64,000 bases of DNA from Thermoanaerobaculia bacterium (lineage in GTDB: Bacteria > Acidobacteriota > Thermoanaerobaculia > Multivoradales > Multivoraceae). Positions 1 to 64,000 of the stretch are shown here, piece after piece (within the stretch, counting starts at the first letter, position 1; each line of letters begins with the position of its first letter). The DNA lies in contig OY761158.1 of assembly GCA_963664405.1 (NCBI GenBank), positions 6,240,001-6,304,000 on the forward strand, written 5' to 3'. A program made the position numbers and the translations under genes. Below the pieces are notes generated by a model. The model worked only from the letters and a program-made list of their open reading frames with translations, was not told the DNA's origin and made no database searches.

Positions 1-2
1 CT

Positions 3-428
3 CACGTGGAGGATACCGTGAGCTTCACCCTCGGGAACGTGGAGCTCAGCCGGTCGATGATCCTCGCCCAGTACGACAGGGGTGGGCGAGTGACCACCGC
101 ACTGAGAGCCTCAGAGGCTAATCGTAGGGATTTAGGAGCGTTCGGGCTCTTCTTCACCCAGGCGAAGGAAGCCACGCGCGAGCTCCTCGACGAGGCCATC
201 GAGTCGGGGCTGCTCCGCGATGATATCGATCCCTCGTTGCTGTGGGGAGCAATATGGTCTGCGACGCAGCTTCCACTACTCGCCTGGGCCCAGGGTCAAT
301 CGGATGCGGAGGAATTTCGCGCCCAGACTCTTTACCGGGTCAACCTCGTCCTGCTTGCGATTGCGTCGGATGAGGTCCGCCCGGCTCTGGTAAAGGAGAT
401 GCGAAAGCTCGAGCGCGGATTGAAGTAG
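3..428 (+). CDS. TetR-family regulator, C-terminal part (truncated by window edge)
   Basis: Frame is open from the window start; helical protein with a GLLRDDID motif typical of TetR C-terminal domains; lies upstream of a thiolase. Confidence 0.55.
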   Translation, partial: HVEDTVSFTLGNVELSRSMILAQYDRGGRVTTALRASEANRRDLGAFGLFFTQAKEATRELLDEAIESGLLRDDIDPSLLWGAIWSATQLPLLAWAQGQSDAEEFRAQTLYRVNLVLLAIASDEVRPALVKEMRKLERGLK

Positions 429-496
429 GTCGGAAAAGCAGTCGCGGCCTTGGCCCACTGCGGTAGACTCGCCCCTCTTCAAGGAGGCATCGAACT

Positions 497-1732
497 ATGA
501 CCGCAGAAGCGTGGATCATCGACACTGTTCGCACACCCCGAGGCATCGGAAAACAGGGCAAGGGCGCCCTCTCTCACATTCACCCGCAGCGGCTGGCCGC
601 CACAGTTCTCGAAGCTCTGCAGAAGCGCAACGACCTCAACACCGAAGAGGTCGACGACGTGATCTGGGGCTGCAATATGCAGGTCGGCAAGCAGGGCGCC
701 TGTATCGGCCGCATGGCCGTGCTCGACGCCGGCTGGAGCACCAAGGCCTCCGCGGTCACTCTCGACCGATTCTGCGGTTCCGGAATCACTTCGGTAAACC
801 TGGCTGCTTCGATGATCATGTCCGGCATGGAGGATTGCGTGGTCGCCGGTGGCGTCGAAATGATGTCTTACACTTCCACGGTTCCCACTCCTGGCGCGTT
901 GATGGACGTCGGAAACCTCCATCTGCGCGACCAGCATCCACAGTGGCATCAGGGCATCTGTGCGGATGTCATTGCCACTCTGGAAGGCATCAGTCGAGAG
1001 AATGTTGACGGTCTCGCCCACGAGAGCCAGAAGCGGGCCGACAACGCGATCAAGAACGGTTACTTCGCGAAAAGCCTGGTGCCGGTCTACAACGACGACG
1101 GCACGGTCGCCCTGGATCACGAAGAGTTCCCGCGTCCGCAGACCACGATGGAAGGGCTTGCGGGCCTCCCGGCTGTTTTCGAGAGGTTCATGCCGAACGC
1201 CTTCGATGAGTCCGGCGAGACCTTTCTCCAACTGGTGCAGCGGAACTATCCGGATATCGAGATCGATCACGTCCATCACGCCGGCAACTCTTCGGGCGTG
1301 GTCGATGGCGCGGCGTCAGTGCTGCTCTGTTCGCCCGAATATGCTCGTTCGCAAGGCTGGGAGCCACGCGCCCGCATCGTCGCGATGGCGAACGTGGGTG
1401 GCAGCCCGACCCTGATGCTCAACGAGCCTGTGCCGGCGGCACGCAAGGTGCTCGAGAAGGCAGGAAAGACCCTCGAGGATATCGATCTGATCGAGATCAA
1501 CGAGGCCTTCGCGGTGGTGGCTTACAAGTTCATCCGCGATCTCGAGGTCGATCCGGAGAAGTGCAATGTCAATGGTGGGGCGATCGCTCTCGGTCACCCG
1601 ATCGCCGCAACCGGGTCCATCCTGATTGGAACCGTACTCGACGAGCTCGAGCGGCGAGATCTGTCGACCGGCTTGGTGACCATGTGCGCAGGCGGCGGAA
1701 TGGCGCCCGCGATCATCCTCGAGCGCATGTAG
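497..1732 (+). CDS. Acetyl-CoA C-acyltransferase (thiolase)
   Basis: DRFCGSG catalytic Cys, NEAF, GHPIAATG and CAGGG thiolase motifs; AAGGAGG RBS. Confidence 0.95.
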   Translation: MTAEAWIIDTVRTPRGIGKQGKGALSHIHPQRLAATVLEALQKRNDLNTEEVDDVIWGCNMQVGKQGACIGRMAVLDAGWSTKASAVTLDRFCGSGITSVNLAASMIMSGMEDCVVAGGVEMMSYTSTVPTPGALMDVGNLHLRDQHPQWHQGICADVIATLEGISRENVDGLAHESQKRADNAIKNGYFAKSLVPVYNDDGTVALDHEEFPRPQTTMEGLAGLPAVFERFMPNAFDESGETFLQLVQRNYPDIEIDHVHHAGNSSGVVDGAASVLLCSPEYARSQGWEPRARIVAMANVGGSPTLMLNEPVPAARKVLEKAGKTLEDIDLIEINEAFAVVAYKFIRDLEVDPEKCNVNGGAIALGHPIAATGSILIGTVLDELERRDLSTGLVTMCAGGGMAPAIILERM

Positions 1733-1734
1733 AC

Positions 1735-2091
1735 CTAGTCGCCGTGGAGGCCGAGCTGGATGCACAGCGCTCTATCGAGCGCTTCCTCTTCGCTTCTTGT
1801 CAGGCGACCGAGAGCCTTTCCGAGACGCTGCTTGGAGACGGTGCGGATTTGATTTGCCACCAACCGTGAGGGCCGGAGGAGTCCGCTCGCTTCGGAGTCG
1901 ACGAGACTTTCGTAAGGCCGAAGTGGGCGGTCGTGTAGGTGGGTGATCGGAACGACCTGCACGACGGCATCGAAGCGGCATGCCGCTTCGTTCGAAACGA
2001 CGACCGCCGGGCGCGTCTTGCGAATTTCGCTTCCTTCGGAAGGATCGAAGCGGACGCTGACGACAGCTCCCCGCTCGAGAGCGGTTGTCAA
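1735..2091 (-). CDS. mazF: PemK/MazF-family endoribonuclease toxin
   Basis: RG..V.V.FDP..GSEI.KTRPAVVVSN and QIRTVSK.RL signatures; probable TTG start overlapping the antitoxin stop. Confidence 0.9.
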   Translation of the reverse strand: MTTALERGAVVSVRFDPSEGSEIRKTRPAVVVSNEAACRFDAVVQVVPITHLHDRPLRPYESLVDSEASGLLRPSRLVANQIRTVSKQRLGKALGRLTRSEEEALDRALCIQLGLHGD

Positions 2092-2303
2092 TCTGCAATC
2101 TCGCTGTCGATCGCCGTCCATTCGCGATCGAGCTCGGCGGCCTCGTCCGCATCCTCAGCGTAGGCAGCTTCGAGCTCCCGCTCGAGCTCACGGGTCCGAT
2201 ACTCGACGACCGCCTCCGCGACAGTCGAGCTCACGTTGGGCGTCGAGCGAAGATAGGTGGCCAGGTCCTCCGACAGCGATACGGTCATCTTTATTTTTCC
2301 CAT
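2088..2303 (-). CDS. Ribbon-helix-helix antitoxin
   Basis: 71 aa; KMTVSLS beta strand followed by helices and an acidic tail; directly upstream of and overlapping mazF. Confidence 0.8.
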   Translation of the reverse strand: MGKIKMTVSLSEDLATYLRSTPNVSSTVAEAVVEYRTRELERELEAAYAEDADEAAELDREWTAIDSEIAD

Positions 2304-2353
2304 GATGGATGACCATATTACCATAAAAATAGTACATACTAATTGGATGGCAT

Positions 2354-3202
2354 TCAGGGAGGAACTGTGACTTCCAACAACCGAAAGCTCAGTGGCAGCT
2401 CTGCGGGTACTGAAGTCGCCTCCTCGCCGCTGACCACAACCTCCCCGACGGCCTCCGGACTACCGGCCCCGAAGTAGGGGCCATCCTTCTGCCAGACCCG
2501 CAGCCAGATGCGCCCTCGATCTTGATCGAGGATGAAGGGCTGGGCGAGAAAGATGGCGCTCGAGCCTGCTAATCGGAAGCCGAGAGTCGAGCCTTCTGTT
2601 CCTTGCACTCGCAAGGGTTTCTGGTTCGGACTCGATACCTCGAGGGTTACCTGACGCTCGCCGAGGCGGAGCGAGGATGCTTCGTTGTCGGCAACGGCTG
2701 CCACTTTCAACAGGACCTCGCCCAGGAACCAGTGCACATAGGTCAGGAAATCGTCAGAGGAGCTGAAGGGGCGGGCCCCGAACCCGAAGCATCCTCTTTG
2801 TGCTCCTCCGTCGAAAGATCGGTCGAGCTGCCCCCACGCCGGCCCGCTGGGCATATCGGGCGCGGCCAGCTCATGTCTGCCGAGACCCGGTAGAGAGAAG
2901 AGCAGGCGCCCTCGCTCGAAGGAGCCGACTTCTTGGCCGCCGGGAAAGCGCTCAGATGCGAGTATCGCAACGCCGTGGTTGGGGACAAGGAAGGCGATCC
3001 TTGCACCGCGGACTTCGGAACAGCCGAGCACCGACGCTCCCGAGAGCCTCATCTCGCCGGTCGATTGGGAGCGCGCGGCCGCCGTCGATGCGGCCAAGAT
3101 CACGGCTGCGAGGGCGAGGATCGAGCTGAGCGATCGGGAGTCGGTCGGTCGGGGGAGCAGATGTTCGATTCGAGGCATCGTAGATATGAGGCCGGTGACC
3201 AA
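2354..3202 (-). CDS. Exported hypothetical protein (start uncertain)
   Basis: 282-aa ORF with signal-peptide-like SILALAAVILAASTAAA and a beta-rich body. Confidence 0.6.
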   Translation of the reverse strand: MVTGLISTMPRIEHLLPRPTDSRSLSSILALAAVILAASTAAARSQSTGEMRLSGASVLGCSEVRGARIAFLVPNHGVAILASERFPGGQEVGSFERGRLLFSLPGLGRHELAAPDMPSGPAWGQLDRSFDGGAQRGCFGFGARPFSSSDDFLTYVHWFLGEVLLKVAAVADNEASSLRLGERQVTLEVSSPNQKPLRVQGTEGSTLGFRLAGSSAIFLAQPFILDQDRGRIWLRVWQKDGPYFGAGSPEAVGEVVVSGEEATSVPAELPLSFRLLEVTVPP

Positions 3203-3213
3203 GATAGCAAAGT

Positions 3214-3730
3214 ATGATCGTCGCCCATGTCCGAACTCGATCCCGAGAAGGCCGTCGCACGCAGGAGCGCTCTGCGATGCGGGTAGCGACAGATGTCTAC
3301 CATCGTCTCGTTACTCGGCCCTGGAAGGTGCTGATGGCGCTGGTTCTCGCTGCCTACGATGGAAGGTCAGTCGATGCGTCGCATGGTCGATCTCGATCTC
3401 ACCCGCAGCAACAGCCCCTTCTTCTACCTGTCCTGGCTTGCCGTGCACCCGATCGACGAGAAGAGCCCTCTCTACGGTCGGGATCTCGACAGTCTGAGAG
3501 AGGCCGAGGTAAAGATCGCCGCCTCTTTCGTGGGGCTCGACGAGTCGCTCGGCCAGACCATCCACGCCCGCCGCCTCTACTCGGTCGCCGATTTTCGCTG
3601 GGGAGCCCGTTTCGTCGACGTCATCGAGAAGCGTGGCAATACGAGCGTGTTGGATAACAGCCGTCTCGATGAGACGACGCCGGCGGAGCCCCCTGGTTTT
3701 ACGCCCGAAGAAGTCAACAGTAAACAGTAA
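3214..3730 (+). pseudogene. KirBac-type inward-rectifier K+ channel remnant with pore region deleted
   Basis: DVYHRLVTRPW slide-helix motif joins out of frame (~3355) to the C-terminal domain EGQSMRR..DL.L.RS.SP.F.LSW...HPIDE.SPLYG; no TxGYG filter. Confidence 0.75.
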
Positions 3731-3805
3731 ACAGTAAAAGCAGGAGAGACTGCGCTGCCCGGGGCCGCCTTCCTCCCCGTTCCTGCCTTGACTGCTTACT
3801 GCTTC
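3707..3805. repeat. Heptamer (CAGTAAA/CAGTAAG) repeats forming an inverted pair
   Basis: AACAGTAAACAGTAAACAGTAAAAGCAGG followed by CCTGCCTTGACTGCTTACTGCTTC between convergent genes. Confidence 0.7.
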
Positions 3806-3815
3806 TCCGCTCCCC

Positions 3816-4318
3816 TCAGACCGAATTCAAAAAGCGACCAACCTCAGCTGGGCTCCGAAGCACGACAACACGTCGTCCCTCTCGGTACTTCTCGATTCGA
3901 GCCAGGATCGCCGGGCGGGTCTTCTTCGGGAAGTGCCAGGCCAGCGGCTGAACTCGCCGTCGAATCGCTCGGCGCAACCCTCTGCTAGATCCGGGCGCTG
4001 GCGGTTACGATATTGCAGTACCCGCTTTTGTGCGCGCCACAGGTAGCGATATCGCGGGAAGTCGAGAAAGACGATGGTGTCGGCGCGCTCGAGTCGGATC
4101 TCCATCGTGCCTCCGAAATTGCCGTCGATGATCCAGCGCTCGCCGTCGGCCAGGGCCCTGACCTTGGGCTCCCACTCTTCCCTGGGCGTTTCCTGCCACC
4201 CCGCTCGCCAGAAGTGGACGTCGAGGTGGATTACCGGTAGGCCTGTCCGCTCTCCCAATTGGCGTGCCAGGGTCGACTTGCCCGCGCCTCCCGCCCCGAT
4301 GATGGCGACTCGCCGCAC
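3816..4318 (-). pseudogene. Adenylate-kinase-like / FlaR (topology modulation) P-loop protein with a 1-bp frameshift near 3941
   Basis: IIGAGGAGKST P-loop, HLD..FW, WIIDGN and GC.ERFD motifs; family-like tail WHFPKKTRPAIL...LRSPAEV continues in another frame. Confidence 0.8.
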
Positions 4319-4390
4319 GGGCGGACTATATTGCCGAAGCAAGGTAGGTAGGGGATAGGATGGGAAGACACTCACTCGGAACAGAGGAGA

Positions 4391-4747
4391 ATGGCAATGA
4401 GAACCAAGATAGCCTTGGCGTTGATCGTAGCTCTCTTGATCGCGACGGCGGCCCTCGCTGCGCATCATCTCAATGGCACCTGGATGCTGACGATCACGCT
4501 CGGTGATCAGGGTGGCGATCTCACCCTCGAGCTCATAGAAGGCGAAGGGGGCAAGCTCACGGGCAAAAAGTCGGGCCAGCTCGGTGACGAAGAGATCACA
4601 GGAACCCTGAAAGGGAAAGACATCGAGTTCCACTTCGATTCCTCTCTGGGCAAGGCCGTCTACAAGGGCACCGTGGGTTCCGGCACGATGGAAGGCACTT
4701 GTCAGTATGGGGAGCAAGAGGGCACTTTCAAGGGCACTAAGAAGTAG
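4391..4747 (+). CDS. Small exported beta-rich protein (paralogue 1)
   Basis: RBS, signal peptide and GTW motif; clear paralogue at 5582. Confidence 0.85.
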   Translation: MAMRTKIALALIVALLIATAALAAHHLNGTWMLTITLGDQGGDLTLELIEGEGGKLTGKKSGQLGDEEITGTLKGKDIEFHFDSSLGKAVYKGTVGSGTMEGTCQYGEQEGTFKGTKK

Positions 4748-4813
4748 CAAGCAAAGCAGGAAACAGTAGACGGTAAAGCTGGAGAGCATTAGGAGCGAGG
4801 AGGAAGGGAGTTC

Positions 4814-5497
4814 ATGGGAGTCGTGCGAATAGAGGTTTTACGTTCGGGCCTCGTAGCGGCCGTGGCCGTATCGTTGTGCCTTGCTTTCGTCTCGGTGGCG
4901 TCGGCGGAGGATCGTTGGGAGTCGGCGATTGCCGACTTCGAGGCACTCGATCGGGAGAGTCCGCCGAAGGCCGGTGGGGTGCTCTTCGTGGGTAGCTCGA
5001 GTATCCGGCGCTGGGATCTCGAGCGCTGGTTCCCTGAGAGTGGAGCTACTAATCGCGGTTTCGGCGGCTCACAGATCGCCGACTCGATTCGCCACTTCGA
5101 TCGATTCGTCGTTCCCCACCGGCCGCGGAGCATTTTCTTTTATGCGGGAGACAACGACATCTCGGCAGGTAAGGGAGCAGAGGCGGTGGCGGCGGACTTC
5201 GCTTCACTCGCGGATCGCGTCCGCACCCGTCTGCCGAAGACGCGCCTGTGGTTCATCGCCATCAAGCCGAGCCTCTCCCGCTGGCAGCTATGGCCGACTA
5301 TGGAGGAGGCTAACCGTCGTATCGCTGCGCTATGCGGTAAGGACCCGATGCTCGAGTTCGTCGATGTGGCTACGCCGATGCTCGGCGCCGACGGCAATCC
5401 CATGCCGGAGTTGTTCGTCGCCGACGGGCTCCATATGACCGATGAGGGGTATCGGATCTGGGCGGGTGTTGTGGGGCCTCTGTTGAAGAAGAAGTAA
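4814..5497 (+). CDS. SGNH/GDSL hydrolase, exported
   Basis: FVGSSSI, NRGFGGS, YAGDND and DGLH blocks. Confidence 0.9.
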   Translation: MGVVRIEVLRSGLVAAVAVSLCLAFVSVASAEDRWESAIADFEALDRESPPKAGGVLFVGSSSIRRWDLERWFPESGATNRGFGGSQIADSIRHFDRFVVPHRPRSIFFYAGDNDISAGKGAEAVAADFASLADRVRTRLPKTRLWFIAIKPSLSRWQLWPTMEEANRRIAALCGKDPMLEFVDVATPMLGADGNPMPELFVADGLHMTDEGYRIWAGVVGPLLKKK

Positions 5498-5581
5498 TCA
5501 GTAAGCAGTAAAACAGTACGGGCGAAGCCGGCGTCGGAGCGACACCGGGCTTCGGCGAACCACTGAAAGGGAGGAACGGGA

Positions 5582-5938
5582 GTGAAAATCAAGGGTGTGT
5601 CGTTGGTAGTCGGCCTTCTTCTGATCGCGACGGCGGCTTTTGCCGCCCACCATGTAAATGGCACGTGGCAACTGACTGTCACGCTTGGCGACGGACAAGG
5701 TGGCGAGGCCACCTTCAAGCTCGAGGAAAGCGCCGGGGGCGAGCTCTCCGGATCCTACTCGGGCGCGCTGGGCGATGCCGACGTCAGCGGGACCGTCAGT
5801 GGCAAGAACGTCGAGTTCGGCTTCGACTCTCAGGCCGGCAAAGTTACCTACAAAGGCACTGTGTCCGGCGACATGATGGAAGGCAGCTGTAGCTACGGTG
5901 AGCTTGGAGAGGGAACCTTTAAGGGAAGTAAGCAGTAA
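5582..5938 (+). CDS. Small exported beta-rich protein (paralogue 2)
   Basis: Aligns along its full length with 4391-4747 (AAHH.NGTW, GK..YKGTV, MEG.C.YG, EGTFKG). Confidence 0.85.
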   Translation: MKIKGVSLVVGLLLIATAAFAAHHVNGTWQLTVTLGDGQGGEATFKLEESAGGELSGSYSGALGDADVSGTVSGKNVEFGFDSQAGKVTYKGTVSGDMMEGSCSYGELGEGTFKGSKQ

Positions 5939-6066
5939 GCAGTAAGCAGTAAGCAGACCAGAAAGTCCTTGAAGCTCAGGGGGCGAGGACGACCTTCCCC
6001 GGAGATCGGTCCGACTAGGCCCGACCGATCCCTCTTATCTGTTCACTGTTCACTGTTTACTTCCTC
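5927..6066. repeat. Heptamer repeats (AGTAAGC)x4 and inverted (CAGTGAA)n
   Basis: Visible directly; they overlap the stop codons of both convergent genes. Confidence 0.75.
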
Positions 6067-7080
6067 CCCTCCGCTCGCGCGGAACGCAGGCAACATCAAG
6101 ACATCGACCACGCGGTTTGCATACCCCCACTCATTGTCGTACCACGACAGCACCTTCACCCAGCCGTCACCCTGGGCCTGGGTCGATAGGGAGTCGAAGA
6201 TCGAGGAGTGTGGGTTGCCGATGATGTCGCTCGAGACCAACGGGGCTTCGCTGTATTCGAGGATGGCTCTCATGTCGCCCTCGGCGGCGGCTCTCACGGC
6301 CGCGTTGACGGTGTCTCGATCGGGTCGCTCCCGAACGCGGCATACCAGGTCGACGACAGAGCCGTCGGGCACGGGGACTCGGATGGCGATGCCGTCGAGC
6401 TTGCCGGCGAGCTGAGGAAGAACTTTGCCCACCGCCTTGGCTGCCCCGGTGGTGGTCGGGATGATGTTCTCGGCGGCAGCTCGGCTGCGACGGAGATTCT
6501 TGTGTGGCACGTCCGCCAGCCGCTGGTCGTTGGTGTAGGCATGGACGGTGGTCACGACGCCTTCCTCGAGGCCGAAGGCGTCGTCGAGAATCTTGGCGAT
6601 GGGGGCCAGGCAGTTGGTGGTACAGGAGGCGTTGGAGACGATCCGATCTTCCGCGCGCAGGATCTTGTCGTTGACGCCCATGACCACCATGGCGTCGATC
6701 TCGTCTCGGGCGGGTACTGTGAGGACAACCTTCCGGGCCCCGGCCGCGAGGTGTTTGGCCACCTCCGCCCGGTGGCGAAAAACGCCGGTCGACTCGATCA
6801 CGAAGTCGACCCCCAACTCCCTCCAGGGGATACGAGCGGGATCCCGCTCCGCGGTCATCGCGACCGCGGCGCCGTCGACGAAAAGGCTGTCGGCGCTGCT
6901 TTTGACCTCCGCCGGCAGCACGCCCATGACCGTGTCGTACTGGAGCAGATAGGCGAGTTGGTCGTTGTCGTAGAGGTCGTTGACCGCGACGACATCGACG
7001 TCGTCGCGCTCGAGGGCGATGCGGAAGACCGAGCGGCCGATTCTGCCGAAGCCGTTGATGCCGATGCGTACCTGGCTCAT
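6043..7080 (-). CDS. gap: Type I glyceraldehyde-3-phosphate dehydrogenase
   Basis: GINGFGRIG, SNASCTTNCLAP and WYDNEWGY motifs; ATG overlaps the upstream stop. Confidence 0.95.
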   Translation of the reverse strand: MSQVRIGINGFGRIGRSVFRIALERDDVDVVAVNDLYDNDQLAYLLQYDTVMGVLPAEVKSSADSLFVDGAAVAMTAERDPARIPWRELGVDFVIESTGVFRHRAEVAKHLAAGARKVVLTVPARDEIDAMVVMGVNDKILRAEDRIVSNASCTTNCLAPIAKILDDAFGLEEGVVTTVHAYTNDQRLADVPHKNLRRSRAAAENIIPTTTGAAKAVGKVLPQLAGKLDGIAIRVPVPDGSVVDLVCRVRERPDRDTVNAAVRAAAEGDMRAILEYSEAPLVSSDIIGNPHSSIFDSLSTQAQGDGWVKVLSWYDNEWGYANRVVDVLMLPAFRASGGEEVNSEQ

Positions 7081-8099
7081 GCTTCGCCTCGCTGATCGAG
7101 CTCGCCGAGTCGGCGAACCAGGTCGACGGCACGGTGGGCGTAACCCCACCCGTTGTCGTACCAGGTCAGAGTCTTTGAGATTTTGTCGCCCAGAACCAGA
7201 GTGGCATCGCCGTCGAAGGTGCCCGAGTGGGGGCTGTGGAGTATGTCGCTCGACACCAGAGGAGCGTCCTCGTAGGCGAGATTGCCGGACCACCGACTCG
7301 CCGCCGCGGTGCGCACGACTTCATTGATGGCAGTTTTGGTTACGGTTCTGTCGTGCCAACAGACGAGATCGACCACCGATCCGTTCGCTACCGGCACGTT
7401 CATCGCCATGCCGCGGATCTTTCCTTCCAGGCTCGGGATCAGCTCCATCAGGATCTCGGGTGCATTGGTGTCCTGAGGAATGATGTTCTCGGCGGCGGCG
7501 CGACCCCGTCTCTTATCAGCGCTCGGAACGTCGGCGAGCCGCTGCTGATTGGTATAGGCATGAACCGTGGTGAGGAAAGCACGCTCGATGCCGAAGGCCT
7601 CGTCGAGAATTCGAAGGACCGGCGCGGTCGAATGCGCGGTGCATGAGGAGTTTGAGACGATCCGGTGTGAAGGGTCGAGCTCGTCATCGTTGACTCCGAC
7701 CACAACCGTGATGTCGGGGGCCTCGGCCGGGGGGCTGCAGAGCACGACACGTTTGGCGCCTTGCTCGAGATGAGCCTCGAGCTCGGCGCGGGTGCGGCGT
7801 TGCCCGGTCGCTTCGATGACTGTGTCGACGCCGAGCTCTCCCCATGGCACCACGCCGGGCTTGGCGCCGGTGAGCATCTTCACCTGTCGGCCATAGGCGT
7901 AGAGATTGCCCTCTCGAACCGAGACCTCGTCGGGGAAGCGTCCGAGGAGGGTGTCGAAGCGAAGCAGGTATTCGAGAGCCTCGGGTGCGGCGACGTCGCG
8001 GATAGCGACGATACGCACATCGTCACTCTTGTAGAGAATGCGGAAGAGATTGCGGCCGATACGGCCGAACCCCATGAGACCGATGTGGATGGGCGGCAA
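7077..8099 (-). CDS. Divergent GAPDH-family dehydrogenase
   Basis: GLMGFGRIG, SNSSCTAHSTAP (catalytic Cys kept), HAYTNQQ and WYDNGWGY motifs. Confidence 0.9.
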   Translation of the reverse strand: MPPIHIGLMGFGRIGRNLFRILYKSDDVRIVAIRDVAAPEALEYLLRFDTLLGRFPDEVSVREGNLYAYGRQVKMLTGAKPGVVPWGELGVDTVIEATGQRRTRAELEAHLEQGAKRVVLCSPPAEAPDITVVVGVNDDELDPSHRIVSNSSCTAHSTAPVLRILDEAFGIERAFLTTVHAYTNQQRLADVPSADKRRGRAAAENIIPQDTNAPEILMELIPSLEGKIRGMAMNVPVANGSVVDLVCWHDRTVTKTAINEVVRTAAASRWSGNLAYEDAPLVSSDILHSPHSGTFDGDATLVLGDKISKTLTWYDNGWGYAHRAVDLVRRLGELDQRGEA

Positions 8100-8109
8100 G
8101 TCGGTTACC

Positions 8110-9033
8110 TCAGTTGACGAGAGCTGCCTCGGTGAGTCGAAAACGGACTCGGCCTGCGTACGGCACGCGACCGCTCACCTGGACCGGAACGCGGTTGCCG
8201 GGATCCAGATAGATGTCGACGTCGCCGCGCAACCCCAGAAGCTGGAAGCCCGCTTCGCTGCCCTCCAGCGGGCGCGCTCGCAACGCCAGTCGCAGAACGT
8301 CTCGCCTCCCTTTGATGTGGTTTCTACGGTTTCCCCTACGAAGGGTGTGGTTGACCTTGATCTGAGTCTTTTCGGCGACGACGATCTCGACCAGGCTCAC
8401 GCTTCGTTTGCTGAAACACGGGATCTCGAGACGATCCCCGGGGGCACTCAGCGCGGCGGCGGACACAATGTAGAGGAGACCCGACGGCTCGCAGATCGGT
8501 GTTTCCGGGGCGAGAGCGGAAGGGAAGGGGACCAAGGTCGTGGTGATGTCGGTCCACTGCTCCCACGACAGATCACGCTCACCTTCGGTCGGCCGCTGGG
8601 TGTGCTCGTGCACGCCTTGTCGACCGAAACGGCTGAGCTTGTAACGCTTCTTCTTTGCATCTTCGAGCTGGATCCGCTGTAGCGCGGTGCCGCTCTCATG
8701 GTCGAGAAAGAAGTCGACTCGTGAGCGCTGACCGAGACCGCGGGAGGTGAGAGTCAGATGTGTCGCTCCGGCATTGCCGGGCTGGGTGTAGGGCCCTCCG
8801 TCGGGGGTCGCAAGCCTTTGCTGGGCTTCGTGCTGCCCGATTGTCTCCAAACGCAGCTCCGAGTGCGCCGAGAAGAGCAGCTTCGACACCTCGTAGTTGA
8901 GCTCGTTCCAAGCGACGCGGGATGGGTCGAGGCTCAGCCTGCGAGCTTCTTCCGCGTGGAGGCTGGAGGCGAGGGCGTTGGCGATGGTGATCGTGAAGAA
9001 GAGAGAAGAAAACGCCTTTCGGCCGTTCCCCAT
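8110..9033 (-). CDS. Exported hypothetical protein (DUF3108-like beta protein, tentative)
   Basis: Signal peptide; beta-rich, ending ...DIYLD...RVPVQV.G.V...GRVRFRL; operon packing. Confidence 0.6.
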   Translation of the reverse strand: MGNGRKAFSSLFFTITIANALASSLHAEEARRLSLDPSRVAWNELNYEVSKLLFSAHSELRLETIGQHEAQQRLATPDGGPYTQPGNAGATHLTLTSRGLGQRSRVDFFLDHESGTALQRIQLEDAKKKRYKLSRFGRQGVHEHTQRPTEGERDLSWEQWTDITTTLVPFPSALAPETPICEPSGLLYIVSAAALSAPGDRLEIPCFSKRSVSLVEIVVAEKTQIKVNHTLRRGNRRNHIKGRRDVLRLALRARPLEGSEAGFQLLGLRGDVDIYLDPGNRVPVQVSGRVPYAGRVRFRLTEAALVN

Positions 9034-9567
9034 CTACTCTCGCCCTGGCGGGTATTGCTTGAAAGCCTTGGACAGCGCCCCCCCCACCCTGACTCCCTTT
9101 TGGGGCTTCTTCGGCAGAACCTCCCGGATGATCGAGCGCCAGACCAGATCACCACTTTCGCCGTCGAGGAGGTCGACCAGCATCGCTCCTACAGGAACAT
9201 CGCTGATGTTGATCATGGTCGGACCCCAGGCTTGCCATCCCTTCCAACGCACCCCCGCGTAGCCGAGACTGTTGACATAGACCGGATTCTCTGGGTCGAT
9301 GCGAGAGTGCGTGACGACGACCAGATCGGTATCCCCCTCGCCGTGGCTGAGCCCCTTCTCGACCAGAATCTTTTCCATGGCTTGATCGATCTGGGCTTGC
9401 GCCTTGGCGAAGGGTATCGGTGTGCCCGCGCGGAAGCTGAAAGTGCTATAGGCCTGAAAGTCGGTCTGGCGGGACCAATCCGAAGCGACATTGGCCGCGA
9501 ATGCCGGGAGTGCCGCGAGGGCTACTAAGAGTGTAGAGATGTAGGCGTGCTTCATCATTGTGAACAA
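9034..9567 (-). CDS. DUF4136 domain protein
   Basis: Signal peptide; D.....DF..Y.TF.F, G.L.VDL.D..SG.LVWR and F..YPP motifs. Confidence 0.8.
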   Translation of the reverse strand: MFTMMKHAYISTLLVALAALPAFAANVASDWSRQTDFQAYSTFSFRAGTPIPFAKAQAQIDQAMEKILVEKGLSHGEGDTDLVVVTHSRIDPENPVYVNSLGYAGVRWKGWQAWGPTMINISDVPVGAMLVDLLDGESGDLVWRSIIREVLPKKPQKGVRVGGALSKAFKQYPPGRE

Positions 9568-9572
9568 TTCTA

Positions 9573-11909
9573 CTAGTCCGCCACCTCTCTCTCGATCTGG
9601 CGGAGCAGATTCTGCAGATTTGGATCTCGCGGCTCCAGCTCCACGAGCTTGCGCGCCCAGGCCAGTGCCTGCTCACTGCGCCCGTCTTTTCGAGCGTAGG
9701 TCACCAGGGCAATGAGAATGTCGCCATCCGTCGGCGAATGATAATGAGCTTGCTCCAAGGTCTCGAGCGCATCGGAGACCCGCCCCACGCTTTCGAGAGC
9801 TACGCCGTAGACATAGCTGTAGCGCGCGTCAGCAGTGCCGAGTACCACCGCTCGCTCGAGCTCCACAATAGCCTCGTCCAGACGCTGTTGCCGCGCGAGA
9901 AGGAGGCCCAACGAGTGGTGGGTCTCGGCGTTCTCCGGAGCGATCTCGAGCGCTTGGCGCAGCAGCAGCTCGCCCTTATCGTCGGCCCCTTGAAGACGGT
10001 GTAGGTCGGCGAGGTTGACGAAGGCAGGAAGAAACCTCGGGTCGAGCTCGAGCGCTCGCTCGTATGAGCTCCTGGCCTCCGCCAGGTCGCCTCGTTCACC
10101 CGCGACCAGCGCCAGGTTGAGCCAAGCTTCGGGGCGGTCGGCGTTGACCCATTGCGCCGCCTCGTACTCGCTGAGGGCGCCTTCGAGCGCCGAGCTCTGT
10201 GCCCGATCGAGTAGCTCCGCCGGCGCCGAGACGAGTGAGCGGGCAGCCTCGACTCGCACCGCGCGGACCGAGTCCGAAAGTAGAGGAGATATCAAAGTGA
10301 CCCGCTGCGCAGGCTCGATCGAAGCGCCGGCGCCAGCCGCGGCGGCTCGAAGCAGAGGCTCCGGGTCATGGAGGGCGAGCTCGACCGCCGGCAGCAGTTC
10401 ACGGCTTCTGAAATCCGCCAGAAGATCCATGGCCGTAGCCCTTACGATGCCAGAGGATCCGGCGTCTGCGACGAGTCCGGCCAGACTGCGATCCGCTCCA
10501 GCTCTCCCGGCTCTGGCGGCACGGAAGACTTCACCGTAGTGCGGTTCTAGGCTCCGGGCTTCACCCCACCACCGCCGTGCGGCCGCAGCAGCCCACTCGG
10601 CTCCGTTCTCCTGATGACAGCCGGTGCAGGCATCGGGGGCAGCGAGAGTGGCAGCGAGGTCCGGGCGCGGCACGCGCAAGCTGTGGTCGCGGCGAGGATC
10701 CACCTGCATGTAAGTGCGCTCCGGCATGTGGCACTCGACGCAGGCGGCACCGGGAGTACCGGGCTGGTGCTGGTGGTGCTCGGGGGTATCGAAGATCGTG
10801 GGCAGGTGACAGCCGGCACAGACTGAGTTGCCCTCACCGCGGACGCGCAGACTGTGCGGGTCGTGGCAGTCGCTGCAGGTGACTCCAGCGTTATACATCT
10901 TGCTTTGCAGGAACGAGCCCCATACGTAGACTTCATCGCGGATCTGGCCGTCATCGAAGTAGAGGTGCTCCTCGAGGAGGGCCGGGCGAAAGCCATCGAG
11001 GAAGGCCGCTTGGTGTCGGTAGGCGCCGCTGAGCGAGGAACGGCGCGAGTGGCAGCGGGCACAGACGTCGAGCTGAGGGCGCGTCAGACGCTCGCGCGAC
11101 CGGTGTGCGACTCCGGTCGCCGGGTCCATCACCCATTCGGCTTCGTTCTCTTCTCGCAGGCGTACCGTGAGACCCGACATCGGGGCCTCGTAGGCGTCAG
11201 CGGTGCCGGCGGCGCGGGCCCACGTCACATGGTTCGATGCGGGTCCGTGGCAGGCCTCACAGGCAACGTCGATCTCCGACCAGCTGGTGTCATAACTGTT
11301 GCTTGCCGCGTCGTAGTTCTTCTCGAGGTTGGTCGAGTGGCATTCGGCGCACATGAAATTCCAGTTCATGTCGAGGCCGGTCCAGTGGAGTCGATCTTCT
11401 GGTGGAAGGTTCTCTTCCGGGTAGAGATGAAACCACCGCTGCCCGCCGTCCTCGCGCGCTCGCGCATCCCAGGCGATCGACAGCGCTTGCAGGCGGCCGC
11501 GGTCCATCGGGATCAGATACTGCTGAAGTGGAGTGACGCCAAAAGTGTAGGCGACCTCGAAGTCTCTCAGGCTTCCGTCCTCACCCTCGGTGCGGACAAC
11601 GTACGCGCCATCCCGCCGAGTGAAGGTGGAAGTGATTCCTCCTTGTTCGAAGGTCGCGTCATCGAAGTCGCCGAGTACGGTGTCTTCGCCGGCTTCGGCC
11701 ATCGCCAGATCGTGATGTGAGCCCTGCCACAGATCGCTCTGCTGACGGTGGCAGGCAACGCAAGATTGTGATCCGAGGTAGGTCGCGCCGGCTGTCGGGG
11801 CGCGACCCGGCGCGGGCGCTGTCGAGTCGGTGCCGGGCTGCTCGCTGCTACAGGCGCTGAGGCCGAGAACGAAAAGCAGGCTCCTAGCGATTATCACTCC
11901 ACTTGGCAT
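9573..11909 (-). CDS. Multiheme (8 CxxCH) c-type cytochrome lipoprotein with HEAT and TPR repeats
   Basis: LSAC lipobox; CVACH, CAECH, CEACH, CARCH, CSDCH, CAGCH, CVECH, CTGCH; C-terminal HEAT/TPR repeats. Confidence 0.9.
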   Translation of the reverse strand: MPSGVIIARSLLFVLGLSACSSEQPGTDSTAPAPGRAPTAGATYLGSQSCVACHRQQSDLWQGSHHDLAMAEAGEDTVLGDFDDATFEQGGITSTFTRRDGAYVVRTEGEDGSLRDFEVAYTFGVTPLQQYLIPMDRGRLQALSIAWDARAREDGGQRWFHLYPEENLPPEDRLHWTGLDMNWNFMCAECHSTNLEKNYDAASNSYDTSWSEIDVACEACHGPASNHVTWARAAGTADAYEAPMSGLTVRLREENEAEWVMDPATGVAHRSRERLTRPQLDVCARCHSRRSSLSGAYRHQAAFLDGFRPALLEEHLYFDDGQIRDEVYVWGSFLQSKMYNAGVTCSDCHDPHSLRVRGEGNSVCAGCHLPTIFDTPEHHQHQPGTPGAACVECHMPERTYMQVDPRRDHSLRVPRPDLAATLAAPDACTGCHQENGAEWAAAAARRWWGEARSLEPHYGEVFRAARAGRAGADRSLAGLVADAGSSGIVRATAMDLLADFRSRELLPAVELALHDPEPLLRAAAAGAGASIEPAQRVTLISPLLSDSVRAVRVEAARSLVSAPAELLDRAQSSALEGALSEYEAAQWVNADRPEAWLNLALVAGERGDLAEARSSYERALELDPRFLPAFVNLADLHRLQGADDKGELLLRQALEIAPENAETHHSLGLLLARQQRLDEAIVELERAVVLGTADARYSYVYGVALESVGRVSDALETLEQAHYHSPTDGDILIALVTYARKDGRSEQALAWARKLVELEPRDPNLQNLLRQIEREVAD

Positions 11910-11966
11910 CGGCGATAGTCTAGACTAGGCGCCCGCGCGGCAGACCCTGGCGAGGTGGGATGGGAC

Positions 11967-11998
11967 AAAACCTGGCAACCGTTAGGTAGCCAGGTTTT
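11967..11998. promoter_or_regulatory. Inverted repeat in a divergent intergenic region (operator or REP-like)
   Basis: AAAACCTGGCAACC-gtta-GGTAGCCAGGTTTT, 13/14 stem. Confidence 0.45.
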
Positions 11999-12030
11999 TC
12001 CGCGCCAGTGCTTACTCAAGAGGATTTTAG

Positions 12031-12915
12031 ATGCGAAAGCTTCTCAAGGAGCCACTCTTCCATTTTCTCGCTCTCGGCGTCGCGCTCTTCGTGGTGTTTG
12101 GGATGTTCGGAAAGCGCGACTTCAGTGATACCTCGGTAGTGCGAATTACTGAAGAAGACATCAATCGGATCGCTGCGACCTGGGAGGTCCAATGGCGGCG
12201 GCCTCCGACTCCGCAGGAGCTGTCCGGTCTGGTCAAACAGCACATTCGTGAGGAGCTTCTGTTCCGTGAGGCGATGGCGCTGGGATTGCAGAAAGACGAC
12301 ATTATCGTTCGCCGCCGGCTGGTCCAGAAGATGGAGTTTCTCTCTGAAGACCTGGCCGTTCAGCAGCCCCCGAGTGAAGAGGAGCTGCAGGCGTTTTTCG
12401 CCGACAATCAGGATCTTTTCCAGCTTCCAGCAAGAGTGAGCTTGACTCATGTCTATTTCAGTCGCGACCGCCGCGGCGAGAAGGCGCAACAAGACGCCAA
12501 AGCGGCCCTTGCGGAGCTCGGGAAGGACGGCGACGCCGATACCGCGAGCCTCGGTGATCGCTTCATGCTGCAACGTCACTACGCGCAGAGGACCGAGCAG
12601 GATCTCTCCCAACTCTTCGGGCGAGACTTTGCCGCCTCGGTCTTTACTCTCGAGCCTCAGCTTTGGCAGGGACCGGTCGAGTCCGGCTACGGCCTCCACC
12701 TCGTCCGCGTCGAGGAGCGAATCGAAGCGCGCTTTCCGGAGCTATCCGAGGTGCGTAAGGATGTAGAGATGGAGCTGGTGGCGAAGCTGAGGAAGGACGC
12801 CAACGAGTCGTTCTACGTCTCCCTTCGGGAGCGTTACGATATCGAGGTTGAGGGCTTTGGCATGGAGCAGGCGGATGCCGGCGACCTCTCCGCCGAGCCC
12901 GAGGCTGCGCGATGA
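12031..12915 (+). CDS. PpiC-type peptidyl-prolyl isomerase family protein
   Basis: KEPLFHFL, REA.ALGL...D.IVRRRL.QKMEF and WQGPVESGYGLHLV motifs. Confidence 0.9.
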   Translation: MRKLLKEPLFHFLALGVALFVVFGMFGKRDFSDTSVVRITEEDINRIAATWEVQWRRPPTPQELSGLVKQHIREELLFREAMALGLQKDDIIVRRRLVQKMEFLSEDLAVQQPPSEEELQAFFADNQDLFQLPARVSLTHVYFSRDRRGEKAQQDAKAALAELGKDGDADTASLGDRFMLQRHYAQRTEQDLSQLFGRDFAASVFTLEPQLWQGPVESGYGLHLVRVEERIEARFPELSEVRKDVEMELVAKLRKDANESFYVSLRERYDIEVEGFGMEQADAGDLSAEPEAAR

Positions 12916-13904
12916 AGCGAGCGATCTTCGTTCTCTGCGGGCTGTTTTTGAGCGGCCAAGCGGCCTTTGGTCACGAGGTCAGGCCCGGCTATCTCGAGAT
13001 CCGAGAGACCGCTGCCGAGAATTTCGCCATTTTGTGGAAGATGCCTACTCGCAACGGCATGCGTTTGCCTCTAGAACCACGCCTGCCCGAGAACTGTACC
13101 GAGATCGGAACGCGCTTCGGCTACGAAGCCCCGGGGGCTGTCATCGAACGGTGGACGGTTGGTTGCGAGGGTGGCATCGTTGGCCACGAGGTCGCGATCG
13201 ACGGGCTAGTGGTGACTCTCACGGACGTCTTGCTTCGTTTCGAGCCTCTCGAGGGTGGGGTTCAGACGGCTCGACTGCGACCGAACAAGGCCAGCTACCT
13301 GGTTCCGGCTGAACCGAGCTTGACCGAGGTAGCCCGTACCTACTTGACGCTGGGGGTCGAGCACATCTTGGGCGGTATCGACCACCTGCTCTTCGTGCTC
13401 GCTCTGCTCATGCTGGTGAGTGGAAAGCGAAGGGTGATCGCGACCGTAACCGCGTTTACGGTGGCACACAGCATCACTTTGGCCCTCGCGACATTGGGCT
13501 TCGTGCACGTTCCTCCAGCGCCGGTCGAGGCGGTGATCGCGTTGTCGATCCTCTTCCTGGCTACCGAGATCGTTCACGGCCGCCGGGGACGCCCGGGCTT
13601 GACGGAGCGCGCTCCGTGGGTCGTAGCCTTCACCTTCGGACTTCTCCACGGCTTTGGCTTTGCCGGCGCTCTCTCTGAGGTCGGTTTGCCGGACTCGGCG
13701 ATCCCCGTGGCCCTGCTTCTCTTCAATGTGGGCGTAGAAGTCGGTCAGCTACTCTTCGTCTTCGCCGTTCTGATCTTGGCGCTGGTGTGGAAGAAGCTAC
13801 CGCTCGCGACGCCGCGATGGGCCTGGGCGGTGCCGACCTACGCCATCGGCACCCTGGCGGCCTTCTGGACCGTCGAGCGCATCCTCTCCTTCTGGGCCCC
13901 CTGA
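12912..13904 (+). CDS. HupE/UreJ family membrane protein
   Basis: EHIL.G.DHLLF, TAFTVAHSITL, FGLLHGFGFA and FNVGVE.GQ motifs. Confidence 0.92.
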   Translation: MKRAIFVLCGLFLSGQAAFGHEVRPGYLEIRETAAENFAILWKMPTRNGMRLPLEPRLPENCTEIGTRFGYEAPGAVIERWTVGCEGGIVGHEVAIDGLVVTLTDVLLRFEPLEGGVQTARLRPNKASYLVPAEPSLTEVARTYLTLGVEHILGGIDHLLFVLALLMLVSGKRRVIATVTAFTVAHSITLALATLGFVHVPPAPVEAVIALSILFLATEIVHGRRGRPGLTERAPWVVAFTFGLLHGFGFAGALSEVGLPDSAIPVALLLFNVGVEVGQLLFVFAVLILALVWKKLPLATPRWAWAVPTYAIGTLAAFWTVERILSFWAP

Positions 13905-13938
13905 ACGGGGCGCGGGGCGGGGCGGGGCCGGCCGCGGA

Positions 13939-14413
13939 GGGGCGTCGGCGGCCGGGCTGCTTCGCGGGTGGCAAAAGGCTGGGTAGGGATGCGGACTGGA
14001 GACTGTAGAATTATGCTTCGCAGCCCGGCCCCCGACGCCCCTTGGGAGCGGCCTTCCACGCTGCCCTGACAGCGGGGACTCTCCCAGGCTCAAGGAGAGA
14101 GGAGTCGAGTGGAGGCGCAGCGCTGCTGGCTGCTTCGCGGGTGGCGAAAGGCTGGGCAGGGATGCGCACTGGAGACTGTAGAATTATGCTTCGCAGCCCG
14201 GCCCCCGACGCCCCTTGGGAGCGGCCTTCCACGCTGCCCTGACAGCGGGGACTCTCCTAGGTTCAAGGAGAGGAGTCGAGTGGAGGCGCAGCGCTGCTGG
14301 CTGCTTCGCGGGTGGCGAAAGGCTGGGTAGGGATGCGGAGTGGAGACTGTAGAATTATGCTTCGCACCCCGGCCCCCGACGCCCCTGTTTGCGGCCTCCC
14401 TCCCTGCCCTGAC
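13939..14413. repeat. ~172-bp tandem repeat, about 2.7 copies
   Basis: GACTGTAGAATTATGCTTCG at 14001, 14174 and 14345; 22-bp inverted repeat 13939-13960/14020-14041. Confidence 0.9.
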
Positions 14414-14519
14414 GAGGAAGGGGAGCCCAGAAGGGAGCTCGCGGGAGCTACCAGGGTTCTTCGTGGGCCGTAGAGGGACTGCTGTCGAGCAGAGGAGTGC
14501 GCCCGTCCTCGGGCGCACT

Positions 14520-14760
14520 CCACGCGCCGTCCTCGGCGCCATGTAATCAGAAGAAAGGGAGTGGTATTCACCACTCCCATCCACGCGCCGTCCTCGGCGC
14601 CATGTAATCAGAAGAAAGGGAGTGGTATTCACCACTCCCATCCACGCGCCGTCCTCGGCGCCATGTAATCAGAAGAAAGGGAGTGGTATTCACCACTCCC
14701 ATCCACGCGCCGTCCTCGGCGCCATGTAATCAGAAGAAAGGGAGTGGTATTCACCACTCC
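14520..14760. repeat. 61-bp tandem repeat x4
   Basis: Identical units CCACGCGCCGTCCTCGGCGCCATGTAATCAGAAGAAAGGGAGTGGTATTCACCACTCCCAT with no spacers. Confidence 0.95.
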
Positions 14761-14769
14761 CTTTCTTCT
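14732..14769 (-). terminator. 17-bp-stem hairpin at the OmpW-like gene stop (terminator-like)
   Basis: AGAAGAAAGGGAGTGGT-attc-ACCACTCCCTTTCTTCT perfect stem. Confidence 0.65.
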
Positions 14770-16081
14770 AGAAGCGGTAGGAGGCTCCGAACATCAGGAT
14801 CAGTGGGTCCATGCCTACCTCGAGCTCGAGCTCCTCGTTCTCGGGGACTGTGATGAGGCGGCCGAAGTCGGGGTCGACCTCTAGGGCCATGTAGCGTAGG
14901 CCGGCGTGGAACATCCAGCATCCTGCCGGGCAGGCCGGGACGTCGATGCCGATTTGTGCGCCGTAGACGAACTCGTTGTCCATCTGGCCCGTTAAGCGCT
15001 CGCCGAAGATGTTGAAGTCGGCTTCTCCCAAATCCGCCCAGCCGACCAAGGGACCGATGTAGAGATCGGCCTTGCTGTCGCTGTCGGTGAGGTGGAAGTT
15101 CGCACCGATGGTCAGCGCGAACCATCCGTAGTCGTCCTCGTCCATACCCCACTCTTCGTCGAGATCGAGCATGTACTCCATCTCGCTCTGGAGATAGGTG
15201 AGACTGGCCTCGATTCCGAGTCTGGGTCTGACTTGGTACTCGGCTCCGACACCGAGCCCGTAACCACCATCCACCTTCATGTGCTCGCGCTGCTGCTGGA
15301 AGGATCCAGACACACCCGAAAAGCCTGTTGAAGTACCGTCGAGGTCGACGGTTCGGCGTGCATCGCCGGAAGCGTTCAACGCGGCTCCGAATAGACGGAG
15401 CGTCCAACGGCTGTCAGCGACGGGCTCCGGTTCCGGCTCGGGTTCCGGGGCTGGTGGTGGCGGCGGCGGCGGTGGTGGCGGCGGCGGGGGTGGTGGAGCT
15501 GCCGCTTTCTCGCGCTCAGCTCGGCGTTGGCGCTCCTGCTCTTCTCGCTCCATTCGCTCGGCTTTCAGGCGTGCCGGTGAAGGCTCGAAAGCGATGAGAG
15601 ACAAGTTGCCGCAGGCCTTGGGTAGCGCGAAAGTGTAGAGAGTACCCTCGGAGTCGACTTTGAGCTCGAAGCTCTCGAACGGAGCTCTGCCGCCCCAGCA
15701 CTCGTCGATCTTGAGCGCGGGGACGCCCTTTTCGCGCAGTGCCATCCACATGAGGCGCTGGCCGATTGGGTAGGTGCGCTCAGTTACTCCCTCCCAGGAT
15801 GCGACCGCGGAAAAGAGGTCATCGGGGTCGCCCTCCCAATTGGCTTGACTGAGGATCGACTCCAAGTCGGCGCGCTGGTCCTGAAACAGGGCCTGCAGCT
15901 CGCGCTGATTGTCGACGGACTCGGGAGTGAAACGATTGGGCGTGCCGAGGCTGCGAATACGGCAGTCTTGCTCTTGCGCCTGAACTACGCCAGGAGCTAG
16001 GCCCGGCAATACAAGCAGAAGCGCGAGAAGGAGACTGCGCACACTGAGGCTCGACCACAGCGAACGGGACTCGGGTTTCAT
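14768..16081 (-). CDS. Outer-membrane OmpW/OmpA-type beta-barrel with N-terminal domain and polyproline linker
   Basis: Signal peptide, Cys-containing N-domain, ~15 Pro plus PEPEPE, amphipathic strands ending DPLILMFGASYRF. Confidence 0.8.
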   Translation of the reverse strand: MKPESRSLWSSLSVRSLLLALLLVLPGLAPGVVQAQEQDCRIRSLGTPNRFTPESVDNQRELQALFQDQRADLESILSQANWEGDPDDLFSAVASWEGVTERTYPIGQRLMWMALREKGVPALKIDECWGGRAPFESFELKVDSEGTLYTFALPKACGNLSLIAFEPSPARLKAERMEREEQERQRRAEREKAAAPPPPPPPPPPPPPPPAPEPEPEPEPVADSRWTLRLFGAALNASGDARRTVDLDGTSTGFSGVSGSFQQQREHMKVDGGYGLGVGAEYQVRPRLGIEASLTYLQSEMEYMLDLDEEWGMDEDDYGWFALTIGANFHLTDSDSKADLYIGPLVGWADLGEADFNIFGERLTGQMDNEFVYGAQIGIDVPACPAGCWMFHAGLRYMALEVDPDFGRLITVPENEELELEVGMDPLILMFGASYRF

Positions 16082-16688
16082 GTTGTTCTCCTGAGGAAAG
16101 GGGTCTTGACGTACGAGCTCGGCGATGTTCTCTACAGACCGTACCCAGGCATGGCGCCGCGCGCAGCTTGCCCGGCTCGTAAATATTAACCCCAGTTGCC
16201 CGCGTTTGTTATGTTTTTTTTTCGATTTGACTAGGAATTTGTGGTTCCCGGCCGCCCTGGTCGGAACGCTGTCTCGCCTGCGATCCGCCGGGATTCTCTA
16301 CCAGGCGGCGGCCATCGTTCGTTCTCTACCGGTGAGGGCGATGCCGGGCGGAGGAGGCTTGTCGGTGGGGACTCAGTGCTTGCCCCTCCTTCTCGGGCTA
16401 CCGAACGCAGGCTCGGCAGGGCTGTGGACGCGCCGTCCTTGGCGCCATGTTCTCTAGCCGAAGGAAATGAGTGCGATCGCCCGAGGGGCTAGCCGTGCAT
16501 TTCGCTGCATTGCACTTCTTGCCAACTGGCGCCCGAAGTCTTGATCTGTGCAGGGACGAAGGTCTTGTTCGGTCCCCAGTAGCCCTTCACCTCGACTTCT
16601 TTTCCGGCGAAGCCGGCACTGGTTTGCCGACCGGTCACGATCCGGAAGATCCTTCGCCCCTGAGCCTCTCCCCGCCCTGGCCCTGGGC

Positions 16689-17495
16689 TCACGCGGCAGG
16701 CGGGGGAGGGCAGCGATCGGGGCGGCGATTCGCCGACGCGGGAACGCTGCCGAATCGTCGCTCGCGGCTACTGAAGTCGTCGATAGCTAGGGTGAGATCC
16801 CGCGACTTGAAGTCCGGCCAGAGACAGTCAGTGAAGTAGAGCTCGGCGTAGGCGCTCTCCCAAAGAAGAAAGTCGGACAGACGCTTCTCACCACCGGTGC
16901 GGATGATGAGGTCGACCTCCGGAATCTCCAACGGAGAATGGCTGGCCTCGTGGATCGAGCGTTGAAAGGCTTCGGGGTCCAAAGGTTCGCCGCTAGGGCA
17001 CCTCGAGACCGCGGCCAGGATTGCGTCTCGACCCGAATAGTCCACCGCGAGACGCAGATGAAGGCGTCGTCCCATCGAAGTGCGCTGCTCCGCCACTTCG
17101 ATCGCGCGCAGCAGAGATGGGTGAAGTCGATCCCGTCTGCCGAAGACGCTAAGGCGAATGCCTTCCTGAACGCAACTCGAGCTCTCTTGGTCTAGATAGT
17201 CCTGGAGAAGCTCCATCAGTGCGTTCACTTCGCCTTGCGGCCTCGCCCAGTTGTCGCACGAAAATGCGTAGAGAGTGAGAGCCTCCATGCCCGCCTCAGC
17301 TGCGGCCCTGACGGTGCGCCGTACCGCGTGTGAACCGGCCCGATGGCCGAAGCTACGGGGGAGCCGGCGCGCTTGGGCCCAGCGCCCGTTTCCATCCATG
17401 ATCACCGCGATGTGGCGCAGAGTGCCGGCGGGTGAGATTTCGTCACCCGGTCTCCCCTGCGTGGCTGTCGCTTCAAGAGGTTCGACGGGTGGCAT
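16689..17495 (-). CDS. uppS: cis-Prenyltransferase (undecaprenyl diphosphate synthase family)
   Basis: HIAVIMDGNGRWA, LYAFS.DNW.RP, IRTGGEKRLSDFLLWE and RRFG motifs. Confidence 0.95.
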   Translation of the reverse strand: MPPVEPLEATATQGRPGDEISPAGTLRHIAVIMDGNGRWAQARRLPRSFGHRAGSHAVRRTVRAAAEAGMEALTLYAFSCDNWARPQGEVNALMELLQDYLDQESSSCVQEGIRLSVFGRRDRLHPSLLRAIEVAEQRTSMGRRLHLRLAVDYSGRDAILAAVSRCPSGEPLDPEAFQRSIHEASHSPLEIPEVDLIIRTGGEKRLSDFLLWESAYAELYFTDCLWPDFKSRDLTLAIDDFSSRERRFGSVPASANRRPDRCPPPPAA

Positions 17496-17865
17496 GAATG
17501 AGTGCCTCCATGTGGTTGAGATACCTCTCGAGCGCGTGGCGCCCGGCCTCGGAGAGTCTGTACTCGGTTCTCGGTACGCGCCCCTGGAAACTCTTGGTGC
17601 ACTCGATTAGAGCGGCGTTTTCGAGCTTGCGTGCGTGGACGGCCAGATTCCCGTCGGTAACTTGAAGCAACCCTTTCAGCTCCGAAAAAGTGAGGGTGGT
17701 ATTCACCGACAGTGCGCCGAGGATCGACAGTCGCACTCGCTGGGAGACCAGCCCTTCTGTGGGGTCGTTGTCCGCGGCCGGAAGGAAGCCCGGCAGCCCC
17801 TCGAGCCGTCGCGGCGAGGATGCTTCGGGCTTGACACCGCTGCGAGCTCCGCGGTGCTCAGCCAC
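17473..17865 (-). CDS. Winged-helix (HTH_34/MarR-like) transcriptional regulator
   Basis: RL.IL..L....LTFSELK.LL..TDGNL..H..KLE and K.F..R.PRT.Y.L...G motifs. Confidence 0.9.
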   Translation of the reverse strand: MAEHRGARSGVKPEASSPRRLEGLPGFLPAADNDPTEGLVSQRVRLSILGALSVNTTLTFSELKGLLQVTDGNLAVHARKLENAALIECTKSFQGRVPRTEYRLSEAGRHALERYLNHMEALIHATRRTS

Positions 17866-18472
17866 CGTATCTCCTGGCGATGATGGCGCCGAAGACGATA
17901 TGCAGGCCGCCGAATCCGGCTGCCAGTAGCGCGGCTGAGGCGGAGACCGGCAAGACAAAGGCGGCTGTGCCAAAGGCCATGAAAAGTGCCCCCATCATCG
18001 GCACGGCCGGCACCGAGAAGGCGCCTCCGGTGACCACTCCGGTGCCGTAGAGCAGGAGCCAGGTACCGGGTACCGCGTCGATCGCGCCGACCCGGATCAG
18101 GACGGGGGTGAGAACCGCTGCCGCAACCAGTGCGGGTGAGAGGTTGAGAAGGAAGCGCTGGCCGACCCCGCGAGACAGGCGCACACCGTCGCGGTGCGCC
18201 TTGCGCCAAGTGAACGAGCCGCCGATGAGGGCGGCGACGCCGGCGTCGACCAGCCATACCAGGAGCCAGTGCTCGCGCAAGGAGGGGAGAGAGGCCAGCC
18301 ATGCCGCGACCAGAGCGCTTGCGCCCATCGCGATGCCGCCATAGCCGGAGACCGAAGTGAAGGAGGCCGAGGACTCCATCGCTCGGCGGATGAATCGAAG
18401 ATTGTCGAGTGCGCGGTCGCGCATGACGACCGGCTGATCGTTTCTCTGCGCGGCCGACGGGATCGCGGGCAT
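17858..18472 (-). CDS. Integral membrane protein (about 6 TM), cotranscribed with the regulator
   Basis: AL.NL.FIR..ME, SG.GG and FGGLHI.FG motifs; ATG 7 nt after a -10 box. Confidence 0.85.
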   Translation of the reverse strand: MPAIPSAAQRNDQPVVMRDRALDNLRFIRRAMESSASFTSVSGYGGIAMGASALVAAWLASLPSLREHWLLVWLVDAGVAALIGGSFTWRKAHRDGVRLSRGVGQRFLLNLSPALVAAAVLTPVLIRVGAIDAVPGTWLLLYGTGVVTGGAFSVPAVPMMGALFMAFGTAAFVLPVSASAALLAAGFGGLHIVFGAIIARRYGG

Positions 18473-18479
18473 GCAGTGG

Positions 18480-18527
18480 AGTATAGGAAGCCCGCTGTTC
18501 GACGTCAAGTACTTTGTGTTTGAAAGT
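18480..18527 (-). promoter_or_regulatory. Sigma70-type promoter plus ACTTT-N7-AAAGT operator
   Basis: TTGACG-17 nt-TATACT on the minus strand; palindrome at 18511-18527 abuts the -35 box. Confidence 0.75.
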
Positions 18528-18548
18528 GACCCTGCTGAGGCCCGGCCC

Positions 18549-19946
18549 TCAATTGTCGAGTCTGACGATCAGCAGGGGCTCCCCAGGGGCCCTGGCATAG
18601 CTGACAAGGAAGTCTCCCCGCACCGTAAGTCTTCTGAGCTGTGGGTCGCTCTCGGAGATTTGCAGCAAGGTGCGTGGACTGGCTTCCAAAACGGCCCGCC
18701 TTTTTGGTTCTTGGAGCCCGGCATAGAGCTCGACTCGAGACCCGGAGAGCACCAGGAGATCCGCGACATCATCGCCGTTCCAGTCGGTTCCGTAGTGCCA
18801 TGGATGATTCTCACCCACTTCGGGGAGCACACTTCGGTATCTCTTGGTGTCGAAGCGCGCCCCTTCTAGCCCGCGGTAGAAGTCGACGATGAGCTTGTTG
18901 CCGCCGAGACCCTCGGGCTGAAGAAGGACCATGTCGACAAGGCCGTCGCCGTCGACGTCGGTGGTGTGGAGATCGAGCTCTTGCCACATACGCGAGGATG
19001 TGAGGATCTCGAAGAAAGGTGGCCGGCCCGAGCGGGTGCGGTCGGCGCCCAGCTCGAAGACTCTGAGCTTCTTTTTTTCGAGGATCCCTACCTTGTCGGC
19101 TCTCAGTGTCACGGTGATGAGAATCGGCTTCCCATCGAGCCACTCATAGCGCGCCTCTACGACTTTCTCGGGTGCAGGGAGTAGAGACCACATATCGACC
19201 GGGTTGAGGACTCCGGCTTCTGAGCCGGCCTCGCTCTCAGCTTCGTGCGGAGGTTTCCGACTGTCGATCAGGAGGGTTCGCAGCCGCAAGTCTCCATGGC
19301 TCTTTGGACCGGCCACGAAGAGCCCCTTGGTGCCGAGGGGGCGTACCGGCGGTGTCTCGAGGCGAAGGCCCGTAGGCCGACGCTCCACTTCTACGGGAAG
19401 TCGAAAGCGGGAGGAGGAATCGGGGTCGGAGAGAGCGATGATCTCGAGCTCACCGATCCCCAGCGCCAGGACTCGCGGTGAGGTCGGGTCCGGCAGGAGT
19501 ATCCGGATAGCCGCGTTGCTCTCTTCGTAGGTCGGGGGTCCGAGAGCTCGTAGGCCTCCTTTTGCGAGCTGGTTTGTCGCGAGCAACCACAGCCGTCGGT
19601 CGGCGACAAGCGCGAGATGGGGGCCATTGCCTTGGTCGAGCACCTCGAGAGTGGGTCGCAGCCGCGCGGCGAAGGGACCGAGAACCCGAGTGAGGGTGGA
19701 CGGGGATGCCGAATCCCACCGCTCCAGAGTCCACTCGGCGACGCCGTCATCCACGCTCTCGTCATTTGACTCCCGCTCGGCGAGTACGAACAGAGAGCAC
19801 GGGGGTGCATTGTCGCAAGCCGTTTGCACGGCCCTGACTCTGCCTTCGATCTCGACACTCCAGAGCTTCGCGGCCGGGCGCCCGGGGGACGCTACAGCGC
19901 CGAGCAGGATCAGGGCCAGGCCGATCTCTGGACGAGACGGTCTCAC
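18549..19946 (-). CDS. Exported FG-GAP/VCBS repeat protein
   Basis: Signal peptide; DVDGDGLVD and DWNGDDVAD repeats. Confidence 0.75.
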   Translation of the reverse strand: MRPSRPEIGLALILLGAVASPGRPAAKLWSVEIEGRVRAVQTACDNAPPCSLFVLAERESNDESVDDGVAEWTLERWDSASPSTLTRVLGPFAARLRPTLEVLDQGNGPHLALVADRRLWLLATNQLAKGGLRALGPPTYEESNAAIRILLPDPTSPRVLALGIGELEIIALSDPDSSSRFRLPVEVERRPTGLRLETPPVRPLGTKGLFVAGPKSHGDLRLRTLLIDSRKPPHEAESEAGSEAGVLNPVDMWSLLPAPEKVVEARYEWLDGKPILITVTLRADKVGILEKKKLRVFELGADRTRSGRPPFFEILTSSRMWQELDLHTTDVDGDGLVDMVLLQPEGLGGNKLIVDFYRGLEGARFDTKRYRSVLPEVGENHPWHYGTDWNGDDVADLLVLSGSRVELYAGLQEPKRRAVLEASPRTLLQISESDPQLRRLTVRGDFLVSYARAPGEPLLIVRLDN

Positions 19947-21571
19947 TGGCGGGCTCGGCTCAGATACATGTCCAGTCGCACCGGGTTTGTGGTCCCGTCC
20001 TTGGTGCCGGACTGAGGCTGAACGATCATCAGGTCTGAGAGCTCATCGCCGTCGAAGTCGCGAACCTGGACCAGGGCGAGGTCTTTGGGCTCGTCGCGCA
20101 GTCGCACCTCGAGGTCTGGAGTTGGTGGGTAAAAGCAGGCCTCGCGACCCCGGTGGATGGTGACTTTCTTGCCACGCCCGATCTGCACGAAATCAGCGCG
20201 TCCATCGGCGTCGAAATCGCCGGCGAATTGGGAGAGTTGACCAATGCGGAGGTCGTCGAGGCGCAGCTTGAACTTTCCGGAGAGGTCCAGGCCTGCCACT
20301 CCGGTGAAGGATCCATCCGGCTGCTGACACCAGACATGAAAGTCGATTCCCACGCTGATGCTCTTGGTCGCGAGAATGCGGACTGCCTGGAATAGCGAGA
20401 AGTCGAGGGTCACGGTGACCAGGTCCAAACGGCCGTCGCCGTCGAGATCCTGCATGCCGAAGGGCATGGGGATCTCGTCGTCACCACCAAAGCCGTAGCC
20501 TGTCGAGTCGAAAGTCGTCCGGGCCTCCTCCTCCATCTCGAGATCTTGGGTTCCGTCGTGAAGGTGGTAGCGGAACTCGGGCTGCTTCGATTGTTTGATC
20601 TCTTTCCTCCAGCCCACGTCTTCTTCGTTCAGCTCCTCTTCCACGACGTACTGGCCTCGCCCGTCTCCACTCAGGTCGCCGAAGTGAACGAGCTCGAGGC
20701 GTCGTCCCTCCTCCTTGGCGACCAGGTCCTTCTTTTGGACCGGAGCTGCATAGTGGCCTCCGCCAAGACTGCGCGCAACGTGAAAGCGTTCCCAATCGTC
20801 TTCCCCGTTCCTAAACACTAGATCGGCCAGTCCGTCTCCGTCGACGTCGCCCACTGTTGGGTGTGGATAGAAGCGCGCGAGATCGAAAGGATCTTCCGGC
20901 GATGGGAGTAGCACCTGCGCCGTCCGCTCGGCACTGAAGCCGATCGGCGTTGCGAGGAAGATCTCGAAGCTCTGGGGAGCCGGGAAGAGCAGGTCTGGGG
21001 TCCCGTCCTCGTCGAGGTCGAAGAAGAGCTCGAGGTCGGGTAGAAGGGTGCCGGTGCCGCTCAACACCGAGCGGCGCTCGAAAGTGGGCTCGAAGAAGAG
21101 GCGGGGCCGACTCTCACGGGTATCGAGTCGAAGCTGTGACAGGCCGCTGTCGGTTAGAGCCGCGATTCCTCCCCTTGCGGGGCCCTCCAGTATGGAGAGG
21201 ATGGAGAGGTCGAGCTCTAGCGGCTCCCCGAGCTTTGTGAAGCCGCCGGTCGGGAGCCCACGAAAGGCGAGCAGTTCGCGGCGGTCGGCAAGGGCCGGCA
21301 CCACTGTCATCATCTCGACCAGGCCGGCGACCTGATCCATCTCGACCGACTCTTGGGTGACGATCTGACCCCAGGCAGTGTAAGCGACGACCACGACCAG
21401 GTCGCCGACGCCGTCGTCGTCGAGGTCGGCAGGGAGAACCGAGACCGGGGCCGCCGGTAGTTGGACCTCGAAGTGCCGAAGGGCCAGTCGCTCCGTGCGC
21501 GCCGAGACCGACGATAGAGAGAGGAGCACCGCGATGAGGGTCGGGGGAGCCGATTTTGCGATCAATCGCAT
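19943..21571 (-). CDS. Exported FG-GAP/VCBS repeat protein
   Basis: About seven D-x-D-G-D-G-x-x-D repeats; signal peptide. Confidence 0.85.
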   Translation of the reverse strand: MRLIAKSAPPTLIAVLLSLSSVSARTERLALRHFEVQLPAAPVSVLPADLDDDGVGDLVVVVAYTAWGQIVTQESVEMDQVAGLVEMMTVVPALADRRELLAFRGLPTGGFTKLGEPLELDLSILSILEGPARGGIAALTDSGLSQLRLDTRESRPRLFFEPTFERRSVLSGTGTLLPDLELFFDLDEDGTPDLLFPAPQSFEIFLATPIGFSAERTAQVLLPSPEDPFDLARFYPHPTVGDVDGDGLADLVFRNGEDDWERFHVARSLGGGHYAAPVQKKDLVAKEEGRRLELVHFGDLSGDGRGQYVVEEELNEEDVGWRKEIKQSKQPEFRYHLHDGTQDLEMEEEARTTFDSTGYGFGGDDEIPMPFGMQDLDGDGRLDLVTVTLDFSLFQAVRILATKSISVGIDFHVWCQQPDGSFTGVAGLDLSGKFKLRLDDLRIGQLSQFAGDFDADGRADFVQIGRGKKVTIHRGREACFYPPTPDLEVRLRDEPKDLALVQVRDFDGDELSDLMIVQPQSGTKDGTTNPVRLDMYLSRARQ

Positions 21572-21637
21572 AGTCGAAGAGGGGGTCTCTTCTACAAGAC
21601 AGACGCCCGATATGGGGCATGATTACAGTATGACATC

Positions 21638-21670
21638 TTGACTGCTGACAGATTAGGCATCATGATGCCT
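21638..21670 (+). promoter_or_regulatory. vapBC promoter with a palindromic operator
   Basis: TTGACT-17 nt-CATGAT; perfect palindrome AGGCATCATGATGCCT at 21655-21670. Confidence 0.7.
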
Positions 21671-21672
21671 TG

Positions 21673-21951
21673 GTGAGGACGACTCTCACCCTCGACGAGG
21701 ATCTCGCTCTCCGGCTCAAGAAGCTCGCCCGCAGCACCGGCGCCAGCTTTAAGGAGGTCGTGAACCGGACGATTCGTCTCGGACTCAGTCTCGGCGAAGG
21801 ACCCACAGCGGATCAGGACCGATTCGTTGTCGTCGCGAAGGCCTGCGGCTTTCGCTCGGGAATCGACCCGACCAAGCTCAACCAGCTCTACGACGATCTC
21901 GAGACCGACGAGCTCACCTACGAGAGTCGATCCGGCAGTCACGAGCCGTGA
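21673..21951 (+). CDS. vapB: VapB-type RHH antitoxin
   Basis: MRTTLTLD.DL..., SFKEVVN..IR.GL and D..KLNQL.D.LE motifs. Confidence 0.88.
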   Translation: MRTTLTLDEDLALRLKKLARSTGASFKEVVNRTIRLGLSLGEGPTADQDRFVVVAKACGFRSGIDPTKLNQLYDDLETDELTYESRSGSHEP

Positions 21952-22379
21952 TCATCCCCGACATCAATCTCCTGGTTTTCGCCTATAACAGCGACGCCCC
22001 GTATCACTCGGCGGCTCGAGAGTGGTGGGAGACATGCCTGAGTGAAGGCAGAACGATCGGTCTTCCCTGGGTAGTTTGTCTCGGGTTCGTTCGCATCATG
22101 ACCAGTCGAGTGGTGTTGACCGACCCGATGACGCCACTCGAGGCGCTGGGGCACGTTGGCTCCTGGCTCGAGCGCCCCCAGGCCAGAGAGCTGGTCCCGG
22201 GGCCACGCCATCTGGAGATCCTCACCGAGGTCATGACAGCGTTGGGCGCGTCGGGCCGGTTGACCACGGATGCCCACCTTGCTTCCCTGGCGATCGAGAC
22301 GCAGGCGGAGCTGCACTCTAACGATGCGGACTTCTCGCGTTTTCCGGGGCTGCGCTGGAAGAATCCGCTGGCGTCGTAG
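21948..22379 (+). CDS. vapC: VapC PIN-domain toxin
   Basis: IPD.NLL..A, DAHLA..A.E and S.D.DF.RF.GL.W.NPL motifs; GTGA overlap with vapB. Confidence 0.92.
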   Translation: MIIPDINLLVFAYNSDAPYHSAAREWWETCLSEGRTIGLPWVVCLGFVRIMTSRVVLTDPMTPLEALGHVGSWLERPQARELVPGPRHLEILTEVMTALGASGRLTTDAHLASLAIETQAELHSNDADFSRFPGLRWKNPLAS

Positions 22380-22637
22380 ACCAAGATACTCAGCGCGCTG
22401 CTGCAGGGACGATACGTGAGCTCTCGCTTCGAGGACGATCTCAACACTCTCGAGATCGACGACTTCGTGACCGTCGACCTCACTCTGTCGCGGCAGATTC
22501 ATCGCTCCTTCGGCGTCTTCGCCGGAGTTTCGAATCTCTTCGACGACCATCATATTGTTCGCAGAGCTACGAACGGGCTGACCTGGATCGGCGCACCCAG
22601 GCTCGTCCATTTCGGTGTGCGCTTCGACTATCGGTGA
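22380..22637 (+). pseudogene. TonB-dependent receptor C-terminal remnant
   Basis: GRYV..RF.DD.NT...DL...NLFD..Y/H....G.PR....GVRF tail with no upstream gene body. Confidence 0.7.
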
Positions 22638-22667
22638 TCTCGACCGAGCGTCGGCCCGGCGGATGCG

Positions 22668-24122
22668 ATGACGAACGTGGACATATCCTATCGGCGCCTG
22701 GGCCGGATCGCAGGCCCGGTCCTGATCGCCAATCTGTCCTACACCGCGATGGGTGTGATCGACACCATGATGGTCGGTCGGCTCGGTGTGACGGCGTTGG
22801 CTGCGGTGGGCCTTGGCAATCTGATTGCGTTCGCGGCGCTCAGCTTTGTCTGGGGGATGCTCAGTGGCGTCAATACTCTGGTCGCCCAGGCAGTAGGCGC
22901 TCGCGACCGAGAGGCGGTGGCGCGAGTCTTCTTTCAGGGGATCTATTTGGCGGCGCTCTCCGCCGTCGTTGTTTCCCTCTTTTGGCCTTTGATCCAGGGG
23001 CTCCTGGCCTGGATCGGGCCCGGTGCCGGCGTAAAGCTGATTGCGACGGACTACATGCGGATCCGCATCCTTGGTTGCGCGGGGGTAATTCTGCTGTGGA
23101 CTGTCGACAACTTCTACCGCGGTTTGGGGCGCACCAGATTGATGATGTGGTGCGGTATGGCTCAGTTGCTGGTCAACTGTGGTCTCAACTATCTGCTGAT
23201 CTTCGGCAAGCTCGGTGCGCCGAAGATGGGTGCAGCGGGTGCCGCGCTGGGGACGGTCCTCGCTCAGTTTCTGGTGGCTCTCTTCATGCTCGCCACGGTC
23301 CTCTGGCTGGGTCCGATTCGGCGCGAGTTCGAGGTGTGGAAGAGCTGGTCATTCCGGCCCTCCCTCTTCGGTCGTCTGCTGCGCCTGAGCCTTCCGATCG
23401 GAGTGCAGTACGGGCTGGAGATGGGCGGCGTTACGGTCTTCACTGCGCTGGTTGCACGGCTCGGCGAAGTGGAGCTCGCAGCTACCAACGCAGTCATTCA
23501 GGCCTGGAACGTTGGTTACATGGGAGGGATCGCTCTCAGCGTGGGCGCCACGACGCTTGTCGGTCAGTGCATCGGCGCTGGAGAGCGAGGCGCGGCACGG
23601 ATCGTAGTCGGAAGAGTGATGAGGATCGGCTACCTTTTCACCGTTGCCATCGGCGCTCTCTACGTCTTAGCCCCCAACCAGATCATGGCGCTCTTTGTCA
23701 GCGGTGAGGAGCTCCCTCGCCTGCTGCCCTTCGCCAGACCGTTGTTCTCCGTCGTTGTGGTGTGCTTGATCTTCGACCTCAAGTTCAACATCCTTTCAGG
23801 AGCGTTGCGGGGGGCGGGCGACACGACCTATAGCATGCTGGTGAACGTGCTCAGCGCCTGGCTTCTCTTCGTGCCGGCGCTGCTGCTAGTGACGCCGAGG
23901 TACGGACTGATTGGCGCGTGGTCGTGCTTCATTCTTCATGTCTTTGTGATGGCGCTGGGAGTCGATATCAGAGTGAGGGGGAGTCGCTGGTTGCATCGGC
24001 CACGGCACCGACCGCTGGTGCCGGGCGACATAGATGTGACGGGCTCCTTCTCGAGCGTGGAGGCCGATGCCGAGCGCTCCGATCCGTCGTCGGAGCAGCT
24101 CTCGGCTCCCGTAGTAGACTAG
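22668..24122 (+). CDS. MATE-family efflux transporter
   Basis: DT.MVG.LG..ALAAVG, N.GLN..LIFG..G.P.MG..GAA.T and LRGAGDT motifs; about 12 TM. Confidence 0.92.
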   Translation: MTNVDISYRRLGRIAGPVLIANLSYTAMGVIDTMMVGRLGVTALAAVGLGNLIAFAALSFVWGMLSGVNTLVAQAVGARDREAVARVFFQGIYLAALSAVVVSLFWPLIQGLLAWIGPGAGVKLIATDYMRIRILGCAGVILLWTVDNFYRGLGRTRLMMWCGMAQLLVNCGLNYLLIFGKLGAPKMGAAGAALGTVLAQFLVALFMLATVLWLGPIRREFEVWKSWSFRPSLFGRLLRLSLPIGVQYGLEMGGVTVFTALVARLGEVELAATNAVIQAWNVGYMGGIALSVGATTLVGQCIGAGERGAARIVVGRVMRIGYLFTVAIGALYVLAPNQIMALFVSGEELPRLLPFARPLFSVVVVCLIFDLKFNILSGALRGAGDTTYSMLVNVLSAWLLFVPALLLVTPRYGLIGAWSCFILHVFVMALGVDIRVRGSRWLHRPRHRPLVPGDIDVTGSFSSVEADAERSDPSSEQLSAPVVD

Positions 24123-24166
24123 GGATCCCTCCGGGATTCCTTCTTCTCGAGCTTCTGTTCACGCCG

Positions 24167-25024
24167 ATGCCTGCTAACCAGAGTCAAGGGATCGAGTCCA
24201 AGAAGATCTCCGCCATCGTTACGACCTATAACGAGGAGAGGGAGATTGCGGATTGCATTCGCACTCTTCTTTGGTGCGACGAGCTGCTGGTGGTCGACTC
24301 CCATTCCACCGATGGCACGGTTCAGGAGGTCGAGGCCTTTTCCCAGGTTCGGTTACTCCAGCATACCTACTACGGCTCTGCCGCGCAGAAGAATTGGGCG
24401 ATGGATCGAACCTCCCACGGGTGGATCCTCATCATCGACGCCGACGAGCGGTGCACGCCTGAGCTTCGACGGGAGATACAGGCTCTGATCTCGGGGGACG
24501 CCGAACACAACAGTTTCAGCATTCGGCGCCGTCTCTTCTTTCTCGGCAAACACATCCGCTTCTCGGGCTTTCAGCGAGACTCGGTGGTGAGGTTGCTGCG
24601 GCGTGGAGCGGGCCGCTATCCCGATCTCCGCGTCCACGCTGACATGAAAACTCTGGGCCCGACGCCGCAGCTCAAGAACCCGATGGATCACTACATGGTG
24701 CGCGACCTCTCAGAGTACGTCCACCGAGTGTGCAAGTACGGGATCTGGGGAGCGGCCCAGGGCTGGAAGGAGCATCGACGTTCTGGCCTCGTGCAGATCC
24801 TCGTGCGTCCCCTGTGGCGTTTCCTCCGTACCTACTTCATCCAGCTGGGATTCCTCGACGGGCTACACGGGCTCGTCTTCTGTGCGCTCCAGGCCTTCGG
24901 CACCTTCCTCAAGTGGTCGATTCTCTGGGGGTGGTCGATGACGGGTGAGCCGCGCCTTCCCGAGTTTGACGAGAGGGAGGAGACCTGGTCGATCGGTGAC
25001 GAGGCTCGCCAGTCCTCCGCCTGA
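24167..25024 (+). CDS. GT2 glycosyltransferase (WaaE-like)
   Basis: T.NEE..I..C, VDS.STDGT, QKNWA, IDADE and GFLDG..G motifs. Confidence 0.9.
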   Translation: MPANQSQGIESKKISAIVTTYNEEREIADCIRTLLWCDELLVVDSHSTDGTVQEVEAFSQVRLLQHTYYGSAAQKNWAMDRTSHGWILIIDADERCTPELRREIQALISGDAEHNSFSIRRRLFFLGKHIRFSGFQRDSVVRLLRRGAGRYPDLRVHADMKTLGPTPQLKNPMDHYMVRDLSEYVHRVCKYGIWGAAQGWKEHRRSGLVQILVRPLWRFLRTYFIQLGFLDGLHGLVFCALQAFGTFLKWSILWGWSMTGEPRLPEFDEREETWSIGDEARQSSA

Positions 25025-25033
25025 AGTCCCTCG

Positions 25034-25870
25034 ATGGTCGTCTCCGTCATCCTCAGTACGTATAACTCGCCCGATCTGCTCGAGAGAACGCTTGCTGGCT
25101 ACAGTCGGCAGACTGTAGAGAAGAGCTTCGAGGTCGTCGTAGCGGACGATGGCTCCAGCGACGAGACGAGGGAGCTGGTGGACCGGCTGCGTCGGGACTT
25201 CGAGCTAGATCTGCGTCATGTTTGGCACGAAGACCGTGGGTTCAGGAAGTGCGAGATTCTCAATCGGGCGATCGAGCAGGCGCGTGGCGAGTATCTAGTC
25301 TTCTCCGACGGAGACTGCATTCCGTGGTCGGAGTTTCTCGCCATTCATCTACGACTCGCATGCCGAGGCCGTTTTCTTTCGGGGGGCTACTTTCATCTGC
25401 CGCGCGAGCTGAGCGAAGGGCTCACGGTTGACGATGTGAGGCAGGGTCGCGCCGAGAGTCTCGAGTGGCTCCACCGTCATGGCCTGCCGCGGTCGTGGAG
25501 GAGCCGTCGCCTGGGTTCCTCCGCATCGGTGGGGCGGATCTTCGACCTGCTGACGCCGACTCGACCGAGCTGGAACGGACATAACGCTTCCGGGTGGAAG
25601 GATGATCTCGTGCAGGTCAACGGTTTCGACGAACGTATGGGGTGGGGTGGAGAGGACCGTGAGCTGGGCGAGAGGTTGGTGAACCTCGGGCTCAGAGGGG
25701 TTCAGATCCGCCATCGCGCGCTCTGCCTTCACCAGTGGCACGAGCGCAGCTACGTGAACGATGAAGTCGTCGCCGAGAATCTGCGCATGCGCGGCGAGAC
25801 CGCCCGTGAGCGTGCTACCTATACGACTCACGGCATCGTCAAGAGCGGCGGCTCTGCAGCTCGTGCATAG
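25034..25870 (+). CDS. GT2 glycosyltransferase
   Basis: STYN, ADDGS, WHED.GFRK, DGDC and NGFDE...WG.ED motifs. Confidence 0.92.
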   Translation: MVVSVILSTYNSPDLLERTLAGYSRQTVEKSFEVVVADDGSSDETRELVDRLRRDFELDLRHVWHEDRGFRKCEILNRAIEQARGEYLVFSDGDCIPWSEFLAIHLRLACRGRFLSGGYFHLPRELSEGLTVDDVRQGRAESLEWLHRHGLPRSWRSRRLGSSASVGRIFDLLTPTRPSWNGHNASGWKDDLVQVNGFDERMGWGGEDRELGERLVNLGLRGVQIRHRALCLHQWHERSYVNDEVVAENLRMRGETARERATYTTHGIVKSGGSAARA

Positions 25871-25952
25871 AATCTTGTAGATGCAGCCGCTTCTGGCGTT
25901 GGATTCGATGTGGGTATTCCCAGCCCTGGGTATCTTGGCTTAAGGTGGTTCC

Positions 25953-27563
25953 ATGAAGGGGATGATCAGCCTGATCGGCGCTTGCGGGTGCCTTGTCGCC
26001 TGTGCGACCACTGGATCTCATTCAGACGCGAGCCGGGGGCATGGAGCCGGCGACAGCGGAACCGCCGCCTTCGAAGCGCCGATCGACCTGATTCCTGGAG
26101 CGACCGGGGCCCACACCTGGAAGATCAGTACCGACAGCGAGCGGGCGCAGGCGTATTTCAACCAGGGGCTACAGCTGCGCTATGCCTATGTGATGGACGA
26201 GGCGGCGAGAAGTTTCCGCGAAGCACGCTTGGCAGATCCTGAGTGTGCGATGTGCTACTGGGGCGAGGCCTGGGCTCTCGGTTCGTTCTTGAACGGTGGC
26301 ATGAGCTCCGAAAGGGCGCCGTACGCCCGCGCGGCGAGCGAGAAGGCGGCGACCCTCGCCGAGAAAGTAACCGAGGTCGAGCGCGATCTCATCATGGCTT
26401 CGCGAGTGCGCTACCCGGAGGACTACGACCCCGAAAACCGCCTCAGAGACGACGAGGCGTTCGCGGCCGAGATGGCGAAAGTGTACGAGAGCTATCCCGG
26501 GCATCACGAGGTTGCGGTGATCAACGCGATCTCTCTCTTTCTCCTCGAAGAGCGGCGAGGTACGCGAGATCTCGAGGATCCTGACCTGATTCGCTTGCAT
26601 GGCGTGCTCACCAGGGTGTTGGAAGAGGACATCAAACACCCGGGCGCATGCCACCTCTACATTCACTCAACAGAGTCCACCGAGCAGCCGGGCCTGGCGC
26701 TGGCCTGTGCCGAGTATCTGGGGAGCGCGATTCCGGTCGCCAGTCACATCCAGCACATGCCGTCGCACACCTGGAATGAGGTCGGGTTGTGGGGGCGTTC
26801 GGTACGGGCAAATATCGCGGCCGTGCACTCGGATATGAAGGCAGCGCAGAACCAGGGGTTCTCCTATGCGCCTTCGCACAATCTGCACATGCTGCTCTTC
26901 GCCGCCTCCTACGACGGCCAGGGAGCGATCGCCACACAGGCGGGGAAGGACTATCGCAAGCTCACCAAGAATTCGATGTACCAGGTCCTGACGCTGATCC
27001 GTTTCGGCCGCTTCGACGAAGTGATCGACAACGACGATCGTCCCGCGAACGAGGTGGGTGCGGCCCTGTGGGATTTCGCCTACGGCTACGCGAGCTTGAA
27101 GGAAGGCGATGTTGCAACTGCAGAGTCGATGCGCGACAAGATTCTCGAGTTCGCGGCGACCACGGACCAGGAGTTCCGCTTCCATCCCGCCAGCCGCCTG
27201 GTCGGTGCAGTTGCCCAAATCCTGGAGGGCGAGATCTTGCGGCTGGAGGGCGATCTGACTGGCGCTATCAATGCCTTTCAGGAGGCGGCGTGGATCGAAG
27301 ACTCTCTCGAGTACGACGAGCCGGAGCCGCTTCCGTTTGCGGCTCGACACTGGCTCGGTGCCGCGCTCTTAGAGGCCGATCGATTCGAAGAGGCTGAAGA
27401 GGAGTATCGAACCGAGCTCGAGGACCACCCCCACAACGTCTGGTCTCTCCATGGCCTGACCGCGGCGCTCGAAGCGCAGGGCAAGGTGGACCCGGAGGTA
27501 CGCGAGGATTTCTCCTTGAGTACCGCTCGGACGGACGCCTGGATCACCGCGTCACGCTTTTGA
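25953..27563 (+). CDS. TPR-like lipoprotein
   Basis: LVAC lipobox; AQ.YF.QG, CAMCYWGEA, HPGA.HLYIH and H.QHMPSH motifs. Confidence 0.8.
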   Translation: MKGMISLIGACGCLVACATTGSHSDASRGHGAGDSGTAAFEAPIDLIPGATGAHTWKISTDSERAQAYFNQGLQLRYAYVMDEAARSFREARLADPECAMCYWGEAWALGSFLNGGMSSERAPYARAASEKAATLAEKVTEVERDLIMASRVRYPEDYDPENRLRDDEAFAAEMAKVYESYPGHHEVAVINAISLFLLEERRGTRDLEDPDLIRLHGVLTRVLEEDIKHPGACHLYIHSTESTEQPGLALACAEYLGSAIPVASHIQHMPSHTWNEVGLWGRSVRANIAAVHSDMKAAQNQGFSYAPSHNLHMLLFAASYDGQGAIATQAGKDYRKLTKNSMYQVLTLIRFGRFDEVIDNDDRPANEVGAALWDFAYGYASLKEGDVATAESMRDKILEFAATTDQEFRFHPASRLVGAVAQILEGEILRLEGDLTGAINAFQEAAWIEDSLEYDEPEPLPFAARHWLGAALLEADRFEEAEEEYRTELEDHPHNVWSLHGLTAALEAQGKVDPEVREDFSLSTARTDAWITASRF

Positions 27564-27597
27564 GCCTGCCTCCTCGAGGTCGGCCCCCGGATACGAG

Positions 27598-28689
27598 TCA
27601 ATCGGGATAGGGAGTCGAGTCGATGCCGGGGATGATTCGCAACGCGTTCTTGTAGTAGATCTTTTTGAGGACGTCGTCGGGCAGGGCGAGGCCGTACATC
27701 TTCCAGTGGGCGTGGCGTTTTCGGTAATAGTCGAAGTACTCGTCGGCGGTCTCGAGAGTACGGAAGTAGACGTGGTACTCGCTCTCCTCGAAGCTGCCGT
27801 CTTTGCCGAGAAGGACGCGGTCCTGATAACGAATCAGGAACTCGCGCGCCTTGCGAGGTTGGCGTCCCAGCTCCGCTAGCACCGCCCCCATCCCGGTCAT
27901 CATGTTCGGCAGCTCGTCCATCAGGTCTCCGAGTCGAGTGAGGTCGTTGCCGAGCCACCCCAGATGAGCGTTGATGAAGGTGGTGCGCGGGTGCTTACGG
28001 AAGAGATTGTGCTGCTCGGTCATGGTCTGGTCGAAAGAGGCGAAGTTCTCGGCGTCTCGCTTCCTGTTCGGGTACTGAGTGAGCTCGAGCCAGCGCTCGT
28101 TGAAGCGGTCGTGCGGAAACCAGAACGGGCTCGGCTCGCCGGTGTGAATCAGCACCGGGATGCCCAGCTCCGCACACTTCTCCCAGATCGGATCGAGACG
28201 AGAATCATCGGTGGGGACTCGCTCTCCTGCGGAGTCACGCGTGAACATGCCAAGGTTCTTGAAGATCTTGAGGCCCTGTGCCCCGTGCTCTTTGACGTCG
28301 CGCTCGAGCTGCGCTGCGGCACGTGCGCCGTAGTCGGCGTCGTCGATGCCGTCGAAGCTGACGTTGGCGAAGACCACGAAGCGTTCGGGGAAGCGACCCT
28401 TTAGCGCCTCGACCTTGGATTGCAGCCCGCTGCCCGACCCGCCGCTCAGGTTCACCATCAGCTGCATGCCGAGCGCATCCATGCCCTCGACGAGCTCGTC
28501 GACACTCGAGGCAGACGCGCGGCGAACGTGGCCGTGGACGTCGATGAAGGGAAAGCGAGCCCGAGTCGTGGGGTGTTCCGGAACTACGAGATTCGAGCGC
28601 GGCTCATAGTCCGCAACGCTGAGGTCCTGCGAGCAGGCGGCTCCGGCCACCAAGGAAATGACGATCGAAACTGTCAGTGGCCGCGCCAT
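27598..28689 (-). CDS. Amidohydrolase family protein, exported
   Basis: IDVHGH, GLKI.K, PVLIH.G.P and INAHLG metal-binding motifs. Confidence 0.88.
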   Translation of the reverse strand: MARPLTVSIVISLVAGAACSQDLSVADYEPRSNLVVPEHPTTRARFPFIDVHGHVRRASASSVDELVEGMDALGMQLMVNLSGGSGSGLQSKVEALKGRFPERFVVFANVSFDGIDDADYGARAAAQLERDVKEHGAQGLKIFKNLGMFTRDSAGERVPTDDSRLDPIWEKCAELGIPVLIHTGEPSPFWFPHDRFNERWLELTQYPNRKRDAENFASFDQTMTEQHNLFRKHPRTTFINAHLGWLGNDLTRLGDLMDELPNMMTGMGAVLAELGRQPRKAREFLIRYQDRVLLGKDGSFEESEYHVYFRTLETADEYFDYYRKRHAHWKMYGLALPDDVLKKIYYKNALRIIPGIDSTPYPD

Positions 28690-28702
28690 CGGAGATTCGC
28701 CT

Positions 28703-29578
28703 TCAGGCGCACTTGCAGAGATCGATCAGGAAAGCTCGGATCGCTCGAGGAAGAGCGGGGTCGGCAATCGCGCTCATGTGATCCTTACCGTCGAGTACAA
28801 CGACCTTGGTGGCGGGTAGAACTTCGTGGAGACGGTCGACGCCTGCTCGAAGCGGATCGAGCTCGCCGACAACCGCCAGAATCGGCACCTCGATGCTGCG
28901 TACCGACTCCTCCGACGGAGCGATCCCGGTCATCCCTCGCACCGCCGCGGCGAGGGCGAGCGGGTCGTTGTTGGCGAGGATGAACTGGCTCATCGCGGTC
29001 ATCTGCTCAGCGCTGGGCTGCGGCTGGCCCTCCGGTGTCAGCGCGGCGAAGAGCGGCCCGAGACCTTCACCGCTCTCGAGCGACTCGGCGAGCCGATCAT
29101 TCGGGACCCCTTCATTCGGCTCGTTCCAGCCCGCTCCCCCCAGCACTACTGCCGAGAGCAGCTCGGGGTGGCGCGTTACCAGGTCGAGGGTGATGAATCC
29201 TCCCATCGAGTAGCCGACGACGTTGGCCTTCTCGATGCCGAGATGGTCGAGCAGCCGGACCACGTCGTCTGCCATATTCGAGCCGTAGGCGGCGGGGTCG
29301 TGAGGCTTGCCGCTCTTGCCGTGCCCGCGGGTGTCGAGGGCGATGACTTTGAACTCTTGGGAAAGAGCCTCGACGACGCCTGGGAGCTCCCAGTTTGCCT
29401 CGATTGAGGCGGTGAAACCGTGGATCAGGACGATGGGCTCACCCACACCCCAGGTTTTGTAGCGGATCTCAACGCCGCTCGAGTCGAAGAACTGGTCCTC
29501 GGACTCGGCGTCCGCGAATGCCGGCAATGCGAGGAGAATGAGAGTGGCTATCAGGCGTGTCGAGTGGTGGGTTCGCAC
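28703..29578 (-). CDS. Alpha/beta hydrolase, exported
   Basis: LIHGF, D.RGHG.S, GYSMGG nucleophile, G..DP and DH motifs; AGGAG RBS before GTG. Confidence 0.9.
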   Translation of the reverse strand: MRTHHSTRLIATLILLALPAFADAESEDQFFDSSGVEIRYKTWGVGEPIVLIHGFTASIEANWELPGVVEALSQEFKVIALDTRGHGKSGKPHDPAAYGSNMADDVVRLLDHLGIEKANVVGYSMGGFITLDLVTRHPELLSAVVLGGAGWNEPNEGVPNDRLAESLESGEGLGPLFAALTPEGQPQPSAEQMTAMSQFILANNDPLALAAAVRGMTGIAPSEESVRSIEVPILAVVGELDPLRAGVDRLHEVLPATKVVVLDGKDHMSAIADPALPRAIRAFLIDLCKCA

Positions 29579-29657
29579 AACGGGGCTCCTTTCGAGGGCG
29601 GCTGAGTTTATCTCAGCCCCCTGCCCCCCGGCATACAATGCGGGCTCGGCGACCGCG

Positions 29658-30365
29658 ATGATCGTGTTTGAGCAAGGGGACTCGCGCGTCCTCATCAACC
29701 AGACCGACCACGCTCACTTTTGTGGAGAGTTGTTGTCACTGTGGCGCCAGGACGGTCTCCCCGAAAACCCTCGGCGCGAAGAGGTGCTCTTCGCCGCTCG
29801 ACATCACGACAACGGCTGGCGTGAAGAGGATGCCGCGCCGCACTTCGACCCGACGACAGGCGCGCCTCATACCTTTCTCTCTCTACCGCCCCAGCACCGT
29901 GCCGATCTCTGGCGGCGGGGAGTTGCCCGGTATCGAGAGCAGCGGCCCTACGCCGCGCTGCTCATCTTCGAGCATGCTCTTGCCCTGCATCGTGGCGTAG
30001 CCTCGTCTCCTCCTTATGACGCGCTTGTCGCAGAGCTCAGCGGCTGTCGTAGGGAGCTGATCGAGGAGCTGGGTGTAGACGCGGAAGATCTGCGGCGGGA
30101 CTACGCCTTCATCGGTCTCGCCGATCTGGTCTCGCTGGTCGCCTGTAGCGGGCTTTCGGGGCCCAGGGAGTGTAACGGGCGCCGATTCTGGCTCGAGGAG
30201 CAGACGCTTATTCTCGAACCCTTGCCGCTGGTGGGTCGGACGCGCTTTCGCATTCCGTGTCGGCGAATTGAAGGGACGGCGGTCCGCGGGGCCGCCGAGC
30301 TTGCTGCTGTTATCGGCGGCGCCCGCTGGCAGCATCTCGAGCTCTTTGTTGATAGCGGCGCATGA
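29658..30365 (+). CDS. DUF3891 family protein
   Basis: I.Q.DHA...G.L...W, A..HD.GW and D..SL..C motifs. Confidence 0.8.
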   Translation: MIVFEQGDSRVLINQTDHAHFCGELLSLWRQDGLPENPRREEVLFAARHHDNGWREEDAAPHFDPTTGAPHTFLSLPPQHRADLWRRGVARYREQRPYAALLIFEHALALHRGVASSPPYDALVAELSGCRRELIEELGVDAEDLRRDYAFIGLADLVSLVACSGLSGPRECNGRRFWLEEQTLILEPLPLVGRTRFRIPCRRIEGTAVRGAAELAAVIGGARWQHLELFVDSGA

Positions 30366-30474
30366 TCCGTCTGCTACACTCGAAACCAGGCCCGAGGCTC
30401 GAAGAAGGGCGCTCATATTTGCCGAGCGGCGGCAGCATCGATCGCCCCAAGGGCTCCGAAATAGGAGGAACCTG

Positions 30475-30696
30475 ATGGCTACCAACCAAGCCTCAATGGC
30501 ACGACGACAGAGAGAGCGGCAGCGCCAGCAGCGCCGGCGCGAGAAGATGGCCAAGCGGATGGAAAAACGAGCGCAGAAGGCGGCAGCGGGAACGACGGAG
30601 GCTGACGAGACCATCGATTGGGAAAGCGCTGTACGCGAAGAAAAGATCCTGTCCGATGAGGACGAAGACGAAGAGGGTGCCCAAGAAGCCCGCTAG
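30475..30696 (+). CDS. Small protein with basic coiled-coil N-terminus and acidic tail
   Basis: AGGAGG RBS; 73 aa, RRQRERQRQQRRREK...DEDEDEE. Confidence 0.7.
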   Translation: MATNQASMARRQRERQRQQRRREKMAKRMEKRAQKAAAGTTEADETIDWESAVREEKILSDEDEDEEGAQEAR

Positions 30697-30705
30697 TGCT
30701 TGCCG

Positions 30706-31170
30706 ATGAGCGGGCAGCGATCGAGCGCGCCTGCCGACGCCGTTACAGACCGGGCTACCGGCTTGTTCAGGGGACGTCGAATAGCGCGTGTCTACCGCGC
30801 GCCGAACGGCGTTACAGTGCTGGTTGGCAAGAGCGCGCAGGACAATGACCTGCTCAGCCTGAAGCTCGCTCGCCCGCAGGATCAGTTCTTTCATGTGGCA
30901 GGGCAGCCTGGGAGTCATGTGATCGCTCTCAATGCTGAGAACAGCTCCAGTCTCGATCGCGAGACACTTCGTTTCGCGGCATCGTTGGCCGCCGCCTACT
31001 CGTCCGCGCGCCGCGGTGGTCGCGTTTCCGTTCACCATGCGTTGTGCGCCGATGTCTCCAAGCCGAGAGGTCTCGCCCCCGGCAAGGTTCAATTGCGCCG
31101 CGCGCGATCGGTGCAGGTAGAGCCTTCGCTACAAGAGGAGTCTCGTATTGACCGGATTGAAGAGGGCTGA
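30706..31170 (+). CDS. NFACT-R (DUF814) RNA-binding domain protein
   Basis: LVGK.A.DND.L, FH....PGSHV, AA.LAA.YS and V.KP.G..PG.V motifs. Confidence 0.88.
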   Translation: MSGQRSSAPADAVTDRATGLFRGRRIARVYRAPNGVTVLVGKSAQDNDLLSLKLARPQDQFFHVAGQPGSHVIALNAENSSSLDRETLRFAASLAAAYSSARRGGRVSVHHALCADVSKPRGLAPGKVQLRRARSVQVEPSLQEESRIDRIEEG

Positions 31171-32191
31171 GCGCGATCTACGCCGAGCGGCGGCCTGCGT
31201 CACACTGGTGGTGGCGGGTTGCGGTACCGAGCCGGTCTCGATCGATTCTTCGTTCGAGGACGCAGCCGCTCTCTTCGAACAGAGAACTCCCGGAGCGCTG
31301 ACCGAGAGTTTCGATCTCTTCGAGGATATTGTTGAGCGCGAGCCCGATAACGCATTAGCGCACGCCGGAGTCGCCTCTAGCGGCTGCCTGCTTGCCCTCT
31401 ACTCGGTTGTCGAGCCTGGCCAGGTCTTGCCGCGGGCACGTCAGGCCGCTGAGGAGGCTCTGCGTCTCGACCCCACTCTGTCTGAAGCTCACTCCGCGCT
31501 CGGCCTCGTCGACTACCTTTACGCCTGGGACTGGCAGAGCGCCGAGGCCCGATTCCGTACGGCACTCGATCTCGACCCGGCCAGCGCCACAGCGTGGCAT
31601 TGGTATGGCATGTTGCTGACCGCGCTCGGCCGCACCGAGGAGGCGGTGGCGGCGCTCGACCGGGCGGCGGAGCTCGCTCCGGAGTCGCGGATCATTCAGG
31701 CAAAGCGGGGTACGGTACTGACCGCCGCCGGTCGTTACGAGGAGGCGCAGGCCCAGCTCGCTCACGCCGCCGAGAAGTTCCCGACTCTGGCTCTGCCTCA
31801 TCGTGAGCTCGGATTTCTCTACCTCGAGCTCGAGCGCTACGAAGACGCCGTGGCGGCTTTCGAGCGCGCCGCGGAGCTCGCCGGGGGAGCTTCTAAGTCC
31901 ACCGGGGGGCTCGGCTATGCCTATGCCGTGGTCGGCGAGGAGGAACGGGCGCGGAAGGTGCTCGATGTGTTTCTCGAGCGCTCGCGTTCGGGCTTTGTTC
32001 CACCGATGTATCTAGCTCTCATGTATGCGGGGCTCGGCGAGACCGATGAGGCCTTCCGCTGGCTCGAGCGGGCCCATGAGATGCATGACCCCGGGCTCGT
32101 CTACCTCGCGATCAAGCCAGGGTTCGAGAGCCTTCGCACGGATCCCCGCTTCGTGGAACTGGCAGAGCGGATAGGCCTCGATCCTCCCTAG
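31148..32191 (+). CDS. TPR-repeat protein, possible lipoprotein
   Basis: VAGC lipobox; WDW..AE..F..AL.L.P repeats; LR.DPRF..L...IGL tail. Confidence 0.85.
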   Translation: MTGLKRAERDLRRAAACVTLVVAGCGTEPVSIDSSFEDAAALFEQRTPGALTESFDLFEDIVEREPDNALAHAGVASSGCLLALYSVVEPGQVLPRARQAAEEALRLDPTLSEAHSALGLVDYLYAWDWQSAEARFRTALDLDPASATAWHWYGMLLTALGRTEEAVAALDRAAELAPESRIIQAKRGTVLTAAGRYEEAQAQLAHAAEKFPTLALPHRELGFLYLELERYEDAVAAFERAAELAGGASKSTGGLGYAYAVVGEEERARKVLDVFLERSRSGFVPPMYLALMYAGLGETDEAFRWLERAHEMHDPGLVYLAIKPGFESLRTDPRFVELAERIGLDPP

Positions 32192-32420
32192 GCTCCAGAA
32201 ATGATGGCTATCATTTCCTCCGCTGGGCGCGCCCCGCCTAGTTGTCTTTTGGCGCCGAGGACGGCGCACTTGGGCGTTGCTTCCTATTCGCTCACGGAAA
32301 CGGCTCTGGCCGAATACTCGGACACGCTCCTAGCCCCAGAAAACGCGCCTTCGGCCCGTTTTCCGGCCCATCCCCGCCTGAGAACTACTCGCCTGTCCGA
32401 ATTCTCGGACAGGCTCCTAG
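32188..32420. repeat. CTAG-delimited repeat mosaic (family B)
   Basis: Four CTAG sites; CCGAAT(A/T)CTCGGACA(C/G)GCTCCTAG twice; 32334-32395 recurs around the IS21 site. Confidence 0.7.
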
Positions 32421-32804
32421 ACCAGCGTTTCCAAAGTAGCGCTACATATCTCGGCCCGTTCTGCCCCGCTGGCGGCGTTGCGCCTCCTCGACATATTGAA
32501 TAGGGTTGTTTGCGGAGTCGCGGAGCGATTCCGTCAACGGCGTGTTGAACGAAGCCGCGGGATCGAAGCGAGGACCTATGTGGATTGTTCGGTGATCAGG
32601 AGCCGTCGGGCGGCGCCGGCGTCGAGGTATCGAGGGTCGAAGGCGCGAGTCTCGTCGAGGAAGAGGCTGGGAAGCTCGAGATGGGGGGAGCTGACAGAGT
32701 GCCGAGGCGGGTCATCGCAATCTCAGACGGAGGTAGAGATAGAGGTGTCCTAGGCCATCTAGGGTCGGACGGCGAGAACGCCACAGATCTACGAGGCAGG
32801 TGGT

Positions 32805-34001
32805 TCATGGTGATCGTGCCCTGCTCGAAACGGGCGAGGGAGGTTGGTAAGCGGGCAGGTCTTGCTTGATGACGAGATGGCCCTTGCGGCACTTCGGACA
32901 CAGGGTCACGTCTTCGCCGGTGAGTCGCTGGAGGAGCTGTTGCCAGGTTTCAAGCGGCGGCGTGGCTGTGGTCTGATCGGTGTACGCCGCCATGCCGCCT
33001 AGCAGCTGCCTGCACAATGGAATGAGCTTGCGTTTGAGCGGGTTGGCAAGCAGTCCGTAGTGTCGAATTCTCATGAAGCCCTTGGGTAGGACGTGGAGGA
33101 GGAAGCGCCGGATGAATTCTCCTGCGTCGACACGCAGGAGCTTGGTTTGGTTGCCGTGGGCTCGGTCTCTCCATCGGAAAGTGACCTGACCTTTCTCGAG
33201 TGAGACCAGACGGCTGTTGGAGATAGCGACGCAGTGGGTATATCGCCCGAGATATTTCAGGACGCGCTCTGGACCGCCGAAGGGCGGCTTGCTGTAGACG
33301 ACCCATTTCTTCTGCGCCGCCTTGCGAAGCAGCGGGCGATCGTCCGAGCGGATCACGCCCTCCCGAAGAGCCCGCTCGAGCTTTTGTAGGAGCTTGCCCC
33401 GAAAGACGGTAGCGAGGACTCGGACCGAGAAGAGAAAACGCGGTTTCGTCGCGACCCACCGGGTGCCGTCGGGGTCGAGGCCTCCTCCGGTCACGATGCA
33501 GTGGAGGTGAGGGTGATAGAGGAGCTTCTGCGTCCAGGTATGCAGGATGACCGAGAAGCCAATCTTCGCTCCGAGGTTCTTGGGTCGCAAGGCGACCTCG
33601 CGAAGAGTCTCAGCCGCGGCGGCAAAGAGCAGCTTGTAGGCCGGCTTGGGATCGGCGAGAAAGATCGGGTGCAGGACGTCGGGCACCGTGAAAACGACGT
33701 GGTGGTACTCGGTGGGCAGTAGCGCGTCTCGCTGGGCCTCGACCCAGCGCGCCTGCTCGAGGTGCTGACACTTGGGGCAGTGACGGTTGCGGCAGCTGTT
33801 GTAGGAAGCCAGCACGTGGCCGCAGGTGTCACATTCGTGCAGATGTCCACCGAGGGCAGCGGTTCTGCAGGCGGTAATGTCCCGGACCACACGCGCCCTC
33901 GGGTCGCTCAAGGCGGGGAGCCGACCGGCATGCTCTCGGAAGATGTCGGCGAGCTCCAGACTCGAGCGGCCGGCGCGGCGCCGGCTCGCTGGACAGTGCA
34001 C
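32805..34001 (-). CDS. IS91-family rolling-circle transposase
   Basis: CRT..LGG, YNSCRNRHCPKCQ, HPHLH (HUH), YLGRY and RFLLHVLP.GF.RIRHYG motifs. Confidence 0.95.
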   Translation of the reverse strand: MHCPASRRRAGRSSLELADIFREHAGRLPALSDPRARVVRDITACRTAALGGHLHECDTCGHVLASYNSCRNRHCPKCQHLEQARWVEAQRDALLPTEYHHVVFTVPDVLHPIFLADPKPAYKLLFAAAAETLREVALRPKNLGAKIGFSVILHTWTQKLLYHPHLHCIVTGGGLDPDGTRWVATKPRFLFSVRVLATVFRGKLLQKLERALREGVIRSDDRPLLRKAAQKKWVVYSKPPFGGPERVLKYLGRYTHCVAISNSRLVSLEKGQVTFRWRDRAHGNQTKLLRVDAGEFIRRFLLHVLPKGFMRIRHYGLLANPLKRKLIPLCRQLLGGMAAYTDQTTATPPLETWQQLLQRLTGEDVTLCPKCRKGHLVIKQDLPAYQPPSPVSSRARSP

Positions 34002-34004
34002 GGC

Positions 34005-34868
34005 TCAGCCGGTGCTGTGCGACCGGCTCTTGGGATCTGGGAGAAGATCCAGAGGACAGGGTGTCTCGTCGAGGAAATCGCTGGCAACATGGGTGTAGAC
34101 CTGTGTCGAGCGCAGGCTCGTGTGGCCCAGCAGAATCTGGATCTTCCGGAGATTGACGCCGCTCTCGAGCAAGTGGGTCGCGAAGCTGTGTCGCAAAGTG
34201 TGCACGGACACCTTCTTGGTGATCCCTGCCGCCTCCCTTGCCTTATGGAAGACCAGCTCGACGCTGCTGCGAGTCAGATGTCGAGGTGGAGTCTGACCAG
34301 GAAAGAGCCAGTCCTGAGGCCGCGTGGTCTTCCAATACTCACGAAGAACGGTGAGCAGTCTCTCGGAGAGCATCACGTAGCGATCCTTGCGGCCTTTTCC
34401 CTGCTCGATGCGTAGCATCATGCGCTGAGAGTCGATGTCGGAGACTCGCAAGGCCACGACCTCCGAGACCCGTAGCCCAGCGGCGTAGACGGTCGCCAGG
34501 ATGGCTCGGTGTTTGAGATTCGTCAGCGCATCTAGAATGGCTGCCACCTCTTGCTGGCTCAAAACCACCGGGAGTTTCCTTCGGGTTTTCTGGTAGGGAA
34601 TCCGGCCGATGTCCCAGCTCTTGTGCAGGGTGACGCCGTAAAAGAAACGAAGAGCCCCCACGGACTGGTTGAACACCGCCCACGAGACCTTGCGCTCACG
34701 GGTCAGATGAAGTTGGTAACGATGGATCTCGTCGAGGCCGAGCTCGTTAGGTGGGCGCATGTAGTAACGAACAAACTCCTTGACCCGACCGAGGTAGCAC
34801 TGCTGAGTATTAGGACTGAAGCCGCGAATCTCCATGTCCTCCTCCATACGCTGGCGAAACTCTCCCAT
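34005..34868 (-). CDS. Tyrosine recombinase/integrase
   Basis: GLRVSE, GKG.KDR, HTLRHSFATHLLE and LGH....T..Y catalytic set. Confidence 0.95.
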   Translation of the reverse strand: MGEFRQRMEEDMEIRGFSPNTQQCYLGRVKEFVRYYMRPPNELGLDEIHRYQLHLTRERKVSWAVFNQSVGALRFFYGVTLHKSWDIGRIPYQKTRRKLPVVLSQQEVAAILDALTNLKHRAILATVYAAGLRVSEVVALRVSDIDSQRMMLRIEQGKGRKDRYVMLSERLLTVLREYWKTTRPQDWLFPGQTPPRHLTRSSVELVFHKAREAAGITKKVSVHTLRHSFATHLLESGVNLRKIQILLGHTSLRSTQVYTHVASDFLDETPCPLDLLPDPKSRSHSTG

Positions 34869-35118
34869 CACGCTCTCCTTTTCCTGCACCGGTCGCCCCA
34901 ACATGGGACGGACCTGAGGTTTCAGGAGAACCTATCGGTAGCGCGACAAACGGCAGCCAAAGGACCGCAGAGTCGAGGGCTCGTCGACGGCTGACCGGAC
35001 GCCTCGGTCTCCACCGCGTTAGCGGTTTCGTTCATTCCCCAATATGCCTACGTCGGCGCGCCTTGCCAGCGAACAGAATGACCGCGAGCTATTGTAGCGC
35101 GACTTTGGAAACGCTGGT

Positions 35119-36477
35119 CTAGTCGATGTAGCCGAGCTCCTTCAGATCCTCGACGGTATCTTGGTCGAGCACTTCTTGGGCCGGCGCCACTGGCCGCAGA
35201 TTGGCGTGCCACTCTGCGAGAAGGGCTTGCATCCTGGCTACCTGCTCGCCCTCACTTGCAGCAATGTTCTTCTTCTCGGCCGGGTCCTGGACCAGATCGT
35301 AGAGCTCGGTCGCAGTGCCCTCGAGATGAGTGATGAGCTTGTATCTGTCGGTGCGCACCGCCACCGAGCTGGTGTGCTCGGAGACCACGTAAGGGCGTGC
35401 CTCAGGCCTTTGCCCTCCGCGAATCCAGGGTAGAAGGCTGCGTCTGGCGGCTGACTCGTCCAGCTCGGCCCCTGCGGCCTCGAGCAGGGTTGGCACGAGG
35501 TCACGCAATTCGGCGAGCGAGCTCTGCTCTGATCCTGGGGCAGTGCCCCAGCCCACCGGCGGCTTGAACACCAGCGGAACCGAGATCAACTCGTCGTGGA
35601 GCGAGCCCCCATGCCCCATGTGGCCGTGCTCGAAAAACTCCTCTCCGTGGTCGCTGGTGAGGACGATCAGGGTGTCGTCCCAGAGACCGCGCTCGCGGAG
35701 GGAGGCGATGAGGCCGCCCATGCTGCGGTCGAAGCCGAGAATCTCTTCGTCGTAACGCGCCTCCATCGCCTCGAGCTCCTCGGCGCTCAGAACCACAGCT
35801 CCGGAGCGCAGATCGGTGCGCAGCTTCCGCCACTGGTGGCAGAAGGAGCGACCTTCGTAGTCGGCAGTGAAGGTGCCTTTGACGCCCTCGGGCGGGCAGT
35901 ACGGCCAGTGAAGCTCCAGGTAGTGCAGATAGGCGAAGAAAGGTCGCCGCGGCTCGCTCTCGAGCCATTCCAGAAAGCGCTTGTTGATGCGAGAGGCCTT
36001 GGCCGATTTGTGATTGTAGAAGTCGAAGCCCTGGTTGAGTCCGAATTTCGGGGCCAGCTGGCCCTGCTCGCCGACCAGGGCGGTGGCATAGCCGACTGCC
36101 CCGAGGCCCTCCGCGATCGTAACCGCCGCCTCGGAGAGGCGCGCTCCGGAGTGCTCGCCTTCTCCGGCCACGAAGCCGGCGAGTTGGTGCTCTGAGGGGT
36201 AGAGCCCGGTGAGGATCGTTGGCACTGAAGGCCGGGTCCAGGGAGCTTGTGAGAAGGCGGAGGTGAAGCGAATGCCCTCTTCGACCAGGATGTCGAGATT
36301 CGGCGTCAGAGCGCGCCGGTAGGGGTGCGGAGCCGCGAAGCGATCGCCTCGCAGACAGTCGACCAGGAGTACGAGTATGTTCGGCGGCGGTGTCGGTTCC
36401 GGCGGTACCTCCTGACGGCACGCGGCTGATGAGAGCGACGCTAGGAGGAGGGCGGCAGAAGCAGGTGAAAATCTCAA
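35119..36477 (-). CDS. Sulfatase-like hydrolase/transferase lipoprotein
   Basis: VDCLR.D, APWTRPS..TILTG, SDHGEEF.EHG and ELYDL..DP.E motifs; LKELGY tail. Confidence 0.9.
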   Translation of the reverse strand: MRFSPASAALLLASLSSAACRQEVPPEPTPPPNILVLLVDCLRGDRFAAPHPYRRALTPNLDILVEEGIRFTSAFSQAPWTRPSVPTILTGLYPSEHQLAGFVAGEGEHSGARLSEAAVTIAEGLGAVGYATALVGEQGQLAPKFGLNQGFDFYNHKSAKASRINKRFLEWLESEPRRPFFAYLHYLELHWPYCPPEGVKGTFTADYEGRSFCHQWRKLRTDLRSGAVVLSAEELEAMEARYDEEILGFDRSMGGLIASLRERGLWDDTLIVLTSDHGEEFFEHGHMGHGGSLHDELISVPLVFKPPVGWGTAPGSEQSSLAELRDLVPTLLEAAGAELDESAARRSLLPWIRGGQRPEARPYVVSEHTSSVAVRTDRYKLITHLEGTATELYDLVQDPAEKKNIAASEGEQVARMQALLAEWHANLRPVAPAQEVLDQDTVEDLKELGYID

Positions 36478-36547
36478 GCTGGAGGCTCCCGCTGGCCGAA
36501 ACTATACCTGGTTTGACAGGGTCGAGACGCGTTCTTAAGATCTGGGC

Positions 36548-37594
36548 GTGATGGAGGCTCGAAAACGCCGAATTTGTGACTCTGCGGTCGCCGCGGTGAG
36601 CCTTGTCTTGCTGGTCGGCGTGGTTCCGGGAGAGGCCCAGGAGATTGTTTTGCAGTCTTCTTTTGACGATCGGCTGTATGCCGTGGCCGCCGACTCGGGT
36701 CGCTTTCTCGTCGGTGAGCGGGGGCATGAGGTCAGTGTTCTGAGGTCCGACGGTCTCCAGCCTTCTTCCTTCGCGGCGTTGCGGGAGGGGTGGGCTCTCG
36801 CCGGTTCCAGAGCGGTCGGACAAGGCGGCAGGGCTTTAGTGCTCTTTCGCGGGGGAGAGGGAGAACCGCAAGAAGTGCCGCTACCTGAGCAGTTTTCGCG
36901 CCTATGCACCTGGCCCTCCATGGTCGTCGATCGGGGGCGTCTGGCCGGGTTGGTCTGGCTCGAGGGCAGAGACCAAGCAAACCTCGGTGTTCGGGCCTCT
37001 GCGTGGGACGGCCGTCGCTTCGGACCTTCTCGGTGGGTCTCGTCGCCCGGGCAGGGGAGTCAGCTTGCACTCTCGACAGCGGCGTTGGCGGACGGTAGTT
37101 GGCTTGTGGTCTGGAGCGCCTTCGACGGCGGGGACGACGAGATTCTGTCGAGTCAGCGAATCGGTGAGGTGTGGACCCAACCACTAAGAGTCCATGTGGG
37201 AAACTCGGTTCCCGACATAACTCCGGTAGTTACGGCGACTGCCAGAGGCGCGGTTGCCGCTTGGAGTCGGTACGACGGCGAGCACTATCGACTCCGTCTC
37301 AGTCGATTCCGAAACGGCGAGTGGATTCGGGAACGGTCGCTGGGAGGTGACGGTTCGGTGTTTCCCTTCTTCGTGGGCGACGGACTCGGCAACAAGACTC
37401 TGCTGGTCTACCCCACCCTCGGCGACGGGATCTGGACGGTGACGGAGATCGGTCGGCGGGGCCAGGTCATCGCGTCTTCGCATTGGCCTCAGAAGACCAG
37501 AAGACGCCCGCTGGTGCGAGAAGACAGCGATCAGAGGCCGACCCTGGAATGGCTTCCGGATGTGCCTCTCTCGTCGCGAGGGACTCGCCGTTGA
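36548..37594 (+). CDS. Exported hypothetical protein (propeller-like, Trp-rich)
   Basis: Signal peptide; repeated VW...DG.D..I motifs; overlaps the next gene's start. Confidence 0.65.
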   Translation: MMEARKRRICDSAVAAVSLVLLVGVVPGEAQEIVLQSSFDDRLYAVAADSGRFLVGERGHEVSVLRSDGLQPSSFAALREGWALAGSRAVGQGGRALVLFRGGEGEPQEVPLPEQFSRLCTWPSMVVDRGRLAGLVWLEGRDQANLGVRASAWDGRRFGPSRWVSSPGQGSQLALSTAALADGSWLVVWSAFDGGDDEILSSQRIGEVWTQPLRVHVGNSVPDITPVVTATARGAVAAWSRYDGEHYRLRLSRFRNGEWIRERSLGGDGSVFPFFVGDGLGNKTLLVYPTLGDGIWTVTEIGRRGQVIASSHWPQKTRRRPLVREDSDQRPTLEWLPDVPLSSRGTRR

Positions 37595-38742
37595 AGCGTC
37601 GAATCGCAAAGTGGGTGTGCCGTGGCTTGATGCTGGCGCCGATGCTCCTCGCCGCCTCGGCCTCGGGCCAACTCATCTACCTCTCGTTCGGTGACAGCAT
37701 CACTTCTGGAACGGGAGACGGGACGGAGCGTGGCGGCTATCCACCGCGACTCGAAGATCTCCTCAACCAGGCGGGCGAGAACGTCGAGGTTCAGAATCAT
37801 GGACAGCCCGGCGAGTTCACCAACGAGGGGGTCACTCGCATCGAAGAGGTCCTGGCGATGGGGGGGGATGTTCTTCTTCTCATGGAGGGGACCAACGACA
37901 TCGCTCGCGGTCTCTCAGAGGAGACGACTCTGTTCAACCTCGGAGAGATGGCGAGGAAGGCCGAGGATCTGGGCATGGAGGTCGTCATCGCAAGTCTGAT
38001 CCCGCGTATTCCCGAGGCCCGCATCGATCCCGAGAACATTCTCAACCAGCGTTTGGTCGAAGGCATCCGTGATCTCGCCGGCGTCTCGATGAGAGATCTG
38101 GTCGATCCTTTTGAGGAATGGCAGACGATCGAAGATCTCTTCGATCGCTTCTACGCCGAGATTGAAGAGGATCCGGTGGGCCACCCCAACGCTGCCGGTT
38201 ACGACTCCATGGCCTCGACCTATTTCGACGTCCTCACCGGAACCGACAGCGTGCCGCCGGTTACCGGCGTGACCTTGCCCAAGACCGGGCGCACCGAGGT
38301 CCCCGCCGGGGCGACGATCCGCATGGATGTCTGGGACTTCGGAGAGGGTATCGATGTGGCGGCTACCGAGCTCTTCATCAATGGAGAGACGGTGGCTGCC
38401 GATGTGGGTGGCAATCCTTCCCGGGTAAGGATCGAGTGGACTCTCGATGCTGCTCAGCGCGGCAGAATCGATATCGGACTCAGGTCTCGTGATCTGGCAA
38501 GCCCCGCCAACGTAGTGGATCGAGTGGTCGCTACTTTTGATGTGGAGCTCGAGGAGCTGGTCGGCGATATAGACGACAGTGGTCGAGTCGACGGTGTGGA
38601 TCTGGTCTTGTTCGCGCGCTCCTTTGGCGCCGAGGTAGGGGAGGTACGCTACCTGGAGGAGGCCGACTTCGATAGTGATGGCACCATCGACGGTGAAGAT
38701 CTTGCCGTTCTGGCCAGCGGCTTCGGCACAAGTCTGTCTTGA
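37591..38742 (+). CDS. SGNH hydrolase with Ig-like segment and C-terminal dockerin/EF-hand-like domain
   Basis: FGDSIT, EGTND and GHPN motifs; GDIDDSGRVDG.DL and ADFDSDG.IDG.DL repeats. Confidence 0.85.
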   Translation: MKRRIAKWVCRGLMLAPMLLAASASGQLIYLSFGDSITSGTGDGTERGGYPPRLEDLLNQAGENVEVQNHGQPGEFTNEGVTRIEEVLAMGGDVLLLMEGTNDIARGLSEETTLFNLGEMARKAEDLGMEVVIASLIPRIPEARIDPENILNQRLVEGIRDLAGVSMRDLVDPFEEWQTIEDLFDRFYAEIEEDPVGHPNAAGYDSMASTYFDVLTGTDSVPPVTGVTLPKTGRTEVPAGATIRMDVWDFGEGIDVAATELFINGETVAADVGGNPSRVRIEWTLDAAQRGRIDIGLRSRDLASPANVVDRVVATFDVELEELVGDIDDSGRVDGVDLVLFARSFGAEVGEVRYLEEADFDSDGTIDGEDLAVLASGFGTSLS

Positions 38743-38828
38743 TCCTCGAGATCTGCGCTTGCTCTACCCGCACCCGTTGACACCTGAAGCCCGCTGCTGA
38801 TGAGGGCCACTTTCCACGGGTCCGGGGT

Positions 38829-40280
38829 GTGACTCTGCAACGTGGCCGGCCGTTGCCTGGGTGGGGTCGATGGGCTCCGCTGGCGGTTGCGACGGTCGCG
38901 ATTGTGGCGGCTGGCCTCTTCTTGGAGAAGTGGGCGGGTATGGATCCGTTGCGGCAGGCGCTGCCGTCGGAGGAAGTGGCAGCCGAGGCATTCGGCGAGG
39001 GTAGGCTCGAGCGAATTCTCTTCGAGCTCGGGGCGATACACGCCGCTCCGACTGCCTCTCGGGAGGACGCCGCAGGACAGTCCGGTATTCGCCGGGGACC
39101 GGCCCGATGGCGAGTCGGAAAGGCGGACGCGAAGTCGCTGCCGAGCACCGTTGCGGCGCCTCAGGAGGCGGTGGCAAGCGGTGTGCGGGTGCTGTCACTG
39201 GCGCTAGAGCCGGAAGGCTGGGAGTTCCTGCAGCGTCATACGCGCGGCAGAGGACTCGACTTCGAGCGTTCCGCATATGCCAGTCTCTTCGAAAGCGGAG
39301 AGCTTTTGTTCGCCTCTGGAGTGGGCGTGCGCATTCACGGTGGGCGCAGCCGACGTCACGAGAGTGCCAAGAGCTTGCGCCTTTATTTCGACGAGAGCTA
39401 CGGCGCAGCAGGCGCTCCTGCCTCCCTATTCGATTGGCGGCACCAGGGTGAAGTCGCCCGGCTGGTAGTCCATAGCGACCTGCGCTGGGACCACGAAGGA
39501 AACGAGTGGCGCTCGGCAAGCCCGCTTGCCTACGATCTGGCCCGTCGAATGGGCGCCTTTGCGCCGGAGACTTCGCCTGCGCTGCTCTTCGTCAATGGCG
39601 AGTCCCTCGGGCTGTTCTTCCTCACCGAGCGACTGGACGCCGATTTCTTACGCCGGCACTTTGGTCACGAGGAGTTTGTCTTCCTGCGTACCAAGCGCGA
39701 TTCTGGGGCGCAGCGCTGGCAGCAGGGCAACCGCGACCTCTTCCTCTGGATGCGGGCAACCGTAAGAGCCGTTCCCGGCAGTGAGCTCGAGCGCCTATCG
39801 ACAGTCGTCGATGTCGACAACCTGATCCGCTGGTTTCTGTCGGTGGGTTTTTGCGGCACCACCGATCCTTTTCAGGGCCCCTTGTTGCGAGATACTTCGA
39901 GCCCCACTGGACGCTGGTTCTGGGTCAATTGGGACATGGACCACAGCTTCATGAATGCGCGGCCGAGCGAGGTGCCCCCATGGGAGGTGAATCTCTTTTC
40001 TTGGATCCTCGAGGGCCAGCATCCGGATCTGCGGGCGATTCTGCTCCGACGCTTCTGGCGCGGCAGCCCCGAGTTTCGCCGCCTCGCCGCGGACACCCTC
40101 GAAGAGATTCTGGAGCAGCGACTGACCGATGAGTTTCTCGCTGAGCGCTACGCCTATTATCGCCAGGTTGCCGCCGACTATGGCGTTCGCAACGACGGCT
40201 ATCTCGAGGTGATGGGTGAGTTTCTCGAGCGCCGAAAGGACGTCGTTCGTCGCCAGATGGCGGAGCTTCTCGGCGGCTGA
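38829..40280 (+). CDS. CotH kinase family protein
   Basis: G.RIHG..SR...KS.RLYF, L.VNGE..G.F..TE and WD.DHSF motifs. Confidence 0.8.
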   Translation: MTLQRGRPLPGWGRWAPLAVATVAIVAAGLFLEKWAGMDPLRQALPSEEVAAEAFGEGRLERILFELGAIHAAPTASREDAAGQSGIRRGPARWRVGKADAKSLPSTVAAPQEAVASGVRVLSLALEPEGWEFLQRHTRGRGLDFERSAYASLFESGELLFASGVGVRIHGGRSRRHESAKSLRLYFDESYGAAGAPASLFDWRHQGEVARLVVHSDLRWDHEGNEWRSASPLAYDLARRMGAFAPETSPALLFVNGESLGLFFLTERLDADFLRRHFGHEEFVFLRTKRDSGAQRWQQGNRDLFLWMRATVRAVPGSELERLSTVVDVDNLIRWFLSVGFCGTTDPFQGPLLRDTSSPTGRWFWVNWDMDHSFMNARPSEVPPWEVNLFSWILEGQHPDLRAILLRRFWRGSPEFRRLAADTLEEILEQRLTDEFLAERYAYYRQVAADYGVRNDGYLEVMGEFLERRKDVVRRQMAELLGG

Positions 40281-40312
40281 CAAGACCAGCGCTCGGGTGG
40301 TAGCTTCCGCAC

Positions 40313-41695
40313 GTGAGGCCGAGCTCGTTTTGTTGTTGCTGCGTCGCTCTTTGCAGCGTGCTTGGGGTTGGATGCGGTGAAGCGCCTCCGGTGCTGCCCC
40401 CGGGCGCTCCTGTGGTCCTGGTTGTAGTCGACACTCTCAGGGCTGACCATCTGAGCGTGTACGACCACCCGCTGGAGACCTCTCCTCATCTCGAGGCCTG
40501 GTCCGAGCGTGGAGCGGTCTACGATCGAGCCTTCGCAAGCGCGCCTTGGACCCTCCCCAGTGTTGGCTCCATCTTCACTGGGCGCTACCCCCTCCAGCAC
40601 GGTTCCGGCCGCGCCAAGAAGCTGCGTCCCAATGGCGAGACGAGGCGCATATTCGTGGGTCTCGACGAGTCTTCCCCGACCCTGGCCGAAGTACTCACCA
40701 AGGCCGGTTACAACGCCGGGGCGCTGGTCACCAACACCTTCCTACGCCCAATCTTCGGACTCACGAGGGGTTTCGAGAGCTACGACCACGCTCGCAACGC
40801 CTTCCTCTTCGAGCGTCAGGCAGATGTGATGGTGGAGCGCGGCCTGGAGTGGATCGATGCCCAGGAGGAGGCGCCCTTCTTCCTGTTCCTTCATCTGCTC
40901 GACCCGCACATGCCCTACGATCCCGCGCCGGCGGTGGCGGGGCGCTTTACCGCAGACTACGAGGGTAGTTTGAAGGCTCCGATTCGCCCCAAGGGGGGGT
41001 TCATCAAGAAGATCAAGCGCCGAGAGAGCAACCTCGACGAGGCCGACATCGAATTCCTCCGAGGGCTCTACGATGAAGAGATCGCTTTCGTCGATCAGCA
41101 GCTTGGCCTTCTTTTGGAGGGCCTGGAGGAGCGCGGCATCCTTGAGTCGGGCCTGGTGATCCTGACCGCCGATCATGGAGAAGAGCTGCTGGATCACGGC
41201 TCCTTCGAACATGGGCACAGCATGTATCAGGAAGTGCTCCATATTCCCCTCATGGTTTGGGGTCAATCGGTGATGCCGGGGAGGCGTTTGGACCCCGTGT
41301 CTCTGGTGGACATCCTGCCGACGGTCGTCGATGCTCTGGGCCTCCCCTTCTCCTCGCCGGTCGACGGGATCTCACTTTGGGCGTCGCTGAGTCGCGGCAA
41401 GAAATTGCCGAAGCGGGCTCTTCTCGCGCAAAACAGCCTCTATGGATCGCAGCGGCAGACCCTGGTGGAGTGGCCCTATAAGTTGATCGTCAATCTCGAG
41501 CGTGAGCAGGTCCTGCTCTTCGACCTCGAGAAGGACCCCGGCGAGACGACAAATCTGAGCGAGTCTCATCCCAAGCTGCGCCAGCGACTCTTTGCCGCCA
41601 TGCCTGAGCGTGGAACGCTGCCGATGCGTGGGAAAGAGGTTGATCTCGACGAGGAGACGAGCGAGCAGCTTCGGGCCCTCGGCTACACCCCCTGA
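40313..41695 (+). CDS. Sulfatase-like hydrolase/transferase lipoprotein
   Basis: VDTLRADH, APWTLPS..SIFTG, DPH.PY and ADHGEE..DHG motifs; LRALGY tail. Confidence 0.92.
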   Translation: MRPSSFCCCCVALCSVLGVGCGEAPPVLPPGAPVVLVVVDTLRADHLSVYDHPLETSPHLEAWSERGAVYDRAFASAPWTLPSVGSIFTGRYPLQHGSGRAKKLRPNGETRRIFVGLDESSPTLAEVLTKAGYNAGALVTNTFLRPIFGLTRGFESYDHARNAFLFERQADVMVERGLEWIDAQEEAPFFLFLHLLDPHMPYDPAPAVAGRFTADYEGSLKAPIRPKGGFIKKIKRRESNLDEADIEFLRGLYDEEIAFVDQQLGLLLEGLEERGILESGLVILTADHGEELLDHGSFEHGHSMYQEVLHIPLMVWGQSVMPGRRLDPVSLVDILPTVVDALGLPFSSPVDGISLWASLSRGKKLPKRALLAQNSLYGSQRQTLVEWPYKLIVNLEREQVLLFDLEKDPGETTNLSESHPKLRQRLFAAMPERGTLPMRGKEVDLDEETSEQLRALGYTP

Positions 41696-42203
41696 ACTAG
41701 ACCAGCGTTTCCAAAGTTCGCGCAGATATCTCGGGCCCTTCTGCCCGCTGGCGTCGTTTCGCCTCCTCGACATATTGCCCAATATGCCTGCGTCAGCGCG
41801 CCTCGCCCCGGAAAACGGACCTGCGGCCCGTTCTCCGGCCCATCTGTTGATGGCTGCGAGAAAGCGCATCCCGTTGGCTGCGAGCGCAGTTTCCGGGATG
41901 GAGTGAGCTGAGGGCTTCGCGACCGCGGGAAAGCTAGGCCTTCTTCAGGAAGGGCGGCATCATCCCGCCGGAACGGCGGTCCGGGTGCGTGGTCCCGGCG
42001 GCGTGTTTGCGGTCGGAAGAGATGCGTGAGTCGGTGTAGGGCTTTGCAGTGCGGGCTCTGCTCTGATAGAGCAGGCCGACCAGAGACGGCGAGAGCCCGG
42101 GAAAGCGAAGTAGAAAACGCCCCGGGCTCTGCCCCAAACCGCAGCATTAGCTGCGCTTGCAGTATGGCAGAGAGTCGGGGTCGTCGTCGAATGGGAGGCG
42201 ACG

Positions 42204-42599
42204 ATGCGACCGGACTACCGACTCTTCGACTGTGCTCGATGCCGTCGGCGTATCTCGCTGTGCTCGCACTGTGACCGTGGCCAGCGTTACTGCCGGGCTT
42301 GTGCTCTGGTGGCTCGTCGGGAATCGACTCGGGCGGCCGGCCATCGGTACCAGCGAAGCCTCCGAGGTCGGCATTGTCATGCCGCCCGTCAGGCCCGCTA
42401 CCGTCGGCGCCAGCGCGAGCGGGCAGAGAAAGTGACGCATCAGGGTACCCCAGGCGGTACTTCGGGGAGGACACTGTGTCGGATCGAGACTCCGAGGCGC
42501 GAAGTGCGCTACGACCCGAGGAATCCGCGATGCATGCAGTGTGGAGAGGCCTGCCGAGAGTTTGTGCGAACGAGCTTTCGTCGTTGCCGACGGAGATAG
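42204..42599 (+). CDS. Cys-rich, Arg-rich IS21 accessory protein (putative zinc finger)
   Basis: CxxC-x6-CxxCDRGQRYCxxC motif and VTHQG; ends 4 nt before istA. Confidence 0.7.
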   Translation: MRPDYRLFDCARCRRRISLCSHCDRGQRYCRACALVARRESTRAAGHRYQRSLRGRHCHAARQARYRRRQRERAEKVTHQGTPGGTSGRTLCRIETPRREVRYDPRNPRCMQCGEACREFVRTSFRRCRRR

Positions 42600-42603
42600 G
42601 GGC

Positions 42604-44112
42604 GTGATCGACGCACAGCTGCGCGGGGAGATCCGTCGTCTGTTCCTGGTCGAGAAGTGGAAAGTCGGCACGATCGCTCGACAGCTACAGCTGCACCCCT
42701 CAACCGTGCGCCGGGCGCTGGAGAAGTCCGGCGTGCTACCCCAGCAGCGACGAGGGAGGATGATCGATCCTTACCTGCCGTTCATCGAGCAGGTGCTCGG
42801 GACCTACCCACGACTGCCGGCGAGCCGTCTCTACACCATGGTGGTGGAGCGCGGCTATCCAGGAGGCCCGGATCAGTTTCGCCACCTGGTGGCCTCGATG
42901 CGACCGAAGCCCCAGCGCGAGGCGTTTCTCTCGCTGCGCATGCTGCCAGGAGAGCAGGCGCAGGTCGACTGGGGCCACTTCGGTCGGCTCCGCGTCGGCC
43001 GGGCACATCGTCGGCTCTATGCCTTCGTCTTCGTGCTGTCGTTCTCGCGCACGGTCTTCGTGCACTTCACCCTCGACACTCGTCTCGAAACCTTCTTGCA
43101 CGCTCACCAGCTGGCCTTCCACTACGTCGACGGCGTCGTCAGGACCGTTCTGTACGACAACCTGCGAACCGCGGTGATCGAGCGGCAGGGAACCGCGGTG
43201 CGCTTCCATCCCGTGCTGCTCGATTTCGCCAGCCACTACGGCTTCCTTCCCACCGTCGCCGCGGTGGCTCGGGGAAATGAGAAAGGCCGCGTCGAGCGCG
43301 CAATCCGCTTCCTGCGAAGCTCGTTCTTCGGCGCCCGAACGGTGAGCGATTTGGATCGTCTGAATCGGCAGGTCCTGGAATGGTGCCAGAGGTCGCAGCG
43401 CAGACCCTGGCCGCAGGACCGACAGCGAACCGTGAAAAGCGCCCTGGCCCAGGAACGACCTCGACTGCTTGAGCTTCCCGGAGACGACTTCGAAACCGAC
43501 CTGCGACTGGAGATCAAGGTCAGAAAGACGCCGATCGTGCGCTTCGACCTCAACGACTACTCGGTGCCGCACAGTCATGTGCAGAGGACCGTCACGCTCC
43601 TCGCCAGCGAGCATCGGGTGCGGATCCTCGATGGCCAGGAGCTCCTCGCCGAGCACCCTCGCTCGTACTCCCGGGGCGAGCAGATCCTCGATCCTCAACA
43701 CCTCGAGGAGCTCCTCGCTCACAAACGCAGGGCCCGACGACACCGGGGCTTCCATCGGCTGTTTTCCGCTGTGCCTCGATGCGAAGAGCTGATGCAGCAG
43801 CTCGCCGAGCGAGGCGAGAACCTCGGAACGCAGACCGCCGGCCTGCTCCGACTCCTGCGCCAGTACGGCCCCCAGCGACTCGACAAAGCCGTGCGCGAAG
43901 CGCTCCTGAACCACGCACCGCGATTCCAGTCCGTCCGGCTCCTACTCGAACGGCACCAGCGCGGCCTCGGTCAGCCCCCGGCTTTACCGGTGCCGCTCAG
44001 CCAGGAGCTCCAACAGCGAGATCTCTCCGTGAGACCGCACAACCTCGAGGACTACGACCAACTTGGAGGCAACGACGATGGCCCGACCCAGGAAGAGTCC
44101 AACGATCCCTGA
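42604..44112 (+). CDS. istA: IS21 transposase IstA
   Basis: N-terminal HTH; PGEQAQVDW, YDN and EKGRVER motifs. Confidence 0.95.
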   Translation: MIDAQLRGEIRRLFLVEKWKVGTIARQLQLHPSTVRRALEKSGVLPQQRRGRMIDPYLPFIEQVLGTYPRLPASRLYTMVVERGYPGGPDQFRHLVASMRPKPQREAFLSLRMLPGEQAQVDWGHFGRLRVGRAHRRLYAFVFVLSFSRTVFVHFTLDTRLETFLHAHQLAFHYVDGVVRTVLYDNLRTAVIERQGTAVRFHPVLLDFASHYGFLPTVAAVARGNEKGRVERAIRFLRSSFFGARTVSDLDRLNRQVLEWCQRSQRRPWPQDRQRTVKSALAQERPRLLELPGDDFETDLRLEIKVRKTPIVRFDLNDYSVPHSHVQRTVTLLASEHRVRILDGQELLAEHPRSYSRGEQILDPQHLEELLAHKRRARRHRGFHRLFSAVPRCEELMQQLAERGENLGTQTAGLLRLLRQYGPQRLDKAVREALLNHAPRFQSVRLLLERHQRGLGQPPALPVPLSQELQQRDLSVRPHNLEDYDQLGGNDDGPTQEESNDP

Positions 44113-44872
44113 CGAACCACTACGAGAGCTCGCCCGATCCCTCGGCTTCTACGCCCTCGTCGACGACTGGGGCACCTACCGAGAACAGCCCTGGCTCGAA
44201 CAGCTGCTGCGCAAAGAAGAGGCCGAGCGCAAACGGCGCAGCCTCGAACGGCGCATCCGCACCAGCCGCGTCGGGCTCTTCAAGAGCATCGCCGACTTCG
44301 ACTTCTCCTGGCCCCAGCGCATCGACCGCGAGCAGATCCAGGATCTGCTCACCCTCCAATTCCTCGACGACATCACCAACGTCATCCTCCTCGGACCCAA
44401 CGGTGTCGGCAAGACCATGATTGCCAAGAACCTCCTCTACCAGGCGCTGCAACGAGGGGCCACCGCCAGCTTCGTCACCGCCTCCGACATGCTCAACGAT
44501 CTCGCCGTCCAGGAAACCCCCTCGGCGCTCCAGAGAAGGCTCTCCAAATACACCCGACCCTCGCTTTTGGCAATCGATGAGCTCGGCTATCTCTCCTACG
44601 ACCACCGCCACGCGGATCTCCTCTTCGAGGTCGTCTCCAGGAGATACGGCAACAAGCCCATTCTTCTCACCACCAACAAGCCCTTCGCCGAATGGGCCGA
44701 GGTCTTTCCCAACGCCTCCTGCGTCGTCACTCTCGTCGATCGACTCACCCACCACGCCGAGATCGTCAAGATCGAGGCTAACTCCTATCGCCGCAAGGAG
44801 GCCAAGGAGGCTGCTGAAAAAAAGGCCAAGGACCGCGCCAAAAGGCGGAGCGCAGCACGACGACGCTCATGA
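44078..44872 (+). CDS. istB: IS21 AAA+ helper ATPase IstB
   Basis: FDF.W, GPNGVGKT, IDELGY, TTN.PF.EW and DRL.HH motifs. Confidence 0.95.
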   Translation: MARPRKSPTIPDEPLRELARSLGFYALVDDWGTYREQPWLEQLLRKEEAERKRRSLERRIRTSRVGLFKSIADFDFSWPQRIDREQIQDLLTLQFLDDITNVILLGPNGVGKTMIAKNLLYQALQRGATASFVTASDMLNDLAVQETPSALQRRLSKYTRPSLLAIDELGYLSYDHRHADLLFEVVSRRYGNKPILLTTNKPFAEWAEVFPNASCVVTLVDRLTHHAEIVKIEANSYRRKEAKEAAEKKAKDRAKRRSAARRRS

Positions 44873-45225
44873 CCCGAAGCCACTATCGGCGCCAGCTCCT
44901 CCGCCTCTATCGACTCCTTCCCGACACCCCGCACCGCTTCCACCACGGCGACCGCGTCATCGTCGACCAGCTCTTCGACCAAGACCTGCCTCTCACCGTC
45001 CTCCAGGCCGCCCTCCTCCTCGGCTCCGCCCGACGCGCATGCCGAGATCCGCGCCTACCAAAGCTCCAGCCCATCCGATCCCTCGCCTACTTTCTCCCCA
45101 TCCTCCGAGAACTCCCCACGACGCCACCCCCCGAGGGGTACCTCGACTATCTGCGCCACACCCTGAGTCACGCCTCGCGGGGACAAAAAACCGACTCGCA
45201 GCCAACTAAGTGCGCTTTCTCGTAG
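44869..45225 (+). CDS. IS21 downstream accessory protein
   Basis: ATGA overlap with istB; Y..LPDTP, ALLL..ARR and IRSLAYF.P motifs; stops inside the right IR. Confidence 0.65.
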   Translation: MTRSHYRRQLLRLYRLLPDTPHRFHHGDRVIVDQLFDQDLPLTVLQAALLLGSARRACRDPRLPKLQPIRSLAYFLPILRELPTTPPPEGYLDYLRHTLSHASRGQKTDSQPTKCAFS

Positions 45226-45351
45226 CCGGTAACACCATCCCCGCCTGAGAACTACTCGCCTGCTTCGCAGGCTCCTAGCCAGCGAACAGAATGACCTCGA
45301 GCTATGCAGCCCGAACTTTGGAAACGCTGGTCTAATCTGGATCCAGGACCT

Positions 45352-46323
45352 TCAGAACAGCTTGCTCGGCGTTGCCCTGTCCTCGACCTCTTCGGGCTCG
45401 AGGTCTCGATACACAATGTCCATGAGGAGCCGAAGCGCCGTCCCCCGCACCACGGGCAGTGGGCGGGGGGCGCGATCGAAGAGATACTCGTCGATCAGGC
45501 ATCCGACATCTTCGAAACCGAGTGCATGGCGGATCGAGGCGGTTCCGGAGACCCGGCAATTGACCTCGAAGGGCCAGGCCTCGTCTTCGTCGGTGACGAT
45601 CGCCTGTAGATTGCAGCAGCCGCGGATGGCGAATCCTGCAACCATCGCTTCGACGATAGGTCGCAGTAGTCGCTCGTGTTCTGGGGCGGCTCGACAGCGG
45701 ACGGTGGCTCCTTCGGCGCTGGTCTCGCGCTCTAGACAGAGCATGCCGTGCAGAGAGCTCGATCGTGTTACGTACAAGGCGGTGGTGACCTCGCGGCCGA
45801 GGTGCCTCCGCTGCACGATCTGGTCGGTGTCGTAGGCTTTGGGATCGGGCGGGTCGAGGATGATCCCCCGCGATCCGTGGCCCGAGCGCGGCTTCACGAT
45901 CAACCTGTCGAAGCTGCCATCGTAGAGATGCGGTAGAGAGGTCGCTGCGAAGGGGATGCCGGCGCGGGCGAAGGCCCGAGCGGTCTCGAGCTTGTCGTGA
46001 AAAGTGGCGCAGGTCGATGCGGCGGTACCGGCGATGTGGTTCCCCAGCGCGGGGAGGCGCTTGAGCTCCACCGACTCGTCATCAGTGCACGGAATGACCA
46101 GATCCACCGTTTCGTCGCTACAGATTCGGGCGAATTGGGCGGCGAATTCAGGCGAACGGGCCCATGGCACTTCGTGGACGACGTCGCAGAGGTGGTTGCC
46201 TCCCGAGAGCCGGCGGGTGTTGGTGCCAACTAGACGAAGCGACTCCGGTTGCGCTCGCAGGATACGCAGCACTCCCTGGCCGACATTTCCGCCGATACCG
46301 GTGACGAGAACGGTGGAGGTCAT
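45352..46323 (-). CDS. ATP-grasp domain protein
   Basis: VLVTG.GG..G, IP..D.E, DK, VKP..G.GSRG and FEVN.R.SG motifs. Confidence 0.88.
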   Translation of the reverse strand: MTSTVLVTGIGGNVGQGVLRILRAQPESLRLVGTNTRRLSGGNHLCDVVHEVPWARSPEFAAQFARICSDETVDLVIPCTDDESVELKRLPALGNHIAGTAASTCATFHDKLETARAFARAGIPFAATSLPHLYDGSFDRLIVKPRSGHGSRGIILDPPDPKAYDTDQIVQRRHLGREVTTALYVTRSSSLHGMLCLERETSAEGATVRCRAAPEHERLLRPIVEAMVAGFAIRGCCNLQAIVTDEDEAWPFEVNCRVSGTASIRHALGFEDVGCLIDEYLFDRAPRPLPVVRGTALRLLMDIVYRDLEPEEVEDRATPSKLF

Positions 46324-46380
46324 GGTTCGATGCGGAGCCTACAAGAATACGGCCGCGGGGTGGCCTGGTCGGAGAGACAG

Positions 46381-48288
46381 TCAGCCTTCGGGTGCTGCCC
46401 AGTGATGGCGGCTGAGCTGCAGGCGCTCTCCGCGCAGAAGGGGCCTTGGCACTTGTAGAACCATTGCCTGGTCGCTTGCCGGTAGTCTCTCGCTGATCCA
46501 CCAGTTTCTCTTGCCGACGCGCCGGGAGTACAGCCGTACCACCTGATCGCCACGGCGTGCGGTCGGTACGAGGTCGGGGTTGGCGGGCCGCCTGAGGCGG
46601 AATGATAGGGAGGTCGACGCCTCCGCTGGACTCGAGATCGGGTCGAGGTGGAAGCTCGGGATGTCTTCGTTGTCGTACTCGAAGTCGAGAGTCTCGGTGT
46701 CGATCCGCTCTCGGACGTGGAAGAGCAGAGTGAGGCCTGGGCCGCGAGCGCGAAAGGGTCGCGCAGAGAGGGTTTCCACCCGCGCCGCGCGGTCCTGACG
46801 TTGCAGATAGGTCTCCCCGTCGAGGCCTTCGAGGTGTGTGGTGAGAAAGATCTCCGCGTCGGATTGATCGAGCAGGTCGGGTGGCACCTCGCCGAGTCGA
46901 CTCGGAACCCGGATCATGGCCTTCTGCTCGCTCGACACTCCGGCGAATTTGAGCGGTGCCGCTTCGAAGTAGGCGACTCTTCCCGCCCAGGGTCGTAGGC
47001 GGTCGCTGACACGACGCAATGCCAGGTCCCAGGTCGTCGGGACCTGGGCATCGTAGGCCCAAGCCTGGGCCGGCACCGTGATGGCGAGGGCGAGTACGAC
47101 ACCGGCAACGAGTTGAGCCCTGAAAGTCTCGAGGGAGGGAAGCCTCGTCTTGGCCAGTCGCCATGCCTCGACCAGAAGATTCGCTGCGGCCAGGGATGTG
47201 ACGGGGAGGAGGGGCAAGAAGTTGTTTGCCTTCGCGTAGGGCGTTGCGGCTGCGTACACCAGGCTATAGGCGATCGGAAAGCTCAACAGCATGGCTCTCG
47301 TGAGAGCGATCGTGGAGCCCGCCGCGGGTGGTGCGCCTCGGCGGCGCAAGGGCGCGATCAGCAGAACAACGATGCCGAGGATGGCGAGGGTGCCGAAGAT
47401 TGCTCCATGAAAGCCGGGCGAGACGAGAAAGCCGCACTCACGCACGAGGAGGTCCCATACTCGACCGACGAAGGTGGGGTCGGGGCCCCGTGCCTTTCCG
47501 GCGTAGATCGCCTGATTTCGTCCCAGAGCGTCCAGATAGCGATGGACTTCCGGGTTGAGCGCCAGGAAAGTCACGGCAGCGGTACTGCCGGCCGCCGCTA
47601 GCCAGGCCCAGTGGCGACGATAACGCCAGCCTAGGAACGCCGCGGCGATCGTGAGCGGTATCGCCACCGGTCCTCCGTTGAGCTTGGCGGCGAGCGCGAG
47701 TCCGATTCCTCCTCCCGCCAGCAGATAACGGCCCAGGGAGGGTCGCTCGATCGCCATGATGGACCAAAGCAGAGCAAGGAGAATGGTCAAGCAGAGAGTG
47801 ATGTCGGGTTTGAACATCGTAGAGAGCCGAATGTGCAGCGGTGAGGAGGCGAGGATCGCAGCTGCCACCAGGCCGGTCTCGGCCGAGAACAGCTTGCGGC
47901 CGAGAAGAAATGTGACGAGGAGCGAGGCGAGGCCGAAGCTCACCTGGATCAATCTGGCGGCGAGATAGCCCTCACTCCGCAACCGTCCGTTGCTGAAAAA
48001 GGTGAAGTCGTTGCCCACAAGCCCTGCGACCCGCTCCGCTGTGGTCATCAGCAGTGCCTGCGGGAGATAGGAGAGGCTAGGGTAGTAAAAGTTGACGGGC
48101 CTCGGGTTCCCGGTGGCCAGAACGGAGCGTAGGTTCCTGACGCTGTAGCGCTCGTCCCAGTAGTGCCCGGGTCTGAGTCCGTTGCCGGCAAACCAGATTC
48201 TCAGTCCGGCTGACCACAGGAGGAGCCCGGCGAGAAGGAGCCAGAGCATGCGGCGGTGGAGCCCCGTATTTCTTCGATCGGAGATCAT
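46381..48288 (-). CDS. GT39/ArnT-like (GT-C) glycosyltransferase
   Basis: WDE loop, F.YP.L, LGR.LF....GL.AA, KPD and GLA.A.K motifs; multiple TM. Confidence 0.85.
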   Translation of the reverse strand: MISDRRNTGLHRRMLWLLLAGLLLWSAGLRIWFAGNGLRPGHYWDERYSVRNLRSVLATGNPRPVNFYYPSLSYLPQALLMTTAERVAGLVGNDFTFFSNGRLRSEGYLAARLIQVSFGLASLLVTFLLGRKLFSAETGLVAAAILASSPLHIRLSTMFKPDITLCLTILLALLWSIMAIERPSLGRYLLAGGGIGLALAAKLNGGPVAIPLTIAAAFLGWRYRRHWAWLAAAGSTAAVTFLALNPEVHRYLDALGRNQAIYAGKARGPDPTFVGRVWDLLVRECGFLVSPGFHGAIFGTLAILGIVVLLIAPLRRRGAPPAAGSTIALTRAMLLSFPIAYSLVYAAATPYAKANNFLPLLPVTSLAAANLLVEAWRLAKTRLPSLETFRAQLVAGVVLALAITVPAQAWAYDAQVPTTWDLALRRVSDRLRPWAGRVAYFEAAPLKFAGVSSEQKAMIRVPSRLGEVPPDLLDQSDAEIFLTTHLEGLDGETYLQRQDRAARVETLSARPFRARGPGLTLLFHVRERIDTETLDFEYDNEDIPSFHLDPISSPAEASTSLSFRLRRPANPDLVPTARRGDQVVRLYSRRVGKRNWWISERLPASDQAMVLQVPRPLLRGERLQLSRHHWAAPEG

Positions 48289-48364
48289 CGGGTCTCGAGT
48301 GGGAGCAACGGGGTCGGACCTGCGCGGGCTTGCGATCCCGGCTCAGGAAGCCGATTATAGTGGC

Positions 48365-50131
48365 GTGAGCGTAGTGAAGCGGGCTGGGGGAGTCGGGAGA
48401 GTCTTGGAGTGGGGTCTCCTGGGGGGGCTCCTGGTTTGGCTGGTCGTTGCCGCTTTTACCGTCGACAGAGAGAGTTGGCCGGGTTTGGTCGGAGACGAAG
48501 CGACCTACCTGATGCAGGCGGAGAGCCTCGCCTTCGACGGTGACCTTCGATTCGCCGCCGAGGACCTCGAACGCTTCAGGAGCCTTCATCCCTGGCCGCC
48601 GGAGGTCATCCTGCAGAGCGGTGACGGTGGAAATCGGGTGGCCTTCGGCAAGCCTTTCCTCTACGCCGCCGCGATCGCACCCTTCGTGCGTCTCTTCGGC
48701 GAGAACGGAGCGACCGGCGCCAATGCTCTCTTCCTGGCCGTGAGCTCGCTCCTCGCGGCTCTGGCGTTGTCTCGATCGAAGGCTGTTGCGGGTCCCTTGT
48801 GGGTGGCTGTTTTTGTCTTTGTCTCGGTCACTTTCGCTCATGTCTTCTGGATCCATTCCGACCTCTTTTATATGTGCACCACGGCTTCCGGGCTTGCCGG
48901 CGTTCATCTGCTCGCCGTAGGGAGTGGGCAAGGGAAGAGTAGGTCGACGACACGACGGATCTTGCTGTGGGGGCTGCTCGGCGCCTTGTTGGCGGTTGCC
49001 GGAGTCTCTCGACCTCCTTACCTCCTGGTCTTGGTGGTGGCGGCGCTCGCAGTACCCCGAGAAGAACGTCGTACGGGCCTCGGCGGGCTCGCGGCTGGAG
49101 CCGTCCTCGTTCTGATGGTCAGTAGCGGGGCGCAGTTTCTCACTGCCGGCGGCCTATCGCCCTACGGCGGCGAGCGCCGCGGCTTCTCTCGTCTCGAGGG
49201 TTTCCCTGGGGTCGATTTCCCGGCGGAGCAGTGGGCTCAAGCCGTTGCCGAGAAGGGCAATACGAGCTGGCTGGGCCGCGGGTCGTCCCAGGCTCGGCTT
49301 GATCTGGGCCTGCTTGGCTGGAACTCGCTCTATTTGTTTCTCGGCCGCCAGGTGGGAATCCTGCCCTATTTCTTTCCCGCGTGTCTGGCCCTGTTGGGAC
49401 TGCGTCGCAGCTCCAGAGTCTGGGTGTCGCTCGCGGTGGTGGCGGGCGTCCTAACGACCTTCATGGTGCTCCTGCCTTTCAACTTCTATGGTGGCGCGGG
49501 CTCCTTGGCGAACCGTTACTTCCTGCCGATCTATCCCCTGCTGTGGTTTTTGGTCCCGGTCGGGGCTCGCCGAGGCTGGCCGCTAGCGGCGGCTGTCGTC
49601 GCCGCTACCTTCATCTGGCCGTTGTGGACAAGCGCGAGCTCATACCCGGTGACGCCGGACGGCTACCGCTTCGTTCCCGCCGCGGCACGGAGGTGGTTGC
49701 CGGTCGAGTCGACCCAGCGGCACGCCAAGGCGCCGGGTCGTGCCGACGTGCTTCACCAGGGCCTCTGGTTGCGTTTTCTCAATGGCGCCGCGATCCCGGT
49801 TGGAACCGGCGCTGAACGTCTGCGGGTTGTGACAGGGCGGCCCGTCGAACTGCTGGTTGGGAGCGCCACGCCGCTGGCTGGCCTTGAGATCGAGGCTCTT
49901 GACGACGTCAGCGGCGAGCTTCAGGTCCTCGGCTCCAGGGTGCAGCCAAGGGACTCAGGAGAGGGATCCTGGACCCTCGATCTCGGCCGGCCGAGCGCTC
50001 GACACGAGATGTGGTGGACTCCGGAGCCGTTCTCGACGTACCACTTACGCGTGCGTTTCGACGGCCCCGACGAGGTGGTCGAGCTGCGCCTCCGTGAGGC
50101 GGTCCCTGCCCGGACGTCCCCTGACCGCTGA
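48365..50131 (+). CDS. GT-C-like polytopic membrane protein
   Basis: GDEATY.M.A.SLA.DGDL, KP.LY and GG.G...NRY motifs; paralogue of 50397. Confidence 0.7.
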   Translation: MSVVKRAGGVGRVLEWGLLGGLLVWLVVAAFTVDRESWPGLVGDEATYLMQAESLAFDGDLRFAAEDLERFRSLHPWPPEVILQSGDGGNRVAFGKPFLYAAAIAPFVRLFGENGATGANALFLAVSSLLAALALSRSKAVAGPLWVAVFVFVSVTFAHVFWIHSDLFYMCTTASGLAGVHLLAVGSGQGKSRSTTRRILLWGLLGALLAVAGVSRPPYLLVLVVAALAVPREERRTGLGGLAAGAVLVLMVSSGAQFLTAGGLSPYGGERRGFSRLEGFPGVDFPAEQWAQAVAEKGNTSWLGRGSSQARLDLGLLGWNSLYLFLGRQVGILPYFFPACLALLGLRRSSRVWVSLAVVAGVLTTFMVLLPFNFYGGAGSLANRYFLPIYPLLWFLVPVGARRGWPLAAAVVAATFIWPLWTSASSYPVTPDGYRFVPAAARRWLPVESTQRHAKAPGRADVLHQGLWLRFLNGAAIPVGTGAERLRVVTGRPVELLVGSATPLAGLEIEALDDVSGELQVLGSRVQPRDSGEGSWTLDLGRPSARHEMWWTPEPFSTYHLRVRFDGPDEVVELRLREAVPARTSPDR

Positions 50132-50147
50132 CTCCCCAGGTTGGCAG

Positions 50148-50310
50148 TAGACCAGCGTTTCCAAAGTTCGCGCACATGTCTCGGGCCCTTCTGCCCGCTG
50201 GCGTCGTTTCGCCTCCTCGACATATTCCCAATATGCCTGCGTCAGCGCGCCTAGCCAGCGAACAGAATGACCTCGAGCTATGCAGCACGAACTTTGGAAA
50301 CGCTGGTCTA
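50148..50310. repeat. MITE copy 3, intact (163 bp including both TA)
   Basis: Perfect 20-bp TIR TAGACCAGCGTTTCCAAAGT; central CATATT-CCC-AATATG hairpin. Confidence 0.92.
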
Positions 50311-50396
50311 GTCGACAATCCAGGCCCTCAACGCCTCTCTCTCGCGGCCGGCGCCCGCCACCCCCTGCCCGCGACGCTCTGCTAGACTGCCGCTCG

Positions 50397-52631
50397 GTGA
50401 CCCGCAACGCCCGTTTGGCCCTCTTGGCGCTGTCGGCCTTTCTGCTGGTTTTTCCCCTGACGCTGCCGAAGCCGGGGCTGCCGGTCAACCTCAAGGCGGA
50501 TGAGCCCGCGTACTACTTGATGGCTCTGAGCCTGGCCCGAGACGGTGATCTTCGGGTCGAGGTGAAAGATATCGACCGGCTCTTCGAGGAGTTCCCCCTC
50601 GTGCCGGTGCGCAACTTGATCGTCATGAGTGATGACGGCTGGAACACCGTCTACTACAGTAAGCCAATCGTCTATCCGCTGCTAGCGGCCCCCTTTGCTG
50701 CTCTCTTCGGCGCGAACGGCATGCTCTTGCTCAATATGGCGATGGTGGTGGCGATGATCTGGATGGGGGCCTACCATCTTCGCCGTTACAACAGCGATGG
50801 GCTGGCGGTCCTTCTCGCTTCCTGCTTCGTGCTTCTGAGCTCGGGATTTGCTTACGCCTACTGGCTCCACACCGAGACTTTCAACATGACGGCGGTGGCT
50901 GCGTCGTGTTTCCTACTCTTTCGCTGCCGCGATCGGGAGGCCGGCCTGATCTGGCCCTCTCTGTCTGGTATGGCGCTCGCGCTGGCCGCAGCCAACAAGC
51001 CGATGTATGCGATGTTATTGGCCCCGCTGTGGTTGCTGGCGTGGCGAAAGTGGCACTGGCGAGGGCTTCTCAGCTGGGGCAGTGGCGCCGCGCTCGTCTT
51101 GGTGGGGACGATGGCGCTGAGCACGGCTCTGATCGGCAAGCCGAGCCCCTACCTCGGTTCACAGAAGCGGGCGGGGATCAGCGTTTGTGAGCCGGGGAAG
51201 ATGCCCCTTCAGCCGGTGCCGGAATCCGTCACAGGGACCGACGGCGGCAATGGCGTCGAGAGCGAAGAGGACGCTGTGGTCGAACCGCCTCCTCTGAATT
51301 GGGGCTTTGTTCTCCTTCCGCCGCGGCTGGACTTTCGAGAATTGGGCGAGAACCTCGGCTACTTCCTCTGGGGGCGTCACACCGGCTTCATGCTCTACCT
51401 ACCCTTCGGGGCACTCTGCATCTTGGTGCTCGCGTTGGAGGCGCCGCGCGATCCGGTGCGTTGGCTGCTGCTTGGCACTCTCGCCGCGATAGCGGCCTAT
51501 TTTCTGGTCATGATTCCAGTGAATTGGCAGGGGGGTGGGGGATTCATCGGTAATCGCTATTACGTGGCGGTCTACCCGGCCTTTCTGTATTTGGTGCGGA
51601 GTTTTCGCCCCGCTGCTCTCTTCGTGCCAACGGTTGCGGCGGCTGGAGCCTTTCTAGGGCCGCTTCTGTTGATGCCTTTCGGCGCCTCGATGCCGTCGCC
51701 GACGTTGCAGGCTCATGTACGCAACGCGCCGTTCCGTTTCTTTCAACTCGAGCTCTCGCTCAAGAATCTGCCCGGCTATCATCGCGTCCGCCTCGATGGT
51801 GTTCGGCTTCTCGCCCGTCGCGACCAGATTGTGCCGCGCGGCGAAGCGATGTGGATCAGGGGCTCGGATCGCGTCGAGTTCTGGGTCGAGATGGGGGAGC
51901 CGGCGGAGCGTCTGGCTTTTGTCGTCGACAACCTCGCGGGCGCGAACGTGGTGGATCTCGAGCTTGGCGGAGCTCGCGAGAGTTTGGAGTTTGCGGCGGA
52001 GGGCGAGAGCCGAAGGGTCGTGCTCGAACCGGGTCGGGCCGACCGACGCCGCTCTCGGGGTGAGCAGAAGTCCTGGGCCTACAAGCTCGTCGTCCGCTCG
52101 AAATCCGGCTCGATCAAGAGCTGGGAACGCCGCCTTGGGCGGGGTTGCGGTGACTTCGAGAACGACCCGTCGAGACGCGAGTCCTTTTATGCCGGCGTGC
52201 AGGTGCGATTCTTGGGTGATGGGGACAAGCTCGCTAGAGATGTGTATGCGGTCGAGTGGGGTCCGTCGCCCGTTGTGTCGGGTCCGGTGATGCCGGGCTC
52301 CCGCTTCTCGTTGCCGGTGAAGCTGACCAATCGTAGCGAGCATCCATGGCAGACCGATGCAAGTGCGAGGATTCGACTCTCCTACCATTGGCTCGACGCC
52401 GAGGGGGAGACCGTGGTCTTTGACGGCCTACGGTCCGATCTGGACGGAGTGGTGGCACCTGGAGTCGCCCTCGACATGCTCCAGGAGATCGAGGCGCCGG
52501 CCGCGCCAGGGGCCTACATACTCGAGCTCGATCCGGTGCTGGAAGACGTCGCGTGGTTCTCGACCCGCAACGGAGGCAATACACTGCGCCTTGCAGTCGA
52601 GGTTCTCGAGCCGGAGCAGGGGGAGGGCTAG
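50397..52631 (+). CDS. GT-C-like membrane protein with C-terminal Ig-like domain
   Basis: ADEPAY..MA.SLA.DGDL and GG.GF.GNRY motifs; N....W...LSYHW...G.R....V.PG...P..PG.Y.L.LD tail. Confidence 0.75.
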   Translation: MTRNARLALLALSAFLLVFPLTLPKPGLPVNLKADEPAYYLMALSLARDGDLRVEVKDIDRLFEEFPLVPVRNLIVMSDDGWNTVYYSKPIVYPLLAAPFAALFGANGMLLLNMAMVVAMIWMGAYHLRRYNSDGLAVLLASCFVLLSSGFAYAYWLHTETFNMTAVAASCFLLFRCRDREAGLIWPSLSGMALALAAANKPMYAMLLAPLWLLAWRKWHWRGLLSWGSGAALVLVGTMALSTALIGKPSPYLGSQKRAGISVCEPGKMPLQPVPESVTGTDGGNGVESEEDAVVEPPPLNWGFVLLPPRLDFRELGENLGYFLWGRHTGFMLYLPFGALCILVLALEAPRDPVRWLLLGTLAAIAAYFLVMIPVNWQGGGGFIGNRYYVAVYPAFLYLVRSFRPAALFVPTVAAAGAFLGPLLLMPFGASMPSPTLQAHVRNAPFRFFQLELSLKNLPGYHRVRLDGVRLLARRDQIVPRGEAMWIRGSDRVEFWVEMGEPAERLAFVVDNLAGANVVDLELGGARESLEFAAEGESRRVVLEPGRADRRRSRGEQKSWAYKLVVRSKSGSIKSWERRLGRGCGDFENDPSRRESFYAGVQVRFLGDGDKLARDVYAVEWGPSPVVSGPVMPGSRFSLPVKLTNRSEHPWQTDASARIRLSYHWLDAEGETVVFDGLRSDLDGVVAPGVALDMLQEIEAPAAPGAYILELDPVLEDVAWFSTRNGGNTLRLAVEVLEPEQGEG

Positions 52632-52639
52632 CGAGTCTG

Positions 52640-53155
52640 ATGCTGGACAACGTGAAAGCAGACACGAGGCGACTGCGGTCGTTCAAGTACAAGCCTTTCC
52701 CGTTGTACATCGTCGAGTCTCTGCTGTTCGAGAATGGCTACCAGGCGGTGGTGCTTCACCGCATCGCCCACTGGTTCAAGTCGAGGAGGGTTCCTTTCTT
52801 CGGCCCCTTCTTCGCGCGCTTTTCTCTGTTCTTGACCGGAGTCGACATCGCGCCGGGTGCGGTGATCGGCCCTGGTTTCCTGATCAGTCATGGCGTGGGG
52901 GTGGTGATTGGAGACAAGGTCCGCATCGGCGAGCGAGCCGTATTGCTCCACCAGGTCACGATCGGTGCACCGAGCGGGGAGCGACGTGACGAGATGCCGA
53001 CAATCGGTGACAATGTCTACGTCGGTGCCGGAAGTAGATTGATCGGCAAGATCTCGATCGGTGATGAAGTTTTCATCGGAGTCAATGCGGTGGTGACGAA
53101 GGACATCCCCGACGGCAGCAAGGTCGTCGCTACCGGTGGCATCGAGGTTCGCTAG
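52640..53155 (+). CDS. Serine-acetyltransferase-like hexapeptide acyltransferase
   Basis: HR.AH, TG.DI.PGA.IG.G..I.HG.GVVIG and P.IGD.V.VGAG motifs. Confidence 0.88.
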   Translation: MLDNVKADTRRLRSFKYKPFPLYIVESLLFENGYQAVVLHRIAHWFKSRRVPFFGPFFARFSLFLTGVDIAPGAVIGPGFLISHGVGVVIGDKVRIGERAVLLHQVTIGAPSGERRDEMPTIGDNVYVGAGSRLIGKISIGDEVFIGVNAVVTKDIPDGSKVVATGGIEVR

Positions 53156-53352
53156 GCGCGAGGAAATGCGGCGACAGAAACGGCGACATTCGGAAGGACG
53201 CTGCATCCCTCCAGCGGCGTTGGGCTCCTTGTGACGTACTACCAGATCCGCCGCCGCCGCGTGCCTCGCTGGCGAGGCGCATCGTCGCTCGAAGGTAACC
53301 GTACTTGTCGCCGCATGTACTACACTCGCGCACGCTTCGAAACGGGTGCTCC

Positions 53353-54282
53353 ATGCTCTACAGGCTTCTGAAAGCGATCTATCGCAAGATCCATTCGACT
53401 TTGCTGCGGGCACTCAACGCCATCGGAGTGAACGTAGCGCTGAGCTCCGATTTCTACTCGCCGCTGCCTCTTCTGTCAGAGCTCGAGCGGAGTCGCGACC
53501 TGTGGGATCGGCCCAGCGATCTGGTCGGGGTTTCCTACGACTTGGAGGCGATGAAGACGCTGTTTTCGCAGCTCGTCAGTAGCTACGGAGGGGACTACGG
53601 GGCCCTGCCGAGCTTCGAGGAGATCAAGGCGCGTCGCTTTGGCCCCGGCTTTCCGGTTCTCGACGGCATGCTTATCTTTCTCATGCTGCGAGATCTGAAG
53701 CCGAGTCGCTATATCGAGATCGGTTCCGGGCTGTCGACCTACTACAGTTGGTTGGCGGCCGAAAAGAACGCGAAGGTCGGTCATCCGTGCGAGATGACCC
53801 TGGTGGACCCCTTTCCTACCGGGCGGCTGTCCGAGCTCGGCGGCCTCAGCACGATCGCTAAGCAGGTGCAGGAGGTCGATCTCGAGCTCTTTTCACAGCT
53901 CGGATCGGGGGACGTCCTCTTTATCGATTCGACCCATGTGCTCAAGATCGGTGGTGATGTGGCGTACCTTTTTCTCGAGGTTCTGCCGCGGTTGAATCCT
54001 GGGGTAGTGGTCCACGTGCATGATGTTCACTTTCCCTACAACACCCCCTATCCGGCGGAGCAGTACATCTTCAAGGCGAAGTGGCCGTTATATCGGACCG
54101 AGGCCTACTTGCTGCAGGCATTCTTGAGCTTCAACGACGAGTTCGAGGTCACCATGTCGACGCCAATGTTGCGTCACTACGACGAGGAATTCCTGGCGAC
54201 GACAGTTCCCTCGTACCAGGCAGTGGAGACAGAGGATTACGACACCCATTTCGGCTCGTTCTGGTTCCGTCGCCGGGAGTAG
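53353..54282 (+). CDS. Class I SAM-dependent methyltransferase (Methyltransf_24-like)
   Basis: IEIGSG.ST, LFIDS.H, L.PGV.VHVHD and E.YLLQAFL motifs. Confidence 0.88.
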   Translation: MLYRLLKAIYRKIHSTLLRALNAIGVNVALSSDFYSPLPLLSELERSRDLWDRPSDLVGVSYDLEAMKTLFSQLVSSYGGDYGALPSFEEIKARRFGPGFPVLDGMLIFLMLRDLKPSRYIEIGSGLSTYYSWLAAEKNAKVGHPCEMTLVDPFPTGRLSELGGLSTIAKQVQEVDLELFSQLGSGDVLFIDSTHVLKIGGDVAYLFLEVLPRLNPGVVVHVHDVHFPYNTPYPAEQYIFKAKWPLYRTEAYLLQAFLSFNDEFEVTMSTPMLRHYDEEFLATTVPSYQAVETEDYDTHFGSFWFRRRE

Positions 54283-54303
54283 AGCGCTGGGATCGAGGAG
54301 CGG

Positions 54304-55218
54304 ATGAGCCAGCCGAGTGTCGCCGCGATCGTGCTCAACTACAACGGGCGTGAGATCACGCTCGAGGCGATCTCGAGCTTGTTGGAGATGGCCTACGAGC
54401 ACCTCGTCGTGGTCCACGTGGACAACGGCTCGACCGACGGCTCCTACGAGGCAGTGGAGAAGAGGTTCCCCGACGTATTGCAGGTGCGCATCGAGGAGAA
54501 CCAAGGGGTGGTTCACGGTGTCAATCGAGGGCTGGCGGAGGCGCTGGATCGGGGTTGCGACTACCTGCTTCTGCTCAACAATGACATCGAGGTCGATCCT
54601 CAGATGCTTGGCGAGCTGGTAGCGGTTGCCGAAGGCGATTCGACGATTGGTTGCGTCGGACCGAAGATCTTCTATGCCGGTGAGCGCGAGCGTCTTTGGT
54701 CGGCAGGTGGGCGTATCCGCTTTCTTCACTCGATCACTCGCGAGCGTGGGATGGGGGAGATCGATCAGGGGCAATACGAGCGTGATGAAGAGGTCGGATA
54801 TGTCAACGGTTGCGCCGTGCTCATGCGCTCGTCGGTGGTTCGCGAGGTCGGGCTTTGGGACCCCCTTTTTCAGTTGGCGCTGGACGATGCCGATTGGTGC
54901 ATGCGAATGAAGCTGCGGGGTTTTCGCAGCGTCTATGCTCATCGCGCGGTTCTCTTCCACAAAGTGGGCTACACGGTGGGCGGGTATCAGGCTCGTCGGA
55001 CCTTTTACAATGGCCGAAGCGCCGCCCTCTTTGTCCGACGGTACGCAGGGCTTGGGCAGTGGGCGAGCTTCCTCCTCCTCAGTGGCTGCGCTCTCCCTTT
55101 GGCCTTCTTGCGCGAGCTGCCGCGTGGAAATCAGGGTGCGGTGATCGCCAAGCTGCGGGGGATCATCGAGGGATTGAGAGTGCCTCTCGGCCCGGCGCCC
55201 GGGGGCTACGATGGCTGA
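54304..55218 (+). CDS. GT2 glycosyltransferase
   Basis: LNYNG, VDNGS.DG, LLNND and G..D..F....D.DW motifs. Confidence 0.9.
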   Translation: MSQPSVAAIVLNYNGREITLEAISSLLEMAYEHLVVVHVDNGSTDGSYEAVEKRFPDVLQVRIEENQGVVHGVNRGLAEALDRGCDYLLLLNNDIEVDPQMLGELVAVAEGDSTIGCVGPKIFYAGERERLWSAGGRIRFLHSITRERGMGEIDQGQYERDEEVGYVNGCAVLMRSSVVREVGLWDPLFQLALDDADWCMRMKLRGFRSVYAHRAVLFHKVGYTVGGYQARRTFYNGRSAALFVRRYAGLGQWASFLLLSGCALPLAFLRELPRGNQGAVIAKLRGIIEGLRVPLGPAPGGYDG

Positions 55219-56146
55219 GAGTCCTGCGATCAAGGTTCTCTTTGTCGCCGGTCTGGGACGTAGTGGCTCCACCCTGCTCGACAACGTCCTTGGCAGTGTT
55301 GAAGGCTTTTTCTCTTTAGGAGAGTTGATTTATATATGGGATCGCTGTGTCCGAGACGACCGTCGCTGCGGGTGTGGCGAAGCGTTCAGTGACTGTCCGT
55401 TTTGGGCACCGATCCGTGCCGCGGGGATGTCGGGAGTCGACGATAGCGCCATCGATCGCATCGTCCGGGCGCGTGAGAGTCTCGGTCCTGGTGGTGTCAC
55501 GCTGCGTTCTCATTTCGCCACCAGGCCGCTCAGTGGCGAGCTTGTCGACGAGTTCGTCGAGGCGCACCTCGGCATTTACAGGGCGATCCGAGACGAGACC
55601 GGTTGTCGAGTGATCGTCGACTCTTCGAAGTGGCCGGGCTACGGATTCGTTCTATCGCAGATGCCGGGCGTCGAGCCCTATTATCTTCACCTCGTGCGTG
55701 ATCCACGTCCGGTAGCGTATTCGTGGCAGAAGAAGAAGATCTACGACGCCAGTGGCGAAGAGCCTCTTTACATGAGTCGCTTTTCGATAGTCGAGAGCTG
55801 CCGTCTTTGGAACAAGTGGAACATTGCGAGCGAGATCCTTCTTCGTCGGCCTCCGGGCCGTTATCTACGTCTCCACTATGAAGACTTCGTCGACCGTCCC
55901 CGCCGGACCATCGAGAAGATAGCCGAGCATGTAGGCGAGTCACCCAGCTCCCTGCCGTTCGTTTCCGAACACGACGTTCGCCTCGCCGTCAACCATGCCG
56001 TGGGCGGCAACCCTAGCCGCTTCGAAAGTGGAGTTGTCTCCATCCGCCGCGACGACACTTGGCGACAGCAGATGAGCCCACGCCAACGTTCAGCCGTCCT
56101 AGCCCTCACCTGGCCATTCTTCCTTCGCTACCGCTACCCAAGGTGA
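55211..56146 (+). CDS. Sulfotransferase
   Basis: GRSGST 5'-PAPS loop, VDSSK, LVRDPR...S and YED motifs. Confidence 0.9.
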   Translation: MAESPAIKVLFVAGLGRSGSTLLDNVLGSVEGFFSLGELIYIWDRCVRDDRRCGCGEAFSDCPFWAPIRAAGMSGVDDSAIDRIVRARESLGPGGVTLRSHFATRPLSGELVDEFVEAHLGIYRAIRDETGCRVIVDSSKWPGYGFVLSQMPGVEPYYLHLVRDPRPVAYSWQKKKIYDASGEEPLYMSRFSIVESCRLWNKWNIASEILLRRPPGRYLRLHYEDFVDRPRRTIEKIAEHVGESPSSLPFVSEHDVRLAVNHAVGGNPSRFESGVVSIRRDDTWRQQMSPRQRSAVLALTWPFFLRYRYPR

Positions 56147-56415
56147 TCCAAGAAAGAGTTCCACCCACTTGGGTCCCAATCCGAGAGCAGTTCCACCCAC
56201 CTAGCCCCAAGAACCGAATCCTCCCCGAGACTTCGCCAACAATGTGGCGAGATGCCCTTGGCACACACCTCTGGATGCCTTCCGGAGTGCCTCGGCGCCG
56301 CTAGCTCCCCTATCGGGGTGAAAATCGTTGGCGCTCGACGCAGCTCCGCCGCGCGGCTCCCTCCAGGACGAAGGGGCAACAGCGGCGAAAACGAGGTACT
56401 GCGGCAGGATCTCGG

Positions 56416-57351
56416 CTAGTCGGGACCCGCTCGAATCTCCGGCACGTAGGGCAATCCTGGTGGGAAACACCCTGCTGGGAAGATCGCTTCTTTGTCCCCC
56501 TGCTTGAGCCTCTCCGCGGCTTCTCGGTAAGCAGAGACGAACTCCCGGAGCTCTTCTCGAAGCTCGCGCCTCACTTGTGCAGTTGCCGCGTGAAAGGTCG
56601 GAGCCGGAGAGCTATCGATCTCTTTGGGGCGCTCGAGGGGGTCCTGAGAGCGGATCACGTCAGGACCTAAGGGTTTGCTACGGGCTTCCCTATGACGCAG
56701 GCGAGTCTCCCGCTCAATGCGGTCCACGATTTCAGCAACCCGTCCACAGCGCTCGAGCCGCGATAGTAGTTCCCAGGGCGGCAAGGGCCATAGATGGATC
56801 GTCTCCTCGACAAGGAAGTCTTTTGGATCCAGTACTTTGCCGGACCTTCTCGCTCGGTTCTCCGCGGTCAGATCTCGCCACACGCCCCGGACCTCGGAGT
56901 AGCCACGGAGAAGCTCACTGGCACAATGAACCCCGGGCCAGTCACTCGGTCTGATCACCAGGTTCTCTTTGCTTCCCTGGGAAAGCATGTAGAAGAGACG
57001 CGAAATCTGGGCTTCCTCTTCATCCGAGACAACGATGTGCTGATACCGGCGCGACCAAAACTTATCCGTCCAATTGTGAAGACGACCGACCTTGCGTGCC
57101 ACGTTGCCATTGACGAACTGCATAAAGCTCGAGAGCTGCTTCGTGCTCTCTGGGAGGAGCAGCATGTGGGAGTGATTCGAGAGAAAGGCGTAGGCGCAGA
57201 TCTTCATGCCAGTGTGCCGTTGGCCCCGACCCAGGACCCCACGGATCGTCGCATTGCCCTCAGGAGAAGGGCTGAGGAGATAACGACCCTGAATCGTACG
57301 GGTGGTTACTTCCACCAGCCTCCCGGAGACACATCCTCGTAGCTTGCGCAC
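56416..57351 (-). CDS. RAYT-like Y1 HUH transposase
   Basis: T.R..Q...L, AY..LSNHSH.L (HUH), FW..RY, catalytic Tyr in LFY...., WPG and FP.G.F motifs. Confidence 0.8.
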   Translation of the reverse strand: MRKLRGCVSGRLVEVTTRTIQGRYLLSPSPEGNATIRGVLGRGQRHTGMKICAYAFLSNHSHMLLLPESTKQLSSFMQFVNGNVARKVGRLHNWTDKFWSRRYQHIVVSDEEEAQISRLFYMLSQGSKENLVIRPSDWPGVHCASELLRGYSEVRGVWRDLTAENRARRSGKVLDPKDFLVEETIHLWPLPPWELLSRLERCGRVAEIVDRIERETRLRHREARSKPLGPDVIRSQDPLERPKEIDSSPAPTFHAATAQVRRELREELREFVSAYREAAERLKQGDKEAIFPAGCFPPGLPYVPEIRAGPD

Positions 57352-57592
57352 GTCTTGCCAACTCTCCTAACACCCCTCTATAGACGCAAGAAACCTTCGC
57401 AACCTTGCAGCTGTGTGCATTCTCGTCGTGAGCCGTACACTTGACCCACTTCGGAGTAGATTGGGTGGTACCTCGGGAATGAGGTGGAAACTCGGGTGGC
57501 ACCCGGGATGGGCGAAGGTGATCCGGGAGAGGATCGCACCCCCACCCTGGGATGAGCCTAGGGCTCTTTGAGCTTTGTCGAGGCGGCGAGGT

Positions 57593-58867
57593 CTAGATCT
57601 CGCTTTGCTCGGCTCGCAACCGATCGCAGAGACGATCAGGAGGCAGCTCGATGTCGTCGTAACGCAGGACTTGATCTTTCGCCACCTGGCGCAGCAGTCG
57701 ACAACCCTCCGCCAGTCCCATCGGGAGCAGGTTCTCGGCGCGCACAACGTCGGCGTTCTCGCAAAGGCCGTAGGTCATGTACCAGCCGATTCCGTCGATT
57801 ACTTCACCGGGTTTGAGGTCGCGCTTGGCGGTGGCGACTACGTCGACGATGTGTCCCGCATCAGGAGCGACGGCGGCGTCGCCGAAGAGGACGGCGCGCG
57901 CCACCGTCATCGGGGCCTCCAGGTGGCAAAGGTGGTACGGGGTGTAGAAGGTGTAGAGCGGGCCGTCACCGAGCTTGTAAAGCTGAAGCCAACGCCTCTG
58001 CTCGGGATCGTCGTGGTGACCGAGCACGAAGACCCCAGGGGCGGGCTCGGCGCCGACTATGTAGTCGACGAGACCCACCTCGAGCATCTGGTCCATAGGG
58101 AAGAGCGCCGCGGCATCATGCACGCTCTTGCAGTCCGGCCCGTAGAGCCCGCGCTTACCTGCCTTGAGGCCGGTGGCGTTGGCGACCAACGCCATCTCGA
58201 ACGAGACTTTGCTCCCGTCCGCGAAGGAGGCCGCCATATGCGGGGTCAAATGGTGGACCCGCGCAAACTCCTCTTGCGTGGTCGGATTTCGATAGGGGTC
58301 GTGAAGACCCTTGAGGTTTCCGATCAGTACTGGACGCACGCCGATCCCGCGCACGAAGCGATAGAGGTTCATCATCACCCCGGGCTGATCCCCGTCACAG
58401 TCGCTCAGGACCACTCCTGCCCGGTCGGCCCGTTGCTTGAGTATGGGACCAATCGTGCCCTGCAATTCTGCGTTCATGGTGATGGTGTGCTTGCCGGCGG
58501 CGATGGAGTCGACCACCACTCCGGCCCCGAAGTCGACCGCCCCGGTAACTTCGAGGATCGCGTCGAGCTGGGGGTTGGCAGTGAGGAGCGAGGGGTCGTC
58601 GGTGACCGCAGGATCTCCCGCCTCGATGGCCTCGCTCAGCTTTCGCTCATCGTCGACCTGGCGAATCTTCTCGGCCCCCGCTTCGGCGTAGGCCCGCTCC
58701 GCATTGGCGAGGGTTCGATTTGCAATCGCGCAGATCTCCATGCCGGGCACCGCAGTGGCGACTTGAAGAGCGATCCCACGGCCCATGGCCCCCGCTCCCA
58801 CCATGCCCACGCGAATGGGACGCCCCTCTTCCTGCCTGCGCGCTAAGGCCTTATCGACGATGATCAC
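57593..58867 (-). CDS. NAD(P)-dependent oxidoreductase (homoserine-dehydrogenase-like) with SAF domain
   Basis: VGAGAMG, GDQPG, SF.DG.K..FE, PYHL and AKRDL..G..IDG.G motifs. Confidence 0.9.
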   Translation of the reverse strand: MIIVDKALARRQEEGRPIRVGMVGAGAMGRGIALQVATAVPGMEICAIANRTLANAERAYAEAGAEKIRQVDDERKLSEAIEAGDPAVTDDPSLLTANPQLDAILEVTGAVDFGAGVVVDSIAAGKHTITMNAELQGTIGPILKQRADRAGVVLSDCDGDQPGVMMNLYRFVRGIGVRPVLIGNLKGLHDPYRNPTTQEEFARVHHLTPHMAASFADGSKVSFEMALVANATGLKAGKRGLYGPDCKSVHDAAALFPMDQMLEVGLVDYIVGAEPAPGVFVLGHHDDPEQRRWLQLYKLGDGPLYTFYTPYHLCHLEAPMTVARAVLFGDAAVAPDAGHIVDVVATAKRDLKPGEVIDGIGWYMTYGLCENADVVRAENLLPMGLAEGCRLLRQVAKDQVLRYDDIELPPDRLCDRLRAEQSEI

Positions 58868-59402
58868 GATCGGGGTCCTCGAAGTCCGGCCAGCTGCGGT
58901 CCGCTTCAGAAATGGCACTCACTTCCAGCGGCCAAGGGATGGCGAAGGCAGGGTCGTCGTGGCGGATACCGCGCCCGTCAGTTGGCGTGTAAAAGGCCGA
59001 AACCTGATAGATCAGCTCGGTGTCATCTTCCAAGGTCTGGAAGCCCTGAGCGAATCCCTCGGGAACAAAGAGCATCCGGTACTCGTTCGCCTTCAGCTCG
59101 ATACTGACCCATTCCCGATAGGTCGGCGAGCTCTTGCGAAGGTCGATGATGACATCGAAGATCGCCCCGCGGGTGACGCGGAAGAGCTTACTCTCCTGGT
59201 TGGGCTCCACTTGGTAGTGGAATCCCCTCAGTGTGCCGCGTCGTCGGTTCGAGATCACATTGCTCTGCACCACCTCGATTGGAATGCCGTTGGCGGCGAG
59301 CTCGCGAGCACACCATTGGCGCGCGTTGAAGCCTCTGTGATCGGAGATCAACTCCAAATCCACGACGAAGGCACCTTCGAGAGATAGCGCGGTGAACTTC
59401 AC
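58851..59402 (-). CDS. rfbC: dTDP-4-dehydrorhamnose 3,5-epimerase family protein
   Basis: D.RG, GTLRG.HYQ, GAIFDV.IDLR..SPT and P.GFA.GF motifs. Confidence 0.88.
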   Translation of the reverse strand: MKFTALSLEGAFVVDLELISDHRGFNARQWCARELAANGIPIEVVQSNVISNRRRGTLRGFHYQVEPNQESKLFRVTRGAIFDVIIDLRKSSPTYREWVSIELKANEYRMLFVPEGFAQGFQTLEDDTELIYQVSAFYTPTDGRGIRHDDPAFAIPWPLEVSAISEADRSWPDFEDPDRDHRR

Positions 59403-59415
59403 TACAACAAACCTC

Positions 59416-60438
59416 TCAGCCTTGAAACGGAACCATCACCTGCGAACCGTGTGCCTCGTGCTCCAGGCTCATCTCCATCAGTCCCGCCAACGCCTCGCGC
59501 ACCGCAACCTGATGTTGTGGCTCGACGACGAAGAGCAGGAAGCCTCCACCGCCCGCACCGCACAGTTTCCCACCTTCGGCCCCTGCAGCCATCGCGGCTT
59601 CGTACCAGTCGTCGATCTGACCCGTTGTGATCGAGCTCGCCAAGCTACGCTTGAGCTGCCACCCCTCGTCCAGGACCCGGCCGAAGCCGCGTGCGTCGAT
59701 CTCGTCGGAGCCAAGCTGTCGATGGAGGGAGCGCGCCTGCTCACGCATGCGTCGCAACTGCTCCATGTTGAGGGGCGTCTTTTCGCTCTGTTCCGCCAGC
59801 ACACTGCCGGCTGCGCGCTGGTGCCCGGTCCAGAACATCATCATGCTCCCGAATAGCTCTTCGAGACGCTCCGCGCGCATCTGCAAGTGCTCTACGGTCA
59901 CGCCCCCGTTCGGCTTGAACGACAGCAGATTCAGTCCTCCGTAGGCCGCCGCGTACTGATCCTGTTTGCCGATCGGCTCGCCAAGCACCTCGATCTCGAT
60001 GTGAGATGCCTCTTCAGCGAGCTGACCCGCCGACACCCGCTCTCCGCGATAGGCGTGGAGTGCGTTCAAGAGGCCTACGGCAAAAGCGCTCGAGCCTCCT
60101 AGGCCGGTGGAGGCCGGCACGTCCCCGACCGTCGAGATGTAGATCGGGCTCTCGATGTCGAGAAAACGCATGCACTCGCGGGCAATGTTGTTTTTGATCT
60201 CCTCGATGTGGTCGACTTGCTCGCTTTGCGAGTAGTTGATTCGGATCGGCTCGAAGAACAGCTCGCTGTGGCGCTTGACGGTGACGTAGACATAGCGCTT
60301 GATGGCCGTCGAAAGCACCGCACCCTCGTCGCTTTCGAAGAAGGCCGGCAGATCGGTGCCACCGCCGACGAAGCTGACTCGCAGCGGCGTCCGGGTCACG
60401 ATCAACCTCGAATCGGGCGAGGGATCGGGCTCAACCAT
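59416..60438 (-). CDS. hddA: GHMP kinase, heptose-7-phosphate kinase type
   Basis: PLRVSF.GGGTD, P..TGLG.SS, GKQDQYAAA.GG and GGKLCGAGGGGF motifs. Confidence 0.88.
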   Translation of the reverse strand: MVEPDPSPDSRLIVTRTPLRVSFVGGGTDLPAFFESDEGAVLSTAIKRYVYVTVKRHSELFFEPIRINYSQSEQVDHIEEIKNNIARECMRFLDIESPIYISTVGDVPASTGLGGSSAFAVGLLNALHAYRGERVSAGQLAEEASHIEIEVLGEPIGKQDQYAAAYGGLNLLSFKPNGGVTVEHLQMRAERLEELFGSMMMFWTGHQRAAGSVLAEQSEKTPLNMEQLRRMREQARSLHRQLGSDEIDARGFGRVLDEGWQLKRSLASSITTGQIDDWYEAAMAAGAEGGKLCGAGGGGFLLFVVEPQHQVAVREALAGLMEMSLEHEAHGSQVMVPFQG

Positions 60439-60880
60439 GCGCTAAGGACCAGTCGAAGGGGATGTCCGGCGTGAACGGATCGAGACGATCCATCTCGTCG
60501 GGACGGTGCGGCTCGCTCGCGGCGTTCGCCATGATCACCATTTTGTCGCCGTAGGCCTTGTAGCCATTGGCGATGCCTGGAGGTATCTGGACCAGCACGT
60601 AGTTGTCCTCGCCGAAGAAGACCTCCTGGAGCTCTCCTTTTGTTGGCGAGTCGGGACGCAGGTCATACATCACCAGCCTGGCACGCCCCGAGACCACGGC
60701 GTTGCTGACCGTCATCGACTTGTGGATGTGCCATGCCTTGATCACCCCGGGCCAGGCGCAAGAGAAGTAGATCTCTCCGAAGGAAACGAAATGGGGATCC
60801 GTCGCCTTGAGCATATGCATGATCTTGCCGCGTTCGTCGACGATCTGGCGCAGCGGCACAACCTTGACTCCATCAATCAT
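60431..60880 (-). CDS. RmlC-like cupin sugar epimerase
   Basis: DERG, FGE.YFS..PG..KAWH.H and D.R..SPT motifs. Confidence 0.85.
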   Translation of the reverse strand: MIDGVKVVPLRQIVDERGKIMHMLKATDPHFVSFGEIYFSCAWPGVIKAWHIHKSMTVSNAVVSGRARLVMYDLRPDSPTKGELQEVFFGEDNYVLVQIPPGIANGYKAYGDKMVIMANAASEPHRPDEMDRLDPFTPDIPFDWSLAHG

Positions 60881-60916
60881 CGTCAGTACTCCCCTGCCGA
60901 ACGGCCTTGAACTCTC

Positions 60917-61957
60917 TCACGCCCATCGTAGCGATTCGTCGAGCCGGCCCGAATCCATGAGGTGTCGTAGCCAGGAAAGGCGGGTGTAGCGCGCATCGGT
61001 GAATAGCTCCTCACTGAAACCGAGACTTTGAAGCCTCTCGGCCAGGTCTCGAGCACCCTCCTCCGCGGTCCACTTGAACTCGAAATTCGGAAAGGTGCGC
61101 GCGAACTTCGAGAAGTCGGCTCTATAGGTGCGTTGGTCCGCGCTCGGGCGGTTCAAGACTTCGAGCTCACAATCACTGACGACGTCGGCCACGATCTCCG
61201 CCAGCTGGATGATCTGTCGGTTGAGGTGCTCGGCCCCGTTATTGAAGGCTTCGTTGTGGATGTCGGCCAGGGGTGCCTCCAGTACCGCCAGGAAACTTCG
61301 CGCTATGTCCTCGACATGAACCACCGGCCGCCACGGCTTGCCGTCGCTCATGACCGTTACTTTCCCGGTGGCGACGGCGGCGCCCACCAGATTGTTGAGC
61401 ACGGTGTCGAATCGCATTCTCGGCGAGACTCCGTAAACCGTGCCGTTGCGCAAGAAGACCGGCGAAAAGCCGTCGCGGGCGAGCTCGCGGATCACGCCCT
61501 CGCTACGCGCCTTCGAGCGCGCGTACTCGGTTTGTGGGTCGAGCGGGGCAGTCTCGTCGACAACCTCGGCCTTCGCCATGCCGTACATGATGCACGACGA
61601 AGAGAACAGGAATCGCCGGACGCCGGCATCACGTGCCAGCTCCGCGAGTCGCACGGATGCCTGGTGATTGATCTCCTCAGTCCAGGACTTGTTTAGATTG
61701 CCGATCGGGTCGTTGCTGAGCGCGGCGAGATGAACGACGGCGTAGAAGGACCTGAGATCTTCGGGCACCAGGTCGCGGATGTCTTTCTGGATTTCTGGGA
61801 TCGTGACCTGGTCGGCGACCAAGGTGCATTCGTTGAAATAACCGACATCGAGACCCACGACGTCGTACCCTTGCTCCAGCAGATAGGGGGCCATTACCGA
61901 CCCGAGATACCCCCGATGTCCGGTTACGAGCACCGGTCGACGAGGGGTGCCGGTCAT
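60917..61957 (-). CDS. NAD-dependent epimerase/dehydratase (extended SDR)
   Basis: TG..GY.G, HLAALSNDP, SSC..YG, Y..SK and SPR.RFD motifs. Confidence 0.92.
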   Translation of the reverse strand: MTGTPRRPVLVTGHRGYLGSVMAPYLLEQGYDVVGLDVGYFNECTLVADQVTIPEIQKDIRDLVPEDLRSFYAVVHLAALSNDPIGNLNKSWTEEINHQASVRLAELARDAGVRRFLFSSSCIMYGMAKAEVVDETAPLDPQTEYARSKARSEGVIRELARDGFSPVFLRNGTVYGVSPRMRFDTVLNNLVGAAVATGKVTVMSDGKPWRPVVHVEDIARSFLAVLEAPLADIHNEAFNNGAEHLNRQIIQLAEIVADVVSDCELEVLNRPSADQRTYRADFSKFARTFPNFEFKWTAEEGARDLAERLQSLGFSEELFTDARYTRLSWLRHLMDSGRLDESLRWA

Positions 61958-63183
61958 GCCGTAGCCCTCCGCTCCGCCGCCGCCGACGCAACAAGCTCTC
62001 TCGCAATGTCGAGTAGCGAGACATCGTCTGTGACCATCGCAGAGCGACATCCGGCGGCCCGCGCCGCCTGCTCGTCGCGCTCGTCGTCACCGACGAATGT
62101 GGTTCGGGTCAGGTCGAGGTGAAACTCTCTCTGGGCGGCAAAGAGCATTCCAGGGCGTGGCTTGCGACAATCGCAGCCGTCGTCCCAGCCATGGGGGCAG
62201 TAGTAGATGGCGTCGATGTGACCCCCCGTCGCCTCCGCCTCGTCTCGCATCTTGCGGTGCACATCCTCGAGATCGCCTTCGCTCATCATGCCGCGTGCGA
62301 TGCCGGGTTGGCTGGTGATCAGCATCACTCGCCAGCCGGCCTCGGTGAAGAGCCGCAGCGCCTCTCTGGCGCCCGGCAGCCATCGAAACCGCTCCGGACG
62401 CAGCACGTACTCGGCTCGCGGCTGTCTCACGTTGAGCACTCCGTCGCGGTCTAGGAGAACCGCGGGCCGACGGGCGAAGAATTCTTCGCTTATCGGCAGC
62501 CGCTCCGGGTTGCCGACGCTGTAATAGCGATGCTCGCTCCAGTAAGCCGCGAGGTCGTGGCGTGCGGCGAGAGTCGGGTACACCGCGACCTCGAAGAGCT
62601 CCTGGCCGTCGTCGGGAAGCAGCGGGAGAGCCACCGCCTTGTTGATGATCGCGTAGCTGATCTCTACTCCGGAGAGGCCAGGCGTCGTCCGGCCGCGGTC
62701 GAACACGTCGACGAATCCGTCCTCGCCAACGATCACACTGTCTCTAGTGAATCCGTCGGAGTTACTGTAGATCGTTACCTGGGCGCTGGCTCCCGACGCG
62801 AGATAGTTCTCCCACATCTCGTCGAAGCGCATCGGCCAATAGTTGTCGCAGTAGAGCAGAAGGAAAGTGTCGTCCAATTTGCTCTGGGCATCGAGCACGC
62901 GATGGGCGGTGAGATCGTCCGCTGCGGTGATCTTGTAATCGATCTCGACGCCATAGCGGCTGCCATCTCCGAAGTGGTCGATGATCACTTCGGGCAGGTA
63001 GCCGAGGAGCATCAGCACGCGTTCGAAGCCCTGTTCACGAAGCATCTCGACGATGTATCCCAGAAAGGGCTTGTCGAGAAACTCGACCATCGGCTTCGGA
63101 ATCGTCTCGGTGATGGAACCGAGCCGAGTACCGCGTCCTCCGGCAAGGATGACCGCCTGAGTCGGACGAGGGCGCGGGCTCAA
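61954..63183 (-). CDS. Nucleotidyltransferase (HddC-like) fused to heptose-bisphosphate phosphatase (GmhB-like)
   Basis: ILAGG.GTRL...T..IPKPM N-domain; LDRDGVLN, CPH....C.CRKP and GD...D C-domain. Confidence 0.9.
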   Translation of the reverse strand: MSPRPRPTQAVILAGGRGTRLGSITETIPKPMVEFLDKPFLGYIVEMLREQGFERVLMLLGYLPEVIIDHFGDGSRYGVEIDYKITAADDLTAHRVLDAQSKLDDTFLLLYCDNYWPMRFDEMWENYLASGASAQVTIYSNSDGFTRDSVIVGEDGFVDVFDRGRTTPGLSGVEISYAIINKAVALPLLPDDGQELFEVAVYPTLAARHDLAAYWSEHRYYSVGNPERLPISEEFFARRPAVLLDRDGVLNVRQPRAEYVLRPERFRWLPGAREALRLFTEAGWRVMLITSQPGIARGMMSEGDLEDVHRKMRDEAEATGGHIDAIYYCPHGWDDGCDCRKPRPGMLFAAQREFHLDLTRTTFVGDDERDEQAARAAGCRSAMVTDDVSLLDIARELVASAAAERRATA

Positions 63184-63761
63184 CTTGGCAGGTCCCGCAT
63201 CAGGCAGGTGGTGAGAATGTCGCAGATGACACAGTGCCCCGACTCGACCGGCCCGTAGAGGCCCACTTCTGTCTCGAGCCACAGGCACTCGTCAACGCGA
63301 TCTTTGAGGGCGCCGCCGTCGAAGCCGAGAATGCCAAGCGTCGAGAGGCCCTCGCGTGCGGCGTGATCGACCGCCTGAACCAGGTTCGGTGAATTGCCAC
63401 TGGCAGAGATGACGATCAGAAGATCCCCGGGCTTGGCGAAGTTCTCCAATTGACCGCTGAAGACCCTCTCGTACCCCTCATCATTGGCTAAAGCGGTGAG
63501 CCACGACACATTGTCGCTGAGAGAAAGTACTCGGATCGGAGCACAGCCCGAGCGCTTGGTTGCCTTGCCCAGGTCGTTGGCGAAATGGGTGGCAGTGGCG
63601 GCACTCCCTCCATTACCGGCGATATAGACGTTGGCGCCGTCGTCGCGTGCGGCGCGCAGCATCTCCGCGGCTCGAGCTACAGCATCGAGGTCGATGCCTT
63701 TGAGCAGCTCGTTGAAGCCTTGGAGGTAGTCGCGGGCTGTGTCGCGAGTCGACTGCGACAT
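63180..63761 (-). CDS. gmhA: Phosphoheptose isomerase (SIS domain)
   Basis: GNGGSAA.A.H, TA.AND.GY..VF..Q, IS.SGNS.N and E..H motifs. Confidence 0.88.
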   Translation of the reverse strand: MSQSTRDTARDYLQGFNELLKGIDLDAVARAAEMLRAARDDGANVYIAGNGGSAATATHFANDLGKATKRSGCAPIRVLSLSDNVSWLTALANDEGYERVFSGQLENFAKPGDLLIVISASGNSPNLVQAVDHAAREGLSTLGILGFDGGALKDRVDECLWLETEVGLYGPVESGHCVICDILTTCLMRDLPS

Positions 63762-64000
63762 CGGCGGCATTCCAGTCTGTTGAGGGTTGTTCGCCACAAA
63801 AGCGCCTCGGAAACGGCGCGTAATAGAGAGAAATGAGTCTAGCTCAAGGCGGAGTTCTCCAGCAAGGAGGTGACCCGGGCGGCGGCACCACTGCTACAAT
63901 CGGCCCGAGGTCAGAATTTGAGCCCGCCTTCGACCGAGCCCCTCCTCGAAGGGCCAAGCCCCTTTGATGACGGCGCCTCGTCACAGCAAGAGCAGCCCGC

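Follow-up and report, generated by a model that had tools for sequence, protein, structure and literature searches.

An IS91-family element with a tyrosine recombinase gene sits at the apex of a MITE hairpin, and its joined ends are predicted to form a hairpin of their own

The window, a 64,000-nucleotide stretch of DNA from a Thermoanaerobaculia bacterium, holds an element that encodes both an HUH transposase and a tyrosine recombinase and that splits a dispersed repeat at the tip of its hairpin. Two questions follow: what brings such an element to that position, and which of its two enzymes would join it to the target? Some members of the IS91 family carry a tyrosine recombinase whose role is, to our knowledge, not established (ISfinder/TnPedia).

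Results

A complete IS91-family element with a recombinase gene

Positions 32498-35036 of the window comprise a complete IS91-family element of 2,539 bp with genes for a recombinase and an HUH-Y2 transposase (Table 1). Its length was backed by metagenome contigs and by empty copies of the host repeat, both of which skip exactly 2,539 nt. All the sequence features listed in the initial annotation were found where it had placed them, and the start at 32498 stands, but the end had to be moved from 35033 to 35036: the relatives put the ATT inside ter, because the inverted repeat of their ends includes the equivalent letters.

The tnpA product matched the Pfam families Y2_Tnp (9.3e-61) and Zn_Tnp_IS91 (1.5e-28) and scored 429 bits against NF033538 (cut-off 125); its H163-P-H165-x-H167 and Y250-x3-Y254 motifs were invariant in the comparison with family B. 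The recombinase, whose gene lies upstream on the same strand and is separated from the tnpA start by a 3-nt gap, matched Phage_integrase (4.6e-44) and SAM_4 (1.2e-19) and reached 228 bits with the XerA model (cut-off 220), and its residues R145, K170, H235, R238, H261, and Y270 were invariant relative to family B. The Pfam matches, profile scores, and catalytic residues bear out the earlier identification of a recombinase within an IS91-type rolling-circle element. The suspected lack of the IntI-specific insertion was also borne out: the score with the IntI model TIGR02249 (205.9, matched in two stretches) fell below the cut-off of 265, and in the closest solved structure, the integron integrase IntI4 (2a3v, likewise aligned in two stretches), residues 181-239 stood opposite just 17 residues of the recombinase. 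The locus is very probably an intact insertion sequence of an IS91 subgroup that has an IntI/Xer-like recombinase gene just upstream of the HUH-Y2 gene.

Relatives were encoded by 589 of 600 candidate stretches, and the subgroup combining a recombinase with an IS91 transposase is widespread. The recombinase gene lay directly upstream of tnpA in 72 of the best 80 relatives, and the transposase and the ends were conserved across all 80 that were fetched. Three of the eight loci with no recombinase match had the ter motif ∼960-976 nt upstream of tnpA, so a gene is probably present there; the use of recombinase-less relatives as a natural control was dropped, as these eight loci provided no clean control. 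Head-to-tail tandem copies with a single core occurred in two families, F6 and P2.

The genome contained a second full copy, 97.3% identical to the window element, and one stump, and all three were located at the center of a MITE. The MITE arms of the two full copies (left, 0/80 differences; right, 0/90 differences) and their orientation were the same, and the two may derive from a single event in which a MITE::IS composite moved as a unit. The stump was hosted by a MITE of a different subfamily in the opposite orientation. Copies of the element were absent from the 40 related genomes searched, which yielded weak partial matches only (≤83% identity, ≤444 nt), and an Rfam search of 32100-35400 at E up to 1 returned zero matches. 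The public runs listed as containing the element were all represented by contigs, with no RNA run among them. Contigs from four of these runs contained empty MITEs and an A2-type variant; no ter-to-ori joint was present among the joints listed for these contigs, which drop rare forms.

Table 1. Coordinates of the element, its genes, its end features, and the flanking MITE arms in the window
Feature	Positions	Strand	Description
MITE left arm	32417..32497	.	terminal inverted repeat CTAGACCAGCGTTTCCAAAGT first; CATATT (5' arm of apical stem) last
Whole element	32498..35036	+	+ strand reads 5'-ori...ter-3', antisense of both genes
ori end, first letters GAATAGGGTTGTTTG	32498..32512	+	mostly unpaired in joined-end fold
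ori inner hairpin	32513..32533	+	9-bp stem, loop GGA
Internal inverted copy of ter terminus, GTTGAACGAAGCCGC	32544..32558	+	3' arm of joined outer stem
CCATAG-type box, CCACATAGG on gene strand	32575..32583	-	∼20 nt before internal repeat
tnpA, IS91-family HUH-Y2 transposase, 398 aa	34001..32805	-	Pfam, NF033538
Tyrosine recombinase, IntI/Xer-like, 299 aa	34904..34005	-	Pfam, XerA model, structure match
ter subterminal palindrome ACCGC-GTTA-GCGGT	35013..35026	+	-5.5 kcal/mol, z = -2.97
ter terminus GCGGTTTCGTTCATT	35022..35036	+	5' arm of joined outer stem; last 3 letters = target ATT
MITE right arm	35037..35122	.	loop CCCC and 3' arm AATATG first; terminal inverted repeat last

The element splits a MITE at its apical loop

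The interrupted repeat is ∼169 bp long and non-coding, with perfect terminal inverted repeats of 21 bp, and a BLAST search of the genome with it gave 370 matches, 155 of them at least 150 nt long; the features that define a MITE (short, non-coding, terminal inverted repeats, many copies) were all found. The empty MITE was predicted to fold into one long hairpin (-52.8 kcal/mol, z = -10.7). Because its apical stem CATATT/AATATG encloses the loop CCCC, the insertion point coincides with the boundary between the 5' arm and the loop: CATATT occupies 32492-32497 and is followed by the first element base, G32498, and at the other end ATT (35034-36) is followed by CCCC (35037-40) and AATATG (35041-46). 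In uninterrupted copies, the two arms overlap by one ATT. The claim that a MITE is split was thereby upheld in all its parts, namely a real repeat family, an element at the apical loop, and a single ATT common to both junctions. Insertion at the tip of a hairpin or inverted repeat also recurs: this genome has the two copies and the stump, and further cases come from relatives in other bacteria.

The ATT at both junctions, to which the initial annotation had drawn attention, was observed, but it carries less weight than it might. By the IS91 rule given in the available portion of PMC13181058, the target letters that abut ori resemble the last letters of ter, with GTTC/CTTG as the tetranucleotide, and a common ATT is therefore expected under this rule as well. 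A target duplication of ATT was not supported, since the tandem joints of relatives (F6, P2) hold one core. GTTC was rejected as a cleavage tetranucleotide of the kind used by IS801: the end lies 1-13 nt further on, and the ATT here belongs to the element.

The terminus of ter has an inverted counterpart inside ori

Across families, the terminal letters of ter recurred in inverted form 47-130 nt inward from the ori end. In the window element, TGAACGAAGCCGC (32546-32558) and GCGGTTTCGTTCA (35022-35034) are complementary at 12/13 positions, with a T.G wobble (+ strand) at the remaining one. This match, proposed earlier from the single element, was confirmed and recurs in 39 distinct relatives; the chance of such a repeat in any one element is roughly 1e-4 by an arithmetic estimate. 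Within elements, 504 of 585 positions of the ter-ori repeat matched, compared to 444.7 with shuffled partners, and 0/5000 shuffles reached the observed value. For the three letters past GAAC, 92/117 were matched within elements and 61.4 with shuffled partners. The ter motif was found in 49 of the 52 loci having at least 250 nt upstream. The ter palindrome, located 10 nt from the element end, displayed A-T to G-C covariation in relatives, and a CCATAG-type box was present in 7/7 elements compared.

On the ori side, the arms of the inner stem, CGGAGTCGC (32513-32521) and GCGATTCCG (32525-32533), flank gga, and the fold lengthens this stem by GTTG/CAAC pairing of 32506-09 with 32535-38. The inner hairpin of the window element taken by itself is only mildly unusual (z = -1.87; 9/200 shuffles folded equally well). 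Relatives have a predicted hairpin in the same place with unrelated sequence, and this hairpin covaries among them.

We folded the joined ends of the 11 families whose ends could be fixed. The outer stem stopped no more than 2 nt from the joint in 10 of the 11, with z-values from -2.8 to -8.5 in those 10 families; other families had an unpaired stretch after the joint comparable to that of the window element, and the gene-antisense strand out-folded its complement in 11/11. The proposal that joining the ends rebuilds a long imperfect hairpin is therefore upheld by a fold kept in 10/11 families, and the fold and covariation check that had been suggested for the joined ends gave a conserved outer stem and a covarying inner hairpin. 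The joined-end hairpin is supported as a conserved structure by this comparative folding. Its likeness to the RYYYAAC box of attC sites is loose. In the internal copy the letters are GTTGAAC (GTTCAAC on the opposite strand); in the ter copy they are GTTCATT in the window element and GTTCAAC in several relatives. The likeness does not fix the crossover, as the joint falls 1-13 nt past GTTC in different families, with no fixed crossover place inside the box.

Target geometry across families

The targets were compared by using 48 non-redundant insertion sites from 11 families, each scored for a mismatch-free stem (≥4 bp, loop of 4-10) that ended at a given offset from the insertion point. With ∼1.8 sites expected per offset, 10 sites had a stem whose end coincided with the insertion point (p = 1.2e-5), and in 8 the stem stopped a single letter short of it (p = 3.6e-4); the remaining 21 offsets had 0-5 sites each. 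This signal came mostly from families A, B, and F3, all of which had been inspected before the test was designed; for the 29 sites outside these families, a stem at offset 0 or -1 was found in 5 (∼2.2 expected). An arm-spacer-arm target also occurred in family F3 (CATAA, N6-7, TTATG, with the crossover after CATAA) and in B5. The target stems were mostly just 4-6 bp long. An MFE-based hairpin-edge test revealed no enrichment (4/48 sites versus an 8.8% background), and the folding energy of 60-nt flanks indicated that the ori side was barely more structured than the ter side. Families P1-P4 and F4 (10 sites) exhibited neither stem nor microhomology. The idea that hairpins are also targeted by relatives is thus favored by the stem peak at the crossover, but weakened by five families without such a target and by the null energy test.

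In 29/48 sites, the microhomology summed over the junction came to 3 nt or more. The last 2-5 target letters copied the ter end in families A, B, F3, F6, and F1, and homology on the 3' side of the crossover was seen in F6, F1, and F3. The target letters themselves varied, being TATT here and ATAA, TAAG, AAA, and others in relatives. Long complementary flanks were rejected as a general rule, since among 41 loci only the window element (A1) stood out (z = 16); in the same set, L099 reached 8.8, explained by a tandem copy, and L081 reached 5.7. The closest relative, L038, had a target of similar sequence, with no long palindromic flanks around it. In this genome, 5 of 6 copies were on the lagging-strand template by GC skew and one was at the terminus. 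A genome with 46 copies (G045) showed no clear replication-strand bias, the hand count being 26 versus 20 with dnaA taken as the origin and the terminus assumed opposite. Taken together, these results make it probable that the tops of inverted repeats or hairpins are the preferred target.

Discussion

A division of labor between the two enzymes

The arrangement that we tentatively favor, while granting it somewhat less than an even chance, is one in which the HUH protein would make a circle that the recombinase integrates. By analogy to IS91, the transposase would nick the ori end (the 32498 side) and peel off the + strand, 5'-ori...ter-3', which would be closed after ...GTTCATT (35036) to yield a single-stranded circle. 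The last 13-15 letters of ter could then pair with their inverted copy, which lies 47 nt inward of the ori end, so that the joint would lie at the top of the outer stem, followed by the unpaired stretch and then the inner hairpin, if this structure forms in the cell. Such a circle would then enter a target that also has this shape and shares with it 2-5 letters at the crossover; in the target, the crossover falls where the 5' arm of a short inverted repeat ends on its 3' side. Here, the crossover would be CATATT / CCCC-AATATG, a geometry that is seen in this family and is statistical across relatives. The recombinase may catalyze this joining in the manner of IntI, which recombines a folded attC with a second site; the single-stranded substrate would come from the transposase.

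The main competitor to the recombinase as integrating enzyme, and in our judgment a less likely one, is the HUH-Y2 transposase performing all of the DNA chemistry, as in IS91. Its cuts in single-stranded DNA would fall immediately 3' of a stem, in its own ter as well as in targets that mimic ter, and it would swap the strands; the recombinase would have a different job, such as resolving tandems or dimers, aiding ter recognition like Orf121 of IS91, or handling double-stranded circles. For IS91 itself TnpA is enough, and the tetranucleotide that it targets is similar to the cleavage site of ter (available portion of PMC13181058); a crossover at a duplex/single-strand boundary suits an HUH nuclease, the last target letters copy the ter end in the five families named above, and tandem copies are typical of rolling-circle products. 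The target stems are also too short to bind two recombinase monomers, and the recombinase is devoid of the IntI-specific domain that reads attC. Nevertheless, this explanation provides no reason for the near-universal intact recombinase (72 of the best 80), and it has to contend with homology on the 3' side of the crossover as well in F6, F1, and F3, with a target that reads neither GTTC nor CTTG, and with the apparent absence of the lagging-strand bias of HUH elements that use replication forks (26 versus 20).

A second explanation, which we consider improbable, involves no real hairpin preference: a short sequence (∼CATATT) would be recognized that by chance lies in the MITE center, and the second copy would have been made by the MITE's own transposase moving the MITE with the element inside. 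The genome has 258 of its 863 CATATT sites in 129 MITE-type centers and contains TCGACATATT 143 times, so a preference for 6-10 letters would often hit MITEs. The shared MITE arms (0/170 differences) and orientation of the two copies, the L038 target, and the negative energy-based test point the same way. Against it stands the stump, at the same center of a different MITE subfamily and in the other orientation, together with the sharp stem peak at the crossover, to which unrelated families contribute with unrelated sequences, and the equal arm-spacer-arm shape in F3 and B5. Moreover, in two other samples the contigs leave the MITE sequence 6-7 and 10-27 nt past the element ends, a weak hint of several different MITE hosts. 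Finally, the arm-spacer-arm target, in which arm and spacer meet at the crossover, and the short stretches of homology at the two junctions would suit a recombinase that alone moves a double-stranded circle by site-specific recombination, with the transposase a passenger or inactive, but this is very improbable given a transposase that is intact (HUH and both tyrosines) and conserved with the ends in 80/80 relatives, the asymmetric ori/ter build of IS91, double-stranded joined ends whose two repeats are 47-130 bp apart and so do not form a core site, the better folding of the antisense strand in 11/11 families, and the existence of tandem copies.

The conserved anatomy, in which ter pairs inside ori, the joint tops a stem, and targets share this shape and a few letters, turns the question of the recombinase role into a directly testable one. 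If the recombinase does integrate single-stranded circles made by the HUH enzyme, two chemistries of DNA mobility would be coupled in a new way, and the pile-up of elements in hairpin repeats would be explained. For annotation, conserved "hairpin repeats" that adjoin MITEs or cassettes may be stumps of such elements.

Comparison with known systems

The window element resembles the IS91 family (IS91, IS801, IS1294) in its transposase family with zinc domain, its unlike ends with subterminal palindromes, the lack of target duplication, one short sequence common to target and ter, and tandem copies. IS91 circles occur in single- and double-stranded form. In IS91, the ends are described as unlike, ter having one subterminal palindrome beside the cleavage site and ori having subterminal palindrome(s), circles with an ori-ter joint are known, and the transposase alone suffices (available portion of PMC13181058). 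The window element differs by its extra tyrosine recombinase gene, by a ter terminus that is an inverted copy of sequence well inside ori, and by its target, which is TATT (rather than GTTC/CTTG) and tops an inverted repeat. ISWz1, ISAzo26, and others are presumably IS91-family members with an upstream tyrosine recombinase gene (ISfinder/TnPedia), and on this assumption their gene pair and its order are like those reported here. ISWz1 and ISShvi3 are named as IS91-family in the accessible parts of PMC11322121 and PMC9229058, and ISShvi3 adjoins an attC site (PMC9229058, same part). The literature searched contained no published analysis of the ends, the joined-end fold, or the target shape of recombinase-carrying IS91 members, and no paper on what their recombinase does.

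The IS200/IS605 elements (IS608) and the REP/RAYT system employ HUH-Y1 enzymes that act on single-stranded hairpins with a strong lagging-strand bias. They share with the window element the HUH chemistry, end hairpins, and insertion beside a short specific sequence without duplication; their enzymes are Y1 and the hairpin is in the element, whereas here the enzyme is Y2, the hairpin is in the target, and there is no clear strand bias. IS1397 and ISKpn1 insert in REP/BIME. The IS1111-attC group of IS110 consists of insertion sequences that home to attC (accessible part of PMC9229058). Both groups resemble the window element in their fixed-position insertion in a dispersed or recombination-site hairpin, but they use unrelated DEDD/DDE transposases and have neither a recombinase nor a rolling-circle enzyme.

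The closest parallel to the joined ends lies in integrons. An attC site consists of an R box, a spacer, and an inner stem, and the crossover occurs between the A and C of AAC. In the predicted fold, the joined ends likewise give an imperfect hairpin in which boxes resembling a GTTCAAC/GTTGAAC pair are followed by an unpaired spacer and then an inner stem, and on one strand the crossover falls where the outer stem ends on its inner side; in both systems integration splits the site, leaving the short arm at the far end, and the best solved relative of the recombinase is IntI4. In contrast to IntI, the recombinase has no IntI-specific domain and scores below the IntI cut-off; unlike in attC, the distance from box to crossover varies, and the cargo, rather than a cassette, is the element's own two genes. 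Still more tentatively than the division of labor, we suggest that these elements might be self-copying analogues of integron cassettes, with a single-stranded circle made by a rolling-circle HUH enzyme, an attC-like joint, and an IntI/Xer-like recombinase that is devoid of the IntI insertion and joins it to short inverted repeats or hairpins (MITE tips, REP-like repeats). If so, this recombinase group would make natural use of folded single-stranded DNA in a third setting, after integrons and CTX-type phages, and the elements would be a possible evolutionary link from IS91 elements to integron cassettes.

The interrupted MITE and the proteins of its insert

The element (window 32498-35036) carries a tyrosine recombinase gene and an HUH-Y2 transposase gene (tnpA), both encoded on the strand opposite to the one on which the window is read. 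Every motif listed in the initial annotation was found in its place by a sequence check, and the repeat that the element interrupts is a genuine MITE, with perfect 21-bp terminal inverted repeats and many genomic matches (370 by BLAST, 155 of them at least 150 nt long). A single ATT forms the overlap of both arms in uninterrupted MITE copies, and contigs from public runs skip exactly 2,539 nt. When folded as ssDNA, an empty MITE copy gave one long hairpin (-52.8 kcal/mol, z = -10.7) with a CATATT/AATATG stem and a CCCC loop at its tip, which places the element at the boundary between the 5'-arm and the loop. Directly to the left of the MITE, window 32200-32416 contains at least two further dispersed repeat families with dozens of genome-wide matches; some of these repeats are tandem (e.g., near 1.965 Mb).

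The transposase clearly belongs to the IS91 family: Pfam matched Y2_Tnp (9.3e-61) and the IS91 zinc domain (1.5e-28), the NCBIfam IS91 model scored 429 bits versus a cut-off of 125, and alignment with a 48%-identical paralogue revealed an unchanged HxH motif and unchanged Y250 and Y254. The recombinase possesses a catalytic domain and a SAM_4 N-domain (Pfam), and the alignment shows the full catalytic set (R, K, H, R, H, and Y) in place. It passed the XerA model (228 bits versus 220) and fell below the cut-off of the integron-integrase model (205.9 versus 265), with the latter match split into two pieces. No Rfam family was matched in the element region.

Table. Coordinates and sequences of the features discussed in the text
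Feature	Position or sequence	Strand	Remarks
Tyrosine recombinase gene, 299 aa	window 34904..34005	-	upstream of tnpA
IS91 transposase gene tnpA, 398 aa	window 34001..32805	-	three bases after the recombinase gene
Divergent stretch, tnpA stop to ori end	window 32498-32804 vs genome 6761158-6761468		rest of element ~0.3-1%
Stump L037	source genome 2170873-2171108		element positions 13-155 joined to the middle of a half MITE
Family B copies, L031-L035	source genome 34929-36983, 41783-43834, 596986-599040, 615250-617304, 887305-889359		
Tandem copies	L099 3237-8630; L106 1000-6016; L153; L154		some preceded by an additional partial ori end
Target of the window element	CATATT|CCCC-AATATG		
Target of family B5	CGGTAAG|CCGCG-CTTATCG		
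Target of family F3	CATAA|N6-7|TTATG in most sites		genome G044 holds 16 copies
F3 copies in the 28-nt palindrome	G044: L129, L132, L136, L138, L140, L146		

Copies in the source genome

The source genome, a single 6.78-Mb contig, holds a second copy of the element (97.3% identity) in an identical MITE, at the same site and in the same orientation, with unrelated DNA beyond the MITE. The two full copies showed no differences in the MITE arms (0/170) or the non-coding ter part (0/129), 3/900 in the recombinase gene, and 14/1,197 in tnpA, versus 54/307 (17.6%) in the non-coding stretch beside the ori end; given ~0.3-1% elsewhere and none in the MITE arms, the element is therefore a mosaic. The second version of the ori-side stretch also occurs in contigs from two other samples. 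With differences so unevenly distributed, the second copy may equally be an insertion in its own right or a composite, i.e., a MITE with the element inside, mobilised by the transposase that serves the MITE. By contrast, the stump L037 is an independent event: these 142 nt of the ori end adjoin the central CATATT of a MITE from another subfamily, in the opposite MITE orientation, and lack the first 12 letters of the ori end, the remaining element, and the second MITE arm. A weak hint of several events comes from two other samples, where an A2-type element contig departs from the MITE sequence 6-7 nt past ori and 10-27 nt past ter; its depth was 42 and 36, versus 6.5 and 3.9 for the unique-flank contig, values that do not equal copy numbers.

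The same genome carries five copies of family B, a 2.6-kb element of the same kind with its own ends, whose recombinase is 42-43% and whose transposase is 46% identical to those of the window element. Three right flanks of family B contain similar GTCG...CGAC hairpin repeats at 17-25 nt from the ori end.

Relatives and conserved ends

Part of the IS91 family carries a tyrosine recombinase gene (ISfinder/TnPedia), for which we know of no established role in these members. Transposase relatives were present in at least 589 of 600 candidate stretches (one genome per species), and a recombinase match lay directly upstream in 72 of the best 80 relatives, which come from many phyla. Recombinase-bearing IS91 elements are a widespread subgroup.

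Read on the gene strand, the first letters of these elements are of the (T)TGAACGAA type, and a small CCGC-loop-GCGG palindrome comes next; of the 52 loci that have 250 nt or more of sequence upstream, 49 carry the start motif. Four features follow tnpA: first a CCATAG box, then the start motif in inverted form, next a long hairpin with family-specific letters and retained pairing, and finally a short terminal stretch. The ter repeat agreed with the internal ori copy of its own element at 504 of 585 positions (39 distinct elements), versus 444.7 on average for shuffled partners (504 was reached by 0/5000 shuffles), and the three letters past GAAC agreed at 92 of 117 positions versus 61.4, being all identical in 23 of the 39 elements, although kinship among the elements inflates both shuffle tests. 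Changes at the two ends are paired (GAAC with GTTC, GGAC with GTCC, GCAC with GTGC), so the ATT of the element belongs inside the ter end. Of the 81 disagreements, the largest class (25) consists of T.G wobbles on the gene-antisense strand, mostly at one inherited position.

Folding of the joined ends

For 11 families with ends fixed from at least two copies, the last 20-45 letters of ter were joined by script to the first 150-170 letters of ori and folded as DNA. The ter terminus paired with the internal copy in 10 of 11 families (exception F4), forming an outer stem that ends no more than 2 nt from the joint; an unpaired stretch and then an inner hairpin complete the structure. The z-scores ranged from -2.8 to -8.5 across those 10 families (-3.9 for the window element), and the antisense strand folded better than its complement in all 11, by 0.4-11.3 kcal/mol. 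Conservation thus extends to the ~75-nt hairpin initially proposed for the joined ends, on the strand expected to be displaced during IS91-type replication. Within the window element alone, the inner hairpin (z = -1.87) and the ter palindrome (z = -2.97) were both mildly unusual.

Two families contain head-to-tail tandems with a single core at the joint, one represented by L099 and the other by L106, L153, and L154, as expected from rolling-circle products. In the right flank of another locus, L123, the ori end is directly followed by a mini joint that consists of the core and then a fusion of the ter start to the last 10 letters of ori; tandem copies that recombined at their GAACG motifs may have left this footprint.

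Target sites

We rebuilt 48 non-redundant empty sites from the 11 families, leaving out five loci with identical flanks (L132, L136, L138, L146, and L163). On the antisense strand, perfect stems (4 bp or longer, loop of 4-10 nt) ended exactly at the insertion point in 10 of the 48 sites (p = 1.2e-5) and one letter before it in 8 (p = 3.6e-4), compared to ~1.8 expected per offset and 0-5 sites at each of the other 21 offsets scanned. This measure was picked after families A (that of the window element), B, and F3 had been inspected; the remaining 29 sites had a stem at offset 0 or -1 in 5 cases versus ~2.2 expected. Within -4 to +2, stems of at least 4 bp were present at 22/48 sites versus 22% of background positions (p = 2.5e-4), and stems of at least 5 bp at 10/48 versus 7.1% (p = 0.0017). 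Six of the 16 F3 copies occupy, in both orientations, the centre of a perfect 28-nt palindrome that is part of a larger repeat, which parallels the MITE case of the window. Targets also have letters in common with the joint of the element itself: microhomology of at least 3 nt was observed at the junction in 29 of the 48 sites. Families A and B show it on the 5' side, whereas in F3, F6, and F1 it extends to both sides.

Other results speak against hairpin targets. An MFE-based hairpin-edge test was positive at 4/48 sites versus a background of 8.8%, folding energies differed little between flanks, and the 10 sites of families P1-P4 and F4 had neither stem nor microhomology at the insertion point. 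Among 41 loci, long palindromic flanks were found for the window element only; the target of its nearest relative, L038 (identity of 65% for the transposase and 75% for the recombinase), is similar in sequence and lacks the long palindrome. The initial interpretation is upheld in part, for the joined-end hairpin and for a preference for the tops of inverted repeats. Few of the stems are strong enough to fold by themselves, and the element may therefore read its target as a double-stranded arm-spacer-arm site instead of an extruded hairpin.

Also against hairpin targets, no clear replication-orientation bias was seen in the source genome (5/6) or in G045, a genome with related elements (26 versus 20, with the terminus assumed). 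GC-skew switches at 2.74 Mb and 6.76 Mb divide the source genome into replichores of unequal size (4.0 and 2.7 Mb), and its dnaA lies 0.68 Mb away from the skew minimum. Across the chromosome of G045, the DnaA model gave ~70 weak matches (positions about 100-240, in 289-aa ORFs), which probably represent the ATPase gene of a high-copy IS (IstB-like) rather than DnaA.

Discussion

The subgroup combines the gene pair and IS91-type ends with a conserved joined-end fold in which the joint lies atop the outer stem, and in many targets the position and letters of the crossover match those of the joint. By analogy with IS91, the HUH enzyme would nick at ori, displace the antisense strand, and close the circle at ter. 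We tentatively propose that the recombinase then integrates the element by handling the folded joint like attC, the folded cassette site of integrons, and recombining it with an arm-spacer-arm target. Such integration would explain why an intact recombinase is nearly universal, why homology flanks the crossover on both sides, why the crossover falls at the arm/spacer boundary, and why stable target hairpins are not needed. A less probable alternative, suggested by the IS91 rule, is that the Y2 transposase exchanges strands after cutting immediately 3' of a stem, both at ter and at targets resembling it, with the recombinase otherwise employed. Of the 863 CATATT sites in the source genome, 258 lie within MITE-type centres, so sequence preference alone would often strike MITEs; we nevertheless consider it improbable that the MITE association is driven purely by sequence together with mobilisation of the composite. 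Movement by the recombinase alone is very improbable.

In the open literature searched, no study was found that analyses the ends of this subgroup, the fold of its joined ends, or the shape of its targets; mentions are in passing. PMC7923331 speaks of IS91 in no more than general terms, PMC9229058 describes ISShvi3 as adjoining an attC site, and PMC11322121 describes copies of ISWz1 within a resistance region. The main value of the observation is that it gives a sharply defined model of what the recombinase does in this IS91 subgroup, one that can be tested.

The ends of the subgroup share the ter/ori build of IS91, IS801, and IS1294, in which, according to PMC13181058, a subterminal palindrome adjoins the site of ter cleavage and further palindromes lie at ori. 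The solved structure closest to the recombinase is that of the Vibrio integron integrase IntI4 (2a3v, E = 2.3e-36), yet only 17 recombinase residues align opposite IntI4 residues 181-239, and the recombinase therefore lacks the IntI-specific insertion, as the initial annotation had suspected. The folded joint resembles an attC site in its outer stem, unpaired spacer, and inner stem.
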